From Cirrosporium novae-zelandiae (Eukaryota), in contig JAPETS010000021.1 of assembly GCA_026023565.1 (NCBI GenBank), positions 62,001 through 126,000 of the forward strand: 64,000 bases of DNA, given 5' to 3'. The notes under the pieces were generated by a model. That model did not search any database. It was not told where the DNA came from and saw nothing but the letters and a program-made list of their open reading frames with translations. Below are positions 1 to 64,000 of this stretch, piece after piece. The position numbers and the translations under genes are program-made. The number at the start of each line of letters is the position of its first letter. Positions within the stretch are counted from its first letter, which is position 1.

Positions 1-243
1 TTCTTTAGCTGCTTCTGATAAAAAAAAGTAGCATGTCTTGTTCAACTCGAGGAAAATGTCCCATGCACCATATCGCTTCGATTGCCATATCCCAGCTACA
101 CCCCGGAAAGAAAAGTCCTTGATAACGAAAACCTCAATAAAACCTTGAGACTCTGCAGCAAATATTGACCATCCATTAAGGTAGCAATGGCGAACAGGTG
201 TATTGGATCATTTGCTGGTGAGATAGCTAAAGGCCACGAGATC

Positions 244-1169
244 TTACAAGATGAGACACTTCTTCTTTTCCTTCTTCTTCTGGAGAAGAGCGGCACGGGT
301 TGCCTCTTCGAAGACTTTGGCAACGTTTTCGTTTGTCTTGGCGGAGCACTCAATATACATTTTCGCACCAATCTTTTTGCGCACATCTTCGGCCTATACA
401 GAGTCCCCTATTTAGTCTGGATCTAATTGATCATGGGAAACCTGTTGAAAAAAATATCTTACCTTGTCAGCAGACACGGGTTCTTGGGAGGTCTTCTTGA
501 GTTCTTCTCTGGTCTTGGGGTCGGTACGCAAATCGGCCTTGCACCCAACAAGAATGATTGGAAGTCCAGAGCAAAAGTGCAGAACTTCAGAGATCCACTA
601 CAAGCCATCAGGTCAGCGATATTGAACTGGTATATCAAGTTGTAGCAACTTCAAACTAGTAGGACTGACCTTTTCCTGAACGTTATCGAGGGAATCTGGT
701 GAATCAATAGCGAAGCAGATTAGGATAACGTGGGAATCAGGATACGAAAGAGGACGAAGACGATCATAATCTTCCTGTCCAGCCGTATCCCAAAGGGCAA
801 GCTCCACATGCTTTCCGTCGACCTCCACGTCGGCAACATAGTTTTCAAAGACAGTGGGGACATAAACCTATCATTTGTATCAGCTAACATGCCCTAACAC
901 TAGAAAAGCTCATTGCGGCGATATCGAATAGTGTATCGAAGTGGTAAGGTGATTATGAGCAAAGCGAGGGACGCGAATCTCGGGGAAAACTGACCTCAGG
1001 GAAAGTTCCCTTGGAGAAAACACTAAAGACGATGAACGTGTGAGCCTTCTCAGAAACAATAGATATACGAGATAGATTTGAAAGATCTGGTGAGGACTTA
1101 CATGAGGAGACAGGTTTTACCACATGCTCCGTCACCCACGATGACGAGTTTGCGTCTGATTTCAGCCAT
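244..1169 (-). CDS. RHO1: Rho1 GTPase (5 exons approx. 1169-1102, 1022-995, 868-670, 597-463, 395-244)
   Basis: Spliced translation [22 protein letters not shown]...[54 protein letters not shown], ending [11 protein letters not shown] (polybasic tract + CAAX); GT..AG introns. Confidence 0.97.
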
Positions 1170-2283
1170 GGTCTTGGAGGCAGCAGGCATTTAGGTTAGC
1201 AAGATGGGGTTATATGATGAGCGGAGTGGATGTGATGTGGAGGAATGGATAAGAGAGTGGGGATGAGTGGAGGGTGTTGATGTTTATTATGGTGGTGAGG
1301 GCGAGGTTGATGAGGGTTGGGGATGATGAATAGGTTCATCATTATGAGGGTAGAGAGGCTCACCAAGTTGGGCTCACGCAAGACAGCTCTTTTTTTTTTT
1401 TCGCCTGAGAATAAGGATTACCTCGAACGAAGGAGAAGAGAGCGAGTGAAATTGAAAGATTTGAAGGTCAACAACTGAGAATTGAGGTGGTGGGATAATT
1501 CCAGATGTTAGAGTCCTTTTTTGGGGGGAGGAATAGGAATGTATTGACAAGACACACAGGATCTTAGGATTGACTCTGGCAGGCACTGGCAGCACTGGAC
1601 GACGGCGGTTATCTACTTCGAGGTTAGAGGGTTATTTGGGGACTACTTTGGCTTAGGGGGGGTGTGTGTGTGGGGGGGGGGATCATGGTTCTTTTACCTT
1701 CTCTGATTCTTTGGTTGGGTCGGACGGTCTTTACGGCGGTAATAAATCCCTTGAACTTCCGAAACCGAAACCGAAAAACCGAAAACGAAAACCCTCGAAG
1801 ATTCACTCCTGATGACTTGCTCAAAAAAACAATGAATCAGTCACTGCCTTGTTTGATGATGGTTGTGATCAATGAAGATGATAAATAATGATTGATATTT
1901 TAAACGGTTCTGGTTCAAACTGATTCACACTGAAATGTCTCGTGTGTTAAGATTGTCATTCTTATGGTCAGGGATACTCACAACTTGCCAATCTTACACA
2001 CTCTTACCGACTACTGTATCAAATCAAACTGGGAAAGACAACCTTCTTTCAGCCATTCACAATGCTTGTTTAAGATGACTAAGGCTGTCGTAAACGCACT
2101 TACGCCACTCACTCAGCCTCAATGCTCAATGGAGTAGGGGGGTATCCGTATATATTCCATTCTCTTCTATTCTCTTGAGAATGGCAAGATTTCGTTTGGA
2201 ACCTTCCTAAATTACAGTTCAATTAAGGTTAGATTGTATGGCTGTGCAGCCTGTGCTTTTTGGACTATTGATACTATTTGTAC

Positions 2284-2323
2284 TGCCTGTTTATCCTGCC
2301 TGCCTGGCCTGCCTGGCCTGCCT
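2284..2323. repeat. Short imperfect (CCTG/GGCCTG) tandem repeat
   Basis: tgcctgtttatcctgcctgcctggcctgcctggcctgcctg seen directly. Confidence 0.7.
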
Positions 2324-3131
2324 GTATTGTCTCGGTATCTCGGTACCCAGGCATGTACTGAGTATTGTACGGTACCATGCTTTATACCAATCTGACAGTT
2401 GCCTACAAGGCATATAACACACAACAATACACTGAAAAAAAGCCTTTGATTCCTCCTGGGCACTAGAATGAGTCGACACTTCAGCTGCTGATCAGTCAGA
2501 ATCGCGGTCAAGGTCCTACCACAGTAATTGTGTAGAAATATGACTGTCAGCCTAGAAGTTAAAAAGGACAGGAAGTGGCGTGTAGACGGTCTGTTTCTTA
2601 TCAATCTTAGATTCCATATCAAGCTCTCTCATTGGCTACACAATAGTCGGTTTTGCGGCTGTCAGGTGTTTAATTTTTGGAACAGAGAACTGGCGGGAGA
2701 CATGAGAACTTTTGCTCAAAAATGAAATTAGATGTGATGTAGAGTCTAATCATCTACCTTTGATATACAATATGGAATAAATCAATCAATCTTCAATTGT
2801 AAAAGTACTGCAATCATATATAATTCAACGAGAAATCCCCCAATAGGCAGCCAGGAATCTCTCATCAGACTTGTCTAGGAATCTCCCATAGCTTCCACAA
2901 GGCAACCAATCTACTAGCAACCCCCCTTGCCCCCCCCTCCCTCCATTATGCATGGCACTTGTGCACCAATCCACATTGGTGAGGAACTGATATGAGGCTT
3001 TCGTGCCTTAGGCATACGCACGTTCTTTCTGCAGTACCCCCAACCTTAAAGCTTTGAGCTTTTTGAATACCAGGAATACCAGGATGTTTGGATCTTTGAT
3101 CGTCAATATTCTGAACTTATTTCTTCCTTTC

Positions 3132-4094
3132 CTATATCATAGCCGCTAAGTTCGACAGCTCCGTCCACCCGCATTTAAGATCCCGATAGAAGACCACCTT
3201 GAAGGCTTCGGATTTAAACCAGGTGCTTGCGTAACCGTTCCCGTCTAGTTGTCCTGTCAATGTCTCATGATACCGTTCTCCAGTCACTGGATAAGTTGAT
3301 GCCTCTGGATCTTCAGCTGAGTCTGTAAACCAAAAGGACTTCAACATTCTCCATTGGCCGCCTCGACTCTAAACCCTGAAGTCGTGCTGATTACGTCCTC
3401 AGCAGAATAATTTACTTTATCATCGCAATGATTCCAAGTCGATATGCCCTTCTCTATTCCCCACCTTCAAGTACTACCCCATGTCCACGGCTGACGCAGA
3501 ACTCTGATATTTCATGCATGGAATCTTTAACATCTTCGGATATACCGAAGAAAGTATACCAATGTCCCCAGCCAACACCTCAAAAATGAGCTGTAGGTTT
3601 GGGCTAAAAATTGTTGAGTACTGTGCAGGTTATACAGGGTACATACAAGTGGCAAACCAGAATAATGTGATGGCACGGTCAGAGCACCATGAATGTAGTT
3701 GATAGGATTCTGGATATACTGTGAAATGGCATATGGATTCAAATCGAATGATCAACAAGTAGATAATCAAGGAGACCCGATAGTTTGCCTTCAGCTCCAG
3801 CCCCAAGATTTGGAAGCTGTCCTTAAACCTTCCCGGGTTCTGGATGAAACGCGATGACATCCGTTGCTAATTGAACCGCCAGTACGGGTCATGTATAGGA
3901 TTGCTGTAATATAAGGCTGTAATTCGCGACGGCAGAGGTGCTTCCGTCATGAAACATGTCGTACCGATTCGATCCATGCTTTGAAGGTTGCGGTATGAAC
4001 CATTGAAGTATAATGGGCTAAATCCGGGGTTTGTTGAAGAAGCACTGTGGTCAAAGCATAGAGAATAGTCCAATCTGATATATATACGTGTCAT
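3132..4094 (-). pseudogene. Possible degenerate hypothetical gene
   Basis: Protein-like short ORFs at 3132-3347 and 3867-4094 on the same strand, interrupted by stops; no family recognised. Confidence 0.2.
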
Positions 4095-4500
4095 TGCGGG
4101 TTTTCCTTTCAGCTAAGACTTTCCTTACGTATGCTTGCAGCTAGAAAATGATCAAGGAACAGCCACTGATCTTGTAATCTTATAGGGTTAGATATTAGCC
4201 AACTTCAAGTTGCCATGTAAAGTTTTATCTTGATATGGAGTAAAGTCTGTGTAATAGAGTGTAGATCCAATCGGTTAAATCGTGCTATGGCCATGAGAGC
4301 GTGGTGCTTAGTTTTGATACATTGCTGGATTTGGAATAGCGCATTTAGATATTATCCGAACTCATTGGCTGCATTGGAAGTTCTTGAACTTGAAGCTGGC
4401 CTTGCCATATCGCACTGCACCTGAACACTCCTCTCTCCTCTCCAATTCTAATTCCGAGGACCCCCGGCTTTCCTTTTAGGTCCTCCATCCCCCATCTCCA

Positions 4501-5681
4501 ATGAAGAGGGTTTTCCGGCATGCCGCCCTTGCTCAGAGGCAAGCAAAGCGGGTTGAGGCCAAGTTCGCGAGAGAGAATCGACTAGCCGAAAAATGGCAGA
4601 ATATTGCAGTTCGTAAGAACCAAGTGAGGCTAGCAAACGATGAGATAAAAGAAGCACGAAAAGCATGGCGAGAAGACTGGTTTATGGGACCATTGGCACC
4701 GAGGAGGGATGTTGGAGAAAATAAAGATACCTACGGGGCTACGGCGTCCGAGAGACTCCAGAGCTTGAAAGTACCCGAAGCCAAAAGGCAGAAATTCATT
4801 AATATTGTCCCGGGAGACAGGGTGGTTATTACTGTCAAAAGGCATCGGGACTATGGAAAAATTGGGGTTGTACTATCGGTGGAGGAGGAGGCCGAAACAG
4901 TTACAGTTCAAGGACTGAACAGGGTATGCATGAGGTCTTTGTGATATCTATCCTCACTGTTCCTTCGAATCGAACCAGCCGTTACTACATTTCTTTATAA
5001 TTTACTGACACTAAGCAGATGGACGTCAGCACGCCATTATGGCTCCTTGAAACCGACCCTGAACACCAAAAACTCGTTACCACAGTGGAACTCCCTTTCC
5101 CTTTATCTGATGTACTGCTTATTGCTAAGCTCCGAGATCCCCAGACCGGCATACCAGTAGACGTTGTGGTAAATGAAATGAGGGTTCGAGATAAGTTTGC
5201 CGAATCTGATTACGGTAGTGCTGCACCGCATTGGACTCGATGGATCAAAGGACTTGACATCCAAATCCCATGGCCAAAGATGAAGAACGAAGATCAGTCG
5301 GAATACCCCGCTGATACTCTACGTATTGACGTCGAAGAGAAGACGTGGCTTCCATCTATATTGCACCCGCCAGCTCCCAGAACCGTAATAGACGAATTAA
5401 GGAATAAAAATTCCAAGTTTAGGGACCGTTGGAGTGAAGGATTCATTCAATGGATGGAAAACAAGGAAGCGATGCGAAAGCAGAAGAAGGCCAAGGGACA
5501 CTTCCACATGATTGCAGATGAGAGAACATTGACGCCGAAGCAACAGCTGAAGAGGGCGACAGACGAGATGCGTGCACAAGCACCACCTCCAGAGTTAACG
5601 GAAGACATGTTAGCCAAGATAGGAGAGGTTATGGTTGCATCAAGGCAGCAACAGGGATCTACTCAGGCTCCGGGGCCTTAA
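4501..5681 (+). CDS. MRPL40: Mitochondrial ribosomal protein uL24m (yeast Mrpl40-like, KOW motif); intron ~4924-5018
   Basis: REDWFMGPLAPRRDVG, NIVPGDRVVI...YGKIGVV..V.....TVTVQGLN (KOW), DTLRIDVEEKTWLPSIL.PP.P..VIDELRNK; GTATGC...ACTGAC...CAG intron. Confidence 0.88.
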
Positions 5682-5807
5682 AATTCTCCGAAACCCATTC
5701 TACATATAACTCGATAACCTTGGAGACGTATGCTGGGGATATACAACTGTATCAATAAATTAAGGGCGAGAGCCCCATCATTTCTTGTATAGACTCGCAT
5801 CCACAGT

Positions 5808-6557
5808 TCAAGCCACAAGCACTCCCAGATATTCTACTCGTCTTCCGTATTGCTTTAGTGCCTCCCACTGCACAATGAAACGATCTACAACCGGTACTAG
5901 CAGCCTTCCACTTAAGCTCAAGTTCTTAACTCTCGCAAAGCTCTCCACATATATCGTCCGCATCATCCCCAGCGATCCTGGTAAGCCAAAGAAACGTATT
6001 GCTAACGCGGCCAAAGCTACACAAACAGCTGTCCCTGGTCCATTCATCAGAATCAAATCTGGATATCGTGGCCCTTTTGAATCTGGACAAGAATATAAAA
6101 TTCTAAAGCAGGCAAGCAGGCACTCCAATGCTGATACAGGCGTGGTCCACAATGGCTGGTGTATTTTGCGTGCGCGCGGTACAATCATAATGTCATAATT
6201 TTCCCCATCAATTGATGCTTCGTAGTCTCTAGCTTTCCCGGCACTAAAGTCATCCCCAGCGCTTACTACGTAGCTGCGGTGGCCATATGATATGAGGTTA
6301 AGGTTATGAAGAAGAGCAAACATTTCAGCGGTGTGGCCACCGCTGCCTAGGACTATGAGAACACGTGTGGGGGTGTTGCGTTTTCGAGGGGGGGGGCGGG
6401 TAGGATTGGTGGAGGGGAGAATGTAGAGAAGACGAATCTGAGGTTGGAAAGGTTAGTTATGATTTAATCGGTGTATTAGATGACGGCCTACGAAAATAGT
6501 AGTGAGCAGAAGGATGACTGCTGTTATAGACAGTAGGACCGTTGAGGGGCCTGCCAT
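5808..6557 (-). CDS. ALG14: UDP-N-acetylglucosamine transferase subunit Alg14 (one intron ~6440-6492)
   Basis: N-terminal hydrophobic anchor, IVLGSGGHTAEM, VPRARKIHQ, PDLILMNGPGTAV, IYVESFARVKNLSLSGRLL, FIVQW. Confidence 0.93.
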
Positions 6558-7103
6558 TGCTGCCTTGGAATTTTGGAGAGTACTTTGTTGAACCTCAGGT
6601 TGAACATGATGAGCCAAAGATGGCAACTGGAGTTTTATCTTATGAGGTGGTAAAAATACTTATTGCAGCGTTAATATCAGTACCTGTGTTTATATGTACT
6701 GTGTATATTGTGTATATGTGTATACAGTGTATGCGTACTTGGGTAAATTGAAGTATTTTGTCATGTTTGATAAGACCTGGAAATAAGCTTAACTGACTAG
6801 ATAAGCTAGTCCTCTTCAGGAATAGCCAAGGAGAGCCTTCTTGAACCAAAATAGAAATATGTCAACAATACTTTCTACTTGACTGCGTAGTAACACACTA
6901 TACTTGAGTAATTGCTCTTTTATAGTCTCTCAATCATCATGGTAAACCATTCTTGTAATCTTGGAATCATCTGCTCCGCTCTGGTCAAGGACGTCGATCC
7001 TTCGGGAACATCCATGCAGTAAGCCGTCGAATCATCTCGAGCCCGAGCTTTTGGCAACATCCAAAAGTCCCTGAAGTCGGTCTGGCACCAGTATGCTGCC
7101 ATC

Positions 7104-9727
7104 ATGGCTCTCTTACATCGTCATTTAGTCTGCTTCTACTGCGGTCGCCGGTCGGCTAAAAAACAAGACGGAAAAGTGAGGAAATGGGAATGCGAAAACT
7201 GTGAAGCCGTGAATTATCTCGATGAGGTTGGTTGCCCCATTTGGTTGCATTGGTCGCAACATATTTGGAGAGCTGGCATTGATGATGTTTTGATAGAATG
7301 GAGAAATCACAGACCCTCCGGTTGAGGTGCAATCTTCAAACAATGTGCGCTATGCGTCTTCAGTACCTCGAGCCTCTTCTCCCGATCTCGAACCCCCGGA
7401 CAACAGTCTGTTCTGCGCTCAATGTTTATTGAATCAACAAATTTTAACCCAAACACTTGCGTCCTACCTCCCACCGCCCACCGACCCCGAATACCCAAGA
7501 TATGAACAATCCTACCCCGCTTACCGCAAGAGACTGGAGGAGCAGTACCCTCAAGTCTGCGAGGATTGTGAACCAAAGGTGCGGGAGCGATTAAGGTTTA
7601 CAGGGTATGCCGCGAAAACAGATCATTTAAGAAGAATGATGGAAGCGTCAAGGGATGCTGCTAGGAGGAGAAGGACCCCTGGGCCCTGGAATTGGCAAAG
7701 CATTGCTGTATTCCTTGGGTGGTTACTATGGACTGGGAGTCTAGTCCAGGAACTGCTCTGGCACGGCCTTAGTGCATTGAGCAATGGAGAAGAAATCTGG
7801 TGTGAAAATGGAGATTGTACACTATCAGCATCTCAGTGCATTCGAGAACTTTTATCCCACCAACAACTGCCTCCGAAATGCATTCAGAAAACTGCTTCTT
7901 TTTCAGATTATTCATTATATGCTGGACTACTTTCAATTTGGTGGCATCCATGTTTACAGCCCAAGATTGACGGACGTCCCGGTCGTATTGTTGGCTCCGG
8001 GGAGTACTATAAGCTTCAACTTATCGGTATGGGAATCAGGTACATCAGTACGAGTGCTCTTCAAGGGGGAGTTGGCGAAGCACTTACCCTAGCTGCCGTG
8101 AAAGGCGCTCATATATTATCCATTATCTTGGTGCTCTTGGTAAGTTCTCTTTGCATCTGATTTTTTTTGTATGCTTATGATACTGTAGATCACACTAGTA
8201 TCCAAACGGACTATTAGAATCGACAATTCTCCTAAAGTTACTTTCCCTAAGATTATGCCCGAACCAACTTTTCAAGTAGGACCTGGCTCTTCAAAAGCTG
8301 CTCCGAATATCCTCAATCACTCCTCAGTATACCCCCAACCTTTTCCGGTTGAAAAGCTAGCTCCACAACGTCAGATATCGCAATCTCAAAGCTTCCAAAT
8401 CCCCACACCCCCTTACGAAACCGACAATGACGCCATGGACTGGACTCCCTCGCAACAACCTGCCAACCTCCTCTCGGCCTCCCTCCGCCCACGAAACCAA
8501 CCCCCACCCCCGCTGGTTCCCTCCCCTTTCCATGGGCGCCTTCCGCCAGCCCCAATTGCTCCCGCACATAAACTTCGCAATCCACCTAATCAGCCTACTT
8601 TCCAGCCTACACATCCGCAAACACAGCAAAATTTCTTTCAAAGTGTAACAAATAGGCCGAAATTTGATGCCAACGGCACTAGGAATAATAAAGTAAGGCA
8701 CGACTATCAGGAGGCGCCGCAGAAACTATTTCTTCCTACCCTAGATGGTGGGACAACGGGGCTAGAGAGTCTACTGGAGAACACCTTTACGCTCGCAGAT
8801 GAACCAGTAGAAATACGGTCTATGAAACAGCAACGGCAACGGCAACGGCAACAACAAGGGGCACAACTGAACTTTAACTCGAACCCCCCGCTTACAGCCT
8901 CGTCGGAACTTTTCGATATACCAATCACCCACCTCATTTCCTCCCTCCTCCTGGCCGTCTTTCTCGGACTCTGGTATTACAAACAAGACCTCCCAATTCT
9001 AGGTCGTGTAGCCCTGACCCTGACGTCCCTCCTCTCCTTTTCGAACCTAGTGCACTCAATCATCGGCATCCCCAAGGAACGGTGGTGTTGTAGCGATATG
9101 TTACTTTTCCTCACCGAAGGAGCCCTGACAATGTTTCTTTCTTGGAAAGCCAACCCCAACACTCCTTTATCCGCGGACACTCTCCCGGAAATGAAAGGCT
9201 TGGACTTCACGCAGCTTGGCATGGGCCTCGTCATGGCAGTCGTGGCACAAGAAGGCTATGTCAGCTGGAAACTTTCCCAATCACAGCAACCGCTTCCACA
9301 AAAACATCTCAACGAAACCCAACACCCACAACAAAACATCCCACCCAAACCCCAAACCAAAGCTCAACCCTCCCCCACTAAACCCTTCCATCGCTCTCCC
9401 ATCAAATCCACAGCCACGACCCCAGCCACCGCTGCTCCCTCTTCAACCTACTCCTTCTCGCCCGCCTCATCATATGCTCCATCCTCATACGCCACATCTC
9501 CTCAAGCCACTCCCGCTTCGCGGCGAGGCCGAAGCCGAGGGCTATCGAGTCTTTCACTAGGAGGCGATAGTACGGATGAGGATTCCAGCCTAGAGTCTCC
9601 TACAGCCATAAGGAGCGAATATAGGAATTCTGGCGGCTCAAGCGCGTGGGGTACTGAATCTAGGAGCAGTGAGTGGGCGGGAAAGTGGGGAGGGAATGAA
9701 GTTGGATTGGGAAAATTGAGGCTGTGA
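7104..9727 (+). CDS. IMA1: Inner nuclear membrane protein Ima1 (introns ~7227-7296, ~8140-8189)
   Basis: LVCFYCG...WECENCEAVNYLDE(NG)EITDPP, FCAQCLLNQ, YPQVCEDCEPKVRERL..TGYAAKTDHLRRMM, followed by transmembrane segments and the MDWTPS / PSPFHGRLPPAP motifs. Confidence 0.88.
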
Positions 9728-10322
9728 GGGTTTATTTGAAATCAAAATCGAACACACATGCCAATAGGAGGCCAGAGATCAGAGGATTTCAAATCAGAAG
9801 AGAAATAAGAAAAGGATCGGGAGAAAATTAGATGAATGGACGCCTTTTTTTTCGGCGTCGGAGGTAGGCGAGATTCGCTTGCAAAGGAACGAAATAAACT
9901 AAACTGAAAACTACTTATTTCACACACTTCCCTTTTTCTCTCTTTTTTGTTGGAAAACGAAATACTACCTTGGTTGGGTCGATCGAGAGAAGGCCCCTAT
10001 GTACCGTGATGGCTTCATATGCATTTTTCCCCTTTCCCTTTTCCTTTTCCCTTTCCTTCGACCGTATTAATGATGAACAAAACAAACAAACAAACAGCAT
10101 AGCAACGCATGGTGGTGGTGACATGAAAAACATGAAACATGAATAAAGGGGGTTTTTATTATAAGTCTTTTTGGGAAACAAACATATATAACTAGGCATT
10201 TTTGGATGTTTTTTTATCTTTTGAGGGTGTTTTGGTGTTGGTGGTAGGTATATTATGTGTGTGTGGTTGGGACTCTGTGTATTGGTTTTTTTCTTTCTCG
10301 AGAGAACAAGGTACCCATTCCC

Positions 10323-10323
10323 G

Positions 10324-10354
<31 letters not shown>
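10323..10354. repeat. (GTT)n microsatellite
   Basis: About 10-11 GTT units seen directly; nearby (AT)n at ~10526-10541 and (ATATGG)n at ~10675-10698. Confidence 0.9.
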
Positions 10355-10355
<1 letters not shown>

Positions 10356-13300
10356 AGGACATGTCTCTATATCGAGATGACTAAACTGAATAACCATTAC
10401 AAGCGGGATATAGTTATTGTAAATAATAAAAATACAAATACAAAAAATACAAGACAAAACATAAAACGTAACCATAAACATGAACATGAATATGGGTTTG
10501 GGTTTAGGAGTGGTTGGAAAGTTCATATATATATATATATATTGTTAGAAGGACAAGTCAAGCAGATTCTACTCTTTGCTTTTTACCTAACTAACTTGAA
10601 GCCCCCCTCCTAAAAATATTTCACGGTAAGATATATGTATATCTCACTACTTAAGTGGATTACCTAGTGGTTAGGTATGGATATGGATATGGATATGGGG
10701 ATGTATAAACCTGGCTTGCAGTGGAATGTTTATATATCTATACCTTTTTATTACTTCTATTACTACCACGACCAAATCCTACCTTGATTTCCTTGGCACT
10801 ATCCCCACTTCTTCCACAGCACCCCATCCCACCCCAAGTTCAAACTTCAAACTTCAAACCGAAATACCCAAGCCGTCATTCAGACTCCTTACCCCTTACC
10901 CCTCTCGCCTGAGGCGTACCTCAACCTTCCTACTCATCTCATACATCCCATATATCCACCCCCCCTCCCGTTTCCTAGAGGGTTTCCAGATTATAAGCTC
11001 GGTTATTAGTTCTTGGTTCTTGGATGTAAGTTGTTAGGGCACTTACAGGATCCTACTCCTATTACTCCTTGCTCCCTCTCTCTATACATAACAAAGAGGG
11101 GGGAAGAGAGGAAGAGAGGGAGAGGAAGAGGAGGGAGGGAACCCTAGTTGTAGTTATAGCTGTGGTTCTAGGTTTGAGTTTTAGAGCCCTCCTCTCTTCT
11201 TACTTTAACTTGATAAAAGAAAAGAAATATAAAATATATAAATGTAAGTGATCAGTTTAGTTTAGTTAGTCTGGGTTTTTCTGACGGGTAGTATGTTGGT
11301 TGGATTGGTTTTGGTTCTGTTTTGGGTATGGGTGTGGATGGGGGTAGATTAGCGTAGATTTGGTGTGTGGGGTATGTATATATGGGGGTTTTGTTTCGCT
11401 GTATGTGGGTGTATGGGTGAGTGTCAATCCACACGGCAGGGAGGCTGCTTTATGTATCCCTCCCCTCTTTTTTTTTTTTTTGAAATCTCGTACTCCGCGT
11501 CCCCGTCCCGTCCCGTCTTGTCCTGTCCTGTCGTAAACCATATTTTCCGATATTTTGTTTCCGCCCCTACCTGCCCCTCCGCTCTTATTTTTTATTCCAA
11601 GCTCAATTCTTTCTTTCTAATTAGAAAATATTTATCTCCCCCTATCTCGGGTCTATTGCTATGTCAAGGCTTTATATCGTAGTAGTACTATCGCGGTTGC
11701 TCGATCAATAGGGATGGATAACCAAACCCACTTTACCTGGAAATTTCTTAGTTAGAGGGAAGTTACCTTTTGTTTTATAAAGGGAGGGAACCCTCGAGCG
11801 GATCATGGCGTCGAGGGCATAGGTTATTGTTTTGGATTTTTTTGATTATTTTGTCGGGGGGGTAATGGGTCAGGCTGGTCTATTGCAATGCATCTCTTAT
11901 ACGATTTAGTGTTGTTGGAAGGTCTTCATGGGAGAATAACGTAAATGATATTGACAATGGCGCCCAAGGTCATTGCAATACTTTCAACGGGATGGAAAGG
12001 AAAGCAACCAGACTCAAAAAGTAAACCCAGAAAAGTGATCCTAGAGAGACCTTTAAAAATCTCCAGTTTTCAATAATCATTCCACTTGAAAACCTCTCTA
12101 AAGTCACTTTTCTGGTTCTATCTTCAGGACTTGTCCCTTTCATTTCTACAAACTGTACCGCGTGAATGCAAGAACCGACCGGAATTATGTATTTCCACCG
12201 GCGATACGTTCGGCGCTGAAAAACTCACCCGAGACTATCAGACCGATAATCCGTTGCCGGCTCAGCATATGCCCCATTTGTCAATCTGAACTTTTTTTTT
12301 GTCCAATATCCGTATTAGGAAAATGACCTATAGCCCAGGAGTTGGGACTGCTGATGAAGTTAAAAAGACTAAAGGGGATTTGCTACAAGGAACCATTTGT
12401 TGTACCTACCCCGCGTGCCCCGCAGATTGGACTGGATCATCGATCGATCGTTCATTACTGGGTAGAGCGATCTGAATACTTTGAGTAGGCATTACGTACC
12501 TTTACACCGATAACGTAGATGGGCAAGATATGTACCGGTTTGGGGCAGCAAAGGATGAACTTATCGTTGCCGACTCTGCCTCGTAACCTGAATCTGTGGG
12601 AACTTTGCCCCCCCCACCCCGAAAGAAGTGAGAGATTACACAGATGCAGATAAAAACTCGGTCAGCTCGTCATATCGAGAGATGGGTTGTACCACCAGGT
12701 GAAGAAAGGCGATTCGTTCAATAACGAGCTCCTCCTGATTGGGTAAAAGCGCTAATGGAATATCTAAGTACAACGGTTCATTAGGATACCTGTCACAAGA
12801 GCCTAATATCCAATCGGGTTTGAGTTTGGTTTATAGTATCCGAAAAGAGGCACCTTCTCGCGTTCTAGTATTTTCTTTCTCTGCAAGTTACTCGGGATTA
12901 CCGGTTCCCAATTTGAAGAGTAGGAGGGCGGGCCATTAAATCTCCACCGCTTTTGTTATTGGATTTTGAGGACTTCGGGCTTTTTTGGTGTTAATGAACT
13001 GTTTGCAGGTACGGAAAGTGTGTCAGATCTGTAAACCTTGAATGGTGTAAGATCAAACTGACTAGATCACCCACCAATGAGGCTCCTGTCGGATGAAAGA
13101 GGCTGGCCAGCGATCCCCCCCCCCACAAAGTTTGGTTCTTAGTTGCTGCAAAGATCCGAAAGGCCCAAATACTCTGGCTCAGAGTGCTGAGAGAGTTCGA
13201 GATTCAAATCAGGCGGTAAGCCAACAATGACAGCGAATCCTTTGGAGTGAGTGGCTGTAAACCCCTACTGTGAAATCGTACGTTATCCATTTACTCTTGC

Positions 13301-14786
13301 CATCGAGGGCTATGATATCACAGGCGTGAATGAATTTGCGGCGATATTTGGCCTTGAACCTTTCAATTATTGGAAGATGGCTATAGTTCCTCATTGTTTG
13401 GTGATTGTGGGAAAGTGAAACGGTTGGAAATTTTCTGCAAAGTTTTTTTTCTTCTTTGCCAATTCGAAGAGTATGACAATACCTTTTACCGCGATAGTCA
13501 TACTATGAATATCCTGTCCATCTGCAGTATCAAGTCCCGTGGTACTGCATTTACTTTGCATATTAGAAAAGTGGCTATGAAATAGGACAACCATCAAGGG
13601 TCGCCTAATAGAGGCTGAACTTTGCTGTGCTGACTGTCCGATGAAGCGAATTGCCTGAAGCCAATAGAAAACTTTGATTGCGAACGAGAGTTTGTGACAG
13701 GTATACGATTGTTTCAGCCCCCATTAACGTTTTCAACCAAGATATCAAGGAACGAGCAGTCGAATGATGCTTTGAATAATCCTTGCTTCATTTTTGACTT
13801 GTAAGTTTCGGCACACCTTGCTGAAACTATTATCGCCAAGTAAGGTATTTTTCTGGGTAGGATAGTCCTCTTCAAGTAGACCCGACGGAAAACCTTGCTT
13901 GCATTTATAATTCTCAGCTCATATTCGTTGGTTATCACCCAGAGCCTCAAGCAGAGTTGGATTCTTGTATAGACTGTTCTCCTCTTCTCTTGGCCTTCGG
14001 TCACTCGGAATCGCGGAGGCAGTAAAGCGAGTGTCCAACCGTTTACAGCAGCAATACTAATGTTTCCCCCCTCGCAATTAGACGATGCACGTTATCCTGT
14101 TGAAAGGATTCTGGCGGGATTTTCTTTTCCGTCCAATAAATCCTCTAGAATACGCTAATACTGCTAACAACTTCCTAATCGAATGCTTATCCAACCAAAG
14201 AGCCCGCGAGCATGGTTTGTGAATGTTTTCACCACAGCTTGGTTGGATTACAATTAGCTGAGGGACACACACCTTTGTTTCTGTGTATCGAGACCACTAC
14301 ATTTTTCAGAATCGGATCCGAAACAAAGTGATGATCCAGCCACAATTGCTGAAATGGATCTGGGTGCACAAACGCCCGACGAGACACCACGCCCTGTTAT
14401 ACGCGTATATCGCAAAGGTATTCAAAGGTGGCTCAGGCAGGATGTCTCTGAACTACAAGGCAAGTATTTACAAGTCCATAGTACTTGGGAGTAAGTTGGT
14501 TGGAGAGGGTTGGTTTGCTAGGATGGTCGACAAGGACTCATCTCTCGATCATTCGAATAATTGGGTAGTTGTTGCTGCCTATTGGGCAGAAAGACATCTA
14601 GGGCTTAGAGATGCAGATAGCATTTTTGTGACACTAAAGAAGAGGAGGGAGATTATAATCCCCCTCTTGTCAATAGATATCAGTATCCTCACAAGGTCGC
14701 TGCTACCGAGAGTCGAAATCCATTGAACTGCCAGCTAGCAACACAATTCTCCCTGATAACGCCCCACGATACAGCTACCTCCACCA

Positions 14787-15175
14787 TGAGCGGCTCGAAT
14801 ACACAAAATGACCAGGCCGGGGCTGCGGTATCAGCGGCTCTCAACCGCCTTCAGGGAACCGATAACCAGGAAAAAACAATTGACCCAAAGGATAGGCGTG
14901 CCCTAAACGGTGCACTTAGTGATCAAACCACCATAAGAATAATGCAAACACAGGGCATTGTCTCAAAGCGAGCGAGGCTCTACAGCAAGGCTCCTTACAT
15001 GAGGTATGATTGCAATTCTGTTTTCTCATCACAACCTTAATCTCTAATACAAGTTCTCCTACAGTCTCGGGAGAATTGATCATAATGTCTAAAAACATTT
15101 TAACCTCGGGGGCCTACAAGAACAAGAGATTTTGGATCAATAGAAGAATGGAATTGTTCGAAACCTGATGAGACA
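14787..15175 (+). pseudogene. Degenerate small hypothetical gene
   Basis: CACCATG start, MSGSNTQNDQAGAAVSAALNRLQG..., GT donor at ~15004; downstream frames contain stops. Confidence 0.25.
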
Positions 15176-16051
15176 TGATTGGCTGATTCTACACATATAT
15201 AACTCGTAATATTTGCTTTTTATTAACTATCGTTACTATAATAATGAATTCTATAACGTTAGCTATTAGCCCTGAAGGTGAACCTCCTGGCTGTAACCGT
15301 TCTCCAAACTTTCCTTAGCTGTAGGACCGAATGGGTCTAAAACTAGACTTTCAGCTTTCCCCCTTGTGTGGGAGAAAAATTCTATGAGTAATTCAAGATT
15401 ACGCTGGCATTCTTTTCATGGTAACACAACCTCGGATACAGTAGGAAGATCGACCCCCCAGAAGATTCTATTAAGTTCTCCACATACCCACAGCCGCAGA
15501 CAGGATCCAGGAGACCAGCTGAACAGTCGCTCAGATAATGAACTTTATAGGAACTCAGGGGTTTACTGTGCGACTGGAACAACTTGACTGTGACGAATTC
15601 TATGTCAGTATAAAATCATCTCCCACAGAGTAAATATAAACAGAACCTAAAGGAAAGGGGTTAATTTTACGGTTTATACTAGGTACTTTTCAATTCTGTT
15701 GCTTGAATTGACGCTCATCTGTTGATATTTGGCCATCTCAGCAAACCCTCATTCCTTCCACTCACCTGATTCTTATACTCCGCCTCGACTCTCCAATCCC
15801 CATGGACGTCGATGACATTACCCTCGATGAAAAGGAAAATCTAAGGAAAGCATGGGCAGATCGTATTTCAACCGACTTAATTTATTATTTGGAAACAATT
15901 AGATGTTAAAAAGGTTTAGTTAGTCTTTACTACTATATTAAAAGAGAAGGTGTGATAGAAGAAAAAGAAAAGAAAAAGCTAAAGGCGTTACAACTACCAA
16001 ACCAACTTATTATCAACCTCTCCACCGCGTAAGAAACCTCTATTTTAACCA

Positions 16052-17197
16052 TTACTCATTATCAGGATCCGGATCCCTAATCCCCACCTCATCGCCTTCA
16101 CCTTCCACCTTCTCCTCCAGCAACCACCCCGGATCCCTCATATCTACCATCCCACAATTCGGAGAACTAATCTTGTACCCCAGGCGGGCCTGGACATCCT
16201 TTCCAAAGTGCCGTGCAACTTCAGGCGGGTACTCGAGATGCAGAGCGAACTCAGAGCGAAGGGTGCCCTTGCACATGAAAAGAACGTAAAGGAGGCGGTT
16301 TTCGGAGGCGGTGTGGTTGGTGCTACCGCCGTGGAAGGTGGAGGCCAACATAAAGAATGCTTCGCCCGGGCAGAGGCAGGCGTAGATTGCGTCCTTAGTG
16401 TTGGCGCCGTGGGAGTCTAGGGTGGGGTGGTTGGTTAGTTGGTTGGGTGCTTTACTCGTGGTTAGGGTTGGAATACGTACCACCCCAAAGATGGCTTCCT
16501 GGGATCATTCTAGTGGCTTGGGTGAGTTAGTACTTCATCGAATATAGCAGGTTGATCATGCATGCATGTACAGTGCATGTACATACCCCCATTCTTCTCC
16601 GTCATCTGGATCCCCGGGATAAAAACCCCGAAGCCGTTATCCCGGTTCTTGGTATAACCCGTCTTTGTTGCATCCGAATGCACAGTGTGATACATTTTAT
16701 CGTCCCGATGCAGCCGTTGCCCAACAGCCCCGGGCCGAACGTCGATACCGAGCGCAGCACTCAGGAGCGGATGCGATGTATAATAGTAGCATTTCTCATC
16801 ATACCAAGTCGGATTTGTTTCGGCAAGAAAGTGCTCGCCCAAGGCTTGGTAGAGAGGATGCATGAACATTTTCTCCCGGCATGTCGGACTGTTGGATAGT
16901 AGCCGATAGCAGCGGCGGGTTTCTGGGGGAAACATTTTACCCTAGGTCATATCTTTAAGCTCTGCCTGGAGGGAGAGGGGAGAGTCGTCTTTCAAGAATA
17001 TCTACGTTCCAACTGACCTGCCATGGTTTATCGGCGTCCAGGTATGGCTTGACCTCCGCATTTGCTTTGGCCAAGTCTGAGAGGGAGATGTAATTTGTCA
17101 CGATACACCCGCCGTCTTTCTCGATGGCACTGATGAAATCTTCAATTGGTGCGTCCACAGGGAGTCTCTTGAGTGCAGGTTTCTCAAATAAGCCCAT
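16052..17197 (-). CDS. Phytanoyl-CoA dioxygenase (PhyH) family Fe(II)/2-oxoglutarate dioxygenase, multi-exon
   Basis: IEKDGGCIV, PGAVGQRLHRDD (HxD), TEKNG, MIPGSHLW, FHGGSTN...R (distal His and 2OG-binding Arg); introns near 17017-16941, 16585-16512, 16481-16418. Confidence 0.88.
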
Positions 17198-17830
17198 GAT
17201 TGCTATTATAGATGCTCGACAAAAATTACGAGTAGTCTAAAGAAGTAAGTTTTCGAAAGGAAGATGATTGATTAACTAAACAATAAGGTAACTGAAGAAA
17301 CATTTAGTATATCCTATCTTTAGGAATTGTGGGAGGGGGCGGCGAAGGAGCCAAGAAAGAGGGATTATCACTAATGCGCCTTTGTCAATATATGATATGA
17401 AATCTCCTCTTTTGTATTACCATAACCCTAGAGAGTAAGTCCATTGCAGAGTAAACATCTCGGAGAAACGCAATACAACAAGATGAGGGGTTCATCAGTA
17501 ACAACATTATCAAATCTAGAAAGTCACAACGACGCTAATTACCGATTGATTACAGAAGCCAATGATAAAGACCCAGAAAATAAATCCAACGGGTTTGGAC
17601 ATATGGGGTACTCCGTAACGCACTGGCCGATCATTTTCGATGATAAGGATAAGAAGTGTGGGGTGGGGTTGTGAAGGCGCGTATCCGGATTTCACGTGGT
17701 TTGGTGATACCGGTAATTTTTTTTTCTCCGAATAATTTATTATTGATGGTGTGGGAATCACTACGGCGGGTTTATTCTTGGCCAAAGACCTCTGACTCGT
17801 TAATCTCGTCTTGGCTTTTTTTGATAAGTG

Positions 17831-17840
17831 ATGATATCAT
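17831..17840. promoter_or_regulatory. Palindrome ATGATATCAT matching the CYS-3/MetR consensus ATGRYRYCAT, inside a GATAA-rich divergent promoter
   Basis: Exact consensus match seen; about 8 GATAA/TTATC sites between 17365 and 18017; CACGTG at 17693-17698. Confidence 0.35.
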
Positions 17841-18160
17841 CATGTCTGCGATATCAGTGTGGTGTGTCACTGTCGGATAACCGCACCACATGGTGGGTTA
17901 TTGGAGAGTCAAATCACTATAATTTACGAAAGTAGGAATATGGATACGGACTTCCTGATTCCTATATCATTGATTAAACATATAAATATGAATTTTGTGG
18001 AATTTAAATACTGATAACTTCCAGAGGTCAAAGGTTCTATTTTGCCCTACAACCAGAATACAATTGCTTGACCATTACGATATACTAGTCAACGCCTCTT
18101 ATATTAAAAAATAGTTTTTACTAAACAGGAAATCTCATTTTACCTTACAAAGTTGCAGGA

Positions 18161-19553
18161 ATGGGATCCCCTTCGGAAAGCTCCAAGCTCGTGACAGTTC
18201 TCGCAGAAGCATCGGCCCAGTATGCCAAAGAGAACCCCAAAAGTGCCAAAATCAACAAGGAATCTCTATCAAGTCTTTCTGGAGGTGTGCCATAACGCCC
18301 CCACCAAGTCTATATAATGCAGCTTAAAGTTCTAAGGAACCACTCGAAACGTCCTTCACTTCAACCCGTTCCCCCTTGTCCTCTCCTCGGGCGATGGCCC
18401 TTATCTGACAGACGTCGACGGCCACGAATACCTGGACCTCTGTGCAGAATATAGCGCCGGCATGTTTGGCCATTCCCATCCTTCCATCACTTCTGCAATG
18501 CATTCTGCGATATCATCTGGTTACGCCCTGGGGGGTGTCAACATATACGAAGGGCGCCTCGCCCACCATTTCACCTCACGTTTTCCATCTATATCAAAAA
18601 TCCGTTTCTCAAACTCCGGAACCGAAGCAGTGCAGACGGCGCTCATGCTTGCAAAAGCTTACACTGCAAAAAGCACAATCATTGTGTTCAAGGGCGGCTA
18701 TCATGGCGGGCTGGCAACATTCCTCACGGACAGCGTCAGCGGCGAGAAAACCATGAACACCCCCCACAAATTCATCATAGTCCCATACAACGACGTCCCT
18801 GCCCTCACCACCACAGTCGAAACCCACAAATCCGACCTCGCTGCCATCCTCCTCGAACCGATGCAAGGATCCGCAGGCTGCATCCCAGGCACACTCCCCT
18901 TCCTCCAAGCAACACGCTCCCTGGCATCCTCAGCTTCCGCAGTCCTAATCTTCGACGAAGTAATGACAAGCCGCATGTCCGCATCAGGCCTCCAAGGCCT
19001 CTTGAACATAACCCCAGACCTTACAATCCTGGGAAAATACTTCGGAGGCGGAGGTCTTAACTTCGCCGCCTTTGGTGGCAACGACGAAATCATGAGCCTG
19101 ATTGAGCCTGGCCACCCGAACGGGGTCTACCACAGCGGAACCTACAACAACAACGTCATAACCATGGCGACAGCTTCCACCGTCCTCGAAAAACTCTGGA
19201 CCCCGGACGCCGCATCCCGCCTCTTCGATCTTGGCGATTGGCTCCGCGATTCCTTAACCCGGCTCTCAAAATCTAACAACGCAAATTTGCAGGTAACGGG
19301 CATGGGAAGCCTCATGAATATCCATTTCCTACCTAAGGACCTTAACGCTGAGGTCGTGAGAAGCGCTGAGGATATCAAAAGGGGGGATATGGTGCTCCGG
19401 GAGCTTTTCTTTTTTGATATGCTCAGGAAGGGGTATTTTCTAGCGCGGAGGGGTATGATTAGTCTGATGACGGTGCATACGAAGGAGCAGCTACAGGGGT
19501 TTGTGGATGCTGTTGGGGAGTTTCTTCAGCAGAGGAGGGTGTTTGTCTGTTAG
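18161..19553 (+). CDS. Class III PLP-dependent aminotransferase (glutamate-1-semialdehyde aminomutase / beta-transaminase-like); intron ~18285-18336
   Basis: DVDGHEYLD.CAEYSAGMFGHSHP, RFSNSGTEA, FKGGYHGG, LLEPMQG, LIFDEVMT, PDLTILGKYFGGG (PLP Lys), HSGTYNNN. Confidence 0.9.
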
Positions 19554-20993
19554 GTGGATATTAGTTACTCTCGAGATTGTGATGAGTGAAGGGAATAAAA
19601 CCAGATTAAAGAGATGGTCTGCTCTACTATCCCCTTCCCTATTCCTGTGCCATTGAATATATAAATGCTACGGATGCTATGCTATATATATACACGTGAT
19701 GTCATGTGGTAATAGGTCACATGTCCCACCCTTATATAAACCTTAAGTCAACATATCCACACTAATCATACATCTAGATTTGAAGCCTTATTATAAAAGC
19801 CATATATCCTAAGCGTCGTAACACTTTTATATACCTTGTGACCTTTCTAATACTCTCTCTCTCTTGAAAACCCATGGAGTATTAGTAACCTTATCATCAT
19901 CATCAGCGAACGTTGCATTCGTTGAATACGTACTTTAACTCTTATATATCTAAGCCTCACCCGTATTGGTTATTTTACGCCCGAAGTGTTTTTTTTAAGT
20001 GAGGGCCAAAACAACCACTCTACCACCACTAGAATAATTATTAACTTTTCTATTTCTGGTAGTTCACCTAACTTAACTTCAATGTCAAACCTCTTCAGCT
20101 TATAATATATAATGGAGCGCTCATCTAATCCGGTCAAAGTTCGAGCCTACCTTGATATGCTTCACAATATCCCGGATGAAAACACCATAACTAAGAAGTC
20201 TTCGTATCGTATTTCGATTCTCCATCCTGGGTGCTACCAAGGAAGGTTCAAAGGGGATAACCAAAGGCGGCAACTACAAGGGCGTAAAAATAACATAAAT
20301 AGGCCCTAGAAGGGCGAAACAGTAATCAAATCAATCAAGTTTTGACCCAGAAAATTGTACCACCGAATACGCGAAATCTCAAAACGTTCTTTTTACCTTC
20401 TATGCTCCTGATCACTTTCAAGGAGGTTTTCATCACGAAAAAGCCCAATCCCTTCCTACTGCCGGGATCTTGGTGGAAAATACATATTATTTCCATGTTC
20501 CTGGTTTTGATACAAAAAGTTGGATCCTTTTCTATAGTATTTGCTACCAAGCTACACTAATTAATTTTTATAGATGCCTACCTTGTCGTTCATTGTATCG
20601 AGAATTCGAATAAACTCTCCGTTCCTTATCACAATACCCCTCTTTATCCTTCACCTGGTATCTCTATTTACCATCTTTTCGCTCGTTTCGCATGGACAAC
20701 CTTTATCGTTTCCCGACCTTCTTTTCCCTACAAGGTGGAAAGGACATTGATTATAGCCGAGAATCCCTGGCAATTAATGTCGTGGGAGAATTATAAACGG
20801 TTCACACAACCAGCTTCGAAAGCCTCGTCACGAAACGACAGTCCTAAGAAACGTCGAGCACCCACTACAGAATCGGAATCAGAGTAGGAGTCTAACGATT
20901 TACAAACCTATTCAGCTAGGCGAGGGCGTTTTCAACCTTCCGAAACATCTTCGACCGTTTAAAGATTCGCCAAGTAATAACTCTCAAGATGGC

Positions 20994-21241
20994 TGTAACA
21001 AAGAAAGTGGGCAGAAAGGATAGAAGAGGAAGGGTCAGGGCGTTTGGGCCAAGTGCAGGAAGCATACGAAGATGACGCAAGAAGAGATGAGGGGGTTTAT
21101 ATAGCAAAGGGAAAGGAGCGAGAGAAGAATCAGCTTTCGGTTTGTATTCAACTATAGACACTACTATTGAAATACAGTTATTATATACACGAGCAACGTA
21201 TACACATCGCTACTTACGTTATCGTAACCTAGTCATTGATA
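20994..21241 (+). mobile_element. Solo LTR with 5-bp target-site duplication
   Basis: Starts TGTAACA and ends TTGATA (TTGACA in the related copy); flanked by ATGGC (20989-20993) and ATAGC (21242-21246); internal TATA; 3' ~110 bp similar to 43898-44008. Confidence 0.7.
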
Positions 21242-23583
21242 ATAGCTTTATTCCATAAATACTGTAAAAGGCCATTTATATATCCCGTTTATTTTTTAGG
21301 ACCCCTCGCGTGACTGCCAGTGTTATAGATAATATAGATCGATGTCACAGTTAAATTAAATAAAAGGTTTTAAGGTTTAACAGGTTTTTGTTTTTCTAAC
21401 TTAAACCTTAATTAAAACCATGAATTAACCAACCTAACCCAACTGCCTTTTTGCAAATCGCAATAAAAGGAATAAATAAATAATAAATGCTAGACTAAAG
21501 ACGATTCTAGTTTCGTTCCTGAACCTAAGGTGGCCTAGCCGGCCCGCGCGTCGCCACACCTTCTAGATATTATACTCGAGCACTCAAGTAGATAAAAGCC
21601 AAGGGAAGATCGCATATTCCAATGGCGTATTATCACATAGTATTACACAGAGCACCACAGCATTAAGCAAACTGCTCCACTACATTTTTAAAACATGCGA
21701 CCGCTCCCTTGTGGGTCTTATTAGTTAAGCTAGGTGGGTTACTCTACTAGGGAATTAATTAAGTAGTTAAGTCGATTATTATTATTTGGTTAAATGGTTA
21801 AGACTATTGTCAACATTTTTGAGTGGTAGATAAATTGGGAGAAGGAGGGAGGGGAGGGAAGAGGTTATGTGATTGACTGAGGACGTAGTGAAAATCCTGA
21901 CTTCCTAGAAGTCTTCAGTGGGTGCCCTCGCTTGGGCTTTTGCTAGAATCAGGGTTAGTAGGGCTGTAAGCCCTATTATTCTACGACAGTATGGTATGAT
22001 TGAAACATATGTTTTATGCTATACATGTATGCATAGGCAGAGAGAGTGACAACACGGAAATAAGCTATAGATTCTTACCAACTAAGCCCTAGTCTAAGGG
22101 CGTGATTTATCCGCTTGTCGCTAAGAAAGACCAAGCGAAGCCAATCTATGCTAGTCATATAAACCGTCGACTGCGTCCGTTGACATAGAGCTTACTAAAT
22201 AACCAAATAGCCATTTCACTTTATCCTCTCCTTTCCTTAAAAAAAAAGGACACCCATGGCTCATTGCCTTAGGACATATGGATCCATCGTTTTTGATTGC
22301 GCTGACGCTAAGAGATCTCGTTAAAGGCTAAGGAAGGATCAACAATTACGTCTGTTTTTTGGACCTTGAAGTCAATTAGACTAAATCAGGGCTCTATACT
22401 GTGCCACTTTACTCTGTTACACCACCACCACTACCACCATTAATAATTTAACATCATCCTTCACTTTTAGCTAAGGTGTTGGCTTTGAGGAAATATGCAT
22501 TCAGGAGTTTGCAAAGGTTGATATGGTTCGGATCAAGTCTAAGTTTTATCTATTTATCTATCTATCAAAGATTAAAAGCTGAATCGAAGCTCGCATTACT
22601 TTACTGCTAGTATCTACTTACTTGGCACAGCTAAGCCCAAAGTCCGATGCGTTCAGTTCAAGTTCTTGTCCAATTTTTCAAAAAAAAGTGGCTGACGAGG
22701 CCGGCCATGCCTGACGCTACTACTGCAGTATACAGTACACGTACATTACACTACAGTGCAAACACAACACTACTGTCCGTGCGTACCCCCACACGGACCA
22801 TAGGGTACATTATTTTATCAGGGTACCCTTTAGGCATTGATTTTTGATGCATACTATTCACAGCAGGCAGGCAGGGGATTAACTCATTCATGAAAACCGT
22901 CCGTGGGATCGTTTCATTTACGTAGCACAGTAAATGAGGACGTGAGATTTAGGGTTCTAATTTCCGGGTAAGAATTAGGCAACGTGCAAAACCAACATAG
23001 AAGGAACCGTTGGGTTGGACCATATCGATATGGTTTTATAGAAACGATACAAGGAAAGGTAAGGGCTAAAGAGGGGTAAGTGGTTCCGATAAATTGGTAT
23101 CCCGAAACGCTAAGAGGATAAATGATATTGACCTTTGCAAAGTGTCAGTGCAATTCTACAGGTCATCTTCCAACATGTCGGTTGACTCACACCAATCCAG
23201 TGCGTATCGTCATAATGACCACTATGCTATGACTTTGTGTATCCCATGAAAAGTTGTAGGCAACAAGTAAGGTTGGTGCTCCACCTCCAGTATAAAATAA
23301 AAGGCGCTTTATTGTGCGATATAAAACAAGTACTTCATCATACACATCTTTGGAACCTAACCGCCAATTCGCCTGTCACAGTAGCTAGCGAGACATAATG
23401 ACGAACGATAAGCCCTACCTTTCATAAGTTCAAATTATAAAATAATACACAGAAAAAAATCAACAGGGGTATAAAGATTCCACTTGAAAAAAGAAATATA
23501 AATTGATAGTAAGAAAGAACAAAACACGTACAAGGATTGCTTGGATACTACTACTGCCGACCAATATTACTGGCCCATTTATT

Positions 23584-23977
23584 ATGCCAAAACTCCTACA
23601 TTTCCATATATGAGTCAGCAGAAGGAAATTACGATCACTGGGCACTATACTTAGAAGACGATCTGGAACCGATGGTTTTCGAGGTTACTGGAGAGCATCC
23701 GGCATTCCAAAGGAATACTATTTCGGCCGACCAAACACAATCGAGGCGGAATAAGATGAATGTTTTTATATGCGTGATCGACAAGAAGGACATATCGGCA
23801 TTGCGGTGGATGATTGACCAGGTTCCGGTGGATAATGATACCATTCACTGGAATTGCTAGGACTACGTACTCGAAGTGCTTGACAAGTTGGTGGCCGAAT
23901 ATATGATTGATGAGGATGATGAGGACTACGTCGAAGGCAGAAAGGAGATAGAAAGTTATTACGGTGCAAATATTTAA
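23584..23977 (+). pseudogene. DUF6540-like / permuted papain-like (HW...NC) protein pseudogene
   Basis: YDHWALYLED...FEVTG...HWNC*DYVLEVLDKL; TAG at 23858 sits where the Q of NCQDY is expected; ATG at 23584 is one base out of frame. Confidence 0.6.
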
Positions 23978-24072
23978 TTTAAGAAAATTAGCTTCTTCTA
24001 TTTAAACTATTACCCCTTAATATATATTATACATCATTATCTTCCAAAACTTGAAGCGTGCTGAGAAGTTGG

Positions 24073-24643
24073 CTATCCCCCCACAACATGTTTATCCCAA
24101 ACCACATCCAATAACCATCTGAAGGGAAACCTTGATGGTGCGACGCACGGTGGCAGAAATAAATACCAATCGCTAGTTTCATTAAGCGCTAGATTGTTGG
24201 TTATCTTTGTACACTCAAAGTCCTCGGGATAGAAGCCACTCATTTCCCAATCCAGGATACCACTAATTAAGTAATGACCATCGTTCTCCCTTAACTGCAC
24301 CATGATGTTTTCTTGTCGTACATCTCCATGTGTGAACACGTAATTGTTAGATATATGATGATGAGAAGATGATAACTGACGGAGGAATTGCAGATACACC
24401 TGACTTCCACAGCGGGCATTAGAATATTGGAAATCCTCAAATTCGACGCCGTTGTTGATTGGCACTTGACTGATTTTAGTATGACGCCTGGTATCTTTGC
24501 ATCCCTCCCCCGCAACTCCACCCAGCGGCATGCCCGTCGGGCAATAAAGTCGCCTTAAATCCAGGAATAGCTCGTTTAACCTTCCGCTAATAAACATCTT
24601 CTGTGATTCTTGAAGATTCGGCCAGACCTTGTCGAGAGTAACG
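24073..24643 (-). pseudogene. C-terminal half of an APH/choline-kinase-like phosphotransferase
   Basis: VTLDKVWPNL...VFTHGDVRQENIMV...ISGILDWEMSGFYP; homology stops abruptly at 24643. Confidence 0.8.
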
Positions 24644-25611
24644 TATCAACAACATGTCAGGTAGACAGACGTCCAAGACGTATAATGGCAATAATACATA
24701 CAACTCTTAACTCATAAAAAAAATACCTGTTTAACACTCTCGATTTTTACTCGCGGCGGCAGCAGCAGTAGCACAAAGAAAAAACTGCTTTAACTAATTA
24801 AAGTATAATTAAAAAAAATTACTGCAGAGAGCAGGGAAGGGAATAGACTAGATCGATTAGGTCAAGGGGTTCGGTCTGGTCGGTCTGATCTATTTCCTGC
24901 CCTCTGATCACGAATCCTGATACGGCCATACTTTAGCATGCAAGGCCCTTTGTTCTTCATTTTCCTCTAGATCAATAAAAATCTTTTGAAATGTCTATTC
25001 CACTTTTGTACTTCTTCGAGTGAACGTTCAGCATTCTGGTACAGGTCTTTATGGTCTCTGCCCAGTTGTCTTATCATGAATCGAATATCCTATATTTTCC
25101 TCTCAAAGATTAATCACTCCTAAGACATTTCACCCTTCTTTATCTTCTCCTACCCCTAAAAGTCCACTCACCTTCTCGCTGTCCCTCGCCACTCATGCTC
25201 ATACACAGTTCCAGGAACCCCTCCAGCCCCAGTTCCCTCATGACCATATTCACCACATCTTTCAGGCACACCAAATTCTCGTTTTTGGTTTCGGGTGTGG
25301 GGTTGAGTTTTGCTATGTGGGTCGAATATGACGATGCACAGACTTAGCGGTTGATAGTGAGAAGATCCAACTAGGCTTCTTTCGGATAGCGGGCTTGGCA
25401 GGGCGATGGCGGATATAACACGCTACGTACTCCTTCACAACTACCTACCATCAAAGAAACAACTCGCTGACGAGAAGGTGGTCATAGCATTCATTAACAA
25501 ATCGCATCCGTCCTCATCCATTCAATCCTTTCAGCACCCTCTTTTTACCATTTGAATTTTCACTACTAGTCGTGTCACCCATAACAACGGCCCTTATATT
25601 TCTATCTCGGT

Positions 25612-26376
25612 ATGTCTTTGCCAGTAACACCACCAGAATCATGCCCGAATGAGGACCAGGATAAACCTTATATTGGACGTGGAGTGGTTGGGCTTGGTAT
25701 GACTGGCCTCATTCTTTATCTTGATGAGGACCGTGTTGTCAAAGTTGCTCACACCTATGATTCCCCTGAGGACGAATATCTGAATGATTGCAACCGCGGA
25801 AGTTTGAAACGTGAGCGGGAAATCTACAAGCGGCTGGGCAATCATAAGAGGATCATCACTTGCTTCAAAATTTCAGAGTACGGGATCGAGCTAGCCTATG
25901 CGAAGCAAGGCGATCTGCATAGTTATATCGAGACCAACACTGAACCACATGAATCTTTCAAGACCGAGTGGATTTTGTCACTTACCGACGCTCTATCCTA
26001 CGTTCATTCACGCAAGGTTTTCGTAGATGAGATTGCCCTCCGGAACATTTTAGTCACCAATGATCAACTCAAGCTCTGTGATTTCGGCCAGTCCTACTTG
26101 CTGCCCTTGACTGCTGACGTGGACACGATATGCGAAAACCATTTGACCGCAAAAATTGAAATCCTTCACCTTGGTTGGGTCATCTATTCGATTGCTGTTT
26201 GGGGTGCGCACAAATACTATTATTTTGAGCACGAAAACCCACAATGGCCCGACCCACGAACGCTTCCCCCGACAAATCATCTCTTCTGTGGAGCCATCAT
26301 TAAAAAATGCTGGAATGGGGATTATGTTAGCATGGATACCCTGAATAAGGAGGCTTGTGCTTTATTGGCGAAATGA
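25612..26376 (+). CDS. Minimal intronless protein kinase-like protein (254 aa)
   Basis: VGLGMTGLI (Gly loop), VVK, REREIYKRLG.H, LAYAKQGDL, VFVDEIALRNILV, LCDFG, IIKKCW. Confidence 0.82.
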   Translation: MSLPVTPPESCPNEDQDKPYIGRGVVGLGMTGLILYLDEDRVVKVAHTYDSPEDEYLNDCNRGSLKREREIYKRLGNHKRIITCFKISEYGIELAYAKQGDLHSYIETNTEPHESFKTEWILSLTDALSYVHSRKVFVDEIALRNILVTNDQLKLCDFGQSYLLPLTADVDTICENHLTAKIEILHLGWVIYSIAVWGAHKYYYFEHENPQWPDPRTLPPTNHLFCGAIIKKCWNGDYVSMDTLNKEACALLAK

Positions 26377-26983
26377 TCTCGTGAGCATTATCGTAGCACC
26401 ACAGCAACAGGAAAGTAGCTGCTGAAATGCGTCTGATTAACTTAAACTTGAGTTTCCGGTAGATTTTACAGCTAACTCATGCCATCCTCTTCTAGTACTG
26501 TTTCATGCGTGGATTGAGTTTAAAACGAGAATCCGAACATTGGGAATTTTCTGCATGCATCGAATAATATCTGAGTCGACACTTCACAGATCTTCAGAAG
26601 TCAGTTATCAGACATTAGACAGGCAGACGTCGCTGTAGCCTGCTGGTCGGGTAGAAGCGCTCTGGGCTGATGGTACTGAAAAGTTGTCAGCATGGTTGTT
26701 CATGCACTTTGTTATTTAAACAGCAAGTCCTGCTGCATTCGCTCATTACCATCTCCTCTAGGGATCTTCTACAAACAATACATTCATTCTACTCTCATTG
26801 CTGAGCCAGCACTACCAGCTATTCTTTGCTTTTGCTAATTAAGTTGGTAATTTCTACCAAACCTTCATCTCAGCAGACATTAACAAAACTCTCATATCGT
26901 AAGCTTTCGCTCCAAATTCAAATGCAGCTCCTTACGGATGGCTAGTAGAACCGGAACTTCATCGTCTGCCAAACCCAGCAAAG

Positions 26984-27283
26984 ATGTGCTGGTTGGTACA
27001 CCCTGCTCCTATGTACCATCCCTTGTGTGGGCATAGGGTGAATCAGCCTCCGGCTCTACGGCATCAAATGTGCCCTGAGGCTGAGAACCGGTCGCCGCCA
27101 TCATGGTGTAATCCAATTCGGCACATGTATCAAGCTTCGAGCACCAATCGACATGCAGTATGTGAGGAATGTCGCAACAAGCGTGCAGGACCTAAGAAGG
27201 ATGGCGATGACGATACTGGAGCTGGTGGCTCAAATTCAGCTTATGTTACCCAGCGTAGTGAAATCCGAGGCCAGAAGCAATAA
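26984..27283 (+). CDS. Small Cys/His-rich protein (99 aa), putative Zn-binding
   Basis: MC..Y..LCGH..C..C..CEEC pattern; TATTTAAA at ~26713, probable 5'UTR intron (GTAAGC ~26899 to TAG ~26948), AAAGATG start context. Confidence 0.6.
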   Translation: MCWLVHPAPMYHPLCGHRVNQPPALRHQMCPEAENRSPPSWCNPIRHMYQASSTNRHAVCEECRNKRAGPKKDGDDDTGAGGSNSAYVTQRSEIRGQKQ

Positions 27284-29217
27284 TTTTTCCATGGTGAAAC
27301 GGTTGCGACCAAGAATTTGCCATGCCTTGAGATTCGGCCTCACTTTCTATCTATGTTACGTCATATATGATGAGCTTAACAGATTGCTATTGTGATAGAG
27401 TAGGGTGATAACCCTATTCGCCTGTTCAACCGGCTGCCACACAGGTACTAAGCGAGGGACTTCCTCATTAGAGTCCCGGGGATAACCTGGGTTTAAGTGT
27501 TTTCGTATAAAAGCGTAAAGGGGGGGGGGTTCCAGGAATCTAGACAATACTATTTTTCTTTGGGTAGACTGACATATGAACATTCTAATAAAGTTTGCTT
27601 TTATTCTTCTATAACTATCCTTGATCCATGCATTCGGCACTCCTCCTCCACTTTATATCAAAGATGCGAACCTGCTCTACTATACTATCTTAGCCCCATA
27701 TGATCAATTCAAGTGGCGAGTTATGTTCTATGGTAAACGAGATCATTGGTGTCCCATTCGTAGTTTAAGCCAGTCCGTCATCCAGAGCGGGGTCTGGTCG
27801 AGGCGAAGTAGTACACAAAAATGTTTGTTTTACCATATCCCGTGTAATTTAATGCTATTTGATGTTGGATTGGTTCGACAACCCCATGGGCGGATTCAGA
27901 CAGGCTGTCATGGTTACAACTTGATAGTGAGCCTAGCCTTAAGTTTTTGGTTATACATGGTGGCGTAGGATGAAGAGACAAGACAAGGCTGCTTTTTTCA
28001 CTTTCGGTTATTGAAATATATTATCTTAACTCACTAGCATGGTCCTTTCGCCACTGACCTGATTCTCTTCATATTCTACTCATTTCTTTTCCTAAGGCAG
28101 CAACAAAAGACTGAGGCAATTTTTATCCTACAATCAATACGTCCCAAACAAAGTAACGGTGGGCCAAGGCATAGTTCTTCTGGTCGGGGAGACTTCTGGC
28201 CAAGGAGTGCTTCACAGATTCTATCCGTTCGTCCACAATCTGTTGTATATCCAAGCCATCATGCTGCTCGATGGTTCTTTCACACATTAGTGTGAGGATA
28301 ACAAGGATAGGTCTTGCGAGATATGTGTAAAAGCATCCCTCTCAATGTAAGTATGCGTTCGAGCCAAGTTTGCTGGTGAGGCTGCATTCTCCAAATGTGA
28401 GTCATCTTTGATGCGTTGTATAAATTGTGATTAATCGTATATAGGCGTAAGAAAAGCATTATTTATCGATCCTCAGCTGGCAGTATCTGTCTTGGATATC
28501 CCTACGAAAATCTGTGATGCTCGAAAACGAGCGGCTCGGGTCTAGCCTTACAGTTTCGTTGCTATCAGTTTCAGGCAATCGTGCCCGAATCAAACCCGCC
28601 TCTTTTGGAGGAATGAAGATGGCTAGAAGCGGATAGAACCAACTGCGCTCAGAGTAGAAAACCCTAGATGACATACTGAAGCATACAAAGGGCCGTGCAG
28701 GCGTTCATACGCCCAAATATACTTAAGAGGCCAAGCTAACTCCTCCCAGCAATCACTAATTGGGCCTGCCTCAAAGGTGTGGGCTACTCACCATCCTTCC
28801 AATAAGAGGATGACATATAGATGGTCAAAAACTAGGAATGACTATTTTCGAGAAAATCAAATATCCGTTGAATGAAACAATTCTCAGTCCTCGATTACAG
28901 GAGAATGAATTGAGTCATAATCTCAAACCGCATATCATCAGTATGAAAAACCACATGACAAAGTGCGCTCATAAGATGAACCACCTATTTTATATACGTT
29001 CCCCAACAAAGAAAAAAAAGTAGTAACCAATTTATTTCTTAATATTTCAATATTAGAAAGTACACTAACATAGGTCTTTTTATTTTAATAAAAGGGATGG
29101 AAAGGAATCTGGAGCTTTGCTTTTGGAAGCAATTCAGGTGGAGTCTTTTCTCCCCGTGAGTTACTTGTTATCTCACTAATATTAAATCTATCGTTCGCTA
29201 AGGGATATGTCTTAAAT

Positions 29218-30634
29218 ATGATTTATTCTCTCCTAGAGAAATTTTGCGAGTCCGCTGACTGCATCTGCCAACTGGCTGCCCGGTGGCGAATGAATAATGA
29301 CTGCCTTTTTATATCAATGGACTGTGGCTCCTTCAACCATAGCATTCGACTTCACTGGGATGATGGCGGGCAAGACTGGTTAATTCGTTTTCCGATACCG
29401 GGGAGTTCTATGCTCTGCGACGAGAAAACATGCAACGAAGTCGCCGTGATGAAGTTTATTGAGCAAAACACTAATATTCCTGTCCCTCATGTTGTGGGAT
29501 ATGGAATGTCGGACGAGAATCCTACAGGCCTTGGACCTTTCATAGTCATGACTTGGGTTGAGGGTAGGACAATGTCAGATATCCTCAAGGCCAAAACATC
29601 AAACAATGAGGATGAGAATATACTGGACCCAGACATAGATGAAGCGATACTGAAGACTCTATGGCCAGATGGCTGATGTCCTGTTGAAACTTTCGAAGCA
29701 TTCTTTTGATCTTATTGGTTCCCTAGATCTGGATGAAGAAAACAATTCGTGGTCTGTCAAAAGTCGGCCCCTAGGTCTGGAATATAACGAGATGTTGAGA
29801 TGTGCACATCTTTCAGATAATCACTGGCCCCCAAGAGTTTATTCGACAGCTACCGATTACTTTTATAAAAAGTCTGAACTCCGTCTCACCCATCTTCACA
29901 AACAACGAAACAGTGCCTATACTTCAAGCGACTGCCGAGAGAAATACGCTTCCAGCCACCTCTTTCGAGCAATCATGCCTCATTTTATAAACTGCGGCGA
30001 AGACCACGGCCCATTTAAACTATTCTGCGACGATTTCTGCCCCAGGAATGTACTCGTGGACGACTCCCTTCAAATTACAGCTGTTATCGACTGGGAATTT
30101 TGCTATTCCGCTCCAGCTCAATTTTTAGGTAGTCTACCTTGGTGGCTTCTACTTGGTCGGCCAGATGTATGGCTTTCCCGTATACTGCCAAAGAATTTCT
30201 TAGCGCTCTATACTCCAAAATTCGAGCTCTTCTGTCAGATTATGGAAGAGAAGGAAAATGCCGGCGCAGGGTATCCGACTGAGCATCCTTCTGAACGACT
30301 GTCGGTTCAAATGCGTCGTTCAATGGAAAGCAAAACAATCTGGTTCAATGCCGCTGCCCGGTCCTGTTATGGCTTCGACCGAATATATTGGGACATGCTT
30401 GACGAGTTCTGTTTTGGACCGCAGGAGTCTATTGCAGAGAGAGTCACCAAAGCCACTACCGATGTAGGCATGTATAGTGATCGGGAAGATTTGGTGCGCC
30501 GGAAGATTGAAGATCTTCGCGAGTATTATGCGGCGAGAGGCTGTGACAAGGAGGTTAGATATGAAGCAGAAGATATCAGTTTGAAATTGACTGATCCAAC
30601 AGCTAATTTCAAGGCAGGTGTTTTAAGTTATTAG
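29218..30634 (+). pseudogene. APH-like phosphotransferase with one frameshift at ~29660
   Basis: GSFN...LIRFPIPG...EVAVMKFI...IPVPHV...GPFIVMTWVEG, then CDDFCPRNVLVDD...VIDWEFCY; the two ORFs join as KTL(Y)GQMAD if 2 nt are restored. Confidence 0.78.
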
Positions 30635-31009
30635 ACTTCTTAACACAATATTTAATTTATCCTATACCACCTATCCTCTACATATGACCCTTACTGACTC
30701 TCACTTCGTCAGGCCCTCCCCTCAGATAACCAGGATATCAGTTCTGCGCCTGTAGTTGTCAAAGAGATTGAGGAAAAAACTCTAGAGCAATCTCTTACCG
30801 TCGTGAGTTATAACAGTTATTCTATATTATGCTATCCTGCTCATTACCCTTCAGACTTCCCTTCAAGACAACCAGGACCAAAGCCCCAGATCATCAATAT
30901 CCAAAACCTAGAACCCATAGACTACTTATAATAATGTCATATAAACTATATGACAACGCGCCTTGCACTCCCAGCTCAGCTATTTTATCCACGTTTCCAT
31001 ACTGTAGCC

Positions 31010-31711
31010 ATGTCAAAAAGACTGAGATTAGATGACAATGATAATCCAACAGCAGCGCAATCCCCAGGCCTTCAAACCTTGTCACGTGCATCAATATTTA
31101 ATAGAAACACGTTGCAAAAGCTGCAAAAGGCAATGGAGCTTAATGCTGAAGTTGATTTAACCTCGGTATTACCATTCAATTACGCTGAGAGGCTCGCGAG
31201 AATGAAGAATGAAAACGGTAAGAAACGGTATTCCTCAATCCTGCGGTACCTAACCTAAGCTTATCTCTTGTCTATGTAGAGAGTCAGGTGCTGATATCTG
31301 TCCCGAGTGTTAAACCAAAACCAAAACGAATGGAAAAAGATAAATTCAATTCTATACGGCTTCCTACAAATCCGGCCAAGATTGTGTATCCTTTATCAGA
31401 TTCAGTCAAAAATATGTTTTCTTCCAACGGTCAAGTCGTCCTGGTGATACCGACGTTGATCTATCGGAAGCTCTTGCCAAAATTCTAGAAAAAAGTGATA
31501 TTATATGGCAGTCAGACATCTCTCGTGGTTGTGTGGTCGCTAAATGTACTTCGGAAGTGGTGGTAAAGATTGTCACAAACATGATGAACTATACAGAATA
31601 TACGAGTATGCAGTATCTTCAGGTTCACAAACCGGAAATACCAACTCCCAGGCCACATGGTTTGGTCACCTCTGGCAAAACGGCCTATATATTCATGTCC
31701 TTCATCCCAGC
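31010..31711 (+). pseudogene. N-terminal half of an APH-like phosphotransferase (intron ~31218-31280, frameshift ~31440)
   Basis: IVYPLSDSV...VVVKIV....TEYTSMQYL...PEIPTPRPHGLV......YIFMSFIP, then abrupt end. Confidence 0.75.
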
Positions 31712-33196
31712 CTGACAGTATAGACAGCAAGTTTAAGTACCTAAATAAGGTTTACTCGCGTTAACTAACTAATTAATTAGCGGGGTACTCGAGTACAGTA
31801 GCCATATCCTTTTTTTAGCTTAGGGACTAACATACTTTAGCTTAATCTTTAACTAGACGACGTCTACCCTAACAAACAGAACTGATGCCAATGTATTTTT
31901 GTACAGTACATGTAACCTTCCACGTAAATACGATACGATACGATCTCTCTCTTCCAATATTTCTAAGTCAAGTTAAGATTATTTGTTTTGTGATAAGAGA
32001 TAAAAGAGTTGGTAGTATAGTAGTGGTGGTTTAGTATGTCGAAAGTACCTAGGTAGGTATTAAAGAAACAGTTAAGGCAGGTAGTCGATACAAAGCTCTC
32101 TTTTACGTTTTTTTGTATAAATATGCTTGCTCTTAGGTACCACTTACAGGAAGGGGGAGATGGGTACCATCTATCCATTTTTTTTCATAGGGAAGGGGCA
32201 GGAACAGGACAGAACAGGAACAGAATAGAATAGGAACAGGACCAAAACCACAACGTCTTCCTCCAGCGAATAATATTTTCGTTTTCAACCATGACATAGT
32301 AGTAGATATAAGTTGTTGGTTACCAATTTCACCTCTAAGAGTATGCTATGCTTGCCTATGTGTAAAAGGATCTAGGAAATTTTCTAACTTAATTATACAA
32401 ATTTGGAGCATAGAAGGAGGTTCTATACTGACTGACTTTTTATTACGATTGTAAAGAAAAATAAAAGCTATACTTTTCGTGGACGAGGAGACTCAAGGGG
32501 GGTCACTATGTATGTTAGCTAGCTGCCTAACATAAATTTCTGTGGGGGAAATCTGATCTGCACTCTTCGATTTAATCAAGGTATTTCATAGAGACTTATG
32601 AATTCTATGCATAGATCTGATAAAGGTGGGGTATAAATTATACCTACAAGATTCCGCATGACTATAACTAATTTTGTCTGAAGCAACCGAGGAGACAACT
32701 CTAGTCAAATGTCACATATGCTTTCCTTGTTAATTATAGACTATCTGCTTACTTACCTTTATCTTTACCCTCTTTCGATCCGTCAAAGAAACCTCATCTT
32801 CTCTGAGTGAATATTATTTAAAATGATTAAATTGGCTTCTTTGTTGTTATTACCTTGATTCCACTTCCTATCTATAAAAGAGAAAAATGCCTTTAATATT
32901 GCACCATCCCCATATGGGCATAGTCTATATCCTAGAGCATGAAGTATCGATCCTTGCAAGCAGGGCATGTCCAAAGATCTCATTAGATTCTCAACTTGAT
33001 GTCCAAGGAAGGGAGTTTCAAAACTGAATATGCTCTAAACTGAACTTGGGGCTCAGTGACTTTTTTCAAGACCCTACTAGCATTTCGACTGCGACGTTAT
33101 ATATCGTACGTCAAGATGCTAAAGAAACGAATTCTCATTCAACAAGATCACTTCTCATAGTATGATGCATCGCGCCTATATTCCATTTCCTAGCTG

Positions 33197-33994
33197 TCAT
33201 GAAGTGGTTTCGGAATTCTCAACTAGACCCCGCAGCTTTCTGATATCTCCCATCACATCATCCATGTCCTTGTACTCTCCATTCCAGCAACGTTGGAGAA
33301 TGTTTCCTAACAATAGATTCTGCACAGGTGGAAATTCATTCGCTGCATATAGCCCTTGGACCCGAGCCCCCAATTGTCCTATACTCAGTTCTACCTCCAG
33401 CTCATGATAAGGCGGATGCCCAGATTCAATTTCGAACAATGTTGATCCAAAAGCAAAAATATCTGTTTGAACACTGATTTCAGGTGTGGCTGGACGGTAG
33501 CTACACCATTCGTAGCAAACTATTGCCTCCTGCCCATCAATGCTGGAGCCACCAAAATCGATAAACTTTATATGTCCGTCTGAATCTAGAATCAGATTAT
33601 GGCAGCCCACATCAGCCTGAACAATTCCGTTTTGATGTATATAAAGCAAGCCTTCTGCCGCCTCCTCTGCCCAGCGTAGTTTCTGGGCCGGTGGGATGGT
33701 TGATATTTTTACTTCTCGATACCTTTTTCGAAGGCACTCCCCCCGTTCCAATACGATTCCATCACTCGTCACTCCGTAAAAGTGAGCTATTCGGGGGTGA
33801 TCGCCAAGACGTCTGTACGCACGAATTTCGATATTGTAAGCGGCGTCTTCTTCGTTGCGCTGTTGGTTGTTTGATGATTGAAAATAACGTTTCACTATTT
33901 TTTGTTTGTCCAAAGCGTAGATGACTGCAATTGTTCCAATAGCAACGACCTCGGCTATATCTCGATTGAGCTCTGGAAGAATATGTGTCTCCAT
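33197..33994 (-). CDS. Minimal intronless protein kinase-like protein (~265 aa from METHIL)
   Basis: AIGTIAVIY, IVKRY, IEIRAYRRLGDHPRI, IVQADVGCHNLIL, FIDFGGS, TDIFAFGSTLFEI.SG.PPY, ILQRCW. Confidence 0.85.
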   Translation of the reverse strand: METHILPELNRDIAEVVAIGTIAVIYALDKQKIVKRYFQSSNNQQRNEEDAAYNIEIRAYRRLGDHPRIAHFYGVTSDGIVLERGECLRKRYREVKISTIPPAQKLRWAEEAAEGLLYIHQNGIVQADVGCHNLILDSDGHIKFIDFGGSSIDGQEAIVCYEWCSYRPATPEISVQTDIFAFGSTLFEIESGHPPYHELEVELSIGQLGARVQGLYAANEFPPVQNLLLGNILQRCWNGEYKDMDDVMGDIRKLRGLVENSETTS

Positions 33995-34216
33995 TGCTAG
34001 GTGATGGGGGCGTTGAAAAACTAACAAAGGCAATTAAGAGTAGTTGCATCAATCAGCAGCAAAGATGCCAATAACTATTATTGAATTGATGGTCTAGAAA
34101 GCTATCCGAAGCGATATGCCAGAAGTTATAAATCTCATGCATGACTAATACTTTGTGCTACCAATAGCTAAGCTAGCGTTGCATTCATGAATTTCCACTC
34201 TCACAAACAATTTCGT

Positions 34217-34542
34217 TTAATCCATGTATTCCTTCATAAATGATATGTCAGCTTTAAGGCACCTATAGAATAGTTGGCTAGCACACTAACGTCTTCAGGA
34301 ACGACACTCCCTACTGAAACGCCTGAATCACGATCATACGGACATCTTCCTCCTCGAACGCTTCGTCCAAAAAGTCCTAAACTTGCATCAAACCTCGCGT
34401 CATCACAGATTCTTCCTGTTTGCTTTGCCGTGTCGCATCGATAATAGTGCCGTTTAATATTGGTATGTTTGTTGATATTGCCTTGTGCATCCACCCGTGG
34501 ACAATTATTATATACTATCGAAGTTTGGGTATACCTGCACAT
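34217..34542 (-). CDS. Small Cys/His-rich protein (~90 aa; probable 3' intron ~34290-34232)
   Basis: MCRY...VYNNC...KH...YRC...ICDD...GRCPYD; acceptor-like TTTAG immediately before ATG; GTTAGT..GCTGAC..AAG intron gives ...PEDEYMD*. Confidence 0.55.
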
Positions 34543-35623
34543 TTCTAAAATACGGCTGGCTCTGATAGGCAAGTAAAAAAGTAAGAAGTTATAAGCGGAG
34601 ATCAAAATAAATCTTATATAAATCGTACTCGATAGGTTATATAGCAGCAGACCATGAAGGAAAACTTGATATGAAAGCGGCAATTTTCAAAAGATGTAAA
34701 AGGATAACGGGGATGGAAGTCGGGAATACTTGCACTTTTAAAGCTTACCGATAGATAGCAGTTGTCGACGAGGCAACCGGTTCGCAACGGAGCAGAGCCT
34801 CAATTACTTTTGTAAAGGTATTGTGACGTGTTTAATCATGCAGTCAGCTATAATTCCCAAGGGGGAGGGATGAGGGGGTTCAATTCCCCCTTGTCTAGAC
34901 TGACAGCTAAATCATCACTGAATAATCAAGGAGGGCTTATAAATAAAGAGATGAAGGAACCAATAGGCTTGACTATTTATAGGAACTATCATCTCGATTT
35001 GCTCGTTCACATCCACGAAGAAAAAAAAAAACGGAGATGGGTGTAGACACTGCGGCCATTGTCCAACCTTGGCACGCCCAAAAGGAAAAGAAAAGTCGGA
35101 AATCTGTATCCACTCACTCACTAAGCCGGACGAGTCAAAAAAGGGTTGTCCTCTTGCATATTGAATGGCATGAACCGATCAGTTGTAGGCTCAATGCACA
35201 CGCCTACAAGAGTCTGGGGTTGTTACCCAGAGAAATAGAAAGGTGTGTGACCAGACAATTATGCGAGCAATAGTACTTTAGAATATGTATATTGAGTTCT
35301 AAGTTCTCGGAGAGGGAAGGAGATGGTGCACATCCTAGCTCATGTGTTCGTATCTCCCAAACTAGCCCAAGGGAGGGGGGTCAAAAAGATTTAATTGGCC
35401 CAATTAATATAATCTTGAGATTGAAGAACATTCATTGAAAAAAGTCTGCTGCCTGATACTACTTGGAGATAGTTGTATGACTTATCATAATCCTTCTATG
35501 GCAGTCCAGTGGATGCCAAGGACCGAATTTTGGCAAAGTGACCACCTCTCAGTCGTTGTCCAACTGTAGGGCGGTTACGTTACACGGAGCTTAGACGGTG
35601 TCATGATTCTCACGCTCGAACTG

Positions 35624-35868
35624 CTATGTCGGAACATCTTCTTGTTGTGTACCATCTCTAAGCCATGACGTCAACCATTCATGGTCCAACATCTCAGCGG
35701 CTGATTTCCTCTTCTCTGCATCGAGGGCTAGCATACCTTTCAAAAGGCCAACAAAAACTGGGACTTCGGTTTGTGGCATATTCTCCGGTCTTTGAAGCAC
35801 TTCGTTTTCGCCGTTTATCAGGCTCTCAAGACTTGTAGGATTCAGTTGCGGGATACGCAGAAGGTTTC
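35624..35868 (-). pseudogene. Orphan last exon of an SRPK/CMGC-like kinase
   Basis: After TACTAAT...TAG acceptor: GNLLRIPQLNPTSLESL...FVGLLKGMLALDAEKRKSAAEMLDHEWL (kinase subdomain XI); no recognisable upstream kinase exons. Confidence 0.65.
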
Positions 35869-36539
35869 CTATAAATTATAATTAGTACATATCAAAATCT
35901 ATTGTACTAAGGCTTCCCAGGTCTGAAATGATACTTGCGAAAAACATCAAGCGTGGTCAATATTCAAGGCAGAAAAACTGATCTAGGCTGAAGGGTTATT
36001 TTGTTCTATTATGTACCTTTTTTGTCAAAAAACCTTTCTGTCATCAGTGTTGTGAATAGAGTAGCCCAAATAGACGGTCTATCGTAAACGGTCTATAGAC
36101 CTTAGATTAGATAAAAGATTAGATAAGTCACGTGGAGATAATATATAATATTAAAGGGGGAGGAGGGAGGGGCTAATTAACGTAACACAGCCAAAGGATC
36201 CCGAATTTTAGTTCAAGTTGTCGATCGATTGGTTGTTCAGCTCTTTCTTTCTTCTTTTTCTTTGATCGCGTTACACCAACAGCATTAACAGGCAACAACC
36301 TATATGGTGTGTATTAGGGCAAATCTGTTAAAAGCAGCACCCGACAAGCAGTAACTAGCAGAGTTGACCCCTTCCATTAAACTTGGTCGCTTTTCCTTTT
36401 CGAGTTTCATTTTCATCGTTATGAGAGAGAGAGAAAGAGGAAGCCTTTGTTTCCGATTATGAAGTATTATTGTTGTGTTACACCTACCACAAAATCAACC
36501 AAGCCTGAAAAAAGAGCTCTTGCCTTGATCCTAGATAAT

Positions 36540-37025
36540 GGCCATAATACCATCTCTTGGGATGGCTGTCAGCCCATTTGGGACGACCAAAGTCTGGTCA
36601 GCAGCTCTGACGTTGCGAAGAAAGACCAGGTACGTAAATTTTTATTTTTTTACAAAAAAACCAAACCTCAATCACCAAGACATATATGCCCGTCGTTTCT
36701 AGGTTGCGATGTTCGGTGTCAAGGGGAGACTCGCAACCCCTGACGGGGGCATTCGAGACTTTGCTATATGATACTGTTTCGATTCAGCCTTTGGGGAAAA
36801 AAAAAATACTTTGTTTATGCTAGGATCAAGGATCCGATGACAGAGGATATGGAGGCAGCAAATATCGTTTTTGATACGGCGTCGCCTTCTGCGGCCGAGG
36901 AACGATTTGAAGAATTCGTTCTTGACATGAATAAGGTCTTGGGCTCTAAGGGATTGTTACAAGCTATCCGTTGGTTCATGGACTTGAAAGGAGAGAGTGA
37001 TGAGAGAGAATTTTGCCACGTATGA
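36540..37025 (+). pseudogene. Degenerate hypothetical gene
   Basis: Protein-like segments either side of a GTACGT..TAG intron (~36630-36702), with an internal stop and a frameshift. Confidence 0.3.
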
Positions 37026-37079
37026 GATTAGGATATACAACATGAATTTCGTGAGTTTGTCTAGGGCCATAGATGTAGA

Positions 37080-40000
37080 TCATATGTATGCTGCCAGGTT
37101 ATCATAGGCATCCTCATTTTCTTCCAAGTTTTCGCTACTGCCTAACGTTTCGACTAGTATCACATGGGCTTTCATTTTGTATTCCTCGGCTCGTGGATCA
37201 TTGAGATCTCGCAAGACTAGAGAGAGTTTGAACATTGAGCAAGCGATCCTTGTCTCAAAAAGAGATTGAATAGCCATGCTTTCTAATATCCTGATAGCTT
37301 CATAGAAAAGATCCCTGCCATAGAAACTTTTAGTAACATATATATATCATAGTACGCTTTCCACGTACCTCGCTTCAGTAAGCTGGTGCAAATGATGATG
37401 ACAAGATGCCAACATATGCAGAGTGCTAACAGTGTCATGGTGATCTCCTAGTTCCTCTGATCTTAATTGAAAGGCTTCTGTCAATAGTTCTTGCGCTTCC
37501 TTTGCCCTTCCTTGCAGAAGGCGCATGTACCCAAAGTTGTGGTACGTTGGAGCCCTCCTCAAGGTATCAGGCGAGCTTTTTCCAACCTCCAACGACATGG
37601 TATAATATCCTTCTGCCTTTTCCCAATGTCCTTGGTGTCCGTACATATTTGCCATATTGCTATATGAGAGGCTGAAAAGATAATCGAGATTTGGTTGGTT
37701 CGCCTGGTTCTTCCATCTTTCCTTCAACGCCAGGGAGAGCTTATTGTTGATTTCAGCTTCATCTAGATGACCCAAGGCACAGTATATGCCTACGAGATTG
37801 TTGTATGCATTTGCAAGCTGTATCTCATCAAGAACTGTTGCATTTCTGCCCCCAGATTTATTCTTTCCCCTTTCAAGGTTCGATTTAGCTGCAAGTATTA
37901 GTTTCTTTCCTTGGTCCAGAAGCCTGCACTCCCGGAGTTAGATTTCTCCATCCACAAGTAATTCTGTCAAGATTGATAGCAGCGTCAAGTGACCCCGGAA
38001 GGCTGTAGCAGCAGCGTTTAGGGAGATTACATGAGAGATCTACTTCTTACAATTTGGCCACTCTGCACTTAAAGGCTCTGCAAAATGCGGTTGCCTGGGG
38101 AATACTTTGCGGACTAGGAACAGGATTCCGTTGAAGGCATTCTGCAACATAGTAGGATCAAGTTGATTATGAGCATACCTTCTGATCTGGCAATGCATCG
38201 ATAGAGTTGATGTGTTTATGCCCGAGGTCTTCGTGACCAACGAGTATCTTTGAAGTTCGAGAAATGTTAGTTCAAAGCTAGTACACTGACGTTAGCCTCC
38301 ATCAAATCTCCGACATAGAAGAGCGACTTACTCGGAGTGGGTTGTTAATGATTGTATCTCTGATTCCTTTAAAGCTCCAGCGTCAAACAACTCTTCAGGA
38401 ATTCTATCTGGGTCTAGAAAAGCCATCATACTAATTAACAAGATGGCTGTTGTTGATAATTTACCAAACGCCAGCTTCCACGTTGTTGCAAGAGTATGCA
38501 AGTATGATACTGCTCGGGGGCCTTCAACCCGGGAATCAACGGGTGATGCGGTAGGAAGTTGTTGATAGAGTAATAGGAACTTATAAGGATCAGAGTTTGT
38601 TGCAGCAATGTAGGACCCGATTTAGCGGATTGTAACAGGAAGCCTCCCGACCTCATTCACTATCTTGCCTGCAATTGTTTTAGACATATGTTGGGTTACT
38701 TTAGATGAAACTTCTTGCAATAACTGGATGCCCTCTGCTTGTGAGAAGGACTCTACCTTAACACCTTTCATGAGATGCTCTTAGAAAAGCCAACTTCGGT
38801 CTTGGATCGTAAGTAATATTGAATCTCCAGTGGATAGAGCCTAAAATTCTTCTATGTCGTGCGGGCTATTAGTATTATCGAAAACAAGTAGCCAGTCTTT
38901 CTCTAATAGAAATTATTTGAGTATATCGAAATTCCATAGGGAATTGATAACAAACCTTCTTCACACAGCCAGTCTTCTACCAGTGCTTGGGCTTAGGAGT
39001 GACCTGCATCGTTTAATCTTAGCTTTCGGGCAATTTCAACAAATCCTTGAGCAGTCTTGACGGCGGTGTCACACGTAATCCAGAAGCATGCTTGGTAAGA
39101 AGCTTTATATCTGTATATATACTCCAAGGCTATCTGAGGTTTGCCGTTTCCTCCTAGAACCCAGAGCGCAATGGATTTAAGAGTATTCCTATTGTAAATT
39201 GAAGGGGCTTGGATTTCGTGGATCCTCGAGAGATAGATTTAACGGTCATAGAATGTTTGCCTTCTTGGATATGGCACACTGAAAAGATGGGCCTACGTTA
39301 ACCCTAGCTGTTTTGATGACGTTGATCTCTCAGTAAGATTTAGACGTGACACGTCTCCCATGGCGGCAGCATTGGCCTCACGATTTCTTTTCTGGGCGTG
39401 GAGGAAGTGGGCAGAGTTTAATTCTTGCTCAACTTTAGCTTTCAATTCTCTTAATCGTCGTAGTTGCATTCGAAAACTCCTTTGGTTTCATTTCCATTTT
39501 AGCTTAGTGATAATTCCTAAAGGTTTGTCAATCTAATTGGATGTGAGTGAAAAGCTTCTAGCCTACCTATGTCGGAAATTTTTGACAGTCAGAACTCCTA
39601 CAGATATATACTTTTGATAAACGTCCATTATAACCAAGTGCAAGTCAGGACTATCAGGAATGAGATCAATATATGAATCGTAGCGATGGAGGGTGCTCAA
39701 GAGATCGTCAAAGATCCCGAGAATGAAATCCATTATATCAGGTATTTCCAATGTCGCCTAACAAAACCAGTGATCAATAACTCCTTATTTGTTTGATGTT
39801 ATCACCTCGGCTACTAATCCCAAAATGCCTCTTATCATTGATGCTGGTCGAGGGAGCCCTGGGTGGATGTTATCTAAGATATGTGCCACCGGTCGGGAAA
39901 GACGAATGACCTTTTTAAGGCGAGGGGGGTTGCGCTTGAGAGAATTTTCATGTTTATCAAGGTAAGTTTCAAGCTTGGTCAGGTCGTTGAACAATGGCAT

Positions 40001-40165
40001 GCGAAGGCGTTCTTCTGAACCTAATTCTTTGAGATAAATTTGGCCTACTTTCACGGTGCGAGTAATACAGAAACTGATATGAAAAGTAAATTGCTTTGAT
40101 GATACATCTCGAAATGGAGAATCTAGGAAACAGACCTGAATACACGGACGTTTTAGGCGGTACAA
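37080..40165 (-). pseudogene. Fungal NLR pseudogene: N-terminal helical domain + NB-ARC + TPR repeats
   Basis: SIALWVLGGNGKPQIALEYIYRY...CFWITCD (degenerate P-loop ~39137-39154), DWLLVFDN (Walker B), MAFLDPDRIPEELF, LSMHCQI, TPRs such as YSNMANMYGHQGHWEKAEGYY; several stops and frameshifts. Confidence 0.85.
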
Positions 40166-40399
40166 GTTAAAAAATCAATACATTGTATTACTAAGGTTGC
40201 TTTGAATAATTCTTGGAGAAAAGCTGACTGATTTAACGCACCTCTAGGCAGCAGATACCCCTTTGAATATCCTGCTGTGTTATGTTGCCGGGTTCGTGCA
40301 TAAAAAATCCTATGCTACTTGAAGCGACGAGGTGCAACTTGGATTACCAAATCATGCTATGACACGCCGAATGGGGTTGCCGCTTTCCTAGGAGTCCCG

Positions 40400-42268
40400 A
40401 AGACCCTAGTTTTCTCAACTCTTGTAAAGTGCACAGGAGGTATTATACGCTTAATCTCAGGCGCTGGCCCTTCACATACACCCGCTTGAAGATCCTAGTC
40501 AATCCTAGCTATTTTCTCGGTATCATCGCGTGTGAAAGAGAGAAGAATGAGTGGTAGCGTCATATATCCTTCCATTCCTTTCCTTATTGCATCATCCCTC
40601 GAATGAGGAATGAACGTCCAAGCATCATAATGATAGTGTTGCAGTTTAGTGCACTGTTTTTTAAGGTTATTTATATGAAAACTTAGTAGTTCTGGATTTG
40701 GTCTACTGTCAACCTTAGATTCCGATAATCTATAAACGTCGATGGTAAAGCTGAATCCTTCGTTGGCATAGGATCCAATATATTCTTCAAGTGGAGCGGC
40801 CTTTGTATGCTGGACCCTATTAGATACCCACTCTTCGACAAGGGCTGGCCAGATGAGGCTAGATGTTTGAGCTGCAGATTTCGCATATGATTCGTAGTCG
40901 ACATGAGGCTGCATATCGAAAAGGCTTTGGCAGAGTGCTTGTGCAATTAGGTCCGCGGGATCTCCACGACTAGGGGTACAATTCGCCATGACAACTATTG
41001 CACTACAGCTATCCGGAAATGTGTAAAAGGCCGTAGTGAAACCATTAAATTCTCCATAATGAGCTATGGTGAGCCGGGGAGGGCCATCTTGATTCATGAC
41101 TGGAGGATCAGGCAGTAGTGCAAAATTAGGACCAATTGACCCAAGCCAGGACGATGGCAACATGTGGCGAAACCATCCCAGGCCGTAGGAGTTCTCGTAC
41201 TCGCTGGCTTCCAGGGTCATCGGTCGATGAGCATATCTTATGAACTGCATCTGTTTCAAAGGATTTGATGAGAGCGACGAAGAAGCCAAGGGGTGATTCC
41301 CATCCACCTGCTCTGTCTCTGTTTCTGCATCCATGACTGCTTTTTCCCAGGTGAGCATGTCTCGAACTGAGCTCCTGACATATCCTGCTCCAGCTTGAAG
41401 AGATCCATCATTAAGAGCCGGCAATTCCAAAGGGTGTAGAGAATAATCATCTAGCACGGCATATCCTCGCGCAAAATTGCCATCCGCTGGATAGTTTTCG
41501 TTTTTTGTGCAGCTTCGGGTCATCCCTAAAGGCTTGAATATTTTATTTTCAAGAACAGTGTCAGATGTTGTTCCGGACACTTTAGCAATGACATCGCTCA
41601 CAATACCAAGCAAGGTGTTGTTGTAAAGCCAGCGAGATCTGAAATCATAACACACAAGAAGATGAGACGCAATTTTCACTTGCTCCTTCCCGGGATTATA
41701 GAACTCGTCATGAAATCCACAGACAATGTGGTCAAGCGGGGCCAGGCCTGTTCCGTGGGAACATAGGTCCAGCAGCGTAGCTCTGTTGCTTATCTCAGGA
41801 TCATGAACTGTGTGGAATTCAGGCAGATAGGTCTTTATGGGCTCAGTCCATGACAACTTTGATTCATTTACCAGGATGCCACATGTTGCTGTTGTAAAAG
41901 CTTTTGTGTAAGGGCCACACAGTAAACGGTATTTTCATCGGGCTTGAGATTCTTTTCTACGTCGGCGAATCCTTCACCGTGTAGGAAGACGACTTTTCCT
42001 TCATGTAATACTTCACAGGAGATGGATGCAGCACCGAATGATTTGCGAATGTTCGTTATGACTGGATATAACTCCTCGAACCTTCTTGTTATATCAGTTA
42101 GCTTAATTGCCTGTAGGCTACTGGAAGGAGAATCAAATACTTGGAGAGTGCTAGATCGGATGAATCAGATTCCGAAGTCATCAAAGATTGTTGACGTTTA
42201 GTTTTCGGATTAGTTAGTAAAGAGGCTGCTTTATAACTATTAAGGAATGACGTCTTGGAGCTAGACAT
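40400..42268 (-). pseudogene. Class C beta-lactamase-like serine hydrolase (C-terminal DUF3471-like region), disrupted
   Basis: GEGFADVE...PDENTVY, frameshift at the SxxK motif (~41905), ATLLDLCSHGTGL, WLYNN, IFKPLGMTRS, HYGEFNGF, EYIGSYANEG; TAG at 40495 probably from TGG. Confidence 0.75.
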
Positions 42269-42390
42269 GAAGTTGATAATATTAACATTCAGCATTTTCG
42301 GAATCTCTAACTCATACATCAGTACACAGCCACTACTATTGTTCTTTGTACTTCTCTTACCTACCAAATTTAACCTCTACACGCTTCAGC

Positions 42391-42789
42391 ATGTTGCTAT
42401 GGAGTGAAGACTTCGTTGTCAGGTCCGAAGTTATCGGTACTTGTGGATTTGAAGGCGACGGCGGCACATACGGCCTAGGGGTGAGGCTTGGCGCATATAT
42501 TCAATGGATCAACTGCATGTTCGCCTATCACTCCTCTCCGTCCAAGGCTACGCCCATGCGTACTGTGAATACCTGTTTCCATCTAGCCATGTTTATCGCC
42601 TTGATCAACCTTACTATCAATAAAGACGATCTCCACGTGGTTGAGGTATTTGTCATACTTTTATTTTGTATGGGTGGGCTTTACTTTACATCAGTGTTAC
42701 CCTCGCAACAAACTCAGAGTCCCTCGCAAACGCCAAAACAAGAAAAAAGATATCCTTTTCCAGCACTTTCATCATCTGGCTTAGGGTAG
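42391..42789 (+). pseudogene. Truncated fungal multi-pass membrane protein
   Basis: C.FEGDGGTYGLGVRLGAYIQW motif followed by hydrophobic helices; ends at AT-rich repeat-like DNA. Confidence 0.45.
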
Positions 42790-43703
42790 GTAAATACTAG
42801 TGTATACCATATATACTCGAGGCCACTCAGTGTTTATACATTTATCCTGGCCTTGTACAGGCACGCGAGTCCTAAAATAAACAGGACTTATAAATTTATT
42901 TCCTTTTTTCCTGAAGAAACCATTAAACAAAATTAATTTTTTTATGTTTTAGACTTTAAAAAGCCCGAGGGTGGATTGCCTATTCGTACCTTCGGTCTCC
43001 GAAAAAATCATTTTTGGACAATAGAAACTGCTGTGTTGCTGTCTTTTCTATTAGTTTTAAGCACAAAGCCTTTTTACAGAATATATAAACTAGTACATTT
43101 CCCCCCCTTAATCCTATACCTACCTACCTTACAGCCCTAACAATCCGAATTCCTCAACCCCCCCCCCCCACAACTCTCTCACAAGTATATCAATCCCCAG
43201 AATAAATGCTTCCAGCAATCCTCCGCAGTCCATTCACAGCTACAATCCTTGCTACTCACTGGGTTTCAATCATCTACTCTACCAAAATGTAAAGTTCCTA
43301 TCTTATCTATCTATACCTACCCGTCCGTCCCCTACCTACGTCACACAAAAATTTACAAACAAATTAACAAATCTAGAATAGATACCGTTACAACAAGTTC
43401 CTGGAAAAAGAACTGCAAAAAAGGAAAAGTATCCTCGAAACACTACAAAAACAAAAGTAACAACAGCTCACTCACCACTGCGACGACGACGCAACGCGAA
43501 GAACAAAAGAAATCTTCTAAACCGCGTTTTACAACTGCTTCTTCTTACATGTCGTTGTTTTGAATATGGCTCCTTTCACTGGACCAGTAGTTTCTACAAA
43601 AATGTCTGCTGCTCTATGTAGTCTCACACTACCCTTGGTTCTAGTAAGTCAGTATAAGTACGTTCTCCTTGCAACTACGTAAGAAGAAAGCTTCCTGACA
43701 CTT

Positions 43704-44008
43704 TGATACAGTATGGACAAGCGGGATAGGCTCAGAAAGGAGATTACAGCTATGGATAAAGAGATTAATCGTTCGAAGGAAGTGAAAGAGGGCCGGATGC
43801 GGAAAGCATAAAGCTATGGAGCGGATAGAGTTGAGGGGAAATGCGTCATAGATAAAATGGAAAGCTCATAGAGCAAAAGGAGAAAGCTGAGGAAGGTCAG
43901 CTTTCAGTCTTGTATTCTACTAAGACCTTACTATTGAAATATAACTATTACATGCGCATGCAATGGACTTACACCGCTACCTACGCTATCGTAGCCTAGT
44001 CCTTGACA
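43704..44008 (+). mobile_element. LTR-like remnant related to 20994-21241
   Basis: TG...TTGACA ends; shares cagctttc.gt.ttgtattc.acta.agac..tactattgaaata and cgctac.tacg.tatcgta.cctagtc.ttga with the first copy; no clear TSD; 5' boundary uncertain. Confidence 0.55.
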
Positions 44009-45312
44009 CTCGACATCACGAATCACACAATTCAGCCCGGATGTGCAAATGTTTGGTTCAGTTGTATTGTTGTGATGGGTTCCCTATTAGGCTAGACTCC
44101 TAGGGCACATGCCCTAAGCCCACTTTATAATTATCAACTAACCAATTAAACCCCTGTTACATCATATGACTAGACGGTCTAGTCTATCCCTAACCCTAGG
44201 CTGCTTTAGACCTCAACTAATACATACCACACCATTATTACAATGCCTAGGATAATGTTTATTATCTAGGTATAACTTGTGTGGATTATATGACTTCGGG
44301 CCTAGAATCAAAGGTGCAAGGCTCAGGGATCTATATACAGTGGGTCGTATATGGCCTGGCATCTGTTACAACCATCCTCTTTTATCAGTGACCAACTTGA
44401 ATCTCCTCCACCCAACTATGGTACCTTTCTATATATCTCAAATTTTGTAATTATCCAGATATCATTTTACACAGGCCATAAACATACCCTGAAGGTGAAA
44501 TTGGCAAACGACTTGCCTATTACTATATCATGCCAATAAAGCCTGATTCATTATGGGTTTCCATATCTTATATATATATATATATATAGAAACTTTACAA
44601 GCACCATGCGAGAAATCTCTATTTATTGCTGAGGAATTGGAATGGGCATTTTCTACATGGATATAAACTCTGTTCTCACTCCCTTTCTCCCTCATGGTGG
44701 TTTTTTTTCTTCTATAGTTCATGTGTGGCTCTATGCCTACGGTACCCCCAAGCGATAGACAAGTAGGCGGGCAAGCAGGCAATCACTTCTATGTCGTCGT
44801 CGTGCTGGGGAACCGGTATTTTTTGCATCAGGACTCTTTGAATGGTACTGCCGCTGCTACTACTTGAAGAAACTGAAGTCTTTATATTTAGGAAAAAAGG
44901 GAGGATAGGATAGGTGGATTTGATCTATTGAATTTTCGTCACTTTGAGATATATTTGTTATTTTTCTTTCTTTTTTAGTATGGTCGATAATGAATGGTTA
45001 AGGATAGTTTAATGTTTCGGCCTCTGCCTGACCTTGTCGACCTATAGTTATCGATGACTTAACCTGGAAAATAAGGAGGGATGATGGAGGACTTGTTTTC
45101 TTGAGTTTTTTTGCTTCACAGATTTTTGTTTGTTTCTTGATGCGCTTACGACGCAACTACTAATTAATGCTGCTCTACATATCGCAGTATAGAATCCAAC
45201 ATCAATTTGCTACCTACTGTAGGTAGCTAAGCCGAAAGACAGAAGGGTCCATGCGATGAGGGGCACAATGGTATAAGATAAGCGCATATAGGTGTTAGGG
45301 TTATAAACCGGT

Positions 45313-45318
45313 CACGTG
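45313..45318. promoter_or_regulatory. CACGTG E-box (Pho4/NUC-1/PalcA- or Cbf1-type) upstream of the Git1-like permease
   Basis: GTCACGTGCC ~550 bp upstream of the ATG at 45865. Confidence 0.35.
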
Positions 45319-45864
45319 CCACCCACTATTTAGCTAGCGATCCCACACATAGAATCCACAAGTTTGTCGCATTTCTCTGCTCCAATAATAGGTGGGGCCC
45401 GAGAGCCTCAGGTAGCAATGTCAGATAATTGTTTCTGATTTCAAGTACCTACTGTAATAACGTAACTGACTAGCTCTAGAATATCTTTTTCCCCTGGCTG
45501 TTAAGAGATGGATTTAAGGTTATCTGATAGCGGACATTTCCATCTTTTTTGATCCACCCGTCGGAGTTCCAATTGACCCACTCAAATTAACTTGTTTTCA
45601 TCTGCAACTACAGGGTTTATTGTCTTATCGTTATCCTTGATTGTTCATGAACCAAAATCAATTTGTCAAGATTTACTTTGAGTAGATACCAGATAGTATC
45701 GACAAGATGACCAACGTACTTACAGACCCTCTGTCCCCCCGAGGGAGAGGGCATAAATTTTCTCGGACTGCTGGTGCATCCAAGGTCTCGTCTTCTTACA
45801 GGTCCAGCTGCTTTTCCAGTCCTATATAGCTTCGTGCGATTCATCGACAACCCAAACAGTCGCC

Positions 45865-47476
45865 ATGGAGGAAAAGAATGGCGAAATTACAAAAGATGTC
45901 GGCGCCGTCGAGGCTACCGTCGAGCCCGCCGACATCGAGTCCACAGAAGAAGCGTCGTCAAAGACTTATTCGAAGTTGGCCACGGTGGCTATGGTAGTCT
46001 TCTCAGGTTTGGCAATCGGCTCAGATGCTTTCAATGTCTCCATCGTTGGGCAGATCGAGCTAATCTTGGCAATCCTCTACCCGGACGCCCTCACCACCTC
46101 CATGTACGGACGGCTGAGCAACGCGTTCATGATCGGGATGATTTTCGGTATGATAGGCTTCGGATATCTATCGGACAAAATTGGACGGAAGTCTGGCGCT
46201 GTCATGACAACAATTATTCTGACTGTTGGAATCGCAATGAGCGCTGGAGCGAGTGGGAACACGCCTACGGGTCTGCTTTGGATGTTGGTTATTTCTAGGG
46301 GAATTGCTGGTGTTGGAGCTGGGGGAGAGTATCCTGTTGCAGGAGCCGGTGCTGCAGAAGCTACAGATGAGACGGGATCCGGACAGAAAAACCGTGGATT
46401 CATATTCGCGATTATCGCAGATACATTGCCTTGTCTTGGCTTCGTATTCTCTGGCATTGTTCCAATTCTCCTCATACTCTGTTTCCATCAAGACCCGGCT
46501 CATTACGACAAGGTTTGGCGTATCAGTTTGGCTCTTGCCGCTATTCCGCCTCTTTCGATTTTCTGGTTTCGATATAAGATGGTTGTGAGCACGGCATATA
46601 AAAAGAGCGCTATGAAAAAGCAGCGAGTGCCATATCTACTCGCATTCAAAAAATACTGGAGAAATGTACTTAGCGCTGGCCTGACATGGGGACTGTAAGT
46701 TTTCCTTCACATCTTACCACTCTCCAAAACTAATTTTGAATCCCAAGATACAACTATGTCGCCTACCCATTCGGACTCTTCTCCTCCACCATCATCTCTC
46801 AACTCGGCATCGGGGACTCGATGATCAAGAATCTCGGCTGGGGTGCCGTGATAAACTGCTTCTACATCCCAGGTTCCTTGATGGGCGGTCTCCTCAGCGA
46901 CCGCATCGGCCGCCGCAAGACAATGACTATTGGATTCCTCTCCCAAGCAGTCCTGGGTTTCATTCTCGGCGGGTTATTCTTTAAAATCGAACCCATCACT
47001 CCACTTTTCATCGTCTTCTACGGAATCGTAAGACTCTCCTTCATCCTTCCTTAAACACTAGATCAAAACTAACCACTTGATAGTTTCTCACCCTCGGTGA
47101 ACTCGGCCCGGGCGCAACCGTCGTAATTGTAGCCTCCGAGTCTTTCCCGACCAGCATTCGCGGTCAAGGCATGGGTCTGGCAGCGGCCATGTCAAAAGCT
47201 GGCGGCGCGATCGGAACCTCGGTCTTCAAACCCATCCTCGCGCACTGGGGGGACGATTCCATGAAAGGCACCCAGGCAGTATTCCTGATCGGAAGCGCAT
47301 TTTCATGCGTTGGGGCCGCGGTTGCTTTTTTTATGGTTCCGGATGTTGATAAGAGGTTGGGGAGTGAGGACGAGGTGTGGAAACGATATTTGGAGGATCA
47401 TGGGTATGAGATTGAGTGGGGGACGAAGGGGGGTGAGGAAGAGGATAAGGAGGCAGAGAAAGTGGTCAAGTCCTAA
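45865..47476 (+). CDS. MFS glycerophosphodiester (Git1-like) permease; introns ~46695-46747, ~47028-47083
   Basis: FSGLAIGSDAFN, FGYLSDKIGRK, RGIAGVGAGGEYP, LSDRIGRRKT, GELGPGAT...SESFPTSIRG.GMGLAAAMSKAGGAIGT. Confidence 0.85.
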
Positions 47477-47925
47477 ATTGGTTTAAATATATATGTAGGT
47501 GTATGTATTGTGTATATAAAGATGCGACCAAAAAGTTCAACTTGTATATACCACTGCCCAATAGGGTTCATTTTATCCAGTCAGAAAGAGCTCAAGTAGA
47601 AGGCTAATTAATAATCTAGTGGCAAATTCAATGCAAACCTCAGGCAGAACAAAGAGCTGTTGCGGATTTAGGGTTGATGTGACGTAACCCTAAAATTTAG
47701 AGCTTAGCGCCTTTTTATAGGCGTAGTTCTTTCGTTGGACATAAACCATCTCTCTTACACATTACAATATTATTATCTACATGCACGTATTATTTAAGCC
47801 AACTTTCTATGTCCCTAGTCTATAACCAGTAACTTGTATGGGAATGAAGAACCTTCTACTCTGATGCCTTGGCACGTCTTACAAGCTGATCTCTTCGTAT
47901 AACATGACATTACTTCCATTGTCGT

Positions 47926-50006
47926 TCACCAAGCCCATTTCCATACTCTCTTCCCTTCTTCTACCGGCTCTCCTTTCTCCTCTTCACCAATGCTCTCTTG
48001 TTCCTCTCCGACGTGCTTCTCGATTCTTCGATTGCTCCATATATATTGCCCAATCTGCAGGGCCGTAATAACCCACCCGGAAGCTGCTAGCGCGACGATT
48101 GCCGTGAAAGCTCGAAGATACTTGGGCGCATCTTCGGTCCGAAAAACTTGAGATCCTGCTATCCCCCCGGTGTTTGCGGCCATGACTATCATTGCCATAG
48201 CAACACTGCGCTGCTGTGCTGTCTTGCAATTTACCGACAGCCAGCCTATGTTCAGGACACTACATTTGAAGATGGGTTAGAAGTCTGTCTGGTGGGAGTG
48301 TAAGGGAGTAGGGACTTAGGATTGAATACTGACTGGATCGCCGAGTTTGGGACGTTGGCTAGCATTAGAATGGCATAGCGGTGCCATTTCGAAACTCTAT
48401 AGAGAATAGTGCGTAAGCACGCATATGTGATCAATTGCCAAGTGATCGAGACCAGTACGAATGGGCCTCGGCGGTACGTTCGATCACTACAAGCGTGTTA
48501 GACACAGGTAAGGATAATAGGAGCTCAACCAAGCGCACTACTGATTCTACAAGAAGGGACACATACCTCAGGAAAGCTAAACACATAGTAAGTACCACAC
48601 ACCCATAATACCCAACACTGGCGAGGGCATTCGCCTGAATAGTTCCATATCCAAAACTTTTCACGATCGATGGCGTGTAGGTGGATAAGCCCTGGATGCT
48701 TATCACACTGGTCATCGTAATCAGCACATGGACCCAGATCCGAGGTTGTTTCACCGTGTCGAGTATATTGCCGCCCGTGATTCTAATGCCCCCTCGGGCT
48801 TTAGCTGGATCGTCGACAAGGACCCGGTTGATCATGATGTGCGATTCTCGGGGGGTGAAGTAGCTCCATTTTCCGCGGCTGATAAGGGGGTATCCATTGC
48901 CAACGGTTGGAGGAAGAAAAAGAATGAAGATAAAACCGATAAAGATGGTAATGATACCCTCGACTATAATGCATAACATTAGTTAAATCAAGTACCAAAG
49001 AATGACTTTTTTAATGAACTCGACAACTTACTGAGAAACAACCACTGCCAACCCGCAAGCCCGTGTTTCCCAGACATTGTCAAAATGCCAGCACCGATCA
49101 GTGAGGATGTTGCAGAGGAAAGCATCTGACCCAGAAAGAAGCAAGTGACCCTCAAGCTTGTTTCACTCTTTCTATACCACGTTGACAAAAAGTAGAGGGA
49201 ACCTGTTGAGCCGCTATTTAGTTCCTATCATTTCCATTGAAGGCCTTCAGCAAAGGAGAGAGACATACCAGGAATAAATCCAGCCTCTAGCAGCCCCAAA
49301 AGCAAGCGAGTGATAAGGTACCCCGCACGATTGTGAATAAAGGCCTGAAATGTCGCTACCGATCCCCACGCCAGGATCTGGCCAGAAAGCCACAGCTGCG
49401 GACCCATCTTTTGTTTCGCTATTAGTAAGGATGTAGAAATACCCAGTCAATATCAACATCGATCCTCCTCCTCTCCCTTTTAAAAAAAGGCCCTCTCCCC
49501 CTCCTCCCCTCCCCTCTCCATCTCTCTCACGCAAAAAAAAAAAACACATACCCTCTGCAAGATAACATTAGATGGGATTTCTAGCAGCACAATCCCCGCC
49601 GAAAGCAGTTGCGTCCCCACATTGATCATGTTGGTATTGATGCCCAAATCCTCGGTGATGGTCGACGTCAGCGCGGTGGAAATGTTCCCGCGATCAAGCT
49701 GCAGGGCGAAGAAGGCAAGTCCAACGATCGGAAGCAGGATGAAATCGATTCTTTTTTGAAGGGAGGTCTTAGTATTGGTCGAGGGGAGGGGATGGGGGAT
49801 AGATGGATGAATAACTCAAACACCATAAACGGACTAACTAGTCAGACTCACTTCTGCCTTGCCTTCACTTCCTCCTTTGGGCTCCAATCCTGCACGATAC
49901 CCACATCGACATCCCCATCCATCACCTGTTCACCTACAACGGTGACCTGTTCAACAGCCCCCCTCTTTTCACCGTCTCCTTGCCGAGAATTTTGTGCCAT
50001 ATCCAT
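47926..50006 (-). CDS. MFS transporter, Dal5/allantoate (anion:cation symporter) family, AstA-like; many introns
   Basis: FFALQLDRGNISTAL, LEIPSN, RLLLGLLEAGFIPG, STWYRKSETSLR, GLAGWQWLF..EGIIT, ANTGGIAGSQVFRTEDAPKY. Confidence 0.85.
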
Positions 50007-50360
50007 ATCAAATTAATCTTTTGCTATCCACGGCTTTTTCTCAACAGCAAGAGTTGGTGCTTCTTCTTGACTTCCAGGAAGGTAAGAAGTGCATGGATTG
50101 AGGGAGATTGATTAGTATTGGTCGATGGATGAGTTCCTGGGTCTTGGGTTCGAGGATATGTGTCTGTGTATATATGCCCCTCCCCCGCCGAACTCTCTCT
50201 CGCTCACTACAAACATATACAACGTAACGTACGTACGTACCCATGCAACGCACGCATAGACGCATAGTCCACACTGCGCTGCTCAGCACGCAATCCAAGT
50301 CCAATCTGAACGCACGCACGCACATACTCCCCTAACCCAATTACGAAACTCTTCACCCCT

Positions 50361-50370
50361 ATGGTGCAAT
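50361..50370. promoter_or_regulatory. CYS-3/MetR-like bZIP site (ATGGTGCAAT)
   Basis: 9/10 match to ATGRYRYCAT ~355 bp upstream of the Dal5/AstA-like gene, followed by repeated GCAAT half-sites. Confidence 0.35.
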
Positions 50371-50985
50371 CGCAAATCGCAATCGCAATTGCACTCAGAT
50401 CTCTCCACGCCAGACCCAGACCCATCCATCTATGCCACCATCTAAAAGCCCGAGAAAGCAAAACAACTCGGCAGACCCCGGCGGTCAAAAACAAAGAAAC
50501 TGGGGGGAATGTTGTAGAGAGATATAGAAAAATGCCCTCGTGCTCTCTCAGTTTGGCGGGACAGGTTGAGCACGACTTTGAGGGGGTTTATGAGGGCATG
50601 GGTTATCTGTGTGGGTCTTTCTTGTGGATCTAGTTCAGAAGAGGGAGGGGCACAAAAAGGTTAGATATGGCCTGGCCATTGCTCATTGCTCATTTTTCAT
50701 TGAAGAATTAATATTAATAGAAAGAATAGAGGGATCAGGATGATGACGATGACGGTTAATCCCAATGAAATGGGATAATATATTTTATTACCTGAAGTCT
50801 GGTTTACGTGTTTGGATATATATATATATTACAGTTTTTTCTTCTTCTTAAGCTTATTTTTATTTTTTGCCTTTTTTGCACTTGGTATCGTATCTCTAGA
50901 TCTAGATCTGGGATTCCATTCCCTGCAATAGAAAGGAGGGGGGAATAAGCAATGCCATGCCTGTTTATCTCAGATAGGGCCTAAC

Positions 50986-53086
50986 TCAAGCCCAATCACT
51001 CCACCCCACCCCCAACCGACTCGTATACGCCTTCGCATTCTGCGGTCCCTCGGCATCGATCACATATCCAAACTCGCACCTCGAATACTCCACCTTATCC
51101 TGACTCCGATAAAAGTCATCAAACTTCCTATCCAACGCATCCCCCAAGCTCCTCACATCCCCACTCGGATGCAACACCCGCCAGGGTTCTATACACTCCT
51201 GCCACCCTTTACACCCTTTCGTAACCAACAGCAGCGCATCCAGCCTCGCCACTACTTCGGAGAGGGGCCGACCTAACAAATACCTAGATTCAAAATTGGG
51301 GTTGTCAAAAAGGCTTTCGAGCTCGTAGGGGTCGGAAGAGAGGTCATAGAGCTGGTGTGCGTTGTTGCACCAAACGGAGTAGTAGAGATTGTAGGTGGGG
51401 CTGAGCAGGCGCAGGGCTTTGTAGGTGTTGTTTAGGGTTATGGTGGGCAGGGTGGTTCCGGGGCGGAAACCCATCACGCCTTCCCAGGCGGCGAGACCCC
51501 AGTATTCGACTGTTACGTGTTCGTGACGGGGGTGGTGGGGGGGAGGGAGAGGGAGAGGATGGGATGGGGGGTTAGAATTGGGATCAGAGCGGAGGTCGAG
51601 TTTTGGCTGGTTGGGATTGGGAGGGGGAGAGGAGGGGATCAAGGGGATAGGCACGCCATCGAAATCCTCGCGGAGCGGAAGCCCCACAATTTCGAAGATC
51701 GTAGGTGCCAGATCAATATGCGTAGTAACCTCATCCACAACCTGATTCTCTGCAATCCCCGGACCCCTAATAAAAAGCGGCACCCTAATATCCTCCTCAA
51801 ACCCACACTCCTTCCCCGGCTGCAACCGATGCTGACCAATATGATATCCATTATCGCTCGTATAAATAATATACGTACTCTCCAACAACCCCGCATCCTC
51901 GAGCTTCCTAACCACATTCCCAACCAACTCCTCAACCGTCTGGAGCACCCGGAGACGGTTTCGGTAGAAATGGTCGTTGTAGGCTACGTTGGTGGCGTTT
52001 TGGACCGGGAGGGAGGCGATCCAGTTTACACCTGAGGGGGAGTCGGGGGGGTTGAAGTGAGGGGTTCGGGGCACTTTTGCATCTGGGAAGAGGTGCGCGA
52101 AGCGCGTGGGTGGGATGGGTGCGGTGATGGAGAAGTCGGAGTCTACATTGAAAATGTTTTTTGCTTCGACGTTGCTGTGCGGTGCCGTCGTTCCGACCGT
52201 CAAAAAGAACGGTTTTTCATCCTCCCCTCCCCCCTCCCCTTCCTCCTTCGAGCGAAGGAATCCCTCAATAGCCTGATCCAAGAACCCAAGCGCCTTACCC
52301 GCAAGCACATCAGCACTATGCTCCCCCTCATGACTCACGGGCACCTCATGATCGCGCTGAAAGCTCGAATTCAAGTAATTGTACGTGTAGGGGTCGAGGA
52401 GGAAGTCGGAGTGGTTGAAGCCCGAAACGTGCGGGTTGTTGTAGTTGTCGACGGTGTGGGCGTTGAAGAGTTTTCCGGTGTAGTAGGTTGAGTAGCCGGC
52501 TTGTTGCTGGAGCCAGAGGGCTAGATGGCCGATTTTTGAGGGGTCGTTGAAGCCTTGGGAGACGAATTTTGGGTAGCCGCCTAAGGGGATGGAGAAGGTT
52601 AGGGTTTTGGGTGGTTTTGGGTGGATGTGGGGGGGGGGATTTAAAAAAGAAAGCTTCAAAGGCTTTGCTTTACTTTTACTTTTACTTACCATATGGCGGA
52701 TTAACATCCGTAACATTAGTATTATGCGGCTGTCTCCCCGTCCACAGACTAACCCTGGACGGACAGCACAACGCCGTAGTCACAAAATGGTTTCTGTAAA
52801 ACGTTCCCTTCTTCATCAGTTGCTCCACGGCTACGGGTGTGTACTTTAGGGAATCCATCTGCAGGTCTTGGTCGTCGGTTAGGATGAACACTATGTTTGG
52901 GCGTTTTGGAGGCGGGGGGGGGGTTAGGGTGGAGAGGTCATTTTCATTGTTGACGGTCTGGTGGGGATTGAGGAGGTTTGAAAATGGGATTTGGAAGGCA
53001 ATTCCTCCCGCTGGAAAGAGGAGGAGGAGGAAGAGGCTGCATATTGTTGTTGTTGTTGTGAGGAAAAGGATGGATTGGGACTTCAT
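50986..53086 (-). CDS. Secreted arylsulfatase (Neurospora ars-1-like); intron 52581-52689
   Basis: Signal peptide, RPNIVFILTDDQD, TTALCCPSRVSLWTG (CxPxR formylglycine motif), YTGKLFNAH, TSDNGYHIGQHRL.PGK, QLYDLSSDPYEL. Confidence 0.93.
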
Positions 53087-53266
53087 GTTGACATTGACAT
53101 TTGACAACACTGATTGAGCTTGGAAATTGGGAAAGCTGCTACATAAAATATATGTAGCTTATACACCCTTAGGCATGAGAAGGAGAAAAAGGGAAATCAA
53201 GAAGAGAAGGTTTGAGTAGAAAAACCATATGAGCTATTTATTATCTCTTTCAGAGACAAAAGTAAA

Positions 53267-53393
53267 CGACGACGACGACGACGACAACAATAACTGATGA
53301 TCATCATGATAATGGGCTCCAAGGATCGAGATGTCCTTTGATCCACATTTCTTTCCCCTCAATCGATCGAACAACAACAACAACAACAACAAC
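53267..53393. repeat. (GAC)n and (AAC)n microsatellites in the arylsulfatase/MFS divergent promoter
   Basis: gacgacgacgacgacgac at ~53268 and aacaacaac... at ~53370 seen directly. Confidence 0.8.
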
Positions 53394-53835
53394 TAATAAT
53401 CAATAAACTCCATGATTTGAAAAAAAAAGTCTCTCTGATCCACATTTTTCCCCCCCCCCTCAAAACAACACACCGTTTCATTTCAAAAAATCGTAAATAA
53501 TTGCTCTAATGCCGCGTCAACTTAGACTGGGAGGATGTTTGGGGGAGATAAGTTGCGATCACGCCTTAATCACGTCTTGTACCCAAACCGAAAATAGGAA
53601 ATCCCGAATTTTTGAAAGCCGCTTCCGCCGATTTTTGAATTCTCGGAATGAAACTTTGTTGTAGGGAAGTAACTTAACTTCTCGTCCTCCCCCCCCGCAG
53701 CTATATGGACCTCGGGTGTTACGTCGGAAATCATAGCTTGTTATGTATGTCCTTACTTAGCCTGCTTATCTATCTATCTCTTCCTGCTCTTTCCATTTTA
53801 TTTTTTTGCATTTTTAACATACACACCTTCAGACC

Positions 53836-55936
53836 ATGTCTTCCTACTGCCGCGAGGCTTTGTCGGAGAAGAGAGGACTAAAGTTTGATGATGATCATGG
53901 TCCAAATGTCACGACTCCTCTCTGGAATCCTGTGGCTGGTCCTTCAGGGAGTGGATTTGCACCAGGCCCATCGTACGAAAGCATCGTCAGTGGTACTATT
54001 GGGAAGGCTCCAAGGATTGATCAAGAAATCATAGACTCTAGCGAAGAATCCAGCGAATCGACGGATTCTGAATGTGCTGATGGCCATCATTCTGTCGCAA
54101 GAGTGATATCGGTCCTATTCTTTGGTTGGTAACAAATTTTTCTCCCATTTTGATCATATCTAGAGCTGTTGCTGATAGCTTGCGTTTTAAAATATAGGCG
54201 TAATTATTGCAAGCTTAGATGCAACATTAATTGTTGCAACCAATGCTGGAATTGGCTCTGAGTTTGGGAGATTGCAGGATTCTGGTTGGCTCATGAATGC
54301 ATATACCCTAAGCATGTGTGCAGTTCAGCCAATGGTGAGTCTCTGATTTCAATGACATTAACGGAATGCTGATTGAGACTTTTTTTCGGACAGTATGGAA
54401 AATTGAGCGACATATATGGCAGGAAGCCATGTTTGTTGGTTGCTTATGCATTTTTTGCCATTGGATGTGCCGTCTGGTATGGTTGCTGCTCATAATATCC
54501 GGGCTAGCTGAGCTCTTATTCACTTCAATAGCCTCCTCTCGAAACTAAGCTGATGCGTTTTGCTTAGTGCAATAGGACCTGAATTCTGGCAAATTATCCT
54601 TGGTCGAGCAATCAGCGGACTTGGGGGTGCCGGAATGGTATCTCTGGTCGCCGTCGTCATCACCGGTAGGTTTCAAGTCGTTTGCCATTACAATTGACTA
54701 CTGATCTGTCTTCAAGACATTGTCCCTAAACGCGATGTCGCAGCATGGCGTGGCTATGTGAACGTGTGTATCACAATAGGTACCAGCGTCGGTGGCCCGG
54801 TCGGCGGCTTCCTCCAAGATACAATCGGATGGCGGTGAATGTTCTTTATTCAGGTACCACTCACCTTCCTCGCCGCCATCGTCGTTTCATTCAGACTCCG
54901 TCTTTCGGAATTCAAACCCGAGATAGATTTTGAATACGACCTAAACGCGACCCCTCCGGCTTCAAAGCTCAGGAGAATCGACTTTTTAGGGACCATCACG
55001 CTTGCGACCGCAATTGTCACCGCATTGCTTATTCTCCATCTTGGAGGAACAAAATTCCCATATTATTCTTGGCCTACGCTTCTCCTTGGGGGGCTGAGCA
55101 TTCTTTTCCTAATTGCATTTGTCTTGATCGAGGCTTATATAGCCAAAGAGCCCATTTTCTCTTTACAAATCTTTCGTAAATCCAACGTTATCGCCAGTTA
55201 CATTGCCCTGGCAGCTCAAATTTCCGCGCAGATTGCTATGATGTTTTCTGTTCCCTTGTATTTCGAGGTAACTAAGCGAACCTCTGCTACCACCGCCGGT
55301 GCACACCTTATTCCTGCTATTTTTGGCAATGCTACAGGGAGCCTTCTAGCTGGTCAATGGATGCGTAGAACTGATCGATTTAAGCCATTCGTTGTATGTG
55401 CAGGTCTTATTTCCAGTCTAGCATATGTCCTACTCTACCTTTTTTGGAACGGCCATACAAACTTCTGGGAATCCTTGTATATCTTTCCCGGTGGTTTTGC
55501 CAACGGACTAATTGGTGTCTCTTCATTCATCGCCATGACCTCCAAACTTGAGCCCCAGGACATTGCAACTGCAACCACCGGACTGTTTTTCAGTCAGAGC
55601 ATCGGGATGGTTAGTGGAATTTCCCTAGGAACTGCTGTGTTGAGAGGGGAATTAAAGACACAGTTGACTAGGAAAATACAAGGCGAAGGTGCACGGGAAA
55701 TAATCCATCAAGCAATGGCCGATGTTCAATATGTTGGTCATTTAAATGGGAAACTGAGAGATATTGTTGTTGGTTGTTATATTGCAGGACTGAAATCTAC
55801 ATACAGTAAGCATTGTTCAGTGCATCATTGGGATTGAGTGGAATTAACATGTCTTGTCTGTGTAGTTATGTCGCTCGCATGTGCTCTTTTCAGTTTTGCG
55901 GTCTCGCTTACGTTGAGAGAGCATCGTACGAGATAG
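53836..55936 (+). CDS. MFS DHA2-family (Vba-like / multidrug) transporter, multi-exon
   Basis: GVIIASLDATLIVAT, YGKLSDIYGRKP, GRAISGLGGAG, GGPVGG.L.D.IGWRW.FFIQVP, LRRIDFLG, FSVPLYFEVT. Confidence 0.87.
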
Positions 55937-56350
55937 AAGTGGGAAAAGATAGAAGTGGGAAAAGACCAAAGAAATACTAGATGTTAGGGTTAGACCAGGA
56001 AAGACCTAAAATGCAAAAATACACAAGGAGTAATGAAAATTGAAATTACCGGTTACAATAATTACCGCTAATTAGCCTAATTAAGACCTAAAGGATTCGG
56101 AGCTAGACTACAGCCTTAGTACTTGATAGCTGAGAAAGTCAGCGTTTGACACGTTATGTCATAATACTTTGCTTGAGATACAAAGCGCGAGTTATCCTCG
56201 ACATCGTTCAGATCCATAGGTAGTGAAGAGTGAAGGTTTATTGAAAACAATAAGTTTGTTCGTCGTTGCATGCTAGAAGATTGGCTTAAGCCCGGTGAAG
56301 CTAAATTCTAATCGTTGCACTCCCTAGTTCAACTCATACTTTTTATCATC

Positions 56351-58960
56351 ATGTTAGAGTCGTTGTTGTCTGGACCAGAAACATTCACGAAAGAATCGAT
56401 AAGGGATATACTCAATGAAGATTTGTATACTTCAGATGGGACTGGCTTACCAAAGGAGATTTCATGTCTTGACCCTTCTGTGCCAGAAGTGGTGCGCCTA
56501 CCCTCTGGCAAGCTTCGATATGGCGAAAGAAGAAGTCCTTCCCAGCGTCGGGATATCCTCGTTCAGCTTTGCAACGACTTCTTGCAAAGTGTGCGTGATT
56601 CAAAGTCGCATTACTCGCACCTTGATCATGCATTTTCCAAGACTCTTACATGCAACTTCTTAGCTCACGGCAAAGCACCACATGATGAAATCGTTGAAGG
56701 GGCCTTTCGATTCCTATCCAGACTTCCTGCATATCCGCCTGAAATTGAGTTTGGCAAACAGCAGGTTGTGGCAGAATCGTTCTCGAAAGAGTATTTCTTC
56801 GGGAACATGCAAACCAACTTAGCCAAAGCGAACGAGCCTTCATCTGCCTGGCAATCCTTACAGGTTGTGAAAGCCGTGAACAAGAATATCATTCGAATGG
56901 CGCTGCAAATTACAGCAAACTCGCTAAGGGAAATGAGAAATCAATACTCCGAGGAGCTCTTCGGATTTGTTGACCTGACTGCAGAGCTGTTCCAGATTGG
57001 TTGTGAAATGGCCTCACAAGAGAATGATATCAAACACAAGCATCTATGGTTTGTTGTCTGTAGCTTTCTTTGGACATCATGGCAACGTTCGGTCATGTTG
57101 TTCTTCTGGACCGTGTTGGATTTTGATATTAGGCTTGGTTTTTCCTATAATGATGTGCAGAGCCTTTTTTCCGGGAGAGTTCCCATAAATCTGACCGAGG
57201 ACGTCCATCTCCGTCATGAGCAAACCAATCTAAAAGCAAGTGCCATGTGCAATTGGGCTTATGAGCTTTTAAAATCAGATAGAGCATCCCTCACTAAGGA
57301 CTTCAGACGGTTTCATGAGCGGTATGCAAAAGTATTTGGGGATCGAGGGCCACGCTGTATCCAAGGGGACTCCCCAAATCATTTTGGGCTTTGCGATGGC
57401 AAAACTGCAAAAAACTGCAAAAGGTTCCAAGGAAGCGAATCGAAAGACCAGTCACAACACGACTCGACCTGCAGAGGTAACTGTCGGCCTCTCCGATGGA
57501 ATGAAACGTCATACAGACAGATTCAAGGCATTCGAGCAGTCTGTCTCACGGTGTCAGGAGATGATAAGCTTCAGTATTGTGCTGTTTCAGAGAACACTCT
57601 TGCCATTTCCCATGTTTGGGCACACGGCCAAGGAGGTCGACCAGATGATTCTGGACTAAATAGTTGTTTGCATGAAAGATATGTTCGCGTATCTAAGGAA
57701 TTTGGATGCGATTCGTACTGGATGGATACGCCCTGTATTCCTAGCGATAAAGTTCTACGTCACGAAGCTATCATGAAGATTAATGAAGTATTTGCTACCA
57801 GCAAGGTCACCCTCGTCGTTGACCGAGACCTCATGGATATTAACGTTGATGGGCAAATACCAGTCGAGGTACGGGAATCGTTATTGGCTACATTGTTGGT
57901 CTGTGACTGGAATATCAGAGCCTGGACCCTATTAGAAGGTATGCGTGGGCGGGAAAGTCTTCATTTGCTTTGCCAAAACAACAAAATCACGTCCGTGAAA
58001 GATAATCTAGAGGTGGTAATGACTGAAGGTAGCATCGACGTAGCGACTTTATTTCTTGCGGCCCAACATTTAATACCACACCGACATCAAGTCCTACAGA
58101 AAATGAATGAAAGAGACCCGCTCCCGGAGAGTGAACTACAAAAATGCAATCAGTGCTTTTTGCAACATAGAGAGTGTGATATGACCAAGCCCGCATGCTC
58201 GCAATGCATCAGTCTTGGAAAGTTGTGCCATTATAGAGGCACGGCGCCGCAAACATACGTAAGAAAGCTATTGGAAGCTAACTACCTCTTGGATGCGGGT
58301 GGCTTTATTAGCATCGAGGAAGCTGCCAGTCTCATGCATCACCGCCATGCCACAAAAGAGCGCGATGAGTTGTTCGTATGGAGCCAACTCTGCAGCAACG
58401 ATGCCTTCGACGAGCCTGAAGAATTAATAAGGTCGATTGGTCATTCCATGATTAATACCAGCTTTCTGGTTTCTAGCGCCCCTAGGATCGAGGGAAAGAG
58501 AGGCTGGAGCTGGGCTCCTCGAAGTCCAAGTCCACTGATAAATGACGATACGTTAGGAGTGTACTACCCTTACGATAATTATAAAGGCGCTCGCGGTCAC
58601 ATCACAGAGGAAGGGCTCCGTGCCGAATGGCTCATTTACATCGTGAAGAGGCCTCACAAAGGGATGGGGAAAGTAAGGAAATTGGGATTCAGATTGACAA
58701 ACAACTCTGCAAGGTCTCCCATATGTGAAGAAATTGCGAAGCCCCATTTCAACCAATTCAAATGGGTAGCACTGTTAAGACCAGCGGATGGTACGAATAT
58801 TGGTAATATTCCGCTGAGTTATAGAGGAATAGCTACGGGACCACTCTGTGTGGTTGTGGTCTCGAATGACAAGGTCTCGTGGGAGTGGAAGGGCGTGCGT
58901 GAAATAGCAGCTACCGAAAAGCTACCTGATTTCGCGAAGGAAGAGATTTTGCTAATATAG
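56351..58960 (+). CDS. HET-domain protein with an internal GAL4-type Zn(II)2Cys6 finger (~869 aa, intronless)
   Basis: HET motifs LAISHVWAHG, YWMDTPCIP, INEVFATSKVTLV, DWNIRAWTLLE, RGWSWAP; CNQC-x6-C-x6-CSQC-x6-C at 58145-58228. Confidence 0.82.
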   Translation: MLESLLSGPETFTKESIRDILNEDLYTSDGTGLPKEISCLDPSVPEVVRLPSGKLRYGERRSPSQRRDILVQLCNDFLQSVRDSKSHYSHLDHAFSKTLTCNFLAHGKAPHDEIVEGAFRFLSRLPAYPPEIEFGKQQVVAESFSKEYFFGNMQTNLAKANEPSSAWQSLQVVKAVNKNIIRMALQITANSLREMRNQYSEELFGFVDLTAELFQIGCEMASQENDIKHKHLWFVVCSFLWTSWQRSVMLFFWTVLDFDIRLGFSYNDVQSLFSGRVPINLTEDVHLRHEQTNLKASAMCNWAYELLKSDRASLTKDFRRFHERYAKVFGDRGPRCIQGDSPNHFGLCDGKTAKNCKRFQGSESKDQSQHDSTCRGNCRPLRWNETSYRQIQGIRAVCLTVSGDDKLQYCAVSENTLAISHVWAHGQGGRPDDSGLNSCLHERYVRVSKEFGCDSYWMDTPCIPSDKVLRHEAIMKINEVFATSKVTLVVDRDLMDINVDGQIPVEVRESLLATLLVCDWNIRAWTLLEGMRGRESLHLLCQNNKITSVKDNLEVVMTEGSIDVATLFLAAQHLIPHRHQVLQKMNERDPLPESELQKCNQCFLQHRECDMTKPACSQCISLGKLCHYRGTAPQTYVRKLLEANYLLDAGGFISIEEAASLMHHRHATKERDELFVWSQLCSNDAFDEPEELIRSIGHSMINTSFLVSSAPRIEGKRGWSWAPRSPSPLINDDTLGVYYPYDNYKGARGHITEEGLRAEWLIYIVKRPHKGMGKVRKLGFRLTNNSARSPICEEIAKPHFNQFKWVALLRPADGTNIGNIPLSYRGIATGPLCVVVVSNDKVSWEWKGVREIAATEKLPDFAKEEILLI

Positions 58961-59943
58961 TAGACCAATTTATTATATCTCTAGCTCTCGGACAGCATCT
59001 TTCCGGAAATTACGGTTCAAACAATCTAAAGTCATTCATCTAGGAAAGGTCAATAGTGTATCTACATTAATCTATTCACGTACACCTTTCCAATACCACC
59101 TATGAATCCGAGAGAATGGCGAAGCATTGAAGTAATTTATTCGATCCGCAAACTTTAACAAGCGTCCACAAACTCCACCTCGGTATCTGGTAACTCTTGA
59201 TACAGAGTTGAACATCGGTAAGAGCAAAATTCCAAACTGATATGATCGAAGGAATGGATGGCAAATCTTATCAAGCTCATCACCATGTTGAGTTTGGTAA
59301 TGGCCTTTGAATTCTTGGATCGACAAGTCCTCAGATCAAGACTTATTGATATACCGGAGAACCCAAGGTCCAACAGGAGTCTAGACCAACAGCCAGTCTC
59401 AATTCTACTTGATCAAACAACTGCTACAAAACATACAGGAAGTGTGTCCTTCGACAACGATAGCTCGGTATCCGAGATCGGGTAAGGCTACAGTTGGAGG
59501 CCTTGGGGTGTAGACTACGTGTGAGAAGAGAACCGAGGTATGCAAGCTGGTGTATAATATATACAATAGATGGCTACTAAAGACCTGAATAGAAGTTCTT
59601 GCATCGTTTAATGCAATCCGGAGCTACTATTATCCGCAGTCCAAGCTGTAAGGTTTATTTATTCCTGACACACGGTAAATGAATAGCCCCGTATGCGGAC
59701 TAAACCCGCTATGAATCTACTACTACTACCTACTGCTACTACGACTACTATTACACGTTAATACTAGAAGATCGACCCAGGCCACAATATGGCCTTCAAA
59801 ACATAGTTAAGCTAAGGAGATCTGAAGAATGATATTTTTTAGAGACCGAGACTATCACAACCGTGACTGACACTAAGAATAAACCCAAGTAGCTTCAGTA
59901 TACCTGAAGGCTTAATTCCGTCGCCCCCTTGTTCTCCTATTGA

Positions 59944-60474
59944 TCACAGGTTAATACGATTGTTCCCAACATACACGATTGGGCTTTCCTTCCTCGCATC
60001 AATGAAGATGGTACCCTGAGCAGCGCTGAGCGGCAGTTCCCTCTTCAATTCCAGGTAGGCTACGTTTGCGTAGGACAATTCCATCCGTTTGATATTTCTC
60101 TCTATGATTGCTTTGTGATCAGACATCGCAATATCTCCAGCATAAAGCGCACTAATGACCCAGGTACGCTGTCCTGGAGAAAAGAAGTTCCGTTGTTGAT
60201 TAAAAAAAGCGGCAAATTCATCCATTTTGGCTTGTACGTTCTGGTCGCCTTCTTGAGGGTTGTTCATGTGTGACGTATTTGGGCGTGCAGCAATATGAGC
60301 AATGATTGCGGCAGATTGTGAAACAATAGCGACCGCTGAATAGTTATTCAGGTCCACGGTGACAAAGCTATTTTTGTTGTTTTCCCGAAACCTTAAGAAC
60401 TGAACCTCATTCATTTCAACCTTGACTTTTGTCGTGGCAGGGGGCACCACCTGGCCGAATCTTCTAAATGCCAT
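59944..60474 (-). CDS. Small alpha/beta protein with a CNF1/CheD-deamidase-like motif, catalytic Cys apparently replaced
   Basis: T-x-x-L-N-N-Y-S-A-V-A-I-V-S-x-x-A-A-I-I-A-H-I resembles T..L.GC..V.IVS...A..AHI; open 176 aa ORF from MAFRR. Confidence 0.5.
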   Translation of the reverse strand: MAFRRFGQVVPPATTKVKVEMNEVQFLRFRENNKNSFVTVDLNNYSAVAIVSQSAAIIAHIAARPNTSHMNNPQEGDQNVQAKMDEFAAFFNQQRNFFSPGQRTWVISALYAGDIAMSDHKAIIERNIKRMELSYANVAYLELKRELPLSAAQGTIFIDARKESPIVYVGNNRINL

Positions 60475-61359
60475 TTTTGGCAAGATTCGGGCTTTGGGTT
60501 GAGGTTTATGAGGAAGAAAGATTGGCAATCACTTATCAACTTCAGGAGTGAAAGATGAGAGAGAATAAGACTGACGAAACAAAACTAGAAGATTTTGGAA
60601 TGTTTATATGGTTGTTTTTTTGAGTATTACCCCTTCGATTGAGAGATGGACGGTAATTTGAAAAAATAAAAATAAAAATAGAGAGGGAAGCTCACGGTAT
60701 CCAAGAGATGGCCGCTGTTTGATATGTAACACAAGAGTCGGACAGAAATATCGCCAAGACGGTTAGACGCAATGCGGGGTATGTAGGTATTCCCATACTA
60801 AGCGCCGCTGTTAGGACACAGAAGTGTAAAAAACTAGAGATGAATTCTGGGAGCTGGAGCTGACTACCTAGGTATATAACAAGAAACGTCACCTGATAAG
60901 GTGAGCCCTTAGGGTATTGCAACAGGCGCCCTCCGAGCCCTTGAGGCAACTCACCTTTTGTCTAATCCACCCTCCTAGTTTCACTCTATTCTAATGTTAA
61001 TAAAACTGATGTATTTCTATTGGTCGTCCTAGGTTCTTTTTGCCTAGATTCGTGGCATTTTATTCGATGACCCCGGGGATAGAAGCAGTCAGTAGCTCTG
61101 GAGACCCTGCCAATGTCCGGGCCATCTTCAAATTACAATGGCTTCAAAAGCCACCTCATGAATGATCCTAGTTGATTCTTCTCAGCATCAGTTCACCATG
61201 CATCAGTTCACCCAACTCATCCTCCACCGCTCGAGTATGACACTTTTGCTTTATCTATATATTAGGGTCGGGTTTCTGACGCGTAGCAGGCTAAGATCCA
61301 CCGATCGATGACGTTATATACCAAAACGCCTAGATTGTTATTACTTCTAGTAAGTTTTT

Positions 61360-61599
61360 GGTATTGGTACGCCTCTCCATTACGCTGCTGAGAACGGAAG
61401 TCTGGACATAGTGGACTATCTATTGGCGAAAGGCACAGACCTTCGGATCAAGAACGCTAGCGGGAAGCTTGCTATTGAACGGGCTAAAAAGCATGGACAA
61501 ACTACAATGGTTGAGTGTCTTCGTCCTCGATCCGTTTTACCTTCCATCCCATGTCATGATTTCAGAGGGCCATCGATCGAGTCAAGAATCACCAGTTAG
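61360..61599 (+). pseudogene. Ankyrin-repeat gene fragment
   Basis: GTPLHYAAENGSLDIVDYLLAKGTDLRIKNASGKLAIERAKKHGQTTMVECL; no upstream start or exons recognised. Confidence 0.65.
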
Positions 61600-63727
61600 G
61601 AGGTCCGTCAAAGCATAGAGACTCTTCAGTAATATCTCTTTCAGCCACTAACAGATTGATTGTTGAACTGTGAGAATGGAATGGTTTGTATGCGACACAA
61701 CCAGGCCCTCCTCTTCTCGCCATGTTAATATTATGGGATGGTAAATAAGATTGCGCCTAAAGCACACTGTGATGCGTCACTAATGGAAGGAAGATTATAC
61801 ATTGTAGCGAAAGGTCTTAGAGCGGCTCCTGTGGAACAACGTAAAGATTTGATTGAATGTTGGATTCGATTTCTATAATGACATGATAGGAAAGTGAAGA
61901 ACATCCTCTGCTTACAGAATGATAGAACACCCAAAGTTCTGATGTTATATCGAAGAACTACCCCAAGCTGGCCAATCATAACCGCAATAACACTACCACT
62001 CCAAAACCCCATCTACCACAATATTACTATTCTACATTCACCTGGATCATTTATTCCTTCCCGCTCTTTTACCTTCCTGTTCTGGTTGAGTTCACTGATT
62101 TCGGCCTCTAGCATCTGATGTTGCTATTGCCTTTGGTCAGTTGGTATTGATTCCACATATGCATTCTTGGGAGGCTTCGATACTGCCCTTCCTATCGTTT
62201 GACGGCAATATTGAGCTTTCTTTTCCCCTGGGATTGATGTCCAACTATCAAGCGGTGGATAGCCGCATTTGACCTAGGTAGCATCACCTTTCGCTATCAT
62301 ATGAAGCATCCAAAGAGCAAGTTTCGCCGTCATTTCTCTGCCATGATTTCACTATGGGGTCGATCGACTTCACCTCCACAGCATCATAATTCTCGATTGA
62401 ACTGCTACCGATGCTATACAGCAAACCGATGTCGTCCAAAGACATTTCACTAAATGTTGAGACCAAGGACTGACCGCGTTGATGACTTATGACTCGTGAA
62501 TAAGTGGCTTCGGATCTAAGAGGCCGTGATGTCGACAATGGTTGTTCCACATCCTGAGACTTGGCCACACGTACTGCCACTAGCTCTTCCGCTGTCTACG
62601 CGTAACGTACATTCGTTTCAGCTCAGTATGTCAGGATTTAGGAAATTGGTAGGTTGAACTGAGCTTTCGAATACCCATCCGTTCCATTTTTCTAGGACTT
62701 TTGGAATTTTGTGCTCAGTTTACTATCTCCAGGGAGCAGATTGCGATAATATTGCTTTTCGCCCCATTTTTTGACTTGATCGCGCTGCACGCCAGCACAG
62801 TCAAGACGGAGCCGGCGAGCCTCTTGAATGGTTGTTCACCTGCCTCAGGAAATGTGTATTTTAGGTCTGTCCAGACCCAATTTCTCTTTGACGAGATGAA
62901 TCACGACAGACAATGCAGCTGATATAGGAAGTTGAATCAAGGTTCAGAAAAGATACGAGAAGATACGAGAAGCTATCCTCGTCCCACATCTCCTAGCTCA
63001 ATGAATCGAGCATTAGCACACCAGGAAGGGCGTCGGGTGAAAGCTCGTGCTGCAGGATATCCCCATGTCAGATGCCATAAATACCAGGTTGGGTTCGATT
63101 CCCAAGAGCGCTAGTGATTAGTCACACTAGTATCAGTGTTCTTCTCCTTATACATCGAAAGATAGTTTACTATTGAATTCTGACCAATCGCACACTCCTA
63201 GTATTTCCGAAAACCAGGGTGGATGGCTATTCGGCTAGATCCCCCAAAAGGCTTTCCCGTTTGATAACCCTAGAAACCGCGCGTAATAGTTGATCCGGAA
63301 AGTTCCCCGGCCCAGGCTCATGAAAAAGTGACTATCGTGCGGCACAGTTCAATTAATTCCCACGGAACGGAAGCTAATTGTCGATTGGCAATGTTTCACG
63401 ATTTAGCTTGTGAACTACATGCTCAACGCCTATAAAAACGATGCTCCTAGATATCAGTCCACAAACATTCTTAAACAAGGAAGCAGCACCGAGGGTTGAC
63501 ATATATATATGAATAGTAATTCCACCAATACTTATATGTTTGCTAATCGAGTTGGTTGTGCCATATATAAACCTTGTCCATACCTTGTCATCTAGCCACT
63601 GTATCTTGGAATCAAACAGACCACGGCGGATCTGATCGGAGGTCTTATCTGAGGATGCCAATAGAGAGCACTTTAATGAATTTGTTTGTGAGTAACAGGA
63701 ATTCATCCGATCATCAATTCAAACAAT

Positions 63728-64000
63728 ATGGCCGAGGTTGAGAGCATCTCTGCTAGTAAAAACATTGCTGAAACGAACGACCCTTCCGAGAAATATAGTA
63801 AGTGGCAATTGAAACCTTGATTAATCCTATAATGTCGGGGTTTGACTTGGAGTCCAATTCTGATCACCGCGAGAATCCCAATGATGACAACGATTCCGCG
63901 CTTGGTAATGATGATGATTCCACCTATACTAGCTCGCTGACTTCCGAAGCGATCAATTATAGATGGGAGAACGGGCGGAGGTATCATGGGTACCAGGATG
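63728..64000 (+). CDS. LaeA-like (Llm/TdiE-type) SAM-dependent methyltransferase, 5' part, runs off the window
   Basis: MAEVES..., GTAAGT donor at ~63798, then acidic DDNDSALG...TSSLTSEAINYRWENGRRYHGYQD signature. Confidence 0.8.

Follow-up and report, generated by a model that had tools for sequence, protein, structure and literature searches.

HET proteins (PF06985; e.g., Podospora anserina BH, which joins HET to a lectin-fold domain, and other non-NLR HET proteins) share three consensus blocks, which are xLSYxWG-like, YLWIDxLCI-like and WxxRxWTxQE-like. Regulators of the Gal4/Hap1 type (PF00172) normally carry an N-terminal Zn2Cys6 finger, and the plant TIR-NLR RRS1 carries an integrated WRKY transcription-factor domain. 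In the available portions of two studies, a TIR-like core fold is stated for HET (PMC10890737, PMC10197012) and a layout in which the HET core precedes a C-terminal domain specific to the family is described as common (PMC10890737). The same portions describe HET activation and killing as mechanistically still unexplained (PMC10890737) and HET genes as suspected to form an extensive, unexplored part of fungal immunity (PMC10197012).

The protein studied here, P0001, has in common with HET proteins the three motif blocks and a family-specific C-terminal region behind the core, and the model of that core gives weak matches to TIR folds. It differs from them in that the core is central (q395-580, query residue numbers being preceded by q) and not N-terminal, with 330 aa of helical sequence and a Cys/His cluster ahead of it, in scoring below the HET cut-off, and in bearing a Zn2Cys6 module that was missing in all sampled relatives. 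With Gal4/Hap1-type regulators it shares the Cys spacing, the Asp, the Lys-Pro and a linker with a short helix, but the finger is located at residue ~600, has no Fungal_trans region to accompany it and shows replaced basic positions. As in RRS1 and in the Sordariales NLRs covered by the accessible part of PMC12258605, a family-foreign domain of DNA-binding type stands beside a TIR-type death or signalling domain in some members only; in contrast to both, P0001 lacks NB-ARC/NACHT and a repeat sensor, and the domain sits in an internal linker and not as a C-terminal appendage. The original prediction knew of no described HET protein with a Zn2Cys6 finger, and none appeared in full-text literature searches (titles and abstracts, with architecture catalogues such as InterPro outside their scope).

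Host gene and TIR-like core

P0001 is encoded by an intact, stop-free and intronless ORF of 869 aa in the window (the whole 64-kb stretch of DNA analysed). The features of the locus are:

56351..58960, + strand: whole gene, intronless 869-aa ORF assigned to an ~800-aa Pezizomycotina HET-type family by homologue search and matching ends
56351..57340, + strand: N-terminal region q1-330, mostly helical and family-specific (AF2, family conservation)
57353..57499, + strand: Cys/His cluster C336, C348, C356, H370, C374, C378 (family conservation)
57533..58090, + strand: HET/TIR-like core q395-580 with AISHVW, YWMDTPCIP and DWNIRAWTLLE (Pfam, VIA, motif conservation)
58130..58303, + strand: inserted Zn2Cys6 module q594-651, composed of the zinc cluster, a linker and an amphipathic short helix (alignment, ESM Atlas, phmmer)
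58145..58228, + strand: six-Cys binuclear cluster C599...C626, whose loop FLQHRE is almost non-basic (Pfam, regex, GAL4/HAP1 alignment)
58259..58311, + strand: intron-like signal GTAAGA...CTAAC...TAG of 53 nt, frame-breaking, directly after the finger (splice-signal scan)
58304..58957, + strand: resumed family sequence, with conserved helices (GFISIEEA..HRHAT..W677) and the C-terminal beta-rich q700-869 (alignments, AF2)

Homologue searches with P0001 gave 425 matches at E<=1e-3 and 1622 in an exhaustive search, the best family match being 37-42% identical. Homologues of ~800 aa were collinear with the ORF from the MLESL... start to the ...EEILLI C-terminus, and all family-invariant residues, including E529 of RAWTLLE, were kept in the query. 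These alignments place the host in a widespread ~800-aa Pezizomycotina family, a putative divergent HET subfamily that scores marginally as HET. The N-terminal q1-330 was modelled by AF2 as long helices (pLDDT mostly >85), and in a VIA search with the whole model this region matched generic helical folds only. The Cys/His cluster that follows (C336...C378) showed no variation in 20 sequences and little or none in 112, and may be a zinc site of the family's own.

The HET motifs named in the original prediction were recovered in the intact ORF at q418-423 (AISHVW, 57602-57619), q457-464 (WMDTPCIP, 57719-57742) and q519-529 (DWNIRAWTLLE, 57905-57937, with E529 invariant), and AISHVW, YWMDTPCIP and DWNIRAWTLLE were nearly invariant across 112 family sequences. 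Family sequence also returned behind the finger, as had been proposed: GFISIEEA...HRHAT matched the family consensus GFxxVEEA..HRHAS, and WSWAP aligned with the nearly invariant W721 A722 P723. A Pfam search, put forward as a check on both domains, supported the finger (see below) but left HET short in the query, where PF06985 reached 16 bits over q418-490 against a gathering cut-off of 22.5. At the position it has in the query, HET matched 44 of 57 scanned homologues at E<=0.01, and 15 of the 57 reached the cut-off. No match to NB-ARC or NACHT was obtained for the query by Pfam search.

Structural comparison of the core gave weak but repeated matches, which suggest a TIR-like fold. With the domain model, VIA aligned q413-580 to TIR domains and nucleoside deoxyribosyltransferases at Z 5.0-5.4, no Z reaching 8; these included the SARM1 TIR (Z 5.3, rmsd 3.6, 101 residues aligned) and the Hydra TRR-2 TIR (Z 5.0, rmsd 3.9, 95 aligned). 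Among 50 VIA rows, 14 had TIR in the title and six were nucleoside deoxyribosyltransferases. Foldseek searches of the PDB with the whole model and the domain model yielded no match at E<=0.001; the best TIR match to the domain model, AbTir (E 0.10, prob 0.66), lay above that threshold.

The zinc-cluster module and its slot

The six cysteines of the finger are C599, C602, C609, C616, C619 and C626 (nt 58145-58228). They follow exactly the predicted spacing C-x2-C-x6-C-x6-C-x2-C-x6-C, with the anticipated Asp after Cys3 and Lys-Pro before Cys4. A regular expression for Zn2Cys6 (C-x2-C-x6-C-x5-12-C-x2-C-x6-8-C), applied to the 64-kb window in six frames, matched only this finger. Pfam Zn_clus (PF00172) aligned to q599-630 over profile positions 3-34 of 39 with 25.5 bits (cut-off 21, E 1.4e-05). 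When the 65-aa module alone was compared with PDB sequences by phmmer, it retrieved HAP1 (E 0.0028) and GAL4 (E 0.01), and also LAC9, Cep3, RSC3 and PPR1. The ESM Atlas model of q592-652 matched the Zn_clus parts of all seven listed clusters (TM 0.56-0.61); an ESM Atlas feature search with q588-652 returned no usable match. AF2 placed helices at q593-605 (Cys1-2) and q617-621 (Cys4-5) and a further one at q636-649, with low pLDDT for the finger (51-74 when the whole protein was modelled and 51-68 for the domain model) and an uninformative row alignment in that region. A complex prediction with two copies of q588-655 and four zinc ions (score 0.01, mark 0.32) gave no support either way for dimerisation. 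All six cysteines are retained, as are the Asp behind Cys3 and the Lys-Pro ahead of Cys4, and a fold around two zinc ions is most likely preserved.

In its basic residues the finger differs from its best PDB sequence matches, HAP1 and GAL4. The loop between Cys2 and Cys3 reads FLQHRE in the query versus RLKKLK in GAL4 and RKRKVK in HAP1, and it holds a single basic residue; the net charge over q599-628 is +1. In the alignment, GAL4 residues R15, K17, K18, K20, K23, K27, K30 and K33 corresponded to F, Q, H, E, M, A, Q and S. The basic positions between and around the cysteines of GAL4 are ones we take to be DNA contacts. With these GAL4/HAP1 residues missing, the finger is most likely no CGG reader, so that canonical CGG recognition is unlikely; non-canonical binding of nucleic acid would be possible. 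A "loss" of these residues presupposes that the donor finger was a typical one. The Fungal_trans and middle-homology regions (PF04082, PF11951) gave no match in the query at E<=10 in Pfam. The description of the finger as internal and almost non-basic thus agrees with its position at residue ~600 of 869 and with the lone basic residue of FLQHRE.

The module of ~58 aa (q594-651) was absent in 19 of 19 aligned homologues, and Zn_clus was found by Pfam in none of the 57 scanned; the finger therefore behaves as an insertion, as the original prediction supposed. Among 261 proteins sampled, the query alone showed the Cys pattern, and the other 260 lacked it. In the exhaustive search the best-matched stretch of the query stopped near q575-599, before the finger, for most of the 150 hits listed. 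The slot measured 88 aa in the query versus 10-61 aa in 250 other members and, from the alignments, is the length-variable linker directly after the TIR-like core. The finger begins 70 residues past the Glu of RAWTLLE, slightly farther than the ~65 aa first estimated, which places it beyond the end of the core and not within it. The idea of a graft into a cell-death effector held in one part, a transcription-factor-type module inserted in a HET-family protein, and was slightly off in another, the recipient site being a linker behind the TIR-like core and not the domain itself. In some homologues another loop also carries insertions of ~38 aa.

Searches beyond the family recovered only the query. 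With q588-650 against 5.8 billion proteins, at lengths of 477-1521 aa, there were two candidates and the query was the only match; metagenome contigs scanned with the finger alone gave 369 pattern matches, none of them confirmed. The module is thus apparently a one-off, known from a single genome; its lineage is poorly sampled, and the sampled sequences contain no orthologue.

We inspected the module and its borders for splicing signals. No intron with a consensus donor spans the finger; 27 GT..AG intervals do, seven of them in frame, all with poor signals. Only two intron-like candidates were present in the ORF, one of them at 58259-58311, whose use would retain the finger and truncate the protein downstream. 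Two possible traces of the insertion event were considered and rejected. A direct repeat (58030-58044 and 58309-58323, 13 of 15 positions) as an insertion scar was dismissed on the grounds that each copy belongs to a conserved motif of the host and that the pair would bracket host sequence. GTAAGA...CTAAC as the relic of a donor intron is unsupported: the stretch aligns as coding sequence with the post-finger region of HAP1, and the acceptor lies in host sequence.

Possible roles of the inserted module

We lean towards a genuine in-frame, lineage-specific insertion of a Gal4-type module that is zinc-folded, does not read CGG and acts only at the protein level. By this account a Gal4-type Zn2Cys6 module of ~58 aa (cluster, linker and short helix) sits in a surface linker after the TIR-like core, most likely keeping a two-zinc fold, without the GAL4/HAP1 basic residues and most likely without CGG reading. 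The data directly show the insertion, its assignment to a family by sequence, its uniqueness among the relatives sampled and the missing basic positions, whereas zinc binding, failure to bind DNA and an effect on the host are inferred. It would be a tolerated zinc-knuckle add-on beside the death/TIR-like domain, probably with a role at the protein level only, and its effect, if any, would be on the interactions of the host protein or on its self-association.

Rather unlikely, and the best placed of the alternatives, is that the finger is a neutral passenger, a recent accident in a tolerant loop that is bound to decay, or that the locus is unexpressed or spliced so as to remove the finger or the C-terminus. 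The natural variability of the slot (10-61 aa), the ~38-aa insertions taken up by the other loop in some homologues and the singleton status of the module are what such a passenger would present, and the well-formed 53-nt intron-like signal adjoins the finger and would truncate the protein if used. Decay is harder to reconcile with six cysteines, a structural Asp and a Lys-Pro that are all intact, and removal by splicing with the lack of a consensus intron that excises the finger and with 869 open codons. Moreover, among the 5.8 billion proteins, a set that includes gene calls of the contig bearing P0001, no protein of near length had above a handful of 5-residue words in common with the finger, and a recent copy of any gene in that search is therefore unlikely.

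We regard as improbable that the finger serves as an integrated decoy or sensor, mimicking the fungus' own Zn2Cys6 regulators so that an attacker (effector, toxin or viral protein) that binds or modifies it switches on the TIR-like death domain. Several observations are compatible with such a function: a family-foreign domain in one of 261 sampled members is a presence/absence pattern typical of integrated domains, the finger is directly beside the TIR-like core, and fold-defining residues are kept while DNA-contact positions are lost, as expected of bait. The portions of the literature at hand propose that zinc fingers and kinases of Sordariales NLRs are integrated decoys (PMC12258605) and that HET genes are immune players (PMC10197012). 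The zinc fingers named for those NLRs in that portion are, however, C2H2, ZZ, C1, FYVE and TRASH and not Zn2Cys6 (PMC12258605), the query has no NB-ARC or NACHT module, and one neutral insertion would give an identical picture. More doubtful still is the complete version of this idea, in which a working bait stripped of DNA affinity was captured by a non-NLR HET/TIR-like death protein and would sense attackers of Zn2Cys6 factors (effectors, toxins, mycoviral proteins), the regulator class most abundant in the fungus, leading to TIR-like cell death.

A tether to DNA or chromatin, in which the finger still binds nucleic acid, perhaps non-canonically, and positions the HET/TIR-like domain in the nucleus or at chromatin, seems very unlikely. 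An ordinary DNA tether, as entertained at the outset, fits poorly with basic positions of GAL4/HAP1 that are almost all replaced and a net charge of only +1. The Zn_clus signature is genuine by Pfam, nucleic acids are acted on by some TIR domains according to the available part of PMC10197012, and the post-linker helix (q636-649) corresponds in the alignment to the beginning of the HAP1 dimerisation region, but this helix spans only ~14 aa before host sequence resumes.

Barely credible is an assembly chimera, in which mis-assembly of a metagenome-derived genome fused finger DNA to a HET gene: a record with a 100% identical neighbouring protein is indeed labelled MAG, but the ~174-nt insert is in frame with family sequence on both sides in one ORF, its GC equals that of the gene (0.466 vs 0.462 for the ORF), and a separately built Logan contig (17,753 nt, depth 349, without joints or loose ends) shows 0 differences over 57400-58960. 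As this contig possibly derives from the same reads, it does not count as independent evidence; two further runs of its study gave no matching sequence, which does not prove absence.

Returning to the protein-level insertion that we favour, the arrangement suggests that a predicted folded insert is tolerated by the linker behind the HET core. A small removable module beside a TIR-like core would provide an experimental handle on HET proteins, and the finger offers a way to probe domain integration in fungal non-NLR death proteins, with a weight limited to that of a single sequence from a poorly sampled lineage. Were the bait reading true, the protein would be a fungal counterpart of RRS1 with its WRKY decoy, and no HET protein before it would have had a transcription-factor domain integrated as a decoy. 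As a minor observation on the surroundings of the gene, the neighbouring enzyme had a best non-self match that was 64-66% identical.

The host gene and its family

The protein analyzed here, P0001 (869 aa; q numbers are its residues), is encoded by one uninterrupted ORF of 869 codons. Its start (MLESL...TFT) and its end (...EEILLI) aligned with the termini of homologues of about 800 aa, so the model spans the whole gene and calls for no intron. All the HET motifs quoted in the original prediction were present, and a Cys/His cluster was located directly upstream of the HET core:

56351-58960, positive strand: gene of P0001
57353-57499 (q335-383): Cys/His cluster C336, C348, C356, H370, C374 and C378
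q418-423: HET motif AISHVW
q457-464: HET motif WMDTPCIP
q519-529: HET motif DWNIRAWTLLE

The Cys/His cluster was invariant or nearly so in 112 family members, and at this position the family may possess a zinc site of its own. Of 7997 candidates scored in a word-indexed search of 5.8 billion proteins, 425 matched at E<=0.001; an exhaustive HMMER search against 1.84 billion representatives found 1622 matches at that threshold, 246 of them at E<=1e-30. The relatives were Pezizomycotina proteins of about 800 aa, with source names including Geoglossum, Phialocephala, Hymenoscyphus, lichen-forming fungi, Aspergillus, Talaromyces and Nannizzia, and several were named "heterokaryon incompatibility domain-containing" in UniRef; the closest was just 37-42% identical to P0001. 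The Pfam HET model scored 16 bits over q418-490, below its curated cut-off of 22.5 bits. At E<=0.01 it was found at the equivalent position in 44 of the 57 scanned homologues, 15 of which reached the cut-off, while 13 presented no Pfam family. Judged from these scores the host belongs to a divergent HET subfamily and is not a textbook HET protein. Some homologues showed features of their own: ankyrin repeats at the N-terminus of P0186, a run-on into an incomplete second copy of the family sequence in P0040 (named Fusarium graminearum FGSG_13410), and an insertion of about 38 aa in another loop, after q684, in the helotialean P0046, P0054 and P0067.

The AlphaFold2 model of the whole protein (112-row alignment) was compact and confident (mean pLDDT 88.1, pTM 0.90), with a helical N-terminal region (q1-330), an alpha/beta core (q395-580), more helices and a beta-rich C-terminal region. 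The core folded separately (q386-710; pLDDT 85.3, pTM 0.80) gave these structural matches over q413-580, and the whole-protein model gave the same fold picture:

6evs_B, nucleoside 2-deoxyribosyltransferase: Z 5.4, rmsd 3.6, 101 residues aligned
9hq0_A, SARM1 TIR: Z 5.3, rmsd 3.6, 101 residues aligned
4w8h_A, Hydra TRR-2 TIR: Z 5.0, rmsd 3.9, 95 residues aligned

Among the 50 matches listed, 14 had TIR titles and six were deoxyribosyltransferases; Foldseek with the core model found none at E<=0.001, its top TIR row being AbTir (E 0.10, prob 0.66). These matches had Z below 8, a level consistent with a TIR-like core fold but short of establishing it, in agreement with the remote homology of HET to TIR described in the portions consulted of two papers (PMC10890737, PMC10197012), where the killing mechanism of HET is given as unknown.

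A Zn2Cys6 module in a variable linker

The predicted finger was borne out with the Cys spacing, the Asp and the Lys-Pro originally described. Its six Cys showed the exact spacing C-x2-C-x6-C-x6-C-x2-C-x6-C, with Asp after Cys3 and Lys-Pro before Cys4, and it was the sole match to a Zn2Cys6-spacing regular expression in six frames of the whole 64-kb window. Pfam Zn_clus (PF00172) scored 25.5 bits (E 1.4e-05) over q599-630, above its curated cut-off of 21 bits. The Zn2Cys6 finger is confirmed as real, a chance pattern being ruled out, and by sequence the module belongs to Zn_clus.

The module extends beyond the cluster itself: the phmmer alignment with HAP1 (q598-645) took in the linker and reached the beginning of HAP1's post-finger helix, AlphaFold2 predicted a helix at q636-649, and the ESM Atlas model of q592-652 matched Zn(2)-C6 proteins over their Zn_clus part in all seven rows listed (TM by query 0.56-0.61, 46-53 residues aligned). 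These three results place its limits at about q594-651, which is as long as a whole Gal4-type DNA-binding unit:

58130-58303, positive strand: inserted module, about 58 aa
58145-58228, positive strand: C599, C602, C609, C616, C619 and C626

The block, flanked by the conserved QHLxP (q572-576) and GFxxVEEA...HRHA (q652-665), was gapped in all the 19 other sequences of a 20-sequence alignment. For most of the 150 exhaustive-search matches listed, the best-matched stretch stopped near q575-599, before the finger. We measured the slot between the family-invariant P576 and R665 in 261 aligned proteins, of which 251 kept both flanking motifs and 10 fragments were dropped.

Slot length in 251 proteins
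10-19 aa: 22 proteins
20-29 aa: 46 proteins
30-39 aa: 136 proteins
40-49 aa: 39 proteins
50-59 aa: 6 proteins
61 aa: 1 protein
88 aa: 1 protein, P0001

Only P0001 had the Cys pattern among the 261 proteins, Zn_clus was found in none of the 57 scanned homologues, and precomputed PF00172 occurred in one of the 120 proteins listed from the word-indexed search, again P0001. The TIR-like alignments stop at about q576-580, so the module sits in an inter-domain linker just past the death-domain core and not within it. Thus the idea of a finger grafted into an effector holds as regards the insertion, but the site is the linker and not the core. The slot is flanked by a direct repeat, at 58030-58044 and 58309-58323 (13 of 15 positions identical, copies spaced by 279 nt); since both copies lie inside conserved host motifs, it is probably due to chance.

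The finger might have been spliced out, a concern raised with the original prediction. None of the 27 GT...AG intervals spanning the six-Cys block had a consensus-like donor, and the seven in frame all ended in AAG or GAG; with such poor signals no credible intron would remove the finger. Ten codons after Cys6 stands a well-formed fungal intron-like signal, one of only two such candidates in the ORF (GTAAGA...CTAAC...TAG, 58259-58311; 53 nt). Its length is not divisible by three, so splicing there, if it occurs, would leave the finger in place but break the frame and end the protein shortly after the finger, without its C-terminal region.

DNA recognition and alternative explanations

In GAL4, K17, K18 and neighbouring basic residues contact CGG and phosphate. 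Alignment with GAL4 residues 7-44 and HAP1 (PDB sequences) showed that R15, K17, K18, K20, K23, K27, K30 and K33 of GAL4 correspond to F, Q, H, E, M, A, Q and S, K25 (the Lys before Pro) being the only compared basic position kept. The Cys2-Cys3 loop, FLQHRE, is almost non-basic as predicted, unlike its counterparts in GAL4 (RLKKLK) and HAP1 (RKRKVK). Because these positions are replaced, the net charge of q599-628 is only +1 and no Fungal_trans region was found in P0001 (Pfam), canonical CGG recognition is unlikely. The module differs from Zn_clus regulators in two functional hallmarks, one being the basic contacts and the other an N-terminal position joined to a regulatory domain.

The fold-defining residues of the finger were all intact. 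This, with nearly all DNA-contact residues gone and no close donor, leans toward a fold maintained without DNA binding. We favour, by a modest measure, a real Zn2Cys6 module inserted in the coding frame, in a loop tolerant of length change; the module probably keeps two zinc ions and would no longer read DNA, and any action it has would be on the protein level, beside the TIR-like core.

A neutral or unexpressed passenger is rather unlikely, albeit the strongest of the alternatives: the intact fold residues speak against it. The finger's absence in relatives means that it is no family feature, which neither dates the insertion nor shows selection. With q588-650 alone, only P0001 itself was matched among the proteins of near length (477-1521 aa; two word-sharing candidates) in the collection of 5.8 billion, and no metagenome contig matched. 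The searched proteins include gene calls from the contig of P0001, so the insert is unlikely to be a fresh copy of a 477-1521-aa regulator there. The lineage (Cirrosporium novae-zelandiae, class Xylobotryomycetes) is very thinly sampled, as the best non-self match of a neighbouring gene is just 64-66% identical:

18336-19550, positive strand: class-III aminotransferase; closest non-self relatives named beta-transaminase or beta-phenylalanine transaminase, of Helotiales, followed by bacterial homologues at about 48% identity

An integrated decoy is improbable. Integrated domains have been proposed in Sordariales NLRs (PMC12258605), where the zinc fingers named in the part consulted are of other types (C2H2, ZZ, C1, FYVE, TRASH) than Zn2Cys6. 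P0001 lacks NB-ARC and NACHT (Pfam) and so is not an NLR. Less probable still is a nucleic-acid tether, with the Zn_clus signature on its side and the replaced basic positions against it. Mis-assembly can practically be set aside: a Logan contig (17,753 nt, word depth 349) over 57400-58960 showed no difference, joint or loose end, though it is the same join from a second assembler and not a second sample, as the reads may share a source, and the GC content of the insert (0.466) was close to that of the ORF (0.462).

Novelty and neighbouring genes

As the original prediction had supposed, full-text searches of the literature returned no title or abstract that describes a protein combining HET and Zn2Cys6. 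As a lone example this sequence is a curiosity, though one that offers real scope for experiment. The 64-kb window contained no second Zn2Cys6 motif or transcription-factor gene; other ORFs were:

25585-26373, positive strand: protein-kinase domain
29654-30631, positive strand: protein-kinase domain
33200-34033, negative strand: APH-type phosphotransferase
37350-37937, negative strand: TPR_12/TPR_10 repeats
40498-41934, negative strand: beta-lactamase-family protein with DUF3471
50989-52779, negative strand: sulfatase
54839-55834, positive strand: MFS transporter fragment

The kinase and APH-type ORFs are confined to a stretch of 9 kb. The TPR repeats, roughly 18 kb away from the gene of P0001, are of the kind found in the C-termini of fungal NLRs.
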